Source of the DNA: Mobula hypostoma
Taxonomy: Eukaryota
DNA: 64,000 nucleotides
Assembly: GCF_963921235.1 (NCBI RefSeq)
Contig: NC_086107.1
Location: 99,510,001-99,574,000 of the forward strand
Reading direction: 5' to 3'
Below are positions 1 to 64,000 of the stretch, in pieces; position 1 is the stretch's first letter, and each line of letters opens with the position of its first letter. Below the pieces are notes generated by a model. That model saw only the letters and a program-made list of their open reading frames with translations, did not search any database and was not told where the DNA came from. The translations under genes were made by a program, and so were the position numbers.

Positions 1-829
1 AGCTTACAATTGGTGTACTGTAAAATGTTGTACTAATCGCTACACTACCGTACTGCCCCGAAGGAAATTAAGCTAAACCTTTATAAGTTACTAATATGAC
101 CACGGGTGGAGTATTCTGCCACAGCACTTTCAGCGGGCTGGCAATCTAGAGGAGGGTGCAGAAGAAATTTTCTAGAATGATAATGGAATGAATGACGTTC
201 TATGAAAGAATTGGTGAAGGTTGAAAGGCTTAATGTAGGTGACTAAACAGAAACAAAAATGGTAAATGGGAGGAAACTGTTTCTAGTGACAGAATGATCA
301 GAATCGGGTTTAATATCACCAGCATATGTCATGAAATTTGTTGTTATGTGGCAGCAGTACATTGCAGTACATAAATAAAAACTGAATTATAGTGAATGAG
401 TAAGGTAATGTTAATGGTTTGAATGTCCATTCAGAAATCTGATGGCAGATGGGAAGAAGCTATTCTTGAATCATTGAGTGTGTGTCTTCAGGCTTCTGTA
501 CCTCCTCCCTGATGGTAGCAATGAGAAGAGGGCATGTCCTGGGTGATGGGGGTCATCATAAATTCCAGATGAATTATGTTAATATTTTCTGCTTTGCAAG
601 TTATTATATCCGGAGTGAACCATTCAAAAGGGGAGTGAAAGGGTACATAAAAGTAATTTCCAAAAGTAAATTGTAATAAGAAAGTGGGGCTAATCAGATT
701 ATTCTTTCAAAGATCCATCATCCTTCATTGGTACATTGGGCAGAATGACCTCCTATGCTCCGATAGTCTGTGATTCTATAAAGTATTCAAACACAGTAAC
801 ATAACTTAGATGATTAGTCCAGGAAGTTT

Positions 830-1290
830 TCTGGTGGGCTGCCAGAGACTAGTAGTATACCACAGGGGTCGATGTTGGGTTCGCTACTTTTCATGTTGTA
901 TGCTAATTATATGAATGACAGAACTTATGACTTTGTGGCCAAGTTTGTAGACAATAGAAATATTGATGGAGGGCCAAGCAGTACAGAGGAAGCACTGAGT
1001 CTGCAGAAAGTCTTGGACAGATTAAGAGAATAAAACCAGAGAGCACAGCTTCATACTAGAAGGAAGTTCTTTTAGGGTGGTGAATCTGTGAAATTCATTG
1101 CCACAGACTGCTCTGGAGGCCATGTCAATGAGTATATATTTAAACCGGAGATTAATGGGTGATTGATTAATAAAGACATCAAAGGTTACAGGGAGAAGGG
1201 GTTTGAGAGGAAAATAAATCAGCCATGAGCAAATGGAGTAGCTTTGCTGGGCTGATGGCTGAATAGCCTAATTCTGCTCCAATGTGTTCT
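830..1290 (+). mobile_element. Degenerate CR1 LINE fragment
   Basis: PQGSMLG-like coding sequence and CR1 3' UTR (gaatagcctaattctgctcc). Confidence 0.65.
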
Positions 1291-1576
1291 GCTTGAACGT
1301 AGCCACAACACTAATGTATTCCAGATTAGTTTCCCTAATCATGATACTAATATGAACTTGATTACCAGACTACCATACCATAATGGCATCCTAAATGCAG
1401 ATACATTGTGTACACTTCAGCTGTCAGATGAAGATTTATGAATATAATGGTTTAAGGTGTCTGCCATGTGGTCAGACTTTCTGATCAAAACACTTCCATG
1501 TGGTAGATCCTGGGTATAACAAATGGCACCTTCACAATCTCAACACATTGCAAACCCTTTACAGCTAACAGCCTTC

Positions 1577-1878
1577 TGTACCTAATAAAGTGGCCACTCA
1601 GTAAATGTATGTAGTCTTCAGATGCTGTAGCCCATCCACTTCAAGGTTCAATGTGTTGTGCATTCAGAGATGTTCTTCTGGACACAACTGTTGTAACACA
1701 TGGTTATCCACGGTCAAAATCACCGAAATCATTTGAGTCACATTTCTTCCCCATTCTTATGTTTGGCCTGAACAACAGCTGAACCTCTTGACCATGTTTT
1801 TGTGCAGTGAGTTGCAGCCACATGATCTGCTGATTAGATATGAGCAGATGTACACTCAGTGGCCACTTTATTAGGCAC
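1577..1878. mobile_element. Tc1/mariner-derived non-autonomous element
   Basis: Inverted TIR-type motifs GTACCTAATAAAGTGGCCACTCAGT and CACTCAGTGGCCACTTTATTAGG. Confidence 0.65.
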
Positions 1879-2771
1879 GTCAACGAAGGCAGTTGAGAGA
1901 AATTGGTCAGGGTTTTGTGCTCCAATTTTGGAGTAAGACTTTATCCTCCCATTACAAAGCTGAGTTAATGTTCACCCAACCACTCATGACTGGCACTTAG
2001 CTCTCCACTTTTTAGGTTGTGCAGCTCTGCCCATGACCTAGTCTTCCGGCTTTGTGTTGCTGCTACTCAGATGCTGTCTCCATTTTAGCAGCTGGGGAAG
2101 GTTTTCCTCAGTAACAGTCTGTTCTAATGCTGAGCTGGGCCTGCTGGCTATATGTGGGCTCTTGCAAGGGCATTTGGAAGTGGGACAAAGAAAGGCAGTA
2201 GCTAACACTAGATTGTTTAAAATAGGACATTTCCTTTGCTGTTTTCCAGTCTAAAACATAGTAAGCATCACATCACTGAATACTGTGTAATATTTTTCTC
2301 TGCTATTTCAAAATTATTGTGGAGAATCAGGGGAACACAGGACTTCCCTTCCAAACAGATATCTGTGGCTGATTTCCACCAGCCTCCTCTTTGTGTTCTC
2401 CATGGGCAGTTCGTCAATCTCTTCTCACCAGTGGAAGCTTCTCTGCCTGCCTTCTGCACCTTGACGTATCCTATCCCCTCCCTGAGGGACTATCAATCCT
2501 TCCCTTTCTGGCCATCTTGCTAACTTCAGTCTGAACCACCTCCCCTGCCTTTCATTCACCCTGACTTAATCCACACTGTGTACTTTGTCCAATGGTCTGA
2601 TATCCATAATGGTTCCTTCCCTTCAAGCTCTGTTTACTCCTTTTCCATCTTCTCCCCTCCAGACTGCCCATTCGGTCCATCTCAATCCACTCCACCCATT
2701 CTAGGAGTGTCTCTCCTCTGACTGCCCTCTCTGCGGGATGTTAAATTTTAATTGGTAGGTCTGTTCTGCAG

Positions 2772-2861
2772 GTTATTATTGCCACCCCTGGCCGACTACT
2801 GGAAATACTGAAGCAGGAAGCCATCAGCCTGTGTGGACTGCAGATTGTGGTGGTTGATGAG
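2772..2861 (+). CDS. DDX59: DDX59 internal coding exon (VIIATPGRLL...IVVVDE; motif Ib and start of motif II)
   Basis: ctgcag|GTT acceptor and GAG|gtaagt donor; 90 nt; translation VIIATPGRLLEILKQEAISLCGLQIVVVDE matches DDX59; upstream exons lie outside the window. Confidence 0.93.
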
Positions 2862-3257
2862 GTAAGTCTTCTCAGGTCACCACTCTTCAGGGAAAAGTCC
2901 TAGCCTATCTAGTCTCGCCATATAAAAGTGTTCTCCTTTTAGAGATATTTTGGGATTCAGTACCCTTGAGGCTGGATCAAACCAGCTTAGCTGATTGCCT
3001 CTTACCCAACTCTTTCAAGCTGAAATGAGTTGGACTGCTCTCATTCCACGCTAAGCAGTATTGGCCACAAGGTGATAATCTTGAATTGCTACCTACTATT
3101 GTTCTGGGCTTGGGATAGTTTTCCTAAGAATTTATGCTGAGGGAAGTAATATAGCCCATCAAGTCTTCCTCTGCTGTTGGTTAAGATTTTACTGGACATC
3201 TGAATCACTTTCTTGCCCAGTACAAATCTTTGATTCCCCTCAGCACCACATGTCTTT

Positions 3258-3800
3258 CATAGTCATAGTCATACTTTATTGATCCCAGGGGAAATTGGTT
3301 TTCGTTGCAGTTGCACCATAAATAATAAATAGTAATAAAACCATAAATAGTTAAATAGCAATATGTAAATTATGCCAGGAAATAAGTCCAGGACCAGCGT
3401 ATTGGCTCAGAGTGTCTGACCCTCCAAGGGAGGAGTTGTAAAGTTTGATGGCCACAGGCAGGAATGACTTCCTATGACATTCTGTGTTGCATCTCGGTGG
3501 AATGTGTCTCTGGCTGAATGTACTCCTGTGCCTACCCAGTACATTATGTAGTGGATGGGAGACATTGTCCAAGATGGCATGCAACTTGGACAGCATCTTC
3601 TCTTCAGACAACACCGTCAGAGAATCCAGTTCCATCTCCACAACATCACTGGCCTTACGAATGAGTTTGTTGATTCTGTTGGTGTCTGCTACCCTCAGCC
3701 TGCTGCCCCAGCACACAACAGCAAACATGATAACCCTGGCCACCACAGGCTCGTAGAACATCCTCAGCATCGTCCGGCAGATGTTAAAGGACCTGAGACC
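3258..3800 (-). mobile_element. Rex1/Babar-type LINE 3' end
   Basis: ORF 3351..3851 with LRMFY...VVCWG...HPLH...KSFLPVAIKLYN; (GACTAT)n tail. Confidence 0.8.
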
Positions 3801-4097
3801 TTTCGATCTAAATATACTTGGTGAATGAGAATTCACTGCCCTCTGGAGCAAAAGGTCCTTAAACTGGAGTAAAGAGATTCACCTTGGTTTCAGGCCAAAT
3901 TGGCAAGCCACTTATTCCGAGACATCCCCCTTCAGCTGTAGATACTCTAGCCAGACTAAACAGCTTCTTGGCACCTCTCATCATATTGTTTTACTGTGTT
4001 ATTGGAATACTTTGACTCTGCTGGATATGTCCTGTAATTGTTTGATGAAATGGCGCTGAAGATGCTTTACTCCCTACCTCACCTGCCCAAGCAGCGA

Positions 4098-4620
4098 TTA
4101 GGGAACAGCACAGAAAACAGGCTCTTCAGATTGTCCATAACCCTTATCTATACTAACCAACTTTTCTAACTGTGCTGGATCTATTTGACTGTGTTGGCCC
4201 ATATCCCTGTCTTGCCTATCTATGTACCTGTCCAAAAGTCTTTTAAGTGTTGTAATTGTACCCACCTCTACCACTCCCATCTGGCAACTTGTTCCATATA
4301 CCCATCAGCCTCTGTGTGAGGGGAAATCTTGCCCCTCAGATCCCCTTTAAATCTTTGCCCTCTCACTTTAAACCTATACCTAGTTTTGGACTCCCTTACC
4401 ATGGGGAAAAGACCATTCATCTTATTAATACCCTCATGATTTTACAAACCTCTGCCACCTATGCTCAGGGAAAAATCTTAGCCTATCTAGTCTCTCTTTA
4501 TTACTCAAACCATCCACTCCAGGTAACATTCTCATTTATTTTTTGTACCCTTTCCAATTTAATGGCATCCTTTCTGTAGCAGGGTGACCAGAACTGTACA
4601 TAGTATTCTAATAGTCTCCT
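4098..4620 (-). mobile_element. Degenerate CR1 LINE 3' fragment
   Basis: VVEVGTITTLKRLLDRYID motif and CR1 tail. Confidence 0.65.
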
Positions 4621-5635
4621 ATCAGTCAATACCTACCCACTGATAGGCATTGATTTATAGGAGACCATTGTGGGAACAATGTGCGGGAGTAACAACATGA
4701 GAGCAGGTTTCTCAACACAACCAATGCACACCTGATTTATTTTCCATGCAAAGAGATAATACTAATCACACTTGCCTTCCTTTTTTCCTAACCTTTATCC
4801 ACCCCTCCCCATACATGCAGTGTAGTCTCTAATTATAGCATTGTTCTAGTTAACTAATCCTGCCAGTGAAAGACCCCATAGCCCTTGTTAAAGATGCTCC
4901 TGCTCTGTGTTGGATTTCATGCATTTCTTCTTCTTGGGCTGTCCTTTGTGATCAAGGATGATTTGTTCTCACTTTGGTTTTATGGATTCTGAAGTGGCTT
5001 ACCATCCAAGAGAACCACAACCTTGTTGTGGTTTGGAAGCTGACGTACCTCAAAGATTCAGAGAGCTGTTGGCTGGAGACGGGGCTTTATGCTTTGGCTC
5101 TTGGTAGAGTCACACATGCCAACAGGGCAAAGGGTAGAGCCAGACTAAGAGTGGTCCACTGGTCTCTAGGTTCAGGGATTCAGCTCAGGACTAACAACCT
5201 GATTGGTCAGAAAAAAGTTGTTATGGAAACAGCAATGAAGAATCTTTCTCTGTGATCAACGGTATGGACAGACAGAAATAGAGGACCTTCATTGCTGCCC
5301 TAAATGCCAACAGCATAATGGGCAGTAAGTAAGTTAGCCACTTAGATCCCCAACAGTGGTCACTGTAAGAGAGTATCACCTGTTCGTCACATGCACCCCA
5401 ATTTGAAAATATATTGTCATTTTTCATCATCACTAGGTCTAAGTCTTGTAAACTTTCCCCTCTCCTGTAGTACTATGAGGATGGATCCACTGATGGATCG
5501 TAGTAGTTATAGAAAGCAACCCACTGTAACTTTTGGGAAACTGAAGACTGGTCTTGCCAGTCCTGAAAAGAACAATTAATGTGTATGCTGCACAGTTGCT
5601 GGAAATAAAACATAAGTGCATGATCTTTTGTTGAG

Positions 5636-5887
5636 GTGGATACGATGTTGAAGATGGGTTTCCAGCAACAGGTGTTGGATATCTTGGAGCAAACGCCCGA
5701 GGAGCATCAAACAATTCTTGTCTCTGCCACCATCCCAGCAGGCATCCAGCAGCTTGCCAGCCATTTCCTGCAGGATCCCATCAGGATTACAGTTGGAGAA
5801 ATGAACCAGCCTTGTTCTAATGTCCGTCAGATCATCCTGTGGGTGGAGGAGCCTTCTAAGAAGAAAAAGCTATTTGAGATTCTGAAT
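5636..5887 (+). CDS. DDX59: DDX59 internal coding exon ([13 protein letters not shown]...SAT...[10 protein letters not shown])
   Basis: ttgag|GTG acceptor, AAT|gtaagt donor; 252 nt, phase 0; contains motif III SAT; overlaps ORF 5636..5998. Confidence 0.93.
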
Positions 5888-6081
5888 GTAAGTAGACTTG
5901 GAATTTTTTTGTGTGAATTAAAAATAGGAAGTCTCCATTCCAGCCCTACATGTGGGCAAGGAACTATTGGGGAAGTGCTGCGTTCCATTCACATATAAAG
6001 TTTGGTGAGAAATTTGGGGTGTGGAACTGAGCCAAGTTTGGTCTTCAATTTGTGAGGAATTAGCCAGTCTCAGCTAGCAGA

Positions 6082-6202
6082 CACGAGGAATTCTGCAGAT
6101 GCTGGAAGTTCAAGCAACACAAGGGTCTCGGCCCGAAACGTCAACTGTACCTCTTCCTAGAGATGCTACCTGGCCTGCTGCATTCACCAGCAACTTTGAT
6201 GT
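6082..6202. mobile_element. Short two-arm Penelope pLTR insertion
   Basis: Inverted terminal 39 nt plus a sense pLTR piece; TSD GTCTCAGCTAGCAGA at 6067-6081 and 6203-6217. Confidence 0.85.
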
Positions 6203-6485
6203 GTCTCAGCTAGCAGAGGCAGTTTATAGTTATACTTTGTCATCAGCAGGATTCCCTATTTTGAAGAAAGGGGAGAGTGGGGATGAGTGCTTGTCCAGGC
6301 GCTATGTGGTATCCGGGGTGCAATGGCACAGCAGACAGCTGTAGCTCCTCAGCTCCAGCAAAGCCAGTTGTATTCTGCCCTCTGAAGCTGTGATGTGGAG
6401 TTCACATGTTCATCCTGTGACTATATAGGTTCTCCCTCCCCAACAGCCCAGCCCTGTGTCTAGTTTCCTACCACATGCCAAAGAT

Positions 6486-7155
6486 TGGATTAGATTAGAT
6501 TATGAGGACACTCAGTCCTTGTTTATTGTCATTTAGAAATGCATGCATTAAGAAATGATACAACGTTCCTCCAGTATCATATCACAGAAACACAAGACAG
6601 ACCAAGATAAAACTGACAAAAGCCACATAATTATAACATATAGTTACAACAGTGCAAAGCAATACCGTAATTTGATAAAGAGCAGACCATGGGCACGGTA
6701 AAAAAAAAGTCTCAAAGTCCAGATAGCCCCCACATCTCACGCAGACAGTAGAAGGGAGAAACTCTCCCCGGCATGAGCCTCCAGCGCTGCAAACTTGCTG
6801 ATGCAGCACCCTGGAAGCACCCGACCACAGCCGACTCTGAGTCCGTCCGAAAACTTAAAGCCTACGACCAGCCCTCCGACACTAAGCACCATCTCTGCCG
6901 AGCGCTTTCACCCCGCCCCGGCCGCCGCGCAACAAGCAAAGCCGAGGACTTGGGGCCTTCCCCTGCGAAGATTTTGGATCACACAGCGGCAGCGAAACAG
7001 GCATTTCAGAAGTTTCACCAGATGTTCCTCCGTGCTCTCACGTCTGCCTCCATCAAATCAGAATTGTGTACGGTACCCTACTTGACAGATTACAGATATT
7101 CATCACCGGAGTGGCCGCTGCGCACTGCGTCGCGTCGCCATCTTCTCCTCTCCTC
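6486..7155 (-). mobile_element. ~650 bp non-autonomous retroelement with AAGATGGCG head and (AATCT)n tail, nested in an HE1-like SINE
   Basis: Homologous over its full length to 20748-21393; microsatellite tail; CpG-rich. Confidence 0.75.
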
Positions 7156-7422
7156 GATGTAGTTGTTCTGTAGGTTAATTGACTACCATAAATTATCCTT
7201 GGTGTGGATGTGGGTTATGAGAGAATTGGGGGGGGGGTGGAATGATGATACCTGTGAGAGGGAAATAAATAAGGAAAGGGATTGGTGGGATTGCTGTGCA
7301 ACCGTAGGGCCGATGAATCAAACAGCAACCTTCTATGTTGTAAGGAAATATGAATATCTGCCTATTGTCGTAACATTAACAGATAATTTTAACGAGTTTT
7401 TTTGTTTATTGCACTTGTACAG

Positions 7423-7575
7423 GATGGCAAACTGTTTCACCCACCTGTGCTGGTATTTGTGGACTGCAAATTGGGAGCTGATCTCCTGTCCAGTGCCGTG
7501 GAGACCATCACTGGCCTGAAGTCAGTAGCCATTCACTCTGACAAGGCCCAGTGTGATCGGAACCAGATCCTACAG
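7423..7575 (+). CDS. DDX59: DDX59 internal coding exon ([22 protein letters not shown]...NQILQ)
   Basis: tacag|GAT acceptor, CAG|gtaaat donor; 153 nt; motif IV region typical of DDX59. Confidence 0.94.
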
Positions 7576-8379
7576 GTAAATCGAGACTGACATCCGGTGC
7601 ATGATTAGTGTAGTGTTTTACTGAATCTCAATGCCCAGCGTCCACCTTTGCTTGGAATCAGTTCAGCTGATCAGATAAGGGCAGAGTTTGTATTCTCCCC
7701 ATGAGAATTTGTGCCCCTCTGAACTTTCGGAAAAGGGAAGTTTATCCTGAGTTCACTTTCCTGATCACTATTGACATACATTTCCTCTTGGAAACAATAT
7801 CTGATCAGGTCTAAAAGACACCTAGGATTTGTTATTTAGGAAAATGTCTGAACAGCCTGCCTTACTTCCTTGCACAGAAGACTATTTCGCTCCTCAGATA
7901 CATGTCAGCATCCAACAGAGCAATTCATCAGTGCTATTCCCTTTCCTTAATCTCATTCAAATAACCACTAGCTCTCCTTTGGGTTTTTATAATCACTTAT
8001 ACCAAAGGGTATCCATCAGACAGTTCATCTTTTAGCACATCAGTGAGATGTGGGATACCAGCAGAAACACGCACAGACTCGGCAAACGTACAACCTACAT
8101 GCTGACTGCACCAGAGATCAAGATTGAACCCTGACCGTCAGAGCTACGTAACAGCAAAACTGCCCAATACAATTGAGATATTGGAAGAAAAGGAAAGAAA
8201 ATTAAATCTACCTGTATGTTGTGACTTTACTGATAATCGCCAACAAAAATGTGAGCTAAAGGCCAGATGATCAGTGGAGTGACATGGGGAGATTCAGCAA
8301 CTAACTGATGACCATCTAGGGAAATGATCCACTCCACTGAGAGTCAAGAATGGAGAAGAGATTGTCAGGAAGAATGGAG

Positions 8380-9800
8380 AAGAGTTTGTCAGGATAGACC
8401 CTGGATATGAAAAGGAGCACTTGAGGAGATTTCCAGATGTACAATTCTGTCTTTGAGACTACTAAAATTATTCAGTACGTCTGGTGCTGCCCCAGTTTAA
8501 CAGACATCTAAAAAAGTTGGAACACCAACTGTGAACTATCAAGCCCGGTAAAGCAGATGAGATCCCAGCTGAAGTTCTAAAGCACAGCAGGGAAGTACTG
8601 GCAAAAATTCATGACTTGGTCAGGGAAGAGGGGGACCTGCCAGGGGTTCTCAAAGCCACTTCCATTGTGACTTTCAAGAAAAGAGATGCTTGATTGTTCT
8701 CCACTTGCATCTCCCTGCGGGAAAGACATCACAAGGCTCCCCCTCCCAGTGGCCAAACAATTCATCCCAGCGTCACAGCACAGACTCGGTCCATCAGTGA
8801 CTGCAATGGATGTGGCCCTCACTGAGCAACAAACTGAAGAAAACAGCAGGGAACAGCACCAACTACTGTACCTGGCCTTTCTCAAGAGTTTAACAAGGAG
8901 AGATTGTGGAAAATTTTCTTAACATTTTGCTGTGCTCTAGCATAAAAAGTATAGACCTTAAACTGAGGCAAAGTTCTTACACCAAGCTGCTTCCAATGCA
9001 TAATATTACCTTCCAGCCCTGCAAGATTCACATTGCAAAAATGGGGAGAAATTGATCTTTTCCCATAACTTGGGAACAACTTCTCAGTGAGGACAGGCAT
9101 TGAAGACATAATTAACCATTACCTCTACTGCTTCAGCTCAGTGTTCAGCTGAAAAAAAAAGAAAAAGCATTTAAAGACAAAGACTGTATCCACTACTAAT
9201 CTTGTGTTCTACCAGGCAACATTGATCCCTGCATGAGAAAATCTGCAATGCAGGAAATCCAAAGCAACACACGCAAAACGCTGGAGGAACTCAGCAGGCC
9301 AAGATGATCCCTGTTATCCTATACGATTTGGAAATCTGCATAACCTCTGGATGTCTCTCCTGAATTCTCTAAGTCCATGTTTGACTCCAGGCTCCAATCA
9401 CACACAACCAACTCTGGTAGACAGCCATGTTGTCCTGTGCTGACACCTTATTCTGAAACAAGGGCACTATACAGAGTTCCTCATAATTAGAGATTTCCAT
9501 AAGATATAAAATGGTTTGAGTGTTCTCAAAGACTCGCCGAGAAAATGTAGCTTCCTTATTGACCAGTGGAAATCCCTGGCCCTGTCTAGTCAAAGAACAT
9601 CCAGGAAAGCATCAAGAATCTTGAGTCCCCATGATAGGAGCTCACAGATGTCTTCAGGAAGGAATGTTATAGAGGATATAGATTTGAAAGGAATGTATAA
9701 TCTCTAATCATCAATCCAACTTCTCCAACAGGTTTCACCCACCCAACTAGTGGTTCCTTATTGACCCCATTATCCATCTCAGAATTGTACAATCTTTATA
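8380..9800 (+). mobile_element. Highly degenerate RTE-like LINE remnant (with small Penelope piece at ~9232-9304)
   Basis: G.DEIPAEVLK-like and VFYQA..IP.LLY-like remnants. Confidence 0.45.
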
Positions 9801-10777
9801 ATGAAGCCAAGTCATCCTTAACCTCAAGATTAAGACATCCAAAAGCACAGTACAAATGAAGCTAGATACATGTAGATGCCCACACTGTTTCAATTATGTT
9901 GATTGGCCAAGAAGCTTGTTTTTTTCTCCTTCTCTCTTAAATAGTGGCATTGGATATTTTGTGTTCACCCATTTTATCTGAGGGCAAAAACAAAAAGTAA
10001 ATTTATTTCTACGCCAGCTTCTCATCACTGCAGTAGTGCGGTTGTCCATATTTCTATATTCAATCTTCTGAAGGGAAATTTGAACCCCTCATTTGGAAAG
10101 GAAAGAATAATCCTCTGAGCCATAGCTGGAGAGCTGGCAATCTGAGCCTATACTGCAACTGGAAGATTATCCACTATGTATCATAAACTGAAACAGTAGA
10201 GCTTTAAAGGTATTAAGAATTAGTGGGATACATGTTTGCCATGGCAGAAGGCTTTCTATCAGATTCCACCTATTGTGGTTAAATATTAACACCTTATTCT
10301 TGTATTATAATGTTACATTTGATCCTGGAAAATCATTAATAAAACAGGTAGGTTTTCACTCTAGGCTAACAGTTTCCATCGGTGCTATTTCTAGGCTAGC
10401 TTGCTAATGCTTGCATTTATCATATTTAATTTTGGGATTTTAGTGCAACATAAACTCTGTCTCCAGCGGCATAAACTCCGACTGGGGATTGCACTAAAAA
10501 CTTCAGGGGAAAAAATTTAAATTCATTAGACTTTCTCTTTGCTGCTCAGAAGCTGAGCTGCTACAGGTTTGCTGCTTCCTTCCTTTTCTGCTTTACTCTG
10601 GGCTTGTTTGTGCCTTTTGGCACTTCAGCAAATTTTACCATTCTCAGTGGCGGGTGAATATGGTGTCCTGCATGGGGAAAAAAATTTGGGGTAGAGAGGG
10701 TGCACTTAAATGATTACAAAGGTGAGTTACTGCTCAACAACATTTCTCCAGGACTTGCTGATGTATATCTTTTCCAG

Positions 10778-10906
10778 GGTCTGCTTCAAGGAGACTATGA
10801 AGTTGTAGTCAGCACAGGAGTTCTTGGCAGAGGGCTAGATCTTGTCAACGTCAGACTGGTTGTGAACTTCGACATGCCACGCACCATGGATGAATATGTA
10901 CACCAG
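10778..10906 (+). CDS. DDX59: DDX59 internal coding exon (GLLQGDYEVVVSTGVLGRGLD...DEYVHQ)
   Basis: ttccag|GGT acceptor, CAG|gtaatg donor; 129 nt; motif V (STGVLGRGLD). Confidence 0.95.
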
Positions 10907-11077
10907 GTAATGCTGTTCCACTGTGTGAATTCCTCACTTCCTTTTACTGTGCTCTCTTGTTCCAAACTCTGAAATCTACAACAGTCACAAATTGGCAGGA
11001 GACCATTTAGCCTAACCACCTTGTATGCTGACCTGGATGGATTGATGGGTCTGATTTTCCCCTTTCATGGGTTCAAT

Positions 11078-11291
11078 TAGCCAGCCAGTGGTGTAGTGGC
11101 ATCCACACCAGACTTCGAGGCGAGTGGTTCCAGGTTTGAATCCGGCCAGCTGCTTATATGCTTTCCATCTGTGCTGGAATGAGTGTTCAGCTAGCAACTG
11201 GGCCTCGTAATAAACAGACAAAATGCTATAGAAATGGCAAGATTGCCACCCAATGCACCACAAGGTGTAGAAAGGAACAACAAACAAAACA
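11078..11291 (+). mobile_element. tRNA-derived SINE
   Basis: A box TGGTGTAGTGG, B box GGTTTGAATCC, (CAA)n-like tail, flanking repeat ATGGGTTCA. Confidence 0.72.
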
Positions 11292-11806
11292 ATGGGTTCA
11301 CCTGACACAATATTTTCAATGGGATCAATTTTTTTTTCCGATTTTGTTAGGTAAAAGAGTTAAGCACGTGCACAGAGGTCTAATTGATCTATAGTATTTC
11401 TGTGCTGTACTTTCTTCTTGATTTTTGTTGCCCGTTACATCAAAGTTCAATGACATGAAGACTTTTAATTATCTCTTCCACTTTCTTCTCTATCTCTGTA
11501 CATAGCCTGTATATGTGCAGATCCTAACTACAAAGGAGAACTGTCACACTTTCTTCCATTCCCTCTAAGACCTACCTCTGGTATGATCTTCCACACCCTC
11601 TCCTTTGACATGCTATAGAATGGTGCTCAGAGCTGGATAGAATATTTCAGCTGAGTTCAGTCTAGTGATTGATTGAAGAATCAGTATTACTATGGATCTA
11701 TTTATAAAAATCACAATCTCATAGAATATAAAACAGAATAGCACAAGAACAGTTTCTTCAGCCCACAATGTTGTGCAGAACCAATTATCAAATGGCCATC
11801 TAAACT

Positions 11807-13292
11807 CAAACAACAGGAATTCTGCAGATGCTGGAAATTCAAGCAACATACATTGGCGCTGCTTCCTGCACGCATGCAGAACTCGTTGACTTTATTAACT
11901 TTGCCTCCAACTTTCACCCTGCCCTCAAGTTTACCTGGTCCATTTCCGACACCTCCCTCCCCTTTCTAGATCTTTCTGTCTCTGTCTCTGGAGACAGCTT
12001 ATCCACTGATGTCTACTATAAGCCTACTGACTCTCACAGCTATCTGGACTATTCCTCTTCTCACCCTGTCTCTTGCAAAAACGCCATCCCCTTCTCGCAA
12101 TTCCTCCGTCTCCGCCGCATCTGCTCTCAGGATGAGGCTTTTCATTCTAGGACGAGGGAGATGTCTTCATTTTTTAAAGAAAGGGGCTTCCCTTCCTCCA
12201 CTATCAACTCTGCTCTTAAACGCATCTCCCCCATTTCACGTACATCTGCTCTCACTCCATCCTCCCACCACCCCACTAGGAATAGGGTTCCCCTGGTCCT
12301 CACCTACCACCCCACCAGCCTCCGGGTCCAACATATTATTCTCCGTAACTTCCGCCACCTCCAACGGGATCCCACCACTAAGCACATCTTTCCCTCCCCC
12401 CACCTCTGCATTCCGCAGGGATCGCTCCCTACACAACTCCCTTGTCCATTCGTCCCCCCCATCCCTCCCCACTGATCTCCCTCCTGGCACTTATCCATGT
12501 AAGCGGAACAAGTGCTACACATGCCCTTGCACTTCCTCCCTTACCACCATTCAGGGCCCCAAACAGTCCTTCCAGGTGAGGCATCACTTCACCTGTGAGT
12601 CGACTGGGGTGATATACTGCGTCCGGTGCTCCCGATGTGGCCTTTTATATATTGGTGAGACCCGACGCAGACTGGGAGACCGCTTTGCTGAACATCTACG
12701 CTCTGTCCGCCAGAGAAAGCAGGATCTCCCAGTGGCCACACATTTTAATTCCACATCCCATTCCCATTCTGACATGTCTATCCACGGCCTCCTCTACTGT
12801 AAAGATGAAGCCACACTCAGGTTGGAGGAACAACACCTTATATTCCGTCTGGGTAGCCTCCAACCTGATGGCATGAACATCGACTTCTCTAACTTCCGCT
12901 AAGTCCCCACCTCCCCCTCGTACCCCATCTGTTACTCATTTTTATGCACACATTCTTTCTCTCACTCTCCTTTTTCTCCCTCTGTCCCTCTGAATATACC
13001 TCTTGCCCATCCTCTGGGTCACCCCCCCCCTTGTCTTTCTTCCCGGACCTCCTGTCCCATGATCCTCTCGTATCCCCTTTTGCCTATCACCTGTCCAGCT
13101 CTCGGCTCTATCGCTCCCCCTCCTGTCTTCTCCTATCATTTTGCATCTCCCCCTCCCCCTCCAGCTTTCAAATCCCTTACTCACTCTTCCTTCAGTTAGT
13201 CCTGACGAAGGGTCTCGGCCTGAAACGTCGACTGCGCCTCTTCCTATAGATGCTGCTTGGCCTGCTGCGTTCACCAGCAACTTTGATGTATG
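11807..13292 (+). mobile_element. Penelope-like insertion (RT C-term + GIY-YIG + pLTR) with short inverted terminal arm, in the last DDX59 intron
   Basis: ORFs 11828..12475 and 12009..12902 (one frameshift); TSD TGGCCATCTAAACT at 11793-11806 and 13293-13306; inserted into a CR1 3' fragment. Confidence 0.93.
13193..13234 (+). ncRNA. Minimal type I hammerhead ribozyme (Penelope pLTR)
   Basis: AGTC-CUGACGA-[AGG..CCU stem II]-GAAAC-GUC|GACU; intact core; palindromic ACGU stem III; predicted cut after 13229. Confidence 0.8.
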
Positions 13293-13306
13293 TGGCCATC
13301 TAAACT

Positions 13307-14020
13307 GTTCCTTTCTGCCTACACAATGTCCATAACCCTTCCATATCCCTCACATTCTTGTGCCTATCCAAATTAAGAGTTCCAAATGTATCTGCCTCTC
13401 CCACCACACCAGACAGCACATTCTAGCTAGAATAAGTCCCTTCAACCACTACCCTCAATAGGTAAGCTAGTTCTGAATCCAGACGGTCATCGTGCCCTGA
13501 ATCCCAAGCATCTTAATCTTCTGGATGAGCTTCCCATGATCGACCTTGTCAAATGCCTTCCTTAAATGCATGTAGACAACATCTAGAGCTCTACCTTCAT
13601 AAATCACCAGTGTCATGTTCTCAAAAAAACTCAATCAAGTTAGTAAGACACAACTCACCTTACACAAAGCTGTGATGGTTCTCCCTAATTAGGCCATGGT
13701 TTTCCAAATGCTCATAAATCCTATCCCTAAGAATTCTCTCCAATTACTTCCTTATCACTGACATTAGACTCACTGGTCTATAGCTACAGGATTATCCCTG
13801 GTTCCTTTCTTGAATAATGCAACATTAGCTACTTGCCAGTCATCTGGGACCTCGCCTGTGGCTAGAGAGGACATGAAGACATTGATCAAAACCCCAGTAA
13901 TCTTATCTCTTGCCTCTCTCAATAACATGGGGTATATTCCATCAGCCACAGGGTACTTATCCACCTTAATTCTCTATAAGAGACCCAAAACTATCTCCTC
14001 CTTTACCCTAATCTCATGTA
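13307..14020 (-). mobile_element. CR1 LINE fragment (its 3' tail continues at ~11715-11806, split by the Penelope insertion)
   Basis: DGIYPMLLRE...GEVPDDWQVANV..FKKG motif in ORF 13770..13964. Confidence 0.75.
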
Positions 14021-14205
14021 TTTAAATAGCCTCATCAACTTGTCTTGCTGCCTTGAGAGTTCTGTATGTTAATTATTTCATGTTAGACTAAGAGGGGAAA
14101 GATATTTGAAGGACACAGCCACAGGGATATTGGAAGTGCTGCAACATAGTTTCGGTGTGTACTTACTAGAGCTCTAATACAAGTTGTACATACTTGTTAT
14201 TGCAG

Positions 14206-14475
14206 GTGGGGAGAGCAGGTCGTTTGGGCCACAGAGGAACGGCCATCACCTTTGTGAATAACAACAGCAGCAGGCACTTCCTGGAGTTGGTGAAGAGGGT
14301 GAAGCCAACAGGTACGCTGCTGCCCCCACAGCTCCTCAACTCTCCGTACCTGATTGAGCAGCAGCGTAGAGAGCAGCAGAAGAACAAGCAACGAGCGCAG
14401 CAAGACTTGGTGACTGGGGACAGTTTGATTGACATCATAAGGAAGCACGACCGCAGTGTGCAACAGAAGCGATAG
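14206..14475 (+). CDS. DDX59: DDX59 terminal coding exon (VGRAGRLG...[13 protein letters not shown])
   Basis: ttgcag|GTG acceptor; completes motif VI (HQ|VGRAGR); C-terminus [10 protein letters not shown]...[16 protein letters not shown] is typical of DDX59; TAG at 14473-14475. Confidence 0.95.
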
Positions 14476-15080
14476 CCCAGGGATCTTGATGAGACTGCTG
14501 GCCCTGATTAACACCACCTATCCATGCTGGATGTTATTTGCACAGGACTCCTTCCTTGGCCTAGGTGTTAGAGTCAGGTTGTGTTCACACAGAGGATGGG
14601 GGTGAATGGGACGAGAAACTCATTATACAAGCTGGATAGAGATGGCTGAATGTAATTCAGTGCTGCTTTAAGAATGTGAACTTGTCTAATAGTGTTCTAT
14701 CTGTTTAAATGGGCTAAAATCTGAAGGATTATGTAAGTTCTACCAGATGAGTCTGTGCATGTGCAGCATTTGAGCCTGTCTGACAGTTTAGGCTATAGTC
14801 CTCCTCCTCCTTGGATTCTTGGAGGTAAAAGGTTCAATACCTTCTATCACTGGTATATGTTGTAAAACTTGTCATTTTGCAGCAGCAGTACATTGCAATA
14901 CATAATTAAAAACTATAAATTACAATAAGTATAAATTTTAAAAATTAAATTAATTAAGTAGACCAACTCAAAGCAGTCCTGTAAGCACTCCTCCACCTCC
15001 CTCAACCATACCTTCTTGGTCCTCACAACTGATACTGCACCTTTAGATTCTGCTTATACACTAAATGTGAAGTACAGCCA

Positions 15081-15988
15081 GATAAGAACATAAGAAATAG
15101 GAGCAGGAGTCGGCCATCTGGCCCATTGAGCCTTCTCTGCCATTCAATAAAATCATGGCTGATCTGACCATAGACTTATCTCCACCTACTTGCCTTTTCC
15201 CCATAACCCTTAATTCCCCTACTATGCAAAAGTCTATCCAACCTTGTCTTAAATATATTTACTGAGGCAGCCTCCACTGCTTCACTGGGCAGAGAATTCC
15301 ACAGATTCACCACTCTCCGGGAAAAGCAGTTCCTCTTCATTTCCATTCTAAATTTACTCCCAGAGTCTTCAGGCTAAGTCCCCTAATTCTAGTCTCACCT
15401 ACCAGTGGAAACAAATTTCCTGCCTCTATCTTCTCTATCCCTTTCATAATTTTATGTTTCTATAAGATCTCTCATTCTTCTGAATTCCAGCGAGTACAGT
15501 CCCAGGCGACTCAATCTCTCCTCATAGTCTAGCCCCGTCATCTCTGGAATCAGCCTGGTGAACCTCCTCTGCCAGTATATCCTTCCTCAAATAAGGAGAC
15601 CAGACTGCATGCAGTACTCCAGATACAGCCTCACCAGTACCCTGTACAGTTGCAGCATAACCTCCCTGCTCTTAATTCAATCCCTCTAGCAATGAAGGCC
15701 AACATTCCATTTGGCTTCTTGATAGCCTGCTGCACCTGCAAACCAACCCTTTGTAATCCATGCACAAGCACTCGCAAGTCCTTCTGCACAGCAACATGAT
15801 GCAATCTTACTATTTAAATAATAATCTGATCTTCCATTTTCCCTTCCAAAGTGAATGACCTTGCATTTACCAACATTGTTCTCCGTCTGCCAGACCCTTG
15901 CCCCTCACTTAACCTATCTATAATCTCTCTGCAGACTCTCTGTATCCTCTGCACTTTGTTTCCCCACTCAATTTAGTGTCATCAGCAC
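15081..15988 (-). mobile_element. CR1 LINE 3' fragment
   Basis: aagaacataagaaataggagcaggagt tail and degenerate RT C-terminal sequence. Confidence 0.8.
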
Positions 15989-16009
15989 TAAGTGATTGGA
16001 CTTTTCAAA

Positions 16010-16800
16010 ATATGGTCATGAAATGGCATAAGTGTTCTTGGTATGACAGTGGTCAAGTGTGTTAGCTCCTCTGGTTCCATAGGTGATACATTGGTGGTAG
16101 TTGTTCAGAGATTTCTTTAAGCTGGCCTGCTTGAAATCTCCCGCAATGATAGGGAAGGCATCAGGGTGTGCAGTTTCGTGCCTGCTGATTTCATTGCTCA
16201 ATTCTTCCAGTACCTGCCTGACGTTGGCCTGAGGCGGAATATACACTGCTACCAGGACAATGGTGGATAAAATGGATGACATTTGACCATTAGATGTTCC
16301 AGGTTCAGTGAGCAGAACTGTCACATTTGTCTACCACAATGAATTAATCATAAAGCTTACTCTACCTACTTATTTAAAAGACTCGGCTGTCCTGTCATTG
16401 TGGAGAATCTTGAAGCCATCGAGCTGCAGTGCTGCATCCAAAATGGTGGGGGATAGTCATGTTTCTGTGAAGCAAAGTGCACAGCAGTTCCTGATATCCC
16501 TTGGTACAGCAATCTTGCTCTGAGGTCTTAAATTTTATTTTCCAGAGACCTTACATTCTCCAACAGAATAGTTGGCAGTGGGGTCTAAAGCCTCTGCGTT
16601 TAAATCATACTTGCAGATGAGTCTGGTGTTCAAAGTTTGTCAATTTTTTTTGAGTATCAATATATATTTTTTAAGCATCTTAAAACAATGCTAATTACTG
16701 AATCTCCGTGGCTGTGACTGTGGCTTTCAGATGTAGTTGTCCGAAATGGGAATACTTGATGATTCCCCTCAGCACTGCACACAAAAAGTCAACTCTGAAG
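16010..16800 (-). mobile_element. Rex1-like LINE APE-endonuclease fragment
   Basis: AVYIPP...IIAGDF...TRGANTLDHC in ORF 16016..16324. Confidence 0.7.
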
Positions 16801-17721
16801 TGCCTAATGATATATTAACATTCACGCCTTGCTGATATATAATGTGCAATGTGTCTCCTGTTGAACAGTGTGTCATAGCACTGGTTCTATTTCTCCAACT
16901 TTACATTTTGTGGATCTCTAGACATTGAAAATCATTTACTTAATTAGGAGGTTCTATGCTGAGGGTGAGATTGTATCCGTCAGCAACTGGTCAAAATACA
17001 GTAGCTCAGTAATTACACTGAGACATAGAGCCACATAGATTGTTGACAAATGACACCTGCATCATCATCCTCACTTCAAAGTTCAAATTTATTATCAAAG
17101 TAAGTATGCCATTTACAACCTTAAGATTCGTCTTCTTGCAGGCAGCCACAAAGAAACACGATAGAATCCATGGAAAAAAATCACACCACAACAAAAACAA
17201 CCAATATGCAAAAGAGAAACTGTGTAAACAATAAAAAAGTAATCAAATACAGTAATACATAAACATGAGCTGCACAGTTCCTGAAAGCAAGCCACTGCTG
17301 TGGATTCAGTTCAGTGCTAAGGTGAGTGAAGTCGTCCCAGAAGCACGATGGCAACAACTGCTCCCAAATCGGGCGGCATGGGATCAAGACTCTACCTCCT
17401 GTCTGATGTTAGTAGCAAGAAGAGAGAGAGATGTGTCAAATGCAGACAGATGGCACTTAGATTTAGACGCTTTAATCTGGTTTGACGTCTAATCAGCATG
17501 GAGTAATGGAGCTGAACACCGGTTTGTTTTCTGCTCTTGAGCCTCAACACAGTGATTCCCCGCACCCCCACCCCAAGTGATGGCCGTACCTGCATTCTCG
17601 AGAGTAAAGTTCACCAAATCCTTCAGGAGATTGTAAAATAGCTAGTTTGTTGGTTCAAAAATACATTTCTTAAAGGGAAATTACAGGCTGTGGATTACAG
17701 TAATCATATTTCAGAAGATGT

Positions 17722-18602
17722 ACATAAACAATAGGTGCAGGAGTAGGCCATTCACTGTGATCATGGCTGATCATCCACTATCAGTATCCAGTTCCTGCCT
17801 TATCCCCATAACCTTTGATTCCACTATCTTTAAGAGCTCTATCCATCTCTTTTTTGAAAGCATCCAGAGACTTGGCCTCCACAGTCTTCTGGGGCAGAGC
17901 ATTCCATATATCCACCACTCTCTGGGTGAAAAAGTTGTTCCTCAACTCCATTCTAAATGGCCTACCCCTAATTCTTAAACTGTGGCCTCTGGTTCTTGAC
18001 TCACCCATCAGTGGGAACTTGCTTCCTGCCTGCAGCGTGTCCAATCCCTTAATAATCTCATATGTTTCAATAAGATCCCCTCTCAGCCTTCTAAATTCAA
18101 GAGTATACAAGCCCAGTCACTCCAATCTTTCGACATATGACAGTCCCGCCATCCCGGGAATTAACCTTGTGAACCTACGCTGCACTCCCTCAATAGCAAG
18201 AATGTCCTTCCTCAAATTTGGAGACCAAAACTGCACACAGTACTCCAGGTGTGGTCTCACCAGGGCCTTGTACAGCTGCAGAAGGACCTCTTTGCTCTTA
18301 TACTCAATTCCCCTTGTTATGAAGGCCAGCGTGCCATTAGCTTTTTTCACTGCCTGCTGTACTTGCATACTTGCTTTCAGTGACTGATGTACAAGAACAC
18401 CTAGATCTCGTTGTGCTTCCCCTTTTCCTAACTTGACTCCGTTTAGATAATAATCTGCCTTCCCATTCTTACCACCAAAGTGGATAACCTCACATTTATC
18501 CACATTAAACCGCATCTGCCATGCATCTGCCCACTCACCCAGCCTGTCCAAGTCACCCTGCGTTCTCACAACATCCTTCTCACATTTCACACTGCCTCCC
18601 AT
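17722..18602 (-). mobile_element. CR1 LINE 3' fragment (RT C-terminus)
   Basis: WADAWQMRFNVDKC, RDLGV, LVRPHLEYCVQFWSP, RRLRGDLIE, FFTQRVV. Confidence 0.92.
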
Positions 18603-18630
18603 CTAGTAGTTCTGGGAGCTGCCTACAAAT

Positions 18631-18925
18631 CATCGTCGTCGTGACTATCCTTCGAGGTCGAGGATGATGGTCTTCGTTCTGTTGATCTACTTATGGGCTC
18701 TCAAGTGGTTTATGAGTCCAATCTTGGCTTTGAAAGTTCTTCCGCATTCAGGACAGGTCGTTCCAGATGGCAGATCGGGCTTTGGTTGTTGCTCCCTCTC
18801 TTTCCATTTTCTTCTAATTCTGCACATCTGTTGGCTTCGAAAGTTGCTGCAGCCTACAAAATGCTGCCGTATGTCATGAGCAGAATCTTGGAATTTCCTT
18901 TTTCCATCTGCCCATTCAGGCACTC
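18631..18925 (-). mobile_element. RTE-type LINE 3' end
   Basis: C-terminal zinc finger CPECGRTFKAKIGLINHLRAH; (GAC/GAT)n tail. Confidence 0.75.
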
Positions 18926-20747
18926 TTTAAAGATTAACTTCATTTGTCACATGTACAGTGTATCAAAACATACAGTGAAATGCATCATTTTGCATCAGGT
19001 CAAATCAGCGAAGATTGTGCTGGCAGCCTGCAAGTGTCATCATGTTCTGCTGCCAACATGGCATGCCCACAACTCACTAACTCTAAATGTACGTCAGTGG
19101 AATGTGGGGAGGATACCCACGTGGTCATAGGGAGAACGGCAGGAATTGACCCAGATTTTGGAGCTGGCTGCAGTAAAGTGTTGCACTAATCGCTACACTA
19201 CTGCGCCTCTTTGTCCAGCTACCAGTGTATTTAACTTTCTATTGTCCCCTCTGCCTCCATTTCTGTCCTTCTGGTAATATTATTGAAAAGATCTTTCTGG
19301 CTCTTACAAAAGGCAGCACAAGCAGTCCTGTGGAAGTGCTGCAGAATGGTGTAGCAAAACTGTTCAACATGATGCTTATGAAGCAAGGAACATAAAACTA
19401 GGGAACATCTATTTGTCTTTTCACAGATGATGCCTGACCTGAATGTTTCCAACACTTTCCACTTTTGTGACATTTGGTTTGCATCTTTTAATGTAATTAT
19501 CATCTTAAGATGCTTCAGTATGTCATTTGCAGGCAAAATTTGGCACTAAGTTGGAAAAAAACACAATTGCTTTAAAAATGTTAGAAATGATCAGCAGGTC
19601 AGGCCATGTCTGTGAATAGAGACAAAAATACTTTGCAGTAAGTCATTTGGAGAGTTTAGGGCAAGTGATCAAACACTTGGTCATGAAGGTAGGTTTTAAA
19701 AATAGAAGAGTATCCAGGCAGTGAGATTCAGGGATGTCCTCTGCTCATTTCTACCATCAGGAAGAAGGTACAGGTGCCTGAATGCACACATTCAATGATT
19801 TAGGAACAGCTTCTTCCCCTCGGCCATCACATTTCTGAATGGACATTGAACCCATGAACACTACCTCACTACTTTTTTTGCACTACTTGTTTTAATTTAA
19901 CTGTTTTATATAAATATTTTTTGCATGGTACTGCTGCCACAAAAACAACAGATTTCATGACATATGCGACATTTTCCGAGTTTGGGGCTAGGTGTTGAAC
20001 ATGCGGCTCCAGATAAGGCCTGACAAAGGCATCACACAGCTCTTAGCCCTTTGTAATTGAACTCCCTTGACTACTAGCCTTTAGTTACTCTGTACCAGTT
20101 CACCAGCTCTCTGCATACATGTAGACCCCTATAACTCTTTTCCTTCAGTTGCTAAAAAATATTTACAAAATATTCAGGATGAGATGAATGACCCTAAACA
20201 CCTTCCCAAATTGAAATCCATCTACCATTCTGAATCAGGTTTAGTATCATGGATATACTGTATGCCGTGAAATTTGTTGTTCTCTGGAAACAGTACAGGG
20301 CAAGGCATAAAAAGTTGCTATATATTACAATAAAAATTAAATAGTGCATAAGAGTATAGTGAGAATGTGTTCACGAACTGTTCAGAAACCTGATGGCAGA
20401 AGGGAAGACGTTATTCCTAAGATAGTAAGTGTGTGTCTTGAAGCTCCTGTACCACCTCCCTAATGATAGTAATGAGAAGAGGGCATGTCTTGGATGGTGA
20501 GAGTGGTTGATGATGGATACCACCCTATGAAGAACATGGCCACTTACTAAAATCTATCAGTGACCTTAACCGGTTTCCTCTCCCATCTACACTCATGTGC
20601 TTCCTACCTTGATGCAAGTTTGGCTATCCAAATACCTCTTTATTCATCCAGGACAATGATAAATAGGAGACTAATGTCAACCATATTATCTCTGGATAAT
20701 GTGCTACATCCTGTAAATCAAAGTTCAAACATAACTACCACCCAAAA

Positions 20748-21393
20748 GGGAGGGAGGAGAAGATGGCAGCGTAACGCAGCGCGCGCAGCCGTTCTGAAAA
20801 ATATCGTATGTGTTAACTAGGGGGCCATGCACAATCTGGATTTGATGGAGACAGCCGTGAGAAGCACGGAGGAACACCTGGAGAAACTTCTGAAATGCCC
20901 GCTTCGCTGCCACTGCTATTGTGCAATCGAGAATCTCCGGAGGGGAAGGCCCCAAATCCTCCGCTTTGCCTATTGCCTGCTGCTGGGGCCGGGGTCGAAG
21001 CCATCGGCAGAGATGGTGCTTGGTGTCGGAGAGCTGATCGGAGGCTCAGAGTTTTCAGACGGACTCGGAGTCGGACTGTGGTCAAATGTTTCCAGGATGC
21101 TGCATCGGCAAGTTTGCGGCGCTGGAGGTTCACCGTCTGTGTGAGATGATGGAACTTTCGAGAGACTTTGAGACTTTTTACTGTGCCATGGTCTGTTCTT
21201 ATCAAATTACGGAATTGCTTTGCACTGTTGTAACTATATGTTATAATTATGTGGTTTTTGTCAGTTTTTAAGTTGGTTTGTCATGTGTTTCTGTGATATC
21301 ATTCTGGAAAAATATTATATCATTTCTTAATGCATGCATTACTAAATGACAATAAAAGAGGACTGCGTGTCCTCATAATCTAATATAATCTAA
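20748..21393 (+). mobile_element. ~650 bp non-autonomous retroelement (second copy)
   Basis: GAGGAGAAGATGGC head; AATAAA plus (AATCT)n tail; homologous to 6486-7155. Confidence 0.75.
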
Positions 21394-22455
21394 ATGTAAA
21401 ACGTCACAGGAAGTGTACTTTGCCAAATAGATTTTTGGAAATATGATTTTGATTTGATAACAAATATCTCACGAGTCACCTGCTGAGCTCTAGCCTATGA
21501 ACATTCCTTGTATGCCTGAACAGCCCAGTGCCACCGTAGCTCTCACTCCTGATGAAAGAATGGACCACCTAGTTAAAATTAATCCCTGGAAGCAATTTGT
21601 TCTGCTGAACAATGTTAAGTGTTTTGGAAACTGTTTTTCTGCCCACATTACTCTACCTTTTTATGACATTTTGTTTAGTTCTTCTATGTTGTCATTTACC
21701 AAGGAAAAATTCTATAAAAACTTAATCATGTTTTGGCAAATCAGGGGCTAACTGGCCCATGGAGTCTGTGCCAGATAGGAGTAAAGCACCCCAATTTCCT
21801 ATTAACACCCATCTTCTCCCATTCCACAACTAACCTGTTGATGGGAACAACTCTGTCTGTCCTTACTAAATCTGTCATGATTTTCCAAATCTATTCTTAA
21901 TCTTTCCTCTAAAGAGCCCAACCCCAGCTCCTCTAATCTACCCTGTAGTTGAACTCTCCTGTCCCTCGAATCACTCTTATCAAAAACAACTAGTCCATTT
22001 GTCAGCTAGTCTGTAATGAACATCCTCCAACCAGTCTAATCCTCCTGTCTCACTGTCCTGTTTCTGTTGTGCCTGTGATCAGTGTTCTAATTGTTTTCTA
22101 TGCACTACACAAGAGTGGGGGTTGGTGGTCTACAAGACCCTGGTTAGTATTCCCTCAAGCGTCTGATACTTATCCCACTATATTTTTTTGGTCTTTATCT
22201 CATCTCATTTCACCTTCCCAAGTCTGTTGAGGAGCTTTGGGAGTAGGCCTACAGCTTCTCTTATGATTTTAACTATATTCTGCCTCATTCCTCCACACTC
22301 TGCATTGCTCTTGCTTCTGAACTCTTATTTATTAGTCAATTCCCTCACAAGATGGATTTAAATATATTTTAGGTACCACAAGATATTTAATCCTTCAACC
22401 AACAGTACAAAAAATTTTGGAACTTCTCTGTGCAAATTGACTCATTGTTCCTATA

Positions 22456-22604
22456 CACAAGAAATTCTGCAGATGCTGGAAATCCAAAGCAAAACACACA
22501 GAATGCTTAAGAAAATCAGCAGGTCTCGGCCCAAAATGTCAACTGTTTATTCATTTCTGTGGATGCTGCCTGACCTGCTAAGTTCCTCCAATATTTTGTG
22601 TGTG
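22456..22604. mobile_element. Older-subfamily two-arm Penelope pLTR insertion
   Basis: Same layout; TSD TCAYTGTTCCTATA at 22442-22455 and 22605-22618. Confidence 0.75.
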
Positions 22605-24370
22605 TCACTGTTCCTATATTTTGCTTTGAAATGTCCTATGAGCATAGAATATATACTTCTTTAAATCTTCCAAAGATGAGGGAATATTTACAAGAAAGTC
22701 CTTCTATCCCAGGCAAGATTTTAGAAGAACGTCTGCCATTGACTCCATCTGCAGAGTTGACAACCCAATTATTCAAACATTCTTGTCTTTACTTTAGTTG
22801 ATCACATCTTACTCTAATTTAGTTAATTTGAAAAACAACAAAAGCAAAGGATTCCAATTGAACATGTTAAACCCAATTCAATGTGTTCTTCTATAACAGG
22901 GTTCAATGTTATTTTTTTTTTAAACACTCAAATTCATGGTTGCAAAATTTGTAATAGTAGCTTTCTATTACTTGTACAATTGCTGGACAAAGTGCCTCAT
23001 TGCAAAGTATTTCTTTCCCTAAATTCAGAGCTGCAGCTGGATGGTTAAAGGTATGATGTTAGAATTCTGATCCAGGCATTGAGAGACAAAACTATTTAAT
23101 GAGGCAACACTGAATTCCAGTACTGCAACATTTCCTTTAACAAATTAAAGCTGTTCCACTGTAGAGCCATTGATGGCATAAAGAGATCTGTAGATTAGTT
23201 TCATGTGACAGTGATGATATCGCTGCCATTTTATCAAAGAAGACTATTCACCTACAACTATTCATTGCTAATATCATCTATGCCCCAAACTCTGATGGCT
23301 TCTGTTTTCTTGTAACCAAATGACCAATGCAACTACGTTTGTAGATACCACAAAGTAAAGAGGAATGGCAACCTCAGAGCTACAAAACAAAATGCCCTCA
23401 GATAATTGAAGGATCGATGATCTGATTGTAACCTTGACTATATTCCCATCAACCTTCTTGTTTCCATCCCTCTGCAAGGAAGTGAGTTCTTAAACATCAC
23501 AATCCCGAGTGAGAAAATGTTTTGCCTCAGTTCTGTCTTAAATGAGCATCTCCTGTTTTGTTGACCCTAGTTCCAGATTCATACACAAAAGGAAATGCCC
23601 TCTTTCTGTGTCCAACCTGTTGAGACTTGTCAAGAGCAAACATGTTTGAATTAAGTCATCAGCCTTTCTTCTAAACTCCAGCGAAATAAGCATCATCTAT
23701 CTAGCCTTTCCTCATAAGACAATTGCTGATTCTAGTTTCAACACAAGGTGTTGGGGGAATTCAGTGGGTCAGGCAACAACTATGGAGGGAGATGGCAGTC
23801 TATGTCGTGAATTCCTTTAGCATCTTGTGTGATGCTCCAGGTTCCAGCATCTGCAATATTTTGTGTGCCTTTCCAGATGCTAGCCTTGTTAACTTTCTTT
23901 GATCTGCTTTTAACGTACTAATGTTTTTTTCCTTAAACAAGGTATGTTTTATTGCCGATGCCCCATATAACATAAGTACAACCCTTCCTACATCTGTATT
24001 ATTTCCCTTTAAATAATAACATTTGATACCTTTCCTAATATTTGCTGTACCACATATGAGCATTTTACAAAACATGCTATAAACATTGCATAGAATGCCT
24101 GCATATCAGAACTTTTCTTTTTCCCCCACACATTCGTAGTCAAAATAGATACTTCACACTTTATCATTGCCAGCTACATTCTGCATTCCATTTTCTTTTT
24201 GCTAGCTCAATGTATTTATGTATGGCATGATCTGTCTGGATAGCACTCAAAGCTTTTCCATTATCCTGAACGCAAACAACAGGAATTCTGCAGATGCTGG
24301 AAATTCAAGCAACACACATCAAAGTTGCTGGTGAACGCAGCAGGCCAAGCGGCATCTATAGGAAGAGGTG

Positions 24371-24412
24371 CAGTCGACGTTTCAGGCCGAGACCCTTCGT
24401 CAGGACTAACTG
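24371..24412 (-). ncRNA. Minimal type I hammerhead ribozyme (Penelope pLTR)
   Basis: Reverse complement of the same intact motif. Confidence 0.8.
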
Positions 24413-26339
24413 AAGGAAGAGTGAGTAAGGGATTTGAAAGTTGGAGGCGGAGGGGGAGATGCAAAATGATAGGAGAAGACAGGAGGGGGAGGGATAGAGC
24501 CGAGAGCTGGACAGGTGATAGGCAAAAGGGGATACGAGAGGATCATGGGACAGGAGGTCCGGGAAGAAAGGCAAGGGGGGGGGTGTGACCCAGAGGATGG
24601 GCAAGAGGTATATTCAGAGGGACAGAGGGAGAAAAAGGAGAGTGAGAGAAAGAATGTGTGCATAAAAATGAGTAACAGATGGGGTACGAGGGGGAGGTGG
24701 GGCCTTAGCGGAAGTTAGGGAAGTCGATGTTCATGCCATCAGGTTGGAGGCTACCCAGATGGAATATAAGGTGTTGTTCCTCCAACCTGAGTGTGGCTTC
24801 ATCTTTACAGTAGAGGAGGCCGTGGATAGACATGTCAGAATGGGAATGGGATGTGGAATTAAAATGTGTGGCCACTGGGAGATCCTGCTTTCTCTGGCGG
24901 ACAGAGGGTAGATGTTCAGCAAAGCGGTCTCCCAGTCTGCGTCGGGTCTCACCAATATATAAAAGGCCACATCGGGAGCACCGGACGCAGTATATCACCC
25001 CAGTCGACTCACAGGTGAAGTGATGCCTCACCTGGAAGGACTGTTTGGGGCCCTGAATGGTGGTAAGGGAGGAAGTGTAAGGGCATGTGTAGCACTTGTT
25101 CCGCTTACATGGATAAGTGCCAGGAGGGAGATCAGTGGGGAGGGATGGGGGGGACGAATGGACAAGGGAGTTGTGTAGGGAGCGATCCCTGCGGAATGCA
25201 GAGGGGAGGGGAGGGAAAGATGCGCTTAGTGGTGGGATCCCGTTGAAAGTGGCGGAAGTTACGGAGAATAATATGTTGGACCCGGAGGCTGGTGGAGTGA
25301 GGGAGATGTCTTCGTTTTTTAAAGAAAGGGGCTTCCCTTCCTCCACTATCAACTCTGCTCTTAAACGCATCTTCCCCATTTCACGTACATCTGTTCTCAC
25401 TCCATCCTCCCACCACCCCACTAGGAATAGGGTTCCCCTGGTCCTCACCTACCACCCCACCAGCCTCCGGGTCCAACATATTATTCTCCATAACTTCCGC
25501 CACCTCCAACGGGATCCCACCACTAAGCACATCTTTCCCTCCCCCTTCTCTCTGCATTCTGCAGGGATTGCTCCCTACACAACTCCCTTGTCCATTCGTC
25601 CCCCCCATCCCTCCCCACTGATCTCCCTCCTGGCACTTATCCCTGTAAGCGGAACAAGTGCTACACATGCCCTTACAGTTCCTCCCTTACCACCATTCAG
25701 GGCCCCAAACAGTCCTTCCAGGTGAGGCATCACTTCACCTGTGAGTTGACTGGGGTGATATACTGCGTCCGGTGCTCCCGATGTGGCCTTTTATATATTG
25801 GTGAGACCCGACGCAGACTGGGAGACCGCTTTGCTGAACATCTACGCTCTGTCCGCCAGGGAAAGCAGGATCTCCCAGTGGCCACACATTTTAATTCCAC
25901 ATCCCATTCCCATTCTGACATGTATATCCACGGCCTCCTCTACTGTAAAGATGAAGCCACACTCAGGTTGGAGGAACAACACTTTATATTCCGTCTGGGT
26001 AGCCTCCAACCTGATGGCATGAACATCGACTTCTCTAACTTCCGCTAAGGCCCCACCTCCCCCTCGTACCCCATCTGTTACTCATTTTTATGCACACATT
26101 CTTTCTCTCACTCTCCTTTTTCTCCCTCTGTCCCTCTGAATATATCTCTTGCCCATCCTCTGGGTCACACCCCCCCCTTGTCTTTCTTCCCGGACCTCCT
26201 GTCCCGTGATCCTCTCGTATCCCCTTTTGCCAATCACCTGTCCAGCTCTCGGCTCTATCCCTCCCCCTCCTGTCTTCTCCTATCATTTTGCATCTCCCCC
26301 TCCCCCTCCAACTTTCAAATCCCTTACTCACTCTTCCTT

Positions 26340-26381
26340 CAGTTAGTCCTGACGAAGGGTCTCGGCCTGAAACGTCGACTG
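26340..26381 (+). ncRNA. Minimal type I hammerhead ribozyme (Penelope pLTR)
   Basis: cagttagtc-CTGACGA-agggtctcggcct-GAAACGTC-gactg. Confidence 0.8.
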
Positions 26382-26869
26382 CACCTCTTCCTGTAGATCC
26401 ATTATCCTGATATAGGTAACAATAATAAATTAATCCAGTATAAAACATGTCCCTTTGATACCTTCTTGTGTTGTTGTAATTTACTTCCCTGCCCATCAGC
26501 AAATGTAACAATCATACTTTTCCTGTCTTCAACCAAGGCATTCATGTAAATTGTAAGAAGTCTGGCCTCAGCACTGATCTCAGTGGCACATCACTTATCA
26601 CATCTTGTCAAAAAACATTTATGGTTGCTCTCTGTATTACATTAGTCAGTCAATTTTCCATCCATTCCAACACATTACTCGCTACACTATGAACTTCTAT
26701 ACTATTGTCTTTGATCAAATGATTTCTGAAACTCTGAGAAAATTTATCACAGCACGTTACTACATATACTCTTTGATTTTACTTTATCGCTGAACTCCAT
26801 CTATATACATCTCTCAAAATCATTGCTCCCGAACACCTTTATAGCCAATGTACTTACGTAGTTATAGAG

Positions 26870-27500
26870 TGAATCAGGCTCTTTGATCAACTGGTCCATG
26901 CCAACCAAGCTAGTCCGAATTGCCCACATCCCTCTAAACCATTCCTGTCTATGTACCTGTCTAACTATCTTTTAAAAGTTGTTATTGTATTTGCCTCAAA
27001 CATTTCTGGCATTTCATTCCACCCACGTACCGCCCTTTGTATGAAAAAAAAGCCCTTCAAGTTGCTATTAAATCTCTCCCCTCTTGGCTTAAACTTATGG
27101 CCTCTAGCTCTTGACTACCCAGCCTTTTGAAAAAGACTGAGTGCATTCATCCTATCTATGTCTCTATGTCACTCATGATTTTGTACTCCTCTATAATATT
27201 ACCTTCTGTCTCTAGCACTCCAAAGCTAGCTTGTCCAACATCTCCCTGTAACTCAGTCTGTCAAATCCTGCCAATATTGTTGTTAATCTTTCTGCACTCT
27301 TTGCAATTTAATAATAATTTTCCTTTAGATGGGTGGCCAAAACTGAACACAATACTACAAGAGTGGCCTCACCAGCATCTTGCATAACCACCACTTTTAT
27401 ATGACACCCCACCCCCGCAACTTTTATATTCTCCAAATACTCAGTGCCATGGCTGATAAAAGTCAGGATGCCAACAGCCACCTTCACCACCCTGTCTAAC
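26870..27500 (-). mobile_element. Degenerate CR1 LINE 3' fragment
   Basis: CR1 RT C-terminal remnants. Confidence 0.6.
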
Positions 27501-27702
27501 TGACTCCAGTTGGTCTAGTTTACTCTTTATAAGCCACTACCTCCATCCCCATTCTTATCCCTAAACAGATAAAATTAATGGTGACATGGCCACTCAATTT
27601 TGAGGGAAAGGTTCTGGTTAGGCATGATTATTGCTTGGACTCGGGCAGCATGAATATTAATGAACAGCTCTTAATATAGCACCTTATTCTACCTTTGATG
27701 CC

Positions 27703-27887
27703 CAATGTTCCCTCTAATTTTTTTTAAACCTGTCCAAATCTGAGCGGGAAACTTTTACACAGCCTAAAAACTGCACAGTAGTTTATATGAACATTACATA
27801 ACAAAAAATCCAGCTGTGCAAGCACAAAGGCTATGTGTGCAGAAGCATTTTAGTTACTGCACAGTCAGCAACTTAGAGGAAACAGTG
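27703..27887. mobile_element. hAT-like MITE
   Basis: TIRs CAATGTTCCCTCTAA / TTAGAGGAAACAGTG. Confidence 0.5.
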
Positions 27888-27939
27888 TTTGGTACTACCA
27901 TCTCTGTCTACGTGTTATCTGGGTTTCATTCTACAGTGT

Positions 27940-28280
27940 CACAATGCTATTGCCTCTAGCTCAAGGGATCTGGGTTCAATGTTGATCTCAGTTGATACCT
28001 GTAGAGTTTGCATGTTCTCCTAATGATCATGCGGATTTCTGCTGGGAGCTTTGCATTCCTCCCATGTTCCAGCAATGCTCTGTAAATTGCCCCTTAGTGC
28101 AGACTGGTGGTAGCAAATCAAAAGGCAAGTTGCTGGGTATATGAGTGAGAATAAGTTGCAGAACTGCAGGGAAATGAGGAATGGAAATGACAGGATGGTT
28201 CCCCTGGGAAACAGCACAGACCTGATGCACTGAATGGCCACTCATGCTGTACTACGTAGCATGCAGGCACAACATGAAAT
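27940..28280 (+). mobile_element. HE1-like tRNA SINE remnant (others at ~6320-7345, ~7960-8165, ~18930-19208, ~30800-31080)
   Basis: gggttcaat B box, gagtttgcatgttctcc and tgtaaattgcccttagtg body motifs. Confidence 0.55.
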
Positions 28281-28482
28281 ATTACAAATGGAACTGAATG
28301 GTGTGTAATTACACTGGACAACAAAGATTTTGCTTCCTAAATACTTTTGGGTGTATCTTATGAATTTTGGGCTGCTGATCATGAAAATCACCATGAAATT
28401 TCACTATCATGTACTATTGTTTTGAAATTGCCTATATTAGTTATTTCAATTCATAATTCAAGTCAATTAAAATGTTGTCCAC

Positions 28483-28682
28483 AAGAAGAAAGCCCTTAAC
28501 TCCGAGTGGAGTCATCGGGATGCCGTCTTTTTAGCAGGCTTTCTTATTTTTACTAGGCCAAGTTGCTAGCTTAACGCTCAACCCAGCACAAATGGAAAGC
28601 GTGCAAGGGAGCTGGCTGGATTCAAACTCGGGAGCCTTTGCTCCAAAGTCCGGCGCTGATGCCACTACGCCACCAGCCAGCT
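28483..28682 (-). mobile_element. tRNA-derived SINE nested in the DNA transposon
   Basis: A box TGGCGTAGTGG and B box GAGTTTGAATCC on the minus strand; shares head and body with 11078-11291. Confidence 0.7.
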
Positions 28683-29023
28683 GTTGCCCTCAAAGTAAGC
28701 TGAAGAGTTTTCTATCTTGTCCAGGCATGCTTAGTCCGGATGAATGCTGCATGGCAGCACAGGTTTTAGAAAGGCTGCTATCAGGAAAGCAGCTTGGATA
28801 CACCAAGCACTGTTGTTTCATTTATAAATGGGACAGCCATGCTAAAGAACCTCAGTACATTAAAAAGGATTGGCCACTCCATAAGCAAGTTGCTTTCAGG
28901 GTAGAAAAGTTTGGCACATACCCACTTGTAGACCCAACAAAGTTATTTTTGGCTCCTCTTCACATAAAACTGGGGCTTATGAAAAATTTTGTGAAAGTGA
29001 TGAACAAGGAAGTTGAAGGATTT

Positions 29024-29253
29024 GGAGATGTCAGGGGTAAGTTTTTTACACAGAGAGTGGTGAGTGCATGGAATGGGCTGTCGGCGGCAGTGGTGGAGGT
29101 GGAAACGATAGGGTCTTTTAAGAGGCTCCAGGATGGATACATGGAGCTTAGAAAAATAGAGGGCTATGGGTAAGCCTAGGTTTTTCTAAGGTAAGGACAT
29201 GTTTGGCACAGCTTTGTAGGCCAAAGGGCCTGTATTGTGCTGTAGGTTTCTAT
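29024..29253 (+). mobile_element. CR1 LINE 3' fragment nested in the transposase
   Basis: FFTQRVVSAWNGL...SFKRLQD C-terminal CR1 motif interrupting the transposase between EGF and YLKQMF. Confidence 0.8.
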
Positions 29254-31083
29254 GATATTTGAAACAGATGTTTTCCAGAATAACTGATGGCAAGATTAAG
29301 GAAGCCATTTTTGTTGGTCCACAATTCAAACTGGTCATCAATGACAGGCATTTCAAAGAACTTCTCGTAGGACTGGAGAAAATCACGTGGAGGTCATTTA
29401 AGGATGTAGTTGAAAGTTTTCTTGGCAACTACAGAGCAACAAACTACGTGCAACTGATTGACAATGTGCTTCAAGCATACAAAACCATGAAGTGCAATAT
29501 ATCACTAAAGGTTCATTTTCTGCATTCCCATTTAATCTTCTTCCCTGCAAATCTTGGCGCCGTCAGTGACGAGCATAGTGACAGGTTTCATCAGGACATT
29601 GCTGTCATGGAGAAACAGTATCAGGGCAACTGGAGTCCATCAATGCTGGGTGATTATTGTTGGACACTAAGCGAGAAGCCTTAGACACTGAGTAAAATCA
29701 AAAATAATCAACAACACATTTTTAGCTTAGTTGAACTATTGCAAAGCATTAGCACTGTTATGCAATTAAACACATTATATTCAATAAAAGTTCATTTCTT
29801 TTTTCTCCGGATTCCTATGTGATACAAGTAGTCTGAAATTATATCTGTGTTCAGCTTCAAGCAGACTATCATAAACAATAAAAAAATTCTGAGGAATCAA
29901 CACTTGTTGTTTCAGTGTTGTCCAGTGTTACATGATGATCTTATGCGTAATTAACTAGAGTTACGAGTAGTAGTAGATTACAATAAAAAGCAAGTTGGTA
30001 ACAAAACTGTAAACTTGAGAATTGGGAAGATTATTTGAACTTGCTTGTGAGTTGTTAACTTGCGAATAAATAGTTATGTAAGTACACCAGCAAGAAAAAT
30101 GTAAGATCTTCCACAAATATTAAAATGAATTTGACCAGGGGTTCCCAACCTGAAGACTACGAACCTCCCTAGTCCGTGGTATAAAAAAGTTGGGGAACCC
30201 ATGAGTTGAGCCATTTCCAGGCAGAGATGGGAGTAATTACATTGGGGATGCAAAGATCTGCAGAGAGATGTAGACAGATTAAGTGAGTGGGCAAATTAGA
30301 ATGTTAGAGAGAAATTCACTTGGAAGGAAAATTTAAAATGCTGTTGTAAGAGATCTGCATGTGCTAGGTAACTTTGAATGCACAGAATTACCTACAGATA
30401 CATGCATTTTAAAAGGGAAATGGGACATTAGTCTTTAAGCAAGAAGGTAATGTTCCCTCTAAGGTGAGTGCGTGCACACATCGTGGAATGATGGGAGAGT
30501 GGAGAGGGGAGACTTGCAGCATGGGCAACTGCTGGTCTTCCATACAACCCTGCCAAGGCCTGTGCCCCGGCGAGTGAAGACTTTCCAGGGGCAGATCCAT
30601 GGTCTCGCAAGACTAACCAATGCCTTTAAGTTATCCCGTGAAGGATTGAATAAAATGGGCCTTTACCCAAAGGAGTTCAGAATAATAGGTAATCCCAATA
30701 GAACACAAGATTCTGAGAGAGATAGACAAGGCTGTTTCGCATCATGTATTTTTTCTTTATAATTCTGGGGGCCTTTCTGCCCTTTGAGTCTCTGCCAGAA
30801 ACAGAATGATCCAATTCCCTGTTATTTCTCAGTGACCTATTGTCTCTCAGGTGCCCATCAGCTCCCCTACCCCACCCCACCCCACCCCACCATGCTAGGA
30901 CAATTTTCAGTCAATTAAGCTTGCAACCAGCATATTCTTGGGACGTGGGGGAAAACTGGAGCATTGAGGAAAACCCAGGCAAAGAGTGAATGTGCAAAGT
31001 CTATACAGGCACCAACTGAGATCAGAATGAATCCTGAGTTGGTGAAGCATCGAGGAAGCAGCACCATCTACTCCACTGCCATA

Positions 31084-31314
31084 AACAACAGGAATTCTGC
31101 AGATGCTGGAAATTCAAGCAACACACATCAAAGTTGCTGGTGAACGCAGCAGGCCAGGCAGCATCTGTAGGAAGAGGTGCAGTCGACGTTTCAGGCCGAG
31201 ACCCTTCGTCAGGTCGTTAGTCCTGACAAAGGGTCTCGGCCTGAAACATCGACTGCACCTCTTCCTACAGATGCTGCCTGGCCTGCTGCGTTCACCAGCA
31301 ACTTTGATGTGTGT
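31084..31314. mobile_element. Palindromic two-arm Penelope pLTR insertion
   Basis: ~95 bp inverted arms; TSD TACTCCACTGCCATA at 31069-31083 and 31315-31329. Confidence 0.9.
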
Positions 31315-32195
31315 TACTCCACTGCCATACTGGCTTTGCTATAGAGCTATTTAGGTTTGCTATGAGGTAATTTCTTCACAAGATTTGTATATTTTAGAAT
31401 TTTGAATATCAGAGACGCTTGGATGTTCATGTAAAGAATATTTAAGGCTGTGATTTCTGGATACTCAGACTTGATAAAGTGAACTGCACTGCACAACATC
31501 CTGGTCTTTCCTGTTCTCATTGTTCTGTTGTTAATAATTTAATCCATTCATATGTTCACATTTACTTAAAATTGATTATTGACTTTTGTGCTAATTGTTG
31601 ATTGTTCATGGCTGTTTGCACTATTATCTTGTAAATTGTGGTTGCTATTGTGATGTCTGTTACGGTATTGTCCTGTGTTTTATGCATGGCACAGAACAAC
31701 AATTAATTCTGGTATGTTTCACATACTGGCAATAAAGTGCTTCTAATTTTGATCCAAATCAGGAGGAAACTGGGATCAGCTTTGAATTTTAAATAAATGA
31801 TAGCAAACTCTAAAATCAAGTTAGCACTATAGCCAGAATATTGTCAAGGCTCTAGAATCTGAATTGTCACCTAAGCCTCAATTGTATTTTCATGTCATAA
31901 AACGTGAAGCATGAAGGTAGGCGCTAGTTGGAACTCAGAAGGAGGTCGTGATCGCGGATCACTGGGTAGTTTACGTTTTGCACATGGCTCTGCCATCTCG
32001 CTAGAAAACTCCCAGTTTCAATATTCCCATCGATGGTCATTCTTTGCTGGTTTCTAAACACCTTTCTCATCATTAGGATGGGGAGGATCAGAACTCATCT
32101 CCTTCAATTTATTTTGTTTGAAGATAGACTAATAGACTAAGATAACTGCACTGCTCCAAAGTGCACTATATGAGGTCATGCTTACTCTCAACCAT

Positions 32196-32606
32196 TAGAC
32201 TCTGGAATTCAGAAGAATGAGAGGGGATCTTATTGAAACATATAAGATTATTAAGGGATTGGACACGCTGGAGGCAGGAAGCATGTTCCCGCTGATGGGT
32301 GAGTCCAGAACCAGAGGCCACAGTTTAAGAATAAGGGGTAGGCCATTTAGAACAGAATTGAGGAAAAACTTTTTCACCCAGAGAGTGGTGGATGTATGGA
32401 ATGCTCTGCCCCAGAAGGCTGTGGAGGCCAAGTCTCGGGATGCTTTCAACAAAGAGATGGATAGCGCTCTTAAAGCTAGAGGAATCAAAGGTTATGGGGA
32501 TAAGGCAGGAACTGGATACTAATAGTGGATGATCAGCCATGATCACAGTGAATGGCGGTGCTGGCTCGAAGGGCTGAATGGCCTACTCCTGCACCTATTG
32601 TCTATT
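32196..32606 (+). mobile_element. CR1 LINE 3' fragment
   Basis: RGDLIETYKI...FFTQRVVDVWNALP plus CR1 3' UTR; same subfamily as 17722-18602. Confidence 0.9.
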
Positions 32607-32986
32607 GACTCTATAATGAGACAACCTTTAGCTGGCAAAGTGATGCCCCCCTCCTGTTACACTGTTTGTGGTAACTTATTTTTTATTCTTTCTACTTCTA
32701 TCTATGCACTTGTATTTATATCTGTGCATTTGCAATGCTACTATGACACTGTAATTTCCTTTGGGATCAATAAAGTATCTATATATAATATAAAACGACC
32801 AAGGATAACAATATTGATAAAGCATTAACTGAAAACTTCATTATAATTAGAGTCATACAAAAATATAGCATAAATACAGGCCCTTCAGCCCATCTAGTCT
32901 GTGCCAAACCATTAAACTGCCTAGTACCATTGACCTGCATGGGTGCATTTTTTTCCCCTAGATACTGTTCCTAAAAATCTTTGGAA

Positions 32987-33160
32987 TAACACATACAAAA
33001 TCCTGCAGGAATCCAACAGGTCAGCTAGCATCTACAGAAAGGAATAAACAGTCGCTATTGCAGGCTGAGACCCTTCACACCAAGACTGCAGAGCTCCTCC
33101 AGCATTTTGTATGTTACTCTGGATTTCCTGTATCTGCAGAATCTCTTGTACTGTATTTGT
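32987..33160. mobile_element. Degenerate two-arm Penelope pLTR insertion
   Basis: pLTR-like motifs in both orientations, flanked by ATCTTTGGAA on both sides. Confidence 0.6.
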
Positions 33161-33829
33161 AAAACATCTTTGGAACCTTCTTGAAGGAACTTGTTATAGA
33201 ATCAAAAAAGTTACAACGTGGAAGGAGGCCATTCATCCCATTGGTTTGTACTGGCTCTATATATTACCAGATGGTGTCCCTCCCCAAAACTCTGGCTCAG
33301 CAGGTCTGTGCAGAGTTTGCATGTTCTCCCTGTGCAACACACATAAAATGCATTAGGAACTCAGCAAGTCAGGCAGCATCTATGGTGGGAATACTAACCC
33401 AGCACCCTTTTGAAGGCTGTTGATGAAACTGCCTCCACTCTCACCCTGCACTCCAGATGACAGCCATTCACTAACGCCTTTCCTTTCTGTTCAGTCCACC
33501 GTTCCTCTCACGACCCTCATGCACTTTCAAAGCTGGACGAAATGCAGAAAGCTGAAACTGCTGGAAGTCTGGAAGATTGCTGGAATCAATGAGGCGGTAT
33601 TCCTGAATTTGCTCTCCTCGGATCCAAACCATGATAATTATAATTTCTATCCTGTGTGTGGTCTGTACCTACGTGCCCGTAATGCTGCAGGCAAATTCTT
33701 CCATTGTACCTGCACCTCATATGACAGTAAACTCGACAGACTGATGCAAGGTCCCAAGCATCAGCTGGTTTCAGATTTCGAGCTGTGCATAATTTTGTCT
33801 TTCAGTAAATGCTAATAATATTCAGGAGG

Positions 33830-34760
33830 TCGGGAAATTGTGTGGAGAACGCGGGAACTTGGATCATGCAGGTCACTTAAGGACGTTTCTTGAGGAATTT
33901 CCTCTCTGCCGAGATTAATTTCCTCTTTAAATGTCGTTCCAGCCCCTACTCCCCCCCAAAAAAAGGAATATGCCACGTTCAGACGCAGGGTCGTTCTGGA
34001 AAAATATGCTTTGCTCGGTTCTTTGACGAAAGGGGTTCAAGCAACATCGCCAGTCTCGTAATTGCGAGCAATGCAGCCACAGTCTCTCCCTCTCCTCCCG
34101 CCTCTAGCAATTTTTGAACTTGGTCCGCGCTGCGTCACGAGCCGCCGCCGTTGGCTGTGACGTCAGTTCCGGCGAGAGGGCTCGCGACGAGGCAGCCTAG
34201 ATCGAGCAAAACAAGGCGGTGGAAAATAACTCGATGCGAACCGGAGGCGTCTCTCGCGTTAACACCGAGCAGCTGTGCGCCCAACCGTGGAACCAAACAA
34301 GTGTCTCTGAGTTTGTCTGTGTCTCGGATCTTCTAAAAAAAGAAAGATGTCGGCACAGGCCCAAATGAGAGCCATGCTTGACCAGCTCATGGGCACATCT
34401 AGGGACGGTAAGCGCGTGAGTGGTGAGACCTGTCCTTATTTTGTTGAAATTTAATGTCGATGTTTCCGTATGAATAGGTATAACATGTCCGCTATGAGAA
34501 CCCGGCCAATATGGTGGCAGAAGCTGAAATCCTGACTCTCGTTCTCTCCCCGCCTCACTTCAAATGATTGATGGGTACCATTAGCCAATGGGATTTGAGT
34601 TCTCATGGATCGATGGTGGCCTTGGCCAGTCAAGGGAGACCGTTTGCGGATTGACCACCAGATTATCCAATAAATGAAGAAACGTCGTTTGTCTTTTGCA
34701 GGATGGCGGGATTTGAGACGACTAGCTGTATTTCGATTGGCTTCTGTGGAGGTTGAAGCG
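33830..34760 (+). promoter_or_regulatory. CpG-rich promoter/first-exon region of LUC7L2 with CRE and ETS-like motifs
   Basis: Local CpG enrichment in an otherwise CpG-poor window; TGCGTCA at 34131, TGACGTCA at 34158-34165 followed by TTCCGG at 34167-34172; directly upstream of the LUC7L2 ATG. Confidence 0.75.
34347..34407 (+). CDS. LUC7L2: LUC7-like 2, coding exon 1 (MSAQAQMRAMLDQLMGTSRD-G)
   Basis: ATG at 34347, ACG|gtaagc donor; 61 nt; matches the LUC7L2 N-terminus as I recall it (AML/TSRD rather than LUC7L ALL/TARD). Confidence 0.9.
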
Positions 34761-34979
34761 AGCCAATTGGTTTTAAATGGGTGGGACTTTCTCCATTCTC
34801 AATTATTTTGGGGTTTGAGTCATTTAGCGTTTCAGAATTGTAGCATTGAAAAAGAGGAGGGATTTACATCGCAGTAATTCACCAATACTGTTCAGTTGAG
34901 CTGACTAATTCAAATTATTAACAGAAGGAAAAAAATCAGAACAGTGGAAATCTGCGACTGAGCATTTCTCAACTGAAAT

Positions 34980-35420
34980 GTCAAAGTTTATTATCAAAGT
35001 ACTTATGTGTAGTATATGTCACCATATGCTACCTTGAGATTCATTTTCTTACAGCCATTTACAGGCAAATAAAGACATACAACAGAATTTAAGAAAAGCA
35101 TTAAGTAAAGACTGACAACCAATGTGCAAGACAAATTGTGCAAATAAATAGTACCGAGAACATGAGTTGTACAGTCTCTGAAAGTGAGTCTGTAAGGTTG
35201 TTGAATCAGTTCAGAGTCAAGGAGAGTGAAGTTATCCACAATGATGGTTGAAGGGTAATACCTTTCTGAATTTGGTGTGTGGGACCTTAGGCACCTGTAC
35301 TTCCTGCCTGATGGTAGTAGCAAGAAGAGAACATGGCTTGGATTTTGGGAGTCTGTGATGGATGCTGCTTTCTCGTGGCAGTGCTCTTCGTTAGTGTACT
35401 CAATGGTGGGGAGGCCTTTG
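34980..35420 (-). mobile_element. Rex1/L2-like LINE 3'-end derivative (similar pieces at ~300-560, 17075-17720, 20230-20520, 36560-36950, 44360-44850)
   Basis: caaagtttattatcaaagta tail and tacttcctgcctgatggtagtagcaagaagagaacatgg motif (LLPSGRKYR). Confidence 0.6.
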
Positions 35421-38389
35421 CCTGTCAGTAGTTCACTATGGATTTTATGATTCATTTGGTACCACCATATTTCCCAGTTATTCCAGTTTCTAACTAACCA
35501 CTCCTATCAATCCTATCATTTTCATACAGACTTCATTCAGTATCTGTGATGTAGGGTGTGCTGTCTATTGATCAGTACTCATAGTTGCTTTTGGTGGTTA
35601 TAGAGTTTATAGATGCACAAGTAGATACATTATTTGTTAAGCACATTGGGGGGGAAGGTTTAAGAACTTTTGGAACTATTTCATGGATGGAATTGACCTT
35701 GAAGGCTCACATAATGCTTAAGATTCATTTGTTTAGAAAGTATATTTCTCTCAATTGTATCTGTGTAATCATTCCTAGGTGATTTATTCTATCAAGTTCA
35801 ATACTACAGTCTTATACCATACACATGGAGGCTGTCCTGTGTGATTCTATGCTTTCTGCAGCATTGTATGCCATACTTGTTGTTTGATCAAACATAAGTG
35901 TGTATCTCATCATCAGTACATTTTTTAATCAAATCATCCTGCTAGTAAGGATTAGGATCAACTTTGATATCCCTTTGATTTTTTTTCTGTATTTCTTTTG
36001 TCTTTTTAAATCTTTGTTTAAACAGTGAGTGCTGAAGACATCTGGGGGAAATGGCTTGGAGAAGCGTTACCAACGGTATGAGGGAACTAATTTAACACAC
36101 ACACAGCTGAAGTGGTGAGAGTCCCTCTTTTCAAGTCACCATAAATCCATCAGTTTGTCACTACTGAAGATTATGTTACATGGGAAATACTAGGTTAAAA
36201 TGTATTCACCTAAGTATCAGTACACTACCAGAAAAGTTGGTTCTTTACTAGGCAAGTTTATGAGGGGACATGAAGATGCTCTGAAGGTGCATAGCATTGC
36301 ATAAAAATAAAGTTTTTTTTTCAAAACTTCATCGATTGACTTAGATTACAAGAATCAAATCATAAAATGCTGGAAAAATATGCCAGATTGTTTTAGTGAA
36401 CTGGGAAACAATCTTTTATGTGGGTGAGTTTTGGAGCTGGAAATGTTAGTAAATAATAGGAAGGGAATAGAGGAACAAGGTAGGCTGTGATGAGATGAGA
36501 GGCTGAAGAGATTTTGACAATAGGGAAAATGTATAAGATAAAGTTCGAACTAAAATTATTAAAATCAAAATAATGTATGTCACCATATACGACCCTGAGA
36601 TTCATTTTCTTGCATTTACAGTAGAACAAAGTTTTTCAATGATTCTATTGTATTTCTAAGTGCAAAGTCTGACAACCAACTAATATGCGAAAGATACAAA
36701 ACAAAAATAATAAGAAGAAGAAATTAATACTGAGAACATGAGCTGTAGAGTACTTGAAAGTGACTTCATAGTTTGTGAAATCAGTTCAGTGTTGAGTGAA
36801 ATTATCCATTCTGGTTCAGGAGCCTGATGTTTGAAGGGTAATGGCTGTTCCTGAACCTGGTGGTGTGGGACCTAAGGCTCTTAAACCTCATTTCCAGTGG
36901 CAGCAGCCAGAAGAGAGCAAGGTCTTGATGGTTCTTGATGATGGATGAAGGAGTTCACAAAGAAACAAAAGATGGGTCTATATACAGTGCAAAGTGATTT
37001 GGTGGATTTTTAAACTAGCTGCGTTATATGTTGTGTTTTGTTGAAAGGTGTAATGCTGTTTCTTGAACCTGTATTGCATTTTATTAGAAAAGATAGATCG
37101 TCAAGGTTACAGTGGTAAGAATTAAGTTGCCACTGAACCAAAACTTGCAGAATGAACTGGTATGTTCAAATACAGCCATCCAATAATCAGTGCTTGGTTT
37201 TTCACCATTGTAGAGGAGACTGATTTGTAAGCAGCAGTTGTATAATATGAAATTGAATGATGCACAAGTTAATTATGGTTTTATCTGGGAAATGTATTTA
37301 GGGTGCTCAACTATTGGAAAATGAGGTATGAGACCAGGTATTCTATTTTTTTTGGAATTGTATAGGAAATGTTTGTGAGAGATGGTGGGAGGTATTTATG
37401 AAAATTGAGTATTTGTGTTGTAAATACCATGAATTGGGCAATGAGGTTAATTTGAGTATCAGGATATAGGCAGCAAGGTTGATTTGTCCTTTAAATAATA
37501 GGTGCTCCTATTTAAGTAACTTCATAATTGAAGGGGATTTCCATAATCAGCTAATAATGGATATAATCCAAAAAAATCATCCAAATCTTGTAATCCAAGT
37601 TCGTCTGAATGAAGTTATCAGTACTAATTTTTTTTAAAAGTATTTTTACTCTAAATCTTTTCAACCAGCAATGCTGAAAATTGATCGACAAAGCATGACC
37701 ACGCAACTTTGTAGAGCTTGCCACTAGAATCCAAAGTCTTATTTTTTTTCTGTAATTTGAAACTTTAGGTTTATTTGATTAAAATGTTCAAGTTATCTTT
37801 AATGAATGAAAAACATTTCACAAAATACGTTTACTGACCAGCAGGATAACATTCAAGTCATTTAGGACAAAAGATTTAAAGTAACTTTGGCCTGGCCTTT
37901 CTTGGAGTTAAATCTAAATAATGGCACGTTAAATTGTTCTGAGTTAACAGGTAATTGCATGTGAGTGTCTTAATATTGGATTGACTCTTAGTATAAGATG
38001 ATGCAGTATATTAGAGGGTCAGATCTGCAGTCTTTTATACAATATTGGTCATGTATTCACACGTGAAATTTCACTGGAGTATTTAGTTTGGTTGCTTCTC
38101 AACTTGAATTAAACTGTAGCAATCAAGAGGGAGATTAGGGTGCTGTTCCATTGCAAGTGCTGTATTTGTAAAGGCAGTTTTGTATCTGTTTTAATTTTTA
38201 ATTTCCTCTACATTAGAACTTGATTCAAGTAGGAAGGTGCAGTTATATTTGTACGGCACAAAATTTTGCATTTTAACCCAAAGATATGTCAAATATATTT
38301 TAACAGTGAGAATTACAGAACCTTCACGATAATGAGGTTCTGCTCAGAGTGAACAAGTATACATATGAGCAAAATATTTTTCTTAATAT

Positions 38390-38930
38390 TTAAGACCTAA
38401 GGCATGGGAGCAGAATTAGACCATTCAGCTCATCAAGTCTGCTACACTATTCCATCACGCCTGGTTTATTATCCGCTCAACCCCAATTTCTACCTTCTCC
38501 CTGTAACCTTTGAAGCCCTGGCAAATCACAAACCTATCAGCTTCTGCTTTGGATATACCCAATGACTTGCCTCCACACCTGATTGGGGCAGTGAATTCCA
38601 CAGACTCACTACCCTTTGGCTAAAGAAATTCCTCCTCAATTTGTTCTAAATGGACATTACTCTATTCCAGGGGTTCCCAACCTTTTTTAGGCCATGGACC
38701 CTTGCCATTCACCAAGGAGTCCGTGGACTCACCCACCGCAAGAAACATCCTCTCTACAGCCACTTTCAGTATTCGATAGGTTTCAATAAGATGCCCTGTC
38801 ATTCTTCCAAATTCCAGCTAGGACAGTCCAGAGCCATCAAACACTCCTCGTGTGTGAACCCTTTCATTCCTAGAATCATTCTCGTGAACGTCCTCTGGAC
38901 CCTCTCCAATGCCAGCACATCTTTTAGGAT
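38390..38930 (-). mobile_element. Degenerate CR1 LINE 3' fragment with a small hAT-like piece
   Basis: CR1 tail motifs; CAGGGGTTCCCAACC at ~38668. Confidence 0.6.
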
Positions 38931-40333
38931 TAGTTTACTTAATATTTATAGTTGCTTTAGGCAATTTATCAAGAAAATACAAGGAGTTATTGGAAGTCAG
39001 TTACTGTGCTTAAGGGACATTGAAAGGAGAAAGGAAAGATGTATGAATCAGCCAAAATGCTGCCTCTCTTCATTCTTGTGTTCACAGTAAAACACAAGAA
39101 AATATGAGCAGCAGCATACCATTTGGCTCTTTGAACCCATCCACAGTTTAATATGATCATGGCTGATGTGTGATGATCTCAAATTGTAATTCTTTTTCTC
39201 TGCATGGTTGCTGCCTGAGCTGTTTCTGTTTCAGGTTTCTAGCATCTTCTATATTTTTGATGAGTAAATGGTTAGATTTTTTTTCCCAAAGATCTTTTCC
39301 CAAAGTTAGTTTACTTGAAGTAAATAGGATAGAAAGGCTAAAGGTGATGCCAGTTGTATCATATTTTTACTAACCTCTAAGTATCTTCTTTGAGAACAAT
39401 CATTCTGTGTAGGGGAGATAATATCTATGATCCCTGTGGTTGGTACAGAATTATAGAGATCCATTAACACAATAGGTCAAATAAAATTCAGATTAGCTTA
39501 TCTTGTGCTTACTCCCTGCATTTGTTTCTCCAGCCATTTTTGGAGTGTAGTATTTAGGATGAGCATCACTTAACCTTCAGAGGACATATCTGGCCCCTGA
39601 CTGTCCAGATGGTGCCTTTGGACAACCCAATGGTGTTAAAAACCTTTGTAGATTTTTAAAATATCTCCAGTTGGAGGCATTTTAAATTTATTTGAAAAGT
39701 TGAGGAGCCAAATGAAATGTAGGACATTTGTGTTCCAGCTTTAAGATTCTGTAATGAATCCAGCAAATGAGTGGAAGGTCAGATGCACATGATTTCTGTT
39801 ATAATGCACAGGTGAGAAGTCAGCAATGCTTTGTATGTACTGCCTGCTGACCAGCTAAAAATTGATATACCTTGATTCAATTTGGACTATTTTGTTGGGG
39901 GTTGGGAGGATGAGCACTTCTGGCATCGGAAATAACTTGTGGATTCGAACTTGTCGTTGATAAACATGTTTGCATGAGACCTTGAGAAGGCAGACTGTAC
40001 AGAGTTGCTCATCAGTTTGCTGGAATTTTTTTTACAATAGCTTGTTTTTCTAAGAAGATAATGTTATAGGGTAAGTATAAATTGTGGCATTGTCATCCTA
40101 TTTGAATGGGCCCGACTTAATCCTAAATTAAATGCTTCTTCAAATATGTCCATAGATTTGTTGAATCGAGTAGATGCACTTCCATTTCCTCCCCTGACGC
40201 CCTATTCTTTGCCCTGCTTCAATTAAACCTTAGCCTCTCTTGGATCTCTGGCAATTGTTATTTTGCATTTGTAGAAGAGGAAACAATGTAGAAAATAAGA
40301 GCATCTAAAGCTGCCAATGTTCATGTGATATCT

Positions 40334-40533
40334 CAAACAAGAGAAAATCTGAAGATGCTGGAAAGCCAGGCAACACGCACAAATTGCTGGAGGAACTCCA
40401 CAGGCCAGGAGGTATCTATGGAAAAGAGTACAGTCGACTCAGTCCTGATGAAGGGTCTCATCCCAAAACGTCAGCTGTACACTTTTCCATAGCTGCTGCC
40501 TAGACTGCTGAGTTCCTCCAACATTTTGTGTGT
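40334..40533. mobile_element. Older-subfamily two-arm Penelope pLTR insertion
   Basis: Same layout, decayed hammerhead (CTGATGA...AAAACGTC); TSD TTCATGTGATATCT at 40320-40333 and 40534-40547. Confidence 0.8.
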
Positions 40534-43187
40534 TTCATGTGATATCTAGCCAGTAATGCATTGATTTTTTAAAAAATTATTTGAATGGCATGTGCCAGTA
40601 TTAACTGCAGAGAATTGAAGCCACAAGCTTAAAACCCGTTTAGCTTAAACACATGTTTTTAAACAAAATGTCTGCGTTGTCTAGTCTGTTCATCTTGTTA
40701 AAGTGACGATATTGTAACTGCTGAGAGTGCATGCTCCTCGTTTCTGAAATGTGTACAGGTTTATTATTCAGTAGGTTGCTCATTTAGAAACAATGAAGCT
40801 TTAAGCTTTGAAAGCCTAGAACTACAAACTAAAACCTATTTATATCTGGGTTTGTTATATTTACAATGATAAAATTGTTTTGGACATAATTTGAGAAGAC
40901 ATGATTCTGCTGTCTGGATTTACTAAATGTGTGGGGTCTCTTAACCATCAATGTATTCAAAGAATGTTTTAGCTTGATTGCATTTGTGTATACGTCTCTC
41001 ATTTTCATACATATTCACTATACAGGTGGCCTTCACATCAGAGCTGTTTGGGTAATGGAATTTTTGCTTAAAAATAAGTTTTTCAAATTTAATTTTTTAA
41101 TTGCATACACAAAGGATGTGGCTTTGCAGAATGGAAAATCACAATTGGACCATACTCTAGAAATGCAACATCCACCTCCCACTGTATTTTGGGGGTCACC
41201 TGTATTGAAATTTAGATCTTGATTCATTTTAGTTTCATTCTTTCTTGGGATGCCAAGACAGTTGAATGTTTTGTTTCTTGGTGTTGTCAGTTTTAAAAAT
41301 TAAGGTTCACCTAATCTTTTACTGAATTTTGCAATGTGATCTTATTAACGCAAAAATCAGCAAGTTAATTTTGAAAATCGATAAGTAAACATGTCAGTCA
41401 CTTAGAATTTTGTCAAATCTGCTTCACCAAGAGAACTTCTATCTTTGAATCCTGGGCCAATGCCATTTTTTTAAAATCTTGCTGAGTAATAGGAATAATG
41501 TACTTGTTCTTTATTGACCTTATTTTACCTTTATTTTCCTTACCACACACAGCAAGCCAATGCACTGCCTCTGTGATATATCCACTTTTTTCAATGTCCT
41601 TCTTCAACAAATTCAACTTAGTATATACAGTAGTGTTTTTTTTTCCTCTTTTATCTTTAAATCATCTTTTCCTGAACCTTTCATTCATGAAGTGTCTTAC
41701 ATTGGCTTCTCAGTCCACTCCAGTATTGTAACCTTGAAACGTAATAATCATAATGACATAAACTTGTCCCTGTACTGCAGCAAATTAAATCATTTTCTTG
41801 TATAAAAAGTCCACTGCATTTTATTTTGCTGTTGTTATGTAATAGCTTGCATCATCCACAAGTGTATTCCACTTTACACCAGTTTTTGGATTCTAGGAGT
41901 TCCTTTGACAAATTACAGTAGTCTTTGTGAGTAGTTATTTCTTTTCCATGGCAACTAGTTCTTAATTCTTTAGAGGTTAGAATTTTAGAGCTGTTTGTTT
42001 CTATGGAGTTCAGTAAGTTCTTGGGATGTAGTGTTTTAATTGTGTTATACTGCAAGTGAAATTATTTTTGGTGCAGGCTCAAAATGAATAGATTAAAGTA
42101 AAATCGGAAAATTCCAGTTTTGTGGTCTTTTCCTTCCGAGTAAAAGCACTCTAAACTTTCTTACTGGTTGAATGTTGTGGACTATTGCCCACAACATTAA
42201 CTACACTTCTGAAATCAATGTAACACATTTTGGGATGTCTCAGTGGTGTTCTGTAAACTCACTTTGGCTCATGTTTATGTGGCTCAATTATTTTGAAAAG
42301 ATTAAACCAAAAATTTCAATCCCCATTTCATTGACACTGGTGACATTAACACCTGAAGTGATTTTTTTGTTTTTAAATGCATTCAGTCATTTGACCACAG
42401 ATGTAGATTAAGTGATTGACTTCAACATCCATATCAATTAAATTTGTATTACAATTTGAATCAAGTGTTTGTTGGCATTTGTTCTCTAAGTGGGAAGGTG
42501 CTTTTGAAATAAAGACAAATTACCTTTTTGCCCTATTTTATGCATTGCTGAGGCTAGACTTTTAAGAACAGAAGAATGTCTCAGGAATAGAACATCTGGC
42601 ACTTCCACCCTGCTCTATAGTTCATCAAAAATCATGGCTGATCATCTCCCTCAACTCCATTTTCTTCCAGTATCCCATTATTCTTTATTCCCGTATTATC
42701 CAGAAATCTAGCCATCTGTTTGAATGAACTTAATGATTTAAGCCACCACAGACATGTAGGACAGTCAGCTCCATAGATTCACCTCACTCTGACTGAAGAA
42801 AAATTCTCCTCTTAGTCCTTAATAGGGTACTCCTTATTCTGTGACAGACCCTCGACCCTCGAGTTTTAACCAGGAAAAATATCTAGCCTATCAAGCACTG
42901 TAGAATATGTTGTAAGAGTGATTTAATAATCATGTAATCAAAAATATCTGTATAGCTTTTATGAAGTTGAAAATAGCATTTTGATTTGAAAATTTTTAAG
43001 GAAATAATCATGCAGTTGGGGGAGGGGTGGAAAATTTTGCACGATTGATCAAGGGCCACATTAATAAAGGACTGCAGTTTGTTGTGTAGAATTACTGCCC
43101 CAAGTTAAAAATAAATTAAGAGTTTAGTTACAACAAATTCTTTCGAAAGTACTTGAAAACCAGCTATGGCATGATGCTTTAAGGCAT

Positions 43188-43394
43188 CACACATAAAAGT
43201 TGCTGGTGAACGCAGCAGGCCAGGCAGCATCTCTAGGAAGAGGTGCAATCGACGTTTCAGGCCGAGACGACGAAGGATCTCGGCCTGAAACGTCGACTGC
43301 ACCTCTTCCTAGAGATGCTGCCTGGCCTGCTGCGTTCACCAGCAACTTTTATGTGTGTTGCTTGAATTTCCAGCATCTGCAGAATTCCTGTTGT
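43188..43394. mobile_element. Palindromic two-arm Penelope pLTR insertion in LUC7L2 intron 1
   Basis: ~80 bp inverted arms; TSD ATGCTTTAAGGCAT at 43174-43187 and 43395-43408. Confidence 0.9.
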
Positions 43395-46300
43395 ATGCTT
43401 TAAGGCATGTTTAGCTGTAAATCTTATCTGGTCTGTGGTTAGCTGTTGATGCAAATGCTGGAAGAACTTGATTGAAGTATTTAGTTTACATCTTTTGTTG
43501 TTTACAAATTTCACAAAGACTTTTCAAAATAGGATGACCACTCAACTATGTTTTTTTTCAGTAACAAAGACTTAAATGTTTAAAAGCATTATTCCTGATA
43601 AACTGTTGTTCTTAAAATAAGTCTCTGTAATTATTGGAAATAAATCAGGTTGTATGCTTTGCTTTTATTTGAGAAGTGACAGTTTGTTTTCAGTCAAAAA
43701 AAACCTTGGTTTAGTGGTATTGTTTCAGTATTGACGTTTTCATGTAGTTGCTATTAATTTTTGTCTTACTGTAACTATACTCTTCTTAAGCCCATCACTC
43801 CTGCTGGGGCGTAGGCTGCTGACAGCAGCTCACCGGAGTTTTTGAGGTCTTTGGAGCTTTTGCTGGCATTTCTATAGTACTGGCTTTTTATGGGATGGGG
43901 CTCCTAGCCCCATGCCCAACCCTCTTCCTTTCGCAGCCAGGCCTGGGATTGTCCATGGAGGAATTAATTGTACTCTTGCCAGGGTGTTGTAGTAACGGGG
44001 CTATGAAATCATAGGTAAAATTTAATACTTAGGAGTAGTTATGAACACATGTGAGATACCTCATTACAGATTTAACATTATGGAATGTCCAGGTGACAGA
44101 CCTTTATACCATTTATCCAAGCACAATTCTAGGAGGCTAAATGCTCATTAAATGAATGCTGCAGCCTTCTATCCTACAGAGGAGTGAAACATGCTTGTTG
44201 GATTGATTAGCGTAATTTAGTTACTGTTTCACTTGTGGTCAACGATGATAAATTTCCATGTACTCAGATCCATTTTACAACTAACCTTCAAACAGTTTTG
44301 CCCAGTTTGCAAGGAGGGGGAAAATTAAATTGTGTATTTTCTCGTGGCTGTCAAGCAGAGTTCAAGTTCAAGTTCTATTGCCATTTCAACAGTATGCATG
44401 TATACTGCCAAATGAAATAACATTCCTCTTGACCAAGGTGCACAGCACAGTATGTATAACTCTCACATAAAATAATGTTACCACAAATAATTTAACAATT
44501 AATAAAGTGCATTTGCATTGCAAGTTAAAAAGTAAACAGCATAATGCTGCTGACGCCGCATATGTGGTGAGAGCTGGGTGGTGGCATGCAGTTCAGTTGT
44601 TCCACAACCTGGGGAAAGAAGCTATTCTGCATCCTAACAGTTCTTGTCCTCATATTATGGTACCTCCTGCCTGATGGTGGGGGGTCAAAGGGATTGTTGG
44701 ATGTATGGGAGGGATCACTGACAATGCTAAGGCCCCTGCATACACAGTGCTCTTGGTAAGTACTGTATCTCAGATGAATGAAATAGAGACCCCGATGATC
44801 TCTGCAGTTGTCACAATCCTTTGTAGAATCTTGTAGTCAGATGCCTTACAGAGGAATGTTAACAGGAGCAAAATAACCTGTTTTAAATCATTTGTAAAAT
44901 TAGCACTTGTTTCTGTTTGTGTTTTGCTTGATTGCTAGGTAATTGTGCAACATTTTCTGTAGTTTTCCTAATCTGTGAGTCCACTTTGTTGGGTGGGGGC
45001 TGTTCTCATCTGGTGCCCTTGATTGTTAGTGGAGGAATTAGACTCTTGTGCTGTGGTGTGGTTATTTCATTGTGTTCTTTGTCATGATTTTTTTGGACAT
45101 TCAAAATATACATGGTAGGATTTTATTCAGATTACAAACAAACAATTCTGAATCTTGTTAGACTAGAGGTTTTGGGTTTTGGTAAAATTTGTTTAATCTC
45201 ATGATGCCCACAAAAATGTGTTTTAGCTTCCTAATTTTTGCTTAATTCCCAGTTGTTTAAAATTAACTCCTAAACAATGTTTTGTGATCACTATCACCTA
45301 TTTGAACATTTTAATCTGGTTAATGGAACTTTTATGCATCTTATTGATCTAGTCTCCAGTCTGCATGCATATATTTCAATTTATCATTAAATTGGAGCCA
45401 CTTTCTAGATAGGTTCAGTGCCCTGTTCCTGGGTTGTACTGTTCTAGGCTTTGTAGAATTCTATTAATCAATACTAACCAATAATGCAGCACTGATTCAG
45501 TTCTGCAGTGCATTGCTGGTGTTTCTCAACATTAGTACTGGTAAGTTTTTGGATTGTTGCATGAATGTAGAAGTACCAGATTTACTGGCTGAACTTGCTG
45601 TTGAATTCCCCACTGAACAGGAGCTTGATGAGGTTCTTCAGCATTGGAGAAGTTGCTCTTGGAACCCTGATCGGTATTTGTGAGCCAGTTCATTTGAATG
45701 GTGATTATAGGACTGCATTGAAGAAGGGAAAGACCCAAGGTGAATTACAGTTTTTAGATAAAACTTCGGCTTTGGCAGAATGGCAAAGCTGAGGTGGGGT
45801 TTGCAAGCTGACAGAAAAACTTCCAAAGGAATAGTGTGAGACTTTTCTGGCTTCCCATCATGCCATTGCAATGTTTGGCGGGGTCATCTTAATCAGCGAG
45901 ATAGACTTTTCAGATCCAGCCATGGGAAAATGAGTTGAAGGAAGTCAATGAATGTGAGCAGAAGCCTTCACTCCAGAAAATCTGGGCCAAAGTGCTACAC
46001 TATTGTAATTAGATATTTATGCAATGTGCATTTGGCTGAACTAGTAACTCACTTATTTGGCAGTCAGACAATAGTTAGTTTATTACAAAACTTATCAAAT
46101 ATGACCTACTTATTCAATAGTGCCCATTCTTTATAATTTGATCTAAAATATTGTAATAAAGCTGCTGGTCAATAATTCGTGTTTCTGATGGCTTTTAATG
46201 TATTTCAGTTAATTTTTTTTGAGATCCAGTGCATTCCCATTGGGCTTTTTTAGGTGAAGGTGGGGCAGTATTTGTTTAGAAATAATTAAATAGTTCAAAT

Positions 46301-46581
46301 AACAGGGTTTGGGAGAGGCATGTGGGGGAATAGTTTAAGTTTGGGGAAATTCAATTGTTTTCATGAGACATTCTAAACTGGCATATGTCTGATTACTTGG
46401 ATCAGAAGGAAAGGACTTTTATATTTAAAGCCTTTGGGTTGCATATAACTACAAAAGTTTTTTTTTCTCCCTTCCTTGGAATGTAATACTGCAGTTAGAT
46501 ACATTGTTGAATTTGCTGGGCGTTACTCTTTTTTTTACCTATACAAACTGAACAATTTGGCCCCTTGTTTTATTTATAAAG

Positions 46582-46652
46582 GTTCAGTGTATCTTTGCCT
46601 GCCTACTTCAGTCTGCAAGGGAGTTACAGAAACACCCCACGTTCATCGAGCC
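46582..46652 (+). other. LUC7L2: LUC7L2 intron-1 cassette (poison) exon A, 71 nt, frameshifting
   Basis: Pyrimidine tract + ataaag| acceptor and GCC|gtgagt donor; inclusion gives TGA at 52951-52953 in exon 2; one frame reads LPAYFSLQGSYRNTPRSSSR, ungapped-similar to a human LUC7L2 alternative N-terminus recalled as MPAYLNLQGSVRKAPHSPSR. Confidence 0.8.
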
Positions 46653-48135
46653 GTGAGTCATGACTAATTTTTCCAGCTGTGTTAATAAATGTGGACAAGG
46701 AAACGGTCAATTTTAATAGCTACAATATTCAAAGATACGGTGTACACAACAGTGAAAAATGAGTAGTCTGCAAAGCAGTAGCAACTGGCCAGACCAATTT
46801 GATATGTAGGTTTACCTTTTAGGGGAAAATTAGTAAAAGGAACACTATTACTAATTTACAAGCAGCAATTTGAGACCACTAGATTTAAACTGGGACCAGT
46901 AATTACTGGACACATGGTGTGATTTTAGTTTACTCATCACAATATGAGTATTCTGGAGCAGTTCAAGATTTGTCACATGTTTTATTGTTTTAACATAGAT
47001 TTGCTATTTTAAAACCTCTAAGTTATGAGAATTGGTTTTACCTCTCATGATGTTTTTCACCTGGGTAGAGGAGGAGCCAAATTGACCTGGTACTGTGCAT
47101 ACAAACACACTGCAATAAACATTTGCATGTTAGCTTTTGAAAAAAAGTTATAATTTCTGCTCCGGGTCAAAGTCTGCAAATAACCAAATTGCACTTGATA
47201 GTTGATGTCTAAGGTGTCAGGTGGTTCTGGCAAAAGCCGGAATTTACAGGTTGAATCGCCACCTGTGTTCAGACTTCATTAATGAAAATGTACTCTTAAA
47301 ACCTGATATTATCCATTTAAGTAATCTTACCAAATCATGTCCATTCTCCATCATATGTACAACAATGCAGTGTACTTATTTTAGCTCATGAGAACCCCAA
47401 GGCTCTTCTCCCTTAGTGCAGCTATTCAGGACAAAATGATCTGCAGACTTGTCATCACTGCTGATTTTGCTTGTCCTTTCTACTACTTTCTTATTTACAG
47501 AGGGAAGAGAAAATATTTCCTGCTTAATCCTATTTTCACTTTAAGCATCTAAATATCTTTTCCGTGAATATGTGAGGTACATATATACAACAGACCGTGT
47601 TCTAATTTACTCCTGGAATATTTTTAGAAATTGCAAGTGGACAAAGCCACCATCATTAATTAAAATGCAAGTAAAAGTTTGATTCCCATTATAGAATCAA
47701 AACTTGGAGTAGTCCTCCCATAAAATTTGGTATTCTTTCTCATTCCCCGAGTGTAGCAGGCATTTGCTCTTCAGTTCTGAGTTTTGTTTTTGTAGTAACT
47801 AATCAAATTGGATTTTCTATGGAATTGTTGTTCTGGTTCATTTTTTAAAATGTATATCGCGAATGTGTGTCATTTTAAAAAAGAGAACATTTTCACAATA
47901 ATTGTTTAACCAGAATGTGTAATGAAAAAGTTTAAATATTCCATGGTTGTTCATCAAGGTTTAAGCTTCAAGCCAGTGCTTTCTACTGCAAACTTCTTAG
48001 TTACTTCTGTCAGGAGAAAGTAAATATTGGATGGTACAGCTAATAATAACTCTATCCCTTATCAATATTTTCATGCTCTGGAGTTGAAAGCATTTGTAGC
48101 TTTTGTGAGGCGGCTTTCTCTCCTGCTAATACCAG

Positions 48136-48195
48136 GAGGAGTTAACCCTTTTGCGGACTCCATGTGAGGAATGCGAGCTCAGCAATCTCTGGAAC
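48136..48195 (+). other. LUC7L2: LUC7L2 intron-1 candidate cassette exon B, 60 nt, in-frame stop followed by in-frame ATG
   Basis: ctttctctcctgctaataccag| acceptor, AAC|gtaagt donor; TGA at 48165-48167, ATG at 48171. Confidence 0.6.
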
Positions 48196-51100
48196 GTAAG
48201 TTTGGGAGAAGAGCAGTTCATCGCCTTTTTAAAGGCACACATCTTGAGTCTGGAAATATTTTGTCCATATTGAAAACAGTATTTTATCTAGGTTAGCACT
48301 AATAAGGATTAACCATTTCTCTAGAATATCACTTTGATTAGTTTGGGAGTTTTGTGGAAATGTTTTACTGTGGTGTCTTCGAGATTTTCCAGAATTATTT
48401 TTAATTTGCAACTGATCTGTTGTGTTTTCTTTAATCACAACTGAAAATACTGCTGCATTTTAATCATAAAAATGAATAAAATAGCTCCAGTTTTAAATCA
48501 AGTGGCCTTAATTGCTTCAATCTTGTAACTTAGCAATAGACTTTTCTGCAGTTAATAATCCTGATGTCGTAGGCTACAAGATCATTTATTGTACAACAAA
48601 ACTGTTACCTAAGTAGCTAAGAGGATGTTATACACCCAAATTTCATTGAAGGAAGAGTACATAGAATTGTTACGTACAATAGTTTGTACATGACTATCAA
48701 ACAAGGCTTGACATCGGGCAATTGGGTACATCTGTTGTATTGTAAGGTTATTGGGTATATTTGTTTGGTGGGATGACTAAAACCATATTTACCCCTGTGT
48801 TGTCCCTGGACTCTGCCATTTGCCCGTTGTGTAAAATATTCTACATACAAATCCTTGTTTATGGTTAATTCAATTGTGCATTTCTGGACTAAACAATGAA
48901 ATGCGATCAAAACTGGAAATGTGATTTTTTTTTTGTTTGCTTATTGCCCATTACTTTGAAATGGCTTCTTAATTTGTCTTAAGTTGAATTTAGATTTGAG
49001 TTGGCTTATGTAGCATTGTGTAGCTATTTGATTTCACAGTTTAATTCAGTGTTTGAAAATGAAAATACTGTAAACATAGGAAAGACCAATTTTAATACAG
49101 TTCTGAGGTGTAGTAATTTTAAATTTTATGGGATAGTTAAGAGTCCAGTCAACAATATGATAATGGCCAAGCTATGGAAAAGATGACACTACATTTTGCT
49201 GTGCCTGTTTCGTACATATGCACAGCCATCCAACAGTATCAACTCACATTGTGTGTATGCTATTCCACCAAACCTGAATTGTCACCAAAAGACATTTAAA
49301 AGCACTTTCTTCTCATGGGCTTTTCTTGAGAAAAGTTAGTATTTTCATGAGCTATTGAATGATATTTTCAGATATTTAAATACTGTCAAAATCAGATGAT
49401 TTGATCCTCTGGGTCTGTAATTCTTTCGCAAATAGCAAATATACCCAATAACTTTCTGTTCACTAAATAGAACGTTAAAATGCTCCTCAAACCCTGGTTT
49501 TAATTTAAATGAATCTAACTATATAATTGGAACTGAGCTTCACTGATGAAAATCTCTTCTGAAGAGAGACTTATTTAAAATATAGCCTGAGCTTAAGGGT
49601 TAATTTGTAACTGTATAAATTTCAAAGATGTAATTTAGAATTTAATACATCTTGAACCTGGGTTTCCAAATAATTGGTATAAAATACACTTTCTATTCTG
49701 CAAATAGATTATGGATGTGCTCAAAGTTTAAACCCGATTGTTGTACCAGTCATTATTGCTTAGTGTTTCCAAAAATTAGAATTGTCCATGCAAAATTGTA
49801 ACAAATGACCTATTAATTAAGCTGTAAGATATTCATTATTGGGAATTCAAATTTTTACTTTTACCAATATTAATGTCAAGGCTTGTTTTGAAAACGTATC
49901 AAACTAATGCATATGGCATTCTATGTATGATCTTACAAGCAATAGGATTGAATGAAAGATTTAAGCTGAAGCCACCAGCAGTTGAGGCCCGTCCGGTTTG
50001 TTTCCAAACCCAAGACTTTACTGTATTCCTCCACCATTCTGTTTTTCCTATTCTAGTTTAAATCACTCCTTAGGGAAAGGATAATATCTACCTCTTCTTG
50101 CATTTTCTTTTGAACTTGTGTGATTTCAATTTTGAAAAGTTTAATAGCAACTGCTTTGATTAGAACGTATATCAGAAGTTTATTTTTATTAATGCCCATG
50201 AGTTGTCTCCAGCGTATGAGAAATGATCTTTCTCACAGTTGTGCAGTGCTAAAAAAAAACCTACATTTTAATTTGGAATGGCCTTCAGGGAAGTGAACTG
50301 TTAATCAACCAAGTATTTACAGGTGGTACTTTGCATACATTGTTTAAAACCAAAAAGCAGGTACTTTAGTTTCATTTTTACTTGATGTGTGATTAGTGCA
50401 AGTCCCTTCTTGCAGGTGTGTAATACTGAACGCTCTCCCCTTTTTAACTTCCCAACATCCAGGGTATAAAACACTGTGCAGCTGAGTCACTAATAATGGA
50501 AGAGATGGAGGCTGGTGTCCTCGCAGTGTGTATTCTCATTTTGCAAGCTTTTCAATTTACTTATTCTTAATCCCTTTTTTGTTCTAAAAGAAAAAAACAA
50601 GGATTGTCTGCAGTTGATTTCAAATGACTATTGTACTGGACTGAAAGAATTCCATAAGGTATCATGTCTTGGAAAATAACAATGTACAGAATATTGGGAA
50701 GTGGAATGGGGAGTTAATGAAGGCCATGTAGTTCAGACAAAATCAACTATGCAGTTTATGGTTTATTAATGTAAATTATGGAAAAGGTATTTTTAATGTT
50801 TTTTTGTACGCTGAGAAGTTTATATCCATTAAACAATGCTTTACTCTCACAGGAGTTCACCTGGCATGCGGTCTAAGTTTGGACCACTGCAACACAGGAT
50901 CTGTAGGGTAGGGTGATGCAACTACCAAAATTATATTTGTGAAATTTGCATATTGTTTGGCGTGTGATCTTAATGGAGCTTATGTTATTTCCCATGTGCT
51001 TTTTTTTTCGTAACAGCATCCTAAATTTTGCCACTTGCACAAATGGGTTTAGAATTAACAAGTTAACTGCTTCGAGTAGTTTAGACAAGTGAACGCATTG

Positions 51101-51272
51101 CACTTCTGTGATATAACTGAGGTTATAAAGTACTGGGCGGTGATTTATAATGTATTTATAACTCGTCTTCTCAGTGGTGTTTTCATCTTTTTTTTAATTT
51201 TTTTTTTAGTTTTATGTGATTTCAATGTGTTTTTCTCCTGTCCGTTATCGCTCTCATATGTAATGGCTCCAG

Positions 51273-51344
51273 TGCAGCTAGATGAAAGAAGTGCGTGGGC
51301 AGGTGTATAAAGTGGGTTCGAATCAGGTCAGTATGGAGAATACT
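51273..51344 (+). other. LUC7L2: LUC7L2 intron-1 candidate cassette exon C, 54/72 nt, in-frame stop
   Basis: Long U/pyrimidine tract, ctccag| acceptor; donors CAG|gtcagt (51327) and ACT|gtaagt (51345); TAA at 51308-51310 in the exon-1 frame. Confidence 0.5.
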
Positions 51345-52890
51345 GTAAGTGACCTCCTCTGAATACCCTTACTTAAATTGGAATCCTAATTTTAATTTGG
51401 TTTTTTTGGCATGATCGCTGTCTAAAATGGAATTCAGTCAGTCATTTAAATTGCTTCAAGTGGTAGTGCATCTTCTTTGAATCTTTTAGGAGCCTCATTC
51501 GGATGAAACATTTCCCTTTGTTTCTCTTAAGGTAGGACAAGGAGTTCAGACTTCTTTTGAATGAATTTGTTGATATGGACCTCTTTGCCTGTTCTGGTAA
51601 CTTTGAAATGAAAATGTAGTCCAATGTTATACACACTGCACTCTAAGCATGCACAGTCCAGATAGACTGGCAATTTTGTTGGTGGGCTTTGTTCCCTGAA
51701 ATTTAGTTATCATAAAGTTAATTTTCCTTCAGGTTTTATTTCCAAGACATGGTACTTGCCTGGAACCTTCTTCACTAAAGACTGATAGATGACCTCTTAA
51801 AATGCAAGTTGCCCTAAACAAACATGAAATCATCTGTGTGATTTTTTTTTACCGACAGTAAAATGTACTTGTCTGTAAAAGTATGTTTCCAATGGCTGCC
51901 TTGTCCCGTAAGTCAGACTCTAAATGAATTGCCAGTAGAAGGCTACTGTATTTACCTTGTATCTTGTAAACCATTGAAATCCAAACCAGATGTTGCTCTT
52001 AGCCCATATGAAGAGGGAAAATTCTTCAGCTGATTTTTAATGAGTCCTCACTACTGCTAATTTTGATGGTGTACGCAGAGCAAAGTTCACTTTTTGGGAT
52101 GGTAATATATTTGAGAATAATAGTCTCTGGAATATTGTGGGTTCTATAATCATAAATTTTCCTTGTATGCCATTGTACTGCCGATAACAGCAGCAATTTA
52201 AGTGTATATACATGAGCTGGTTATCGGAAGGTACTTGAGAAAACAGCGATTAACCCCTGAAGCTTATTGTTTCAAAAGTAATCCCAATCTGTAATATTTT
52301 CAAACATAGAATTTTATTTAAAACAATTCTAATACTTCATCAAATTTATTGCTCTTGTGTAACTCTATAAAAATTATCTTGCTTTCATTGAGTCCTGTAG
52401 TAATGAATAACTTAATATCAGGCAGCCAATAGATAGACAAAAAGAAACTATCTTGATTTCCATAATTATCTGACGTGCTATGTCAAATAAACAATTGAGT
52501 AGCAAGAGGTTGGATCTAAATTGGTAAAGGAGCTTGAACCCCATATTCAAAATATAATGTTTTAATTAATATTTCAAGCCTTTGGTTCTAAGAACCTGTT
52601 TGTTGTAAAAATAACTGGAATTTCAATAGTTATGGGCTTGTAGTTTTACTGTAAATTTTCAGACTCAACTATTATAATTTTCTTTTTGGTAAGACCTTCA
52701 AACCATCAATGAGTTCTGCCATGGGCTCATTGTATGTATCTATTTTAAATTGTTCATTTAATTTGGGAAAGGTGCAAGATATTGGAAACATACTTTGTCA
52801 GAGGCTTAGAGATTAAAAATAACTTGTTTTGTCTTGTGATTTCTAGTTTCCTGTCTAACCTTGTCTTGCACTATGACCCGTGTATTACAG

Positions 52891-52985
52891 GAGATGCCAG
52901 TCGGCAGAGAATCAGATTTACAGATGATCGGGTCTGCAAGAGCCATCTCCTGAGCTGCTGCCCACATGACATTCTTTCTGGAACG
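52891..52985 (+). CDS. LUC7L2: LUC7-like 2, coding exon 2 (GDASRQRIRFTDDRVCKSHLLSCCPHDILSGT)
   Basis: ttacag|GA acceptor, ACG|gtaaac donor; 95 nt, phase-compatible with exon 1; start of zinc finger 1. Confidence 0.93.
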
Positions 52986-54130
52986 GTAAACTATTTTGTT
53001 AATTATATACACCTTTTTTTGGCGTTGAACATGATGAAATATTGGAAATAGTTTTGTGCCTTTTGTAATTTTAGATGTCTTTCATTCTTATTTTCATGAC
53101 ATTGGGATTGCTTTATAAAAAGACCACACTATAGTGAGATTAAGTTGGCTCAATAGAACCCTTCCATTTGATTCAATGTGAAATAAGCAAATTCATTCAT
53201 TCTGCTTTTTCAATCTACTTTACCTGAATTCACATTTGCTGCTGTCTTATATAAAGTAGTGGTGCAATACGTAGTTTTGAAATCACACGATTATATTTTA
53301 GTTTATACAATACACTAATGCTGTGCTAGTTGATGTGTTAATTTTGCATTCTAAGGTTACTCAATTTGTTTTAGTTCTTTGGGTTTCAGCTCATTTTTGG
53401 AATATATTCATGAAGCCATCACTATTGCCATTTTTTGTGTAAAACAACGAGACACGTTGCAAAGTTCAGTTAATGCACTGTACATAATATGAGCAAAACA
53501 AAGCAAATTTACTATGTCACAGTTTTATACGGCATGAAAATTTATAATGGAAAAGGGATTGTTTGTGTCCACTTAGTGCCTTTCCTATCCCCAGGAAGTG
53601 AAAAAAGTGCTTCATGTCACAGTTGCAAAGGAAGAAGTATACATGCAGCAAGTTTCACACACTAGTTTTGTAGTGAAGAGTTAGATTGATAGTCAAGAGC
53701 ACCTTTAGTCCACTAATCTGTAAAATGTGACATGGGATGATTTATGTTCTCTATAAAATTCAACGAGTGCTTCCTCAGTTCAGCTTTGGAGTGTCAGCCT
53801 AGAATTTTGTGCTCTCATTTCTGCAGTAGGATTAGAACCTTATTCAAAGCTAAGTATACTAGCCATTAAGCTATGGCTAAGCATGTTCAAATTCAGAATG
53901 TGTTATCCAAATGCTACTATGTCACTTTAATCAAAAACAAAAAGCCTGCAGATTGTAAAATTCTGGGAAAAAAATAGTAAATGCTTGGGCAGCATCAGAG
54001 GAGGCAAATAGAATTAATGTTTTTGATTGATGAACTTTAACCATAAAAAAAAGAATATTAGAAATCAAGTAACACACATCAAAGTTGCTGGTGAACGCAG
54101 CAGGCCAAGCAGCATCTGTAGGAAGAGGTG

Positions 54131-54172
54131 TAGTCGACGTTTCAGGCCGAGACCCTTCGTCAGGACTAACTG
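54131..54172 (-). ncRNA. Minimal type I hammerhead ribozyme (Penelope pLTR)
   Basis: Reverse complement of the intact motif, downstream of the RT-EN ORF. Confidence 0.8.
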
Positions 54173-54465
54173 AAGGAAGAGTGAGTAAGGGATTTGAAAG
54201 TTGGAGGGGGAGGGGGAGATCCAAAATGATAGGAGAAGACAGGAGGGGGAGGGATAGAGCCAAGAGCTGGACAGGTGATAGGCAAAAGGGGATACGAGAG
54301 GATCATGGGACAGGAGGTCCGGGAAGAAAGACAAGGAGGGGGGGGTGGACCCAGAGGATGGGCAAGAGGTATATTCAGAGGGACAGAGGGAGAAAAAGGA
54401 GAGTGAGAGAAAGAATGTGTGCATAAAAATGAGTAACAGATGGGGTACGAGGGGGAGGTGGAGCC

Positions 54466-56700
54466 TTAGCGGAAGTTAGAGAAGTCGATGTTAATGCCAT
54501 CAGGTTGGAGGCTACCCAGACGGAATATAAGGTGTTGTTCTTCCAACCTGAGTGTGGCTTCATCTTTACAGTAGAGGAGGCCGTGGATAGACATGTCAGA
54601 ATGGGAATGGGATGTGGAATTAAAATGTGTGGCCACTGGGAGATCCTGCTTTCTCTGGCGGACAGAGCGTAGATGTTCAGCAAAGCGGTCTCCCAGTCTG
54701 CGTCGGGTCTCGCCAACATATAAAAGGCCACATCGGGAGCACCGGACGCAGTATATCACCCCAGTCGACTCACAGGTAAAGTGTTGCCTCACCTGGAAGG
54801 ACTGTTTGGGGCCCTGAATGGTGGTAAGGGAGGAAGTGTAAGGGCATGTGTAGCACTTGTTCCGCTTACACGGATAAGTGCCAGGAGGGAGATCAGTGGG
54901 GAGGGATGGGGGGGACGAATGGACAAGGGAGTTGTGTAGGGAGCGATCCCTGCAGAATGCAGAGAGAAGGGGGGAGGGAAAGATGTGCTTAGTGGTGGGA
55001 TCCCCTTGGAGGTGGCGGAAGTTACGGAGAATAATATGTTGGACCCGGAGGCTGGTGGGGTGGTAGGTGAGGACCAGGGAAACCCTATTCCTAGTGGGGT
55101 GGCGGGAGGATGGAGTGAGAGCAGATGTACGTGAAATGGGGGAGATGCGTTTAAGAGCAGAGTTGATAGTGGAGGAAGGGAAGCCCCTTTCTTTAAAAAA
55201 GGAAGACATCTCCCTCGTCCTAGAATGAAAAGCCTCATCCTGAGAGCAGATGCGGTGGAGACGGAGGAATTGCGAGAAGGGGATGGCGTTTTTGCAAGAG
55301 ACAGGGTGAGAAGAGGAATAGTCCAGATAGCTGTGAGAGTCAGTAGGCTTATAGTAGACATCAGTGGATAAGCTGTCTCCAGAGACGGAGACAGAAAGAT
55401 CTAGAAAGGGGAGAGAGGTGTCAGAAATGGACCAGGTAAACTTGAGGGCAGGGTGAAAGTTGGAGGCAAAGTTAATAAAGTCAACGAGTTCTGCATGCGT
55501 GCAGGAAGCAGCGCCAATGCAGTCGTCGATGTAGCGAAGGAAAAGTCGGGGACAGATACCAGAATAGGCACGGAACATAGATTGTTCCACAAACCCAACA
55601 AAAAGGCAGGCATAGCTAGGACCCATACGGGTGCCCATAGCTACACCTTTAGTTTGGAGGAAGTGGGAGGAGCCAAAGGAGAAATTATTAAGAGTAAGGA
55701 TTAATTCCGCTAGATGGAGCAGAGTGGTGGTAGAGGGAAACTGATTAGGTCTGGAATCCAAAAAGAAGCGTAGAGCTTTGAGACCTTCCTGATGGGGGAT
55801 GGAAGTATATAAGGACTGGACATCCATGGTGAAAATAAAGCGGTGGGAGCCAGGGAACTTAAAATCATCGAAAAGTATAAGAGCGTGAGAAGTGTCACGA
55901 ACATTGGTCGGAAGGGATTGAACAAGGGGTGATAAAACAGTGTCAAGGTATGCAGAAGTGAGTTCGGTGGGGCAGGAGCAAGCTGAGACAATAGGTCGGC
56001 CAGGACAGGCAGGTTTGTGGATCTTGGGTAGGAGGTAGAAACGGGAAGTGCGGGGTGTGGGAACTATAAGGTTGGTAGCAGTGGATGGGAGATCCCCTGA
56101 GCGGATAAAGTCGGTGATGCTGTGGGAGACAATGGCCTGGTGCTCCTTAGTGGGGTCACGATCGAGGGGTAAATAAGAGGAGGTATCCGCGAGTTGTCGC
56201 TGTGCCTCGGCAAGGTAGAGGTCAGTACGCCAGACTACAACAGCACCCCCCTTATCGGCGGGTTTAATAATAAGGTTAGGATTAGTGCGGAGGGAGTGGA
56301 GAGCAGAGCGTTCCGAAGGAGTGAGGTTGGAATGGGAACAAGGTGCGGTGAAGTCGAGACGGTTGATGTCCCGTCGGCAGTTAGCAATAAAGAGATCCAG
56401 AGCAGGCAGAAGACCAGAGCGGGGTGTCCATGAAAAAGAGGAGGGTTGAAGACAGGAGAAGGGGTCATCGGTGGGGGTGGAAGAGTCCTTGCCGAAGAAG
56501 TAGGCTCGGAGACGGAAACGGCGGAAGAAGAGTTCCGCATCATGGCGAACACGGAACTCACTGAGGTGTGGGCGAAGGGGGACAAAGGTGAGACCGTTAC
56601 TGAGAACAGAGCGTTCTGCCTCCGACAGTTGAAGGTCCGAAGGGATGGTAAAGACCCGGCACGGATGAGAGCTGGGATCAGAGGGGGGAGGGGGGAGGCT
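54466..56700 (-). CDS. Penelope-like reverse transcriptase + Cys linker + GIY-YIG endonuclease (5'-truncated ORF)
   Basis: ORF 54466..56727: KPADKG, LPKIHK..GRPIVS, DVQSLYTSIP, GVAMG, RYIDD, LPFLD, YKPT; CKRNKCYTC linker; GVIY...YVGETRRRLGDRFAEH; the first ~9 codons of the ORF-track protein come from flanking DNA. Confidence 0.9.
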   Translation of the reverse strand, partial: SLPPPPSDPSSHPCRVFTIPSDLQLSEAERSVLSNGLTFVPLRPHLSEFRVRHDAELFFRRFRLRAYFFGKDSSTPTDDPFSCLQPSSFSWTPRSGLLPALDLFIANCRRDINRLDFTAPCSHSNLTPSERSALHSLRTNPNLIIKPADKGGAVVVWRTDLYLAEAQRQLADTSSYLPLDRDPTKEHQAIVSHSITDFIRSGDLPSTATNLIVPTPRTSRFYLLPKIHKPACPGRPIVSACSCPTELTSAYLDTVLSPLVQSLPTNVRDTSHALILFDDFKFPGSHRFIFTMDVQSLYTSIPHQEGLKALRFFLDSRPNQFPSTTTLLHLAELILTLNNFSFGSSHFLQTKGVAMGTRMGPSYACLFVGFVEQSMFRAYSGICPRLFLRYIDDCIGAASCTHAELVDFINFASNFHPALKFTWSISDTSLPFLDLSVSVSGDSLSTDVYYKPTDSHSYLDYSSSHPVSCKNAIPFSQFLRLHRICSQDEAFHSRTREMSSFFKERGFPSSTINSALKRISPISRTSALTPSSRHPTRNRVSLVLTYHPTSLRVQHIILRNFRHLQGDPTTKHIFPSPLLSAFCRDRSLHNSLVHSSPPSLPTDLPPGTYPCKRNKCYTCPYTSSLTTIQGPKQSFQVRQHFTCESTGVIYCVRCSRCGLLYVGETRRRLGDRFAEHLRSVRQRKQDLPVATHFNSTSHSHSDMSIHGLLYCKDEATLRLEEQHLIFRLGSLQPDGINIDFSNFR

Positions 56701-56799
56701 TTGCAAATTAGACTGCAAGAAATGCATGACATCTATAAGAAGTTAATATTTCAGTTTGGGTACCCCTGTTATTTGCAACTGATCTGTCTGAAGGACCTT

Positions 56800-57860
56800 T
56801 TAAGTAGGAGATGAATCAGGAAAAAAGATGTTGTTAAGGTGAAATAGAAAAAGCACTGCAGTTGCTAGAAATCTAATTAAAAGACCGTACTGGAATTGGT
56901 TGTCTCTGATGTAAAATGCATAAGCAATTTCTGAAATTGTTGAATTCATTTGAGGGCTATAACATGCCTGGTGAGGCGATGAGAGCTTACATTGGGTATT
57001 ATTGGAACATTGTTTGAAGGAAGTCCAAATTGGTATGACTTTAAGAAATAAAGTAACAAGCAGCTGGAGGCTAAGAATCAGGAGATACAGTGCCTGTACT
57101 TTTGGCTCTACGAACCCAAGTACTCCTTTCAGGTGAAGCAACAGTTCATTGTGCTTCCAATGTACTGTACCACTCGTGAAATGATTTCTTCTGCATTGGA
57201 GAAACTAAATGCAGATATGGTGATTGCTTTGCAGAGCACCTCCAGTCAACATACAAGGGCAGCCATGAGCTTTCAGTTACTTGTTGATTTAATTCTTTAT
57301 CACACTCCCATTTTGACTTCTGTCATTGGCCTCATATCATTCCAGGAAAGCCTAATGTGACTTTGAGAAACTGCACCTCATCTTCTGACTAGGCACGATA
57401 CAACCTTCAGAACACTGAACATTGAATTCAGTCGTTTCTGATGACTGATTTTTCCAGTTTGTATCAAAACTTGCCAGTCTGATGAAATGTTAACTGTAAT
57501 GCTGACTTTTTTCCCCCTACAGATGTTGTTCTTTCACAGATATATAGCAACTGAAGTTTTTTTTTAATTTCAGAATTCTAACAGTTTACTTTTTGTTCTT
57601 CCATCTCCCACGTTCAAGACCATTTCTTCCAGATTAGCTGTCATTGCCAAACTTTCAGCACCATCACCTGTTGTGTCATTCAGTTTTTTTGGTCTTCTTC
57701 CCATCCTCAATCTTTCACTTTCTCTGCAATTTAAAATATGTCCAAATTCCAGTTTTCCCTAGCTCCAATGAAGGGTTAGCGACTTGAAACATTTACACAT
57801 TGTCTCTCTCCACAGATGCTACTTAATCTTCTGAATATTTACAGCATTTTCTGTGTCTCA
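56800..57860 (+). mobile_element. Ancient degenerate Penelope-like element (GIY-YIG remnant + decayed pLTRs); its inverted arm is probably 53930-54060
   Basis: tcctttcaggtgaagcaacagttc... and tgcattggagaaactaaatgcaga... resemble decayed SFQV/YIGET coding sequence; decayed hammerhead-like motifs near 57480 and 57770. Confidence 0.55.
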
Positions 57861-58457
57861 TGGTAGCCCCTGGTGCTTTTAATTGTGAAGAGATTCTGTG
57901 CATACCAATATCAATTTTTGATGACTAAATAAAGTAACTGTTTTAATTTAGTGCTTATATTAAGCTTGTTTCCAGTAGAATGAACACAGCCATATAGCTG
58001 ATAATTAATTCAAAACTATGACAGAATAGTAAATGCAGTTCTGCTATTGGGTGAAAATTTTTCTTTTTCATTTAACAAAACTAAGATTCTGTTAACTAAA
58101 CAGAGTGAGACTGTGTTTAATTCTATTCACTTGGCAGCAGCAATGCGACATCCTTCAGACGTTTCATAAAAACTCCCCTCCCCCTCCACTCCCTCCCCCC
58201 ATTATTAATTTCTTACTACCTTGCTGTGCTTTGGAAGTTTCTCCATGTGAATCATTAAATCATTGGCTACCTTAAACATAGCTGTTAAGGATTCTTGTTG
58301 TTCAATGTATCCATCTGTCATTTTATAAACAGCATTTTCTTTGTCTCATGGTACTGTCTGGTGCTTTTCATTGTGAAGAATGGTTTGATATCTTGGTTTG
58401 CTTTTTCATACATTGCACTTAATATTATCCAATGTTTTTCTCCTCCATTTCCTACAG

Positions 58458-58556
58458 CGAATGGACCTCGGAGAGTGCACAAAGGTTCATGACCTTGCAT
58501 TAAGAGCAGACTATGAAATTGCCTCCAAATTGAAGGACCACTTTTTTGAAATGGAT
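58458..58556 (+). CDS. LUC7L2: LUC7-like 2, coding exon 3 (RMDLGECTKVHDLALRADYEIASKLKDHFFEMD)
   Basis: cctacag|CGA acceptor, GAT|gtaagt donor; 99 nt; completes ZnF1; later exons lie beyond the window. Confidence 0.93.
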
Positions 58557-58978
58557 GTAAGTCATCATGTGATTAACAATTACTAATTGGTGCAAACGTT
58601 AGGAACATTGTTTACTTCTATTTCGTAATGTGTTTCATTATTCCACGTGAAGATGAGAACTTTAAAGTGTTCTTAAAAATAGCTTAAACTTAAAAATAGC
58701 AGTTTTCACCTCCAATTGGGGTTTTAGTTGTGTGTACTTTGGTAGTTAGCTAAATGTTTTAAAAACAAAATTCGTTAAGTATTTGAAAATGATATATTGC
58801 ATGTAGCTATTTGTTTGGAATAGTTAGTGAAATGCAATAAACTGCGAGAATAACTGGAGTTTCTCAGTAACTGAAATTGCACAATTGTTCTTGAATTCAA
58901 CAGAAACTGGAATTGATTAACAGCCTTGTTGCAGGCATGCAGTACATTTAAACAGATAGTCCTTTCAAAATCCTAAAT

Positions 58979-59368
58979 ACAATGCCAATAAAAAATGTTC
59001 AACCTGGAAGTTTTCATGTTTTATTGTTTTACAGCATTGAATCACAGTGGATTTAATTTGGCTTTTTTGACACTGAACAACAGAAAAAAACTTTTGTGTC
59101 AAAGTGAAATCAGATCTCTACAAAATGATCTAAGTTAATTACAAATATAAAGCACAAAATAATTGCTTAAGTATTCACTATCTTTAAAATGACACATCAA
59201 ATCAGTATTTAGTACATCTACTAAATACTGACTTGAAGTAGGTGAATACTTATGCAGTCAATTATTTTATGTTTTATATTTGTAATTAACTTAGATCACT
59301 TTGTAGAGATCTATTTTCACTTTGAAACGAAAGAGTTTTTTTCTATTGATTAAGTGTCAAAAATAGCC
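58979..59368. mobile_element. Tc1-like MITE (long inverted repeats)
   Basis: ~120 bp imperfect inverted repeat (agatctctacaaaatgatctaagttaattacaaatataa / ttatatttgtaattaacttagatcactttgtagagatct). Confidence 0.65.
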
Positions 59369-61089
59369 TTGTCTTTAACTTGTAATTTGCTATGAATAAG
59401 GGTTATGCACCTCAAACCCTTTTTCTTATGTATATGATACACTTTAAGTCAAAGCCTACAAAAAAATGAAATGTTCCTATATATTTCATCCCTTTTTAAT
59501 AAAAGATACTTGGATATTTCTTTTATTTTGGTTGCAAATGAGTGTCTTATCAGTGTTGAAATCATCCTTTACTGTCTTGCTTACTAAATCTGTTAAGTTT
59601 GTTTGTAAATGTATGTTTCTATGCATATTACTTTGCCACCAATCTTCGTATTATCAGAAGATTTGGCCGTAAGTCTGAGGCAGTTAATGAATGAACCAGC
59701 AATGTGGAACAAACCTTGATTTCATTATCATGAAGTAATGGCTAAGGAAGCAGACAGCATCCATGCTGTAGTGTAGACAACTTCTAACTAAGATGGCAGC
59801 TACCTGAGATGGAAAATTGTAAATTGCCTTGGCATGTTCTTAGAAATTATGACAGTTCCATCAGGCCTAATTACTCCAATTTGTTTTCAAGCTTCAATAA
59901 GATGATGGAAGTGCTAATGGCATTGCAATCAAGTAGTATTTAATCTTCAGTGTGTGACACAGGATGGGCTTTGCCAGGTTATTTTAGCTCCAGATCTTAT
60001 CACAGCTTTGACACAAATCTGGAGTAAAGGTCTAAAACCCAGAGATGAGGTGAAAGTGATGTGTGATTGAATATGACATCAGGATGTAGTTAATGGGCAT
60101 TCAGGAAAATAGCTCATTGCTTAAAGTCCTGACTTTCACAAAGGAAAGTGACTGTGATTTTTATTCAACTCCCAGAATGTTGCCTAGAGGAACTCCTTCA
60201 GTAATGCCCAAGCCCAATTGTCTTTGGTCTCTTCATTTATTTCAAGATTAGAATATAGGATTTCTGCTGGAGATTGCTTAATACTCAGTTCTATCTATCA
60301 ATTCTTGAGCTACAAAGCTGTCCATGCCTGTCTGCATTAAGACCTAGATAACAATCGGGTAGTGAGTCACAACTGATGAGTAACATTTGTGCCATGTGTC
60401 GTGCTATGACAATCTCCAGTTGGACTAACCACACAACTTTGGCCTTTAAGGATATTTCCATTGCAGAACCCCCACTACCAGCACTGTCAACAGTCTGTTG
60501 TGACCCCTGACTAGAAGTTCAATCAGACCAGCCACATAAATACTGTGACTAAGGTGGATGACCAGAGACTACGTATCCTTAGTTAGTGATATCACCAATG
60601 GCATCCCAAAGTCCTTTCACTGTTTAGAAAACACAAGTCAGAAGTGTGACCTGGTTGAGAGCAGCTACAAAATATTCATGTTTCTTGGATTTCCCGCATC
60701 TGCAGATCTTCTTTTGTTTGTGAAACATTCATCACTGCTGGATTTACCTATTGTGGGCATACTTTTACCAAAGGAATGGAATATTAAAGACAATGGCTCA
60801 CTACCACCTTCTCAAGACTTGTAAGAGATGAACATTAAATGCTGGTCTTGGCAGCAATGTTCTCAGCCCAGAAAATGAATGAATGAAGATGAACCTGTTA
60901 TTCCTACTCTCCGACTATCCATGGTCCTTACCAGGTTGATGGTTTGTCTTCAGTTCATTAAGCTTTGATTTTAACTTCTGAAAGTTTATGTAAACTGGGT
61001 TCATCAGTGTCCCCTAGCTATAGTTGCCTCCTTAACTTAAATTGTGTGTATTAAGGGTAATTTAACATTACAAATAATGTTGCATTTCT

Positions 61090-61580
61090 GAAAATAGCTC
61101 GCTTGGATTATCGTCTACTATTCTGGTTGCTGCATTACAGGAAGGATGTAGAGATTTGGAGAGGGTGCAAAAGAGATTTGCAGGGATGTTGCCTGGATTA
61201 CAGAGTATATAGGGAGGTTGGACAAACTTGGGTTGCTTTCTCTGGAGCATTGGCAGCTGAGGGGCAACTGATGGAAGTTTTAGAATTCTGAAAGGCATGA
61301 ATGGGGAGGATGATCAGGTTTTTTCCCCAGGGTGGAGGTAACAGATACTTCCAGATGTGTCTTTGTGGTGGGAGTGGGAGGGTTTGGAAGAGTTTTGCTG
61401 ACCGGAAGTGGTAGGTGCCTGGGAATGCACTGCCAAGGGATATGTCAGAGGCAGATACAATGGCCTTTGGATTATTACATGAACAGATAGGGAATGGATG
61501 AATAGAGACCACGTGCAGGCAGATGGAAATGTGGGTAAATTCGTTAGTACCTAGCGCCTGTTCCTGTGTTGTATTGTTTC
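61090..61580 (+). mobile_element. Degenerate CR1 LINE 3' fragment
   Basis: LDY..LFW..HYRKDV..ERVQKRF-like remnant. Confidence 0.6.
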
Positions 61581-61769
61581 ATGTTTGGAGATTCTTCAAA
61601 TGTTGGTGTGTATTTTTCTCTTCTGACGATGATGTTCTTGCTTGTCTACAACTGAGAAATCTAGACAGTTCTGGAGTTCATATCAACTGTGATCTCTGGC
61701 CTTCAAAAGAATTAGTATGCATTCTTTGAAATGGGAAAAACATCCTTTTAGCCAACCTAATTAAAGTGA

Positions 61770-62542
61770 GTTACGGTTAATTGGACCATCAGTTAATCAG
61801 GGCAGCTACTTATTTGGAAAAATTCTTAAAGAACAAAAAAAATTGAGAAAATGGCCTAGAATGCTTTTATTTATTTGGGACAATATGCTGCTTAATTGGG
61901 ACAGGAGACTGTTGTTAAACAGTTTCTAACTAGCATCAGTTGCGTGCAGTTGTGTGACCACTACGCTGTGCTTAGAGCAAACTGTTTTTAAATAGCATCA
62001 GCTGTGTGTGTTTGTATTCAAAAAGCAGCAATTTTTGGCATTGATAGTTGGCAAGTAATGAGCAATAAGACAATTCCGGACTGTTTTAGTCACCGCTGTT
62101 TCAAGCATTCAGGATTGGAGATGTTGGAAACGTCTGGGAGTGAGAATGAAACAATTTCACTACTTCAAGTTAGGAGTTACAAAGAATTTCAAGGTATCTT
62201 GAATGTTACAATGAAAATGAAGATTTGGAGGATGTAATCAATGAAAGCATTGTATGAAGGTAGTCCATTATCTGCACTAGGTGTCTGCGTTGATTTTGCC
62301 CATTTAGTCAATAAAAGAATATGGCTTTGAGCACTGGATGAATTACTGGAACAGTTCTATAGTACTGGTAGTGTTCTAATTTGTTTTTATTTCATTTAAA
62401 TACATAATTTTTTAACTCAGTTAAACGGTAGTTTGTCTTTATTTTAATACCTTTTTAACTGTTTCCATTAAACATCAGCTAATTGGACAGACGCTAAAAT
62501 GTACTGGTCTGGATCTGTCCCATTTAACTTGAATCCACTGTA
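61770..62542. mobile_element. pogo/Tigger-like non-autonomous element
   Basis: Right end GAATCCACTG-TA; repeated TTAATTGG(G)AC subterminal motifs. Confidence 0.5.
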
Positions 62543-62819
62543 ATTACTGTACTCACATACAGACTCTTTAACTTTATGTACAAGAGGACCAGCATTCATT
62601 AATTTCATACTGTTTAAATATTCTGCATTTGTATTCCACCTATCAAAATGGATAATATTTTTCTACATTGTATTGCATTTCCAATCTTTTTCCCTCTCCT
62701 GCTTAATCTGCTTAAGTATCTTTTGCAGACATTTTGTGTCTATCTCACAACTTAATTTCTTATAACTCTTTGTTTTTCTATCACCAATTGATATTAAAAA
62801 TGTTTCATGCAGTATTCCT

Positions 62820-64000
62820 GGAAGATACTAGGAATAAGGTCCTAGGCTGTCCAACCTCCTCTTACAACTCAGTCCCTTGAGTCCTCCTAACCTTCTTGTA
62901 AATAATACCTGTACTCTTTCCAGTTGAATAACAGATTTCCTACAGCAGTGTGACCACACTGTACACAATACTCCTAAGTAAAGTCTCGCCAGCGTTCTAT
63001 ACAGCCTCACAATAACCTCCCAACTTTTACATTCAGTGCCCTGGCTTATGAAGGCTTACATGCCAAAAGCAGCCTTCGTCTCCCTTTCTACCCATGACTC
63101 CACTTTCAGTAAACTAAGTACTTGTGCTGCAAGATCCCTCTGTTGTACAGCACTCCCGAGATCCCTGTTATTCACTGTGAAAATCCTACCAGGATTTGAG
63201 TTTCCAAAACACAGCTGTATTTTGCCATTTCTTACTCAGCCGACTTTTTGATCTTCTTCATTGTCATCTGCCAATTTATTAACTATGTCTCATCACAAAC
63301 AAGAGGAAATCTGCAGATGCTGGAAATTCAAGCAACACACACAAAATGCTGGAGGAACTCAGCAGGCCAGGCAGCATCTATAGAAAAAAAGTACAGTCAA
63401 CATTTTGGGCTGAAATCCTGTGTCTTGTACATTGTTACCCAACAATGGACCCAGTGCCAATCCCTGAGTTACACTACTAGTCATGGGCCTCCAGACTGAA
63501 AAACAATCTTCCACCATCACCTTCTGCTTCTACTATCAAGCCAGTTGTGTTTCCAGTTAAGCAGCTCTCCCTAGATTACATGTGATCTAACTTTCCTAGA
63601 GTAGTCTACCAGTGGAACCTTGTATAAGGCCTTACTGAAGTCTATATAAACATAAAATGTAGCACGGATAAGCCATCTGACCCGCTGAACCTGCTTAACA
63701 TTCAGTAAGATCATGGCCGATCAGGCCTTGGATTTAGTTCCACCTGCCTGCCTTTTCCCCATAACCCTTAATTTCCCTACAATGTAATAATCTGTCAAAT
63801 TGTGTCTTAAATATATTTAAGAAGGTAGCTTCTTCCTGCTTCCCTGGGCAGAGAATTTCACTGTTTCACATCTCTCTGAGGAAAGCATTTTTTCCTCATC
63901 TATGTCCTAAGAAACATGCATCTTACCTGTCTTTTTCATTATTTAGGGCATCCTCTCATTCATCTGAATTCTTAGGCGACTTAGTCTCTCCTCATATCTC
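62820..64000 (-). mobile_element. Degenerate CR1 LINE fragments
   Basis: LYRTLAR...LERVQ..FTRRL motif in ORF 62828..63010 and CR1 3' UTR near 63660-64000. Confidence 0.6.
63296..63419 (-). mobile_element. Penelope pLTR fragment nested in CR1
   Basis: aaatctgcagatgctggaaattcaagcaacac... terminus shared with the other copies. Confidence 0.7.

Follow-up and report, generated by a model that had tools for sequence, protein, structure and literature searches.

The stretch of DNA analysed here (the window, 64 kb from Mobula hypostoma) carries LUC7L2 on its + strand, with intron 1 extending from position 34408 to 52890 (Table 1). The handedness of donor sites was measured by the 5′SS Balance, following the definition of Kenny et al. 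(PMC11842720). The exon 1 donor, GTAAGC, is common to skate, Callorhinchus and both frogs examined; a tandem donor lying 8 nt past it (CGC/GTGAGT, 34416) is kept in no other species compared, and was set aside as a chance occurrence. An earlier note on this DNA had described three exon-like units, A, B and C, all located inside intron 1, and had proposed that they form an array of poison exons with 'right-handed' donors (strong on the intron side) that senses LUC7 dosage. The sequence bears out the AG/GT borders of the three units and the premature stop that each would provide when joined to exon 1, and the donors of the units and of exons 1 and 2 are as the note gave them. Several probable RNA runs were seen to contain nearly all of the 31-mers of intron 1, which fits an abundance of unspliced or retained intron 1.

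Table 1. Features of LUC7L2 exon 1, intron 1 and exon 2 in the window (all on the + strand; a slash marks an exon–intron boundary)
Feature	Position	Length	Borders and donor	5′SS Balance	Remarks
Exon 1, coding part	34347-34407		donor ACG/GTAAGC	0	MSAQAQMRAMLDQLMGTSRD, phase 1
Unit E	36026-36075	50 nt	CAG/TGAGTG...CCAACG/GTATGA	-1	exon-like; inside block I (35881-36171)
Module A	46541-46680		donor GCC/GTGAGT	+3	exon A, 46582-46652 (71 nt), with flanking intron (~40 nt upstream, 28 nt downstream)
Unit B	48136-48195	60 nt	donor AAC/GTAAGT	+1	in-frame TGA, then ATG in frame with exon 2
Block II	50400-51900	~1.5 kb			conserved intron; 90% identical to skate, 69% to Callorhinchus (intron background near 70% to skate)
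Duplex, 5′ arm	50655-50675				predicted long-range RNA duplex; partner 51739-51757 inside D; C′ within the ~1.06-kb loop
Unit C′	51278-51344	67 nt	acceptor GCAG/CTAG, donor ACT/GTAAGT (-1U)	+2	conserved core of C (51273-51344, 72 nt)
Unit D	51733-51807	75 nt	TTCAG/GTTTTATTTCC...TGCAA/GTTGCC	-2	weak donor; stops after exon 1 in M. hypostoma
Unit F	52480-52498				homolog of the short 5′ exon encoding MSNK(R/Q)SG-DASRQ in skate isoform X3 and catshark isoform X2
Exon 2	52891-52985	95 nt	donor ACG/GTAAAC	-1	

Module A was the most widely shared of the three proposed units. It is 91.5% identical over 141 nt to a segment of LUC7L intron 1 in the same genome (C36:102176646-786), a value above those of coding exon 1 (84%) and exon 2 (75%) in the same comparison of paralogs. 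Relative to skate, the exon is 100% and its flanks 98% identical, and intron 1 of Xenopus, Leptodactylus and a finch contains a counterpart with 82-86% identity, which is the sole conserved element of intron 1 in the frogs and the finch. An nhmmer search with A returned the LUC7L paralog and the two frogs with E values of about 1e-32. In an alignment of six sequences (LUC7L2 and LUC7L of M. hypostoma, skate, two frogs and the finch) both the acceptor and the donor context CGAGCC/GTGAGT were invariant. Tetrapod isoforms beginning FNVSMPAYFNLQGSVRKAPHSPSR-DTTRQ correspond to exon A read in its second frame, which matches the description of AE2 (PMC11842720). By these comparisons A is identified as the homolog of the LUC7L PTC exon and of LUC7L2 AE2, the ancient, vertebrate-wide regulatory cassette of the two genes. 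If spliced after exon 1, its 71 nt would shift the reading frame and lead to a stop in exon 2, and nonsense-mediated decay of the transcript would be expected. The Callorhinchus assembly lacks both the body of exon A and its donor, so module A is not indispensable in every lineage. An apparent 'second exon' past A in Leptodactylus isoform 3-T5 was found to be an upstream alternative 3′ splice site of exon 2, and not a separate cassette.

Unit B gave a different result. Its identity to skate (70% in the exon, 76% in the flanks) falls at the 22nd percentile of the 60-nt windows of the intron, and in the skate counterpart the exon bears 12-nt and 4-nt indels and has neither the acceptor AG nor the donor GT. 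No match to B was found in Callorhinchus, the frogs, the finch or the paralogs. The neutral level of identity and the absence of both splice sites in skate led us to reject B as a working poison exon and, as judged from the alignments, it is a chance pseudo-exon.

The + strand of intron 1 contains 15 GTRAGT sites, the number expected under a first-order Markov model being 11.1 ± 3.5, and under a crude acceptor filter six of these donors are preceded, at 40-250 nt, by an acceptor that could serve them, where chance would give 4.2 ± 2.1; the same donor and acceptor filter yielded 6-8 candidates in other stretches of the window. Taken together, A, B and C do not exceed what chance would supply. 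The claim that all three donors are right-handed is likewise a selection artefact: a G at position -1 is missing from 11 of the 15 GTRAGT sites of intron 1, and their mean Balance is +1.93, so that once perfect GTRAGT motifs are selected right-handedness follows almost automatically. Since random intron sequence supplies perfect GTRAGT motifs lacking the -1G, the handedness of hand-picked pseudo-exons is no evidence of function. Three further conserved exon-like units in intron 1 (E, D and F) were absent from the earlier note, and the donors of E and D are left-leaning or weak. It is extremely improbable that A, B and C are, as originally drawn, three working serial poison exons whose right-handed donors provide graded LUC7 feedback: all three are indeed bordered by AG and GT, carry donors that are strong on the intron side and give premature stops, and the sequence of B occurs only once in the genome, but B stands at neutral identity, with its splice sites gone in skate and unmatched in Callorhinchus, and the GTRAGT count and handedness are at chance expectation.

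Unit C, in contrast to B, proved to be strongly conserved, although with a different 5′ border from the one first assigned to it. The acceptor originally proposed (CCAG/TG, giving a start at 51273) exists only in M. hypostoma; skate and Callorhinchus share GCAG/CTAG, 5 nt downstream, which is also present in M. hypostoma and defines the 67-nt core C′. The polypyrimidine tract of C′ is invariant in the three species, as is the donor ACT/GTAAGT. The identity of C′ reaches 100% with skate and 95.5% with Callorhinchus, the means for block II being 90% and 69%, and the 60 nt upstream are 98% and 92% identical, respectively; together, C′ and these 60 nt form the highest conservation peak of block II. 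Compared with skate, A and C share the same profile, the exons being 100% and the flanks 94-98% identical (98th percentile). When joined to exon 1, C presents two in-frame stops, and C′ has stop codons in all three frames. A 1-nt indel in the Callorhinchus C′ also argues against coding, and these properties imply that C could act only as a non-coding or poison exon. C′ occurs once in the genome, and the homology to a paralog seen for A has no equivalent for B or C. Searches of the two frogs, the finch, a single teleost and the LUC7L paralog gave no counterpart of C, so C is either lineage-specific or was lost elsewhere. C was rejected as an RNA gene, since it matched no Rfam family at E ≤ 1, its fold had a z of -0.18 and the predicted structure showed no covariation. 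These comparisons indicate that C is a previously undescribed element conserved in cartilaginous fishes (the window species, skate and Callorhinchus), most likely a second stop-bearing cassette exon. From its sequence we infer that C would be included in RNA, that such RNA would undergo decay and that its inclusion would respond to LUC7 proteins. Since the whole of block II is conserved, the preservation of AG and GT at C offers no independent proof of splicing.

The fact that conservation covers an entire 1.5-kb block, and not C alone, is compatible with a reading in which C is never spliced in. Its GTAAGT would then serve as a conserved pseudo-5′ splice site to which U1 snRNP binds, perhaps together with LUC7 proteins and, in combination with block II and an RNA duplex, would act as an intronic silencer or enhancer setting the splicing of intron 1 or of exons A, D and 2. 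The predicted duplex brackets C. It comprises a 13-nt exact complement extending to about 19 bp, and its energy (-34 to -36 kcal/mol) is the best of 793 windows of intron 1, the next best being -27.9; both arms are kept in all three species, with one G·U to A-U change in Callorhinchus. Moreover, ultraconserved pseudo-5′ splice sites that are bound by U1 and never used are on record (PMC13100119). We nevertheless consider this reading unlikely, since the conservation peak is not the GTAAGT alone, but a 67-nt core preceded by a classic polypyrimidine tract and an AG, and since the neighbouring unit D, also in block II, is annotated as an exon in Callorhinchus.

Unit D is the second conservation peak of block II (51725-51775 is 94% identical to Callorhinchus). 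Its homolog in Callorhinchus is the exon from which isoform X2 takes its N-terminus: the protein P0325, beginning MVLAWKHLHKRQIGWRLKHIR-DASRQ, maps to L030 18921-18980. The corresponding open reading frame is not preserved in M. hypostoma and skate. Unit E, which was also aligned three ways, lies in block I, a segment 84% identical to Callorhinchus over 294 nt. Joined to exon 1, E shifts the frame to a stop in exon 2, whereas translation from the ATG within E would continue in frame into exon 2 (MAWRSVTNG-DASRQ); isoform X3 of Callorhinchus (MTWRGIDSG-DASRQ, P0323) begins in the homologous exon. In the case of F, the donor CAG/GTAGGA of skate reads TGA/GTAGCA in M. hypostoma. The N-terminus of Pristiophorus isoform X2 (MLVWTG) has no counterpart within the window. 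In catshark and in skate, four NCBI transcripts each ('X4', annotated at the protein level, without exon content) code only for the protein that starts in exon 3 (MDLGEC...), which implies that several 5′ variants disrupt the exon 1 reading frame and lends indirect support to the inclusion of poison exons in RNA. The proteins are XP_038639354-57 in catshark and XP_032869098-101 in skate.

Alternative N-termini joined straight to exon 2 (Callorhinchus X2 and X3, skate X3, catshark X2 and Pristiophorus X2) could also indicate that block II is an internal promoter or 5′-UTR region. C, D and F would then be non-coding exons, either first or early ones, in transcripts that lack exon 1 and yield an N-terminally different LUC7L2 lacking the SmE-contacting helix, and they would not be poison cassettes of the exon 1 transcript. 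The higher identity to skate of the 3.4 kb upstream of exon 2 (80%, vs 70% farther upstream) agrees with this proposal, as does the use of exon A as a coding alternative exon in tetrapods. However, C and D have conserved acceptors and polypyrimidine tracts and hence look like internal rather than first exons, the D reading frame is not kept in M. hypostoma or skate, and C lacks a conserved ATG in the exon 2 frame, all of which makes such a promoter distinctly unlikely.

Cartilaginous-fish genomes evolve slowly and retain many non-coding elements. This, together with the restriction of C to cartilaginous fishes in the comparison with frogs, finch, teleost and LUC7L, would be in keeping with a situation in which only A controls splicing, and in which block II, C included, is conserved for some reason other than LUC7L2 splicing, e.g. 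as a transcriptional enhancer. Searches with block II gave no match in the frogs, the finch, the teleost, LUC7L or the C80 paralog, and no Rfam family at E ≤ 1. Against an enhancer stand the strand-specific splice signals of block II and the annotated exon D within it. Ultraconserved blocks within splicing-factor genes, in the work of Lareau and of Ni from 2007, are in addition said typically to overlap poison exons. We regard the enhancer as very unlikely.

The reading we favour, with moderate confidence, is that intron 1 combines one known regulatory exon (A), a new conserved exon-like element (C) and a chance look-alike (B). C would be a second cassette, non-coding or poison, embedded in a 1.5-kb conserved block of splicing control in which the annotated alternative exon D and the conserved long-range duplex also lie. 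The idea of an array is partly supported, with different members. That intron 1 contains more than one regulatory cassette is upheld by the extreme conservation of A and C and by their invariant, intron-side-strong donors, and is contradicted for B; likewise, cross-species alignment shows the splice sites of A and the donor of C to be conserved, and both sites of B to be gone in skate. The three-member array is wrong as drawn because B is unconserved. More tentatively, and with a rather low probability, cartilaginous fishes may retain, in intron 1 of LUC7L2, a control module of several exons (E, A, C′, D and F) that was reduced in tetrapods to AE2 alone. A and C′ would in that case be independent stop-bearing cassettes with invariant right-handed donors (GCC/GUGAGU and ACU/GUAAGU), both responsive to LUC7L/LUC7L2 dosage and providing redundant or graded feedback, and the conserved 19-bp duplex would loop out C′ and determine the cassette presented to the spliceosome.

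Two classes of 5′ splice sites are defined by the LUC7 proteins, whose dosage is important both in myeloid neoplasia and for the metabolism of cells. The current model is one of feedback via a single right-handed poison exon. A second right-handed exon-like element in this intron, identical in M. hypostoma and skate and 95% identical in a chimaera, would suggest either that the ancestral jawed-vertebrate sensor was richer than the human one or that cartilaginous fishes built such a richer sensor themselves. Either origin would provide a natural system in which to ask if the dose-response of a splicing factor is shaped by poison exons arranged in series.

Daniels et al. (2021) are reportedly also to be named in connection with the human LUC7L/LUC7L2 auto- and cross-regulatory cassette. 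This human PTC exon/AE2 is the system closest to A. It has a right-handed 5′SS with a Balance of +3 and is auto- and cross-regulated (Kenny et al. 2025, PMC11842720); its inclusion increases with LUC7L and LUC7L2, decreases with LUC7L3 and depends on the right-handed donor, such a donor being necessary but not sufficient for activation by LUC7L/LUC7L2 (PMC11842720). Like A, it lies in intron 1, with the MSAQAQ exon before it and the zinc-finger exon 2 after it, is shared by LUC7L and LUC7L2 (the reported identity between the human copies is 82%, PMC11842720, and that found here 91%), has the same donor in both genes, with a Balance of +3, and produces a premature stop after exon 1; its second frame is read as an alternative N-terminus in tetrapods. 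Exon A of M. hypostoma differs in having TTG where tetrapods have the ATG of MPAYF..., so the alternative protein cannot start from A alone. C resembles AE2 in the logic of its donor (Balance +2, -1U), but the two are not homologous in sequence. Both A and C also recall the ultraconserved poison exons of splicing regulators such as hnRNPs and SR proteins (Lareau et al. 2007 and Ni et al. 2007, both cited by PMC9808567), which are likewise short, bear stops and are conserved, flanks included, beyond the neighbouring coding exons of a splicing-factor gene. Set beside these, C is a candidate put forward from sequence, with conservation documented within cartilaginous fishes. Finally, C shares with the unused, U1-binding pseudo-5′ splice sites (PMC13100119) an invariant GTAAGT deep in an intron and inside a conserved block; it differs from them in that an acceptor and a polypyrimidine tract, both conserved, lie at exon distance from this site, neither of which a pure pseudo-5′ splice site needs.

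A six-frame motif search, together with reading of the sequence, placed a LUC7-like gene on the forward strand, with FIEIREKLEEL encoded by exons farther downstream. Its nearest named proteins were all 'Luc7-like 2' (of Pristiophorus, Scyliorhinus, Amblyraja and Callorhinchus), and the gene was therefore assigned to LUC7L2. Three more LUC7 genes are present in the Mobula hypostoma genome: LUC7L (contig C36), LUC7L3 (C68) and another LUC7L-like gene (C80). This fourth gene, of the LUC7L/LUC7L2 type (GDVNRQKVKFTDDRVCKAHLLGCCPHDILAGS...), lies on the minus strand at ~35.59–35.60 Mb of C80 (L019–L021); the 12 kb preceding its exon 2 yielded no element resembling exon A. A perfect CGC/GTGAGT (the slash marks the splice junction) occurs at 34416, 8 nt 3′ of the exon 1 donor. 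Its use would shift the frame, and none of skate, Callorhinchus, frogs, finch and LUC7L conserves it. A palindromic repeat (43184–43398 and 40336–40542), copies of which occur in both orientations in the LUC7L, LUC7L3 and C80 loci, gave a sub-threshold match to Rfam mir-3926 on both strands (46 bits; gathering score 82) and looks like a MITE-type transposon rather than a miRNA.

Features of the LUC7L2 locus considered in the analysis
Feature	Position	Strand	Remarks
Window	G000:C45:99510001-99574000		within 3.48-Gb cartilaginous-fish genome
LUC7L2 exon 1 CDS	34347-34407	+	MSAQAQMRAMLDQLMGTSRD; donor ACG/gtaagc
Block I	35881-36171	+	84% identical to Callorhinchus
Unit E	36026-36075	+	in block I; exon-like, 50 nt; donor ACG/GTATGA
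Unit A	46582-46652		71 nt; frameshift after exon 1, stop in exon 2
Unit B	48136-48195		60 nt; in-frame TGA, then ATG in frame with exon 2
Block II	50400-51900	+	1.5 kb; 90% identical to skate, 69% to Callorhinchus
Unit C	51273-51344		72 nt; two in-frame stops after exon 1
Unit C′	51278-51344		C with corrected acceptor; 67 nt (66 nt in Callorhinchus)
Unit D	51733-51807	+	in block II; its second conservation peak
Unit F	about 52480	+	source of MSNK(R/Q)SG in isoforms X3 (skate) and X2 (catshark)
LUC7L2 exon 2	52891-52985	+	donor ACG/gtaaac
LUC7L2 exon 3	58458-58556	+	

The earlier note had proposed that units A, B and C of intron 1 form an array of poison exons, all with 'right-handed' donors (strong on the intronic side). 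Their positions, borders and donors were confirmed in the window sequence, as was the premature stop that each yields when joined after exon 1. As a set, they are no more than chance would provide: the 18,483 nt of intron 1 contain 15 sense-strand GTRAGT sites, versus 11.1 ± 3.5 in Markov-1 simulations, and six GTRAGT donors with a usable acceptor 40–250 nt upstream (a crude filter), versus 4.2 ± 2.1 by chance, while the same count in other parts of the window gave 6–8. When 5′SS Balance was scored by the definition of Kenny et al., the 15 sites averaged +1.93 (A, +3; B, +1; C, +2), and −1G was absent from 11 of them. Choosing perfect GTRAGT sites thus delivers right-handed donors by construction, and the shared handedness is a selection effect.

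In a global alignment of 45700–53100 with the skate Amblyraja radiata, median identity over 60 nt was 78%, neutral-looking stretches being ∼70% identical. The exon of unit B was 70% identical and each of its flanks 76%, which is the 22nd percentile of the 60-nt windows; in skate, its acceptor AG and donor GT are both missing and the 'exon' carries indels of 12 and 4 nt. Callorhinchus, frogs, finch and the paralogs gave no match to B, nhmmer searches included. By these comparisons B is a chance pseudo-exon, and its in-frame restart ATG is under no detectable constraint. With B failing, the array is unsupported as drawn; A, the member with the best support, is a published cassette, and C is a conserved element.

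Unit C was 100% identical in skate (98% upstream, 94% downstream). Callorhinchus milii is a holocephalan, and hence represents the deepest split within the cartilaginous fishes; in this species the core of C was 95.5% identical, with one 1-nt indel, and the upstream 60 nt were 92% identical. The donor ACT/GTAAGT is invariant in the three species, and C plus its polypyrimidine tract makes up the highest conservation peak of block II. The acceptor originally proposed, CCAG/TG, did not hold, being present only in M. hypostoma (CCAA in skate and Callorhinchus); that common to all three species is GCAG/CTAG, which defines C′. Since every frame of C′ contains stops, it could only be non-coding. C is single copy in the genome, matched no Rfam family, showed neither a significant local fold (z = −0.18) nor covariation, and was undetected in two frogs, finch, one teleost, LUC7L and the C80 paralog. 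In C, the earlier note had thus picked out a real element that was previously undescribed, and C′ is probably a stop-bearing cassette exon. The C′ donor has a Balance of +2 and −1U, a base reported to be favoured at LUC7L2-promoted sites (Kenny et al., PMC11842720). Probable RNA runs of M. hypostoma and relatives contain nearly all words of intron 1. For C′, splicing into mRNA, sensitivity to NMD and any dependence on LUC7 proteins are inferred; a two-sensor LUC7 feedback acting through A and C′ is possible, if rather unlikely.

A duplex of ∼19 bp (−34 to −36 kcal/mol) was predicted within block II between 50655–50675 and 51739–51757, the latter arm overlapping the 5′ end of D. It was the best partner among 793 intron 1 windows (runner-up, −27.9), and both arms are kept in three cartilaginous-fish lineages, with one G·U changed to A-U in Callorhinchus. 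Such a duplex would loop out ∼1.06 kb containing C′.

Further candidate exons were found in both blocks. Unit E is conserved in M. hypostoma, skate and Callorhinchus, in all of which its ATG shares the frame of exon 2, and Callorhinchus isoform X3 starts in E; placed after exon 1, E would shift the frame. The E/block I region gave a weak nhmmer match (E = 0.005) to finch intron 1 (L032:4912-5065). Callorhinchus isoform X2 takes its N-terminus from unit D, the reading frame of which is not preserved in M. hypostoma or skate. Catshark and skate each have four NCBI transcripts encoding only the protein from the exon-3 methionine, which suggests that several distinct 5′ structures destroy the exon-1 reading frame in these species. 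With Balances of −1 (E) and −2 (D), that is, left-leaning or weak, the conserved alternative exons of intron 1 are not uniformly right-handed. Judged by conservation, intron 1 holds more putative alternative exons in cartilaginous fishes than it does in the two frogs and the finch compared here. The final 3.4 kb of intron 1 (49635–53002) is 80% identical to skate, versus ∼70% for the preceding 3.4 kb; this conserved zone exceeds block II, extends to exon 2 and takes in unit F.

When intron 1 was compared with the paralogs by blastn, the single striking match was 46541–46680, spanning unit A, with 91.5% identity to LUC7L intron 1 over 141 nt; the coding exons were less similar (exon 1, 84%; exon 2, 75%). 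Orthologous LUC7L2 loci were obtained via protein look-ups, and all four contained the A element in intron 1: Xenopus tropicalis (L028; 82% identity), Leptodactylus fuscus (L029; 86%), Taeniopygia guttata (L032; 83%) and A. radiata (L031; exon 100%, flanks 98%). In the tetrapods examined it was the sole conserved element of this intron. Across a six-sequence alignment, the acceptor region and CGAGCC/GTGAGT were invariant. The Callorhinchus milii assembly (L030:14236-14295) retains just the upstream intron, the acceptor and the opening ∼8 nt of exon A; the remainder and the GTGAGT donor were found nowhere in the locus, and the ancient cassette appears disrupted in this species. A teleost LUC7L2-like locus (L033, GCA_022985145.1) showed no exon-A homolog in its ∼1.7 kb intron 1, an uncertain absence given a 100-N gap in the locus.

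The alternative N-termini annotated for amphibians, monotremes, rodents, snakes and birds (FNVSMPAYFNLQGSVRKAPHSPSR-DTTRQ) correspond to exon A read in its second frame. The tetrapod exon has an ATG codon where M. hypostoma has TTG, so that here A, joined to exon 1, would do no more than shift the frame. In humans, the PTC exon of LUC7L and 'AE2' of LUC7L2 are homologous (82%), and share an identical right-handed 5′SS (Balance +3); LUC7L/LUC7L2 promote these exons and LUC7L3 represses them, and AE2 takes the place of the N-terminal helix (Kenny et al., PMC11842720). Every sequence-level feature of this human pair fits A, which on these grounds is a real but already known cassette.
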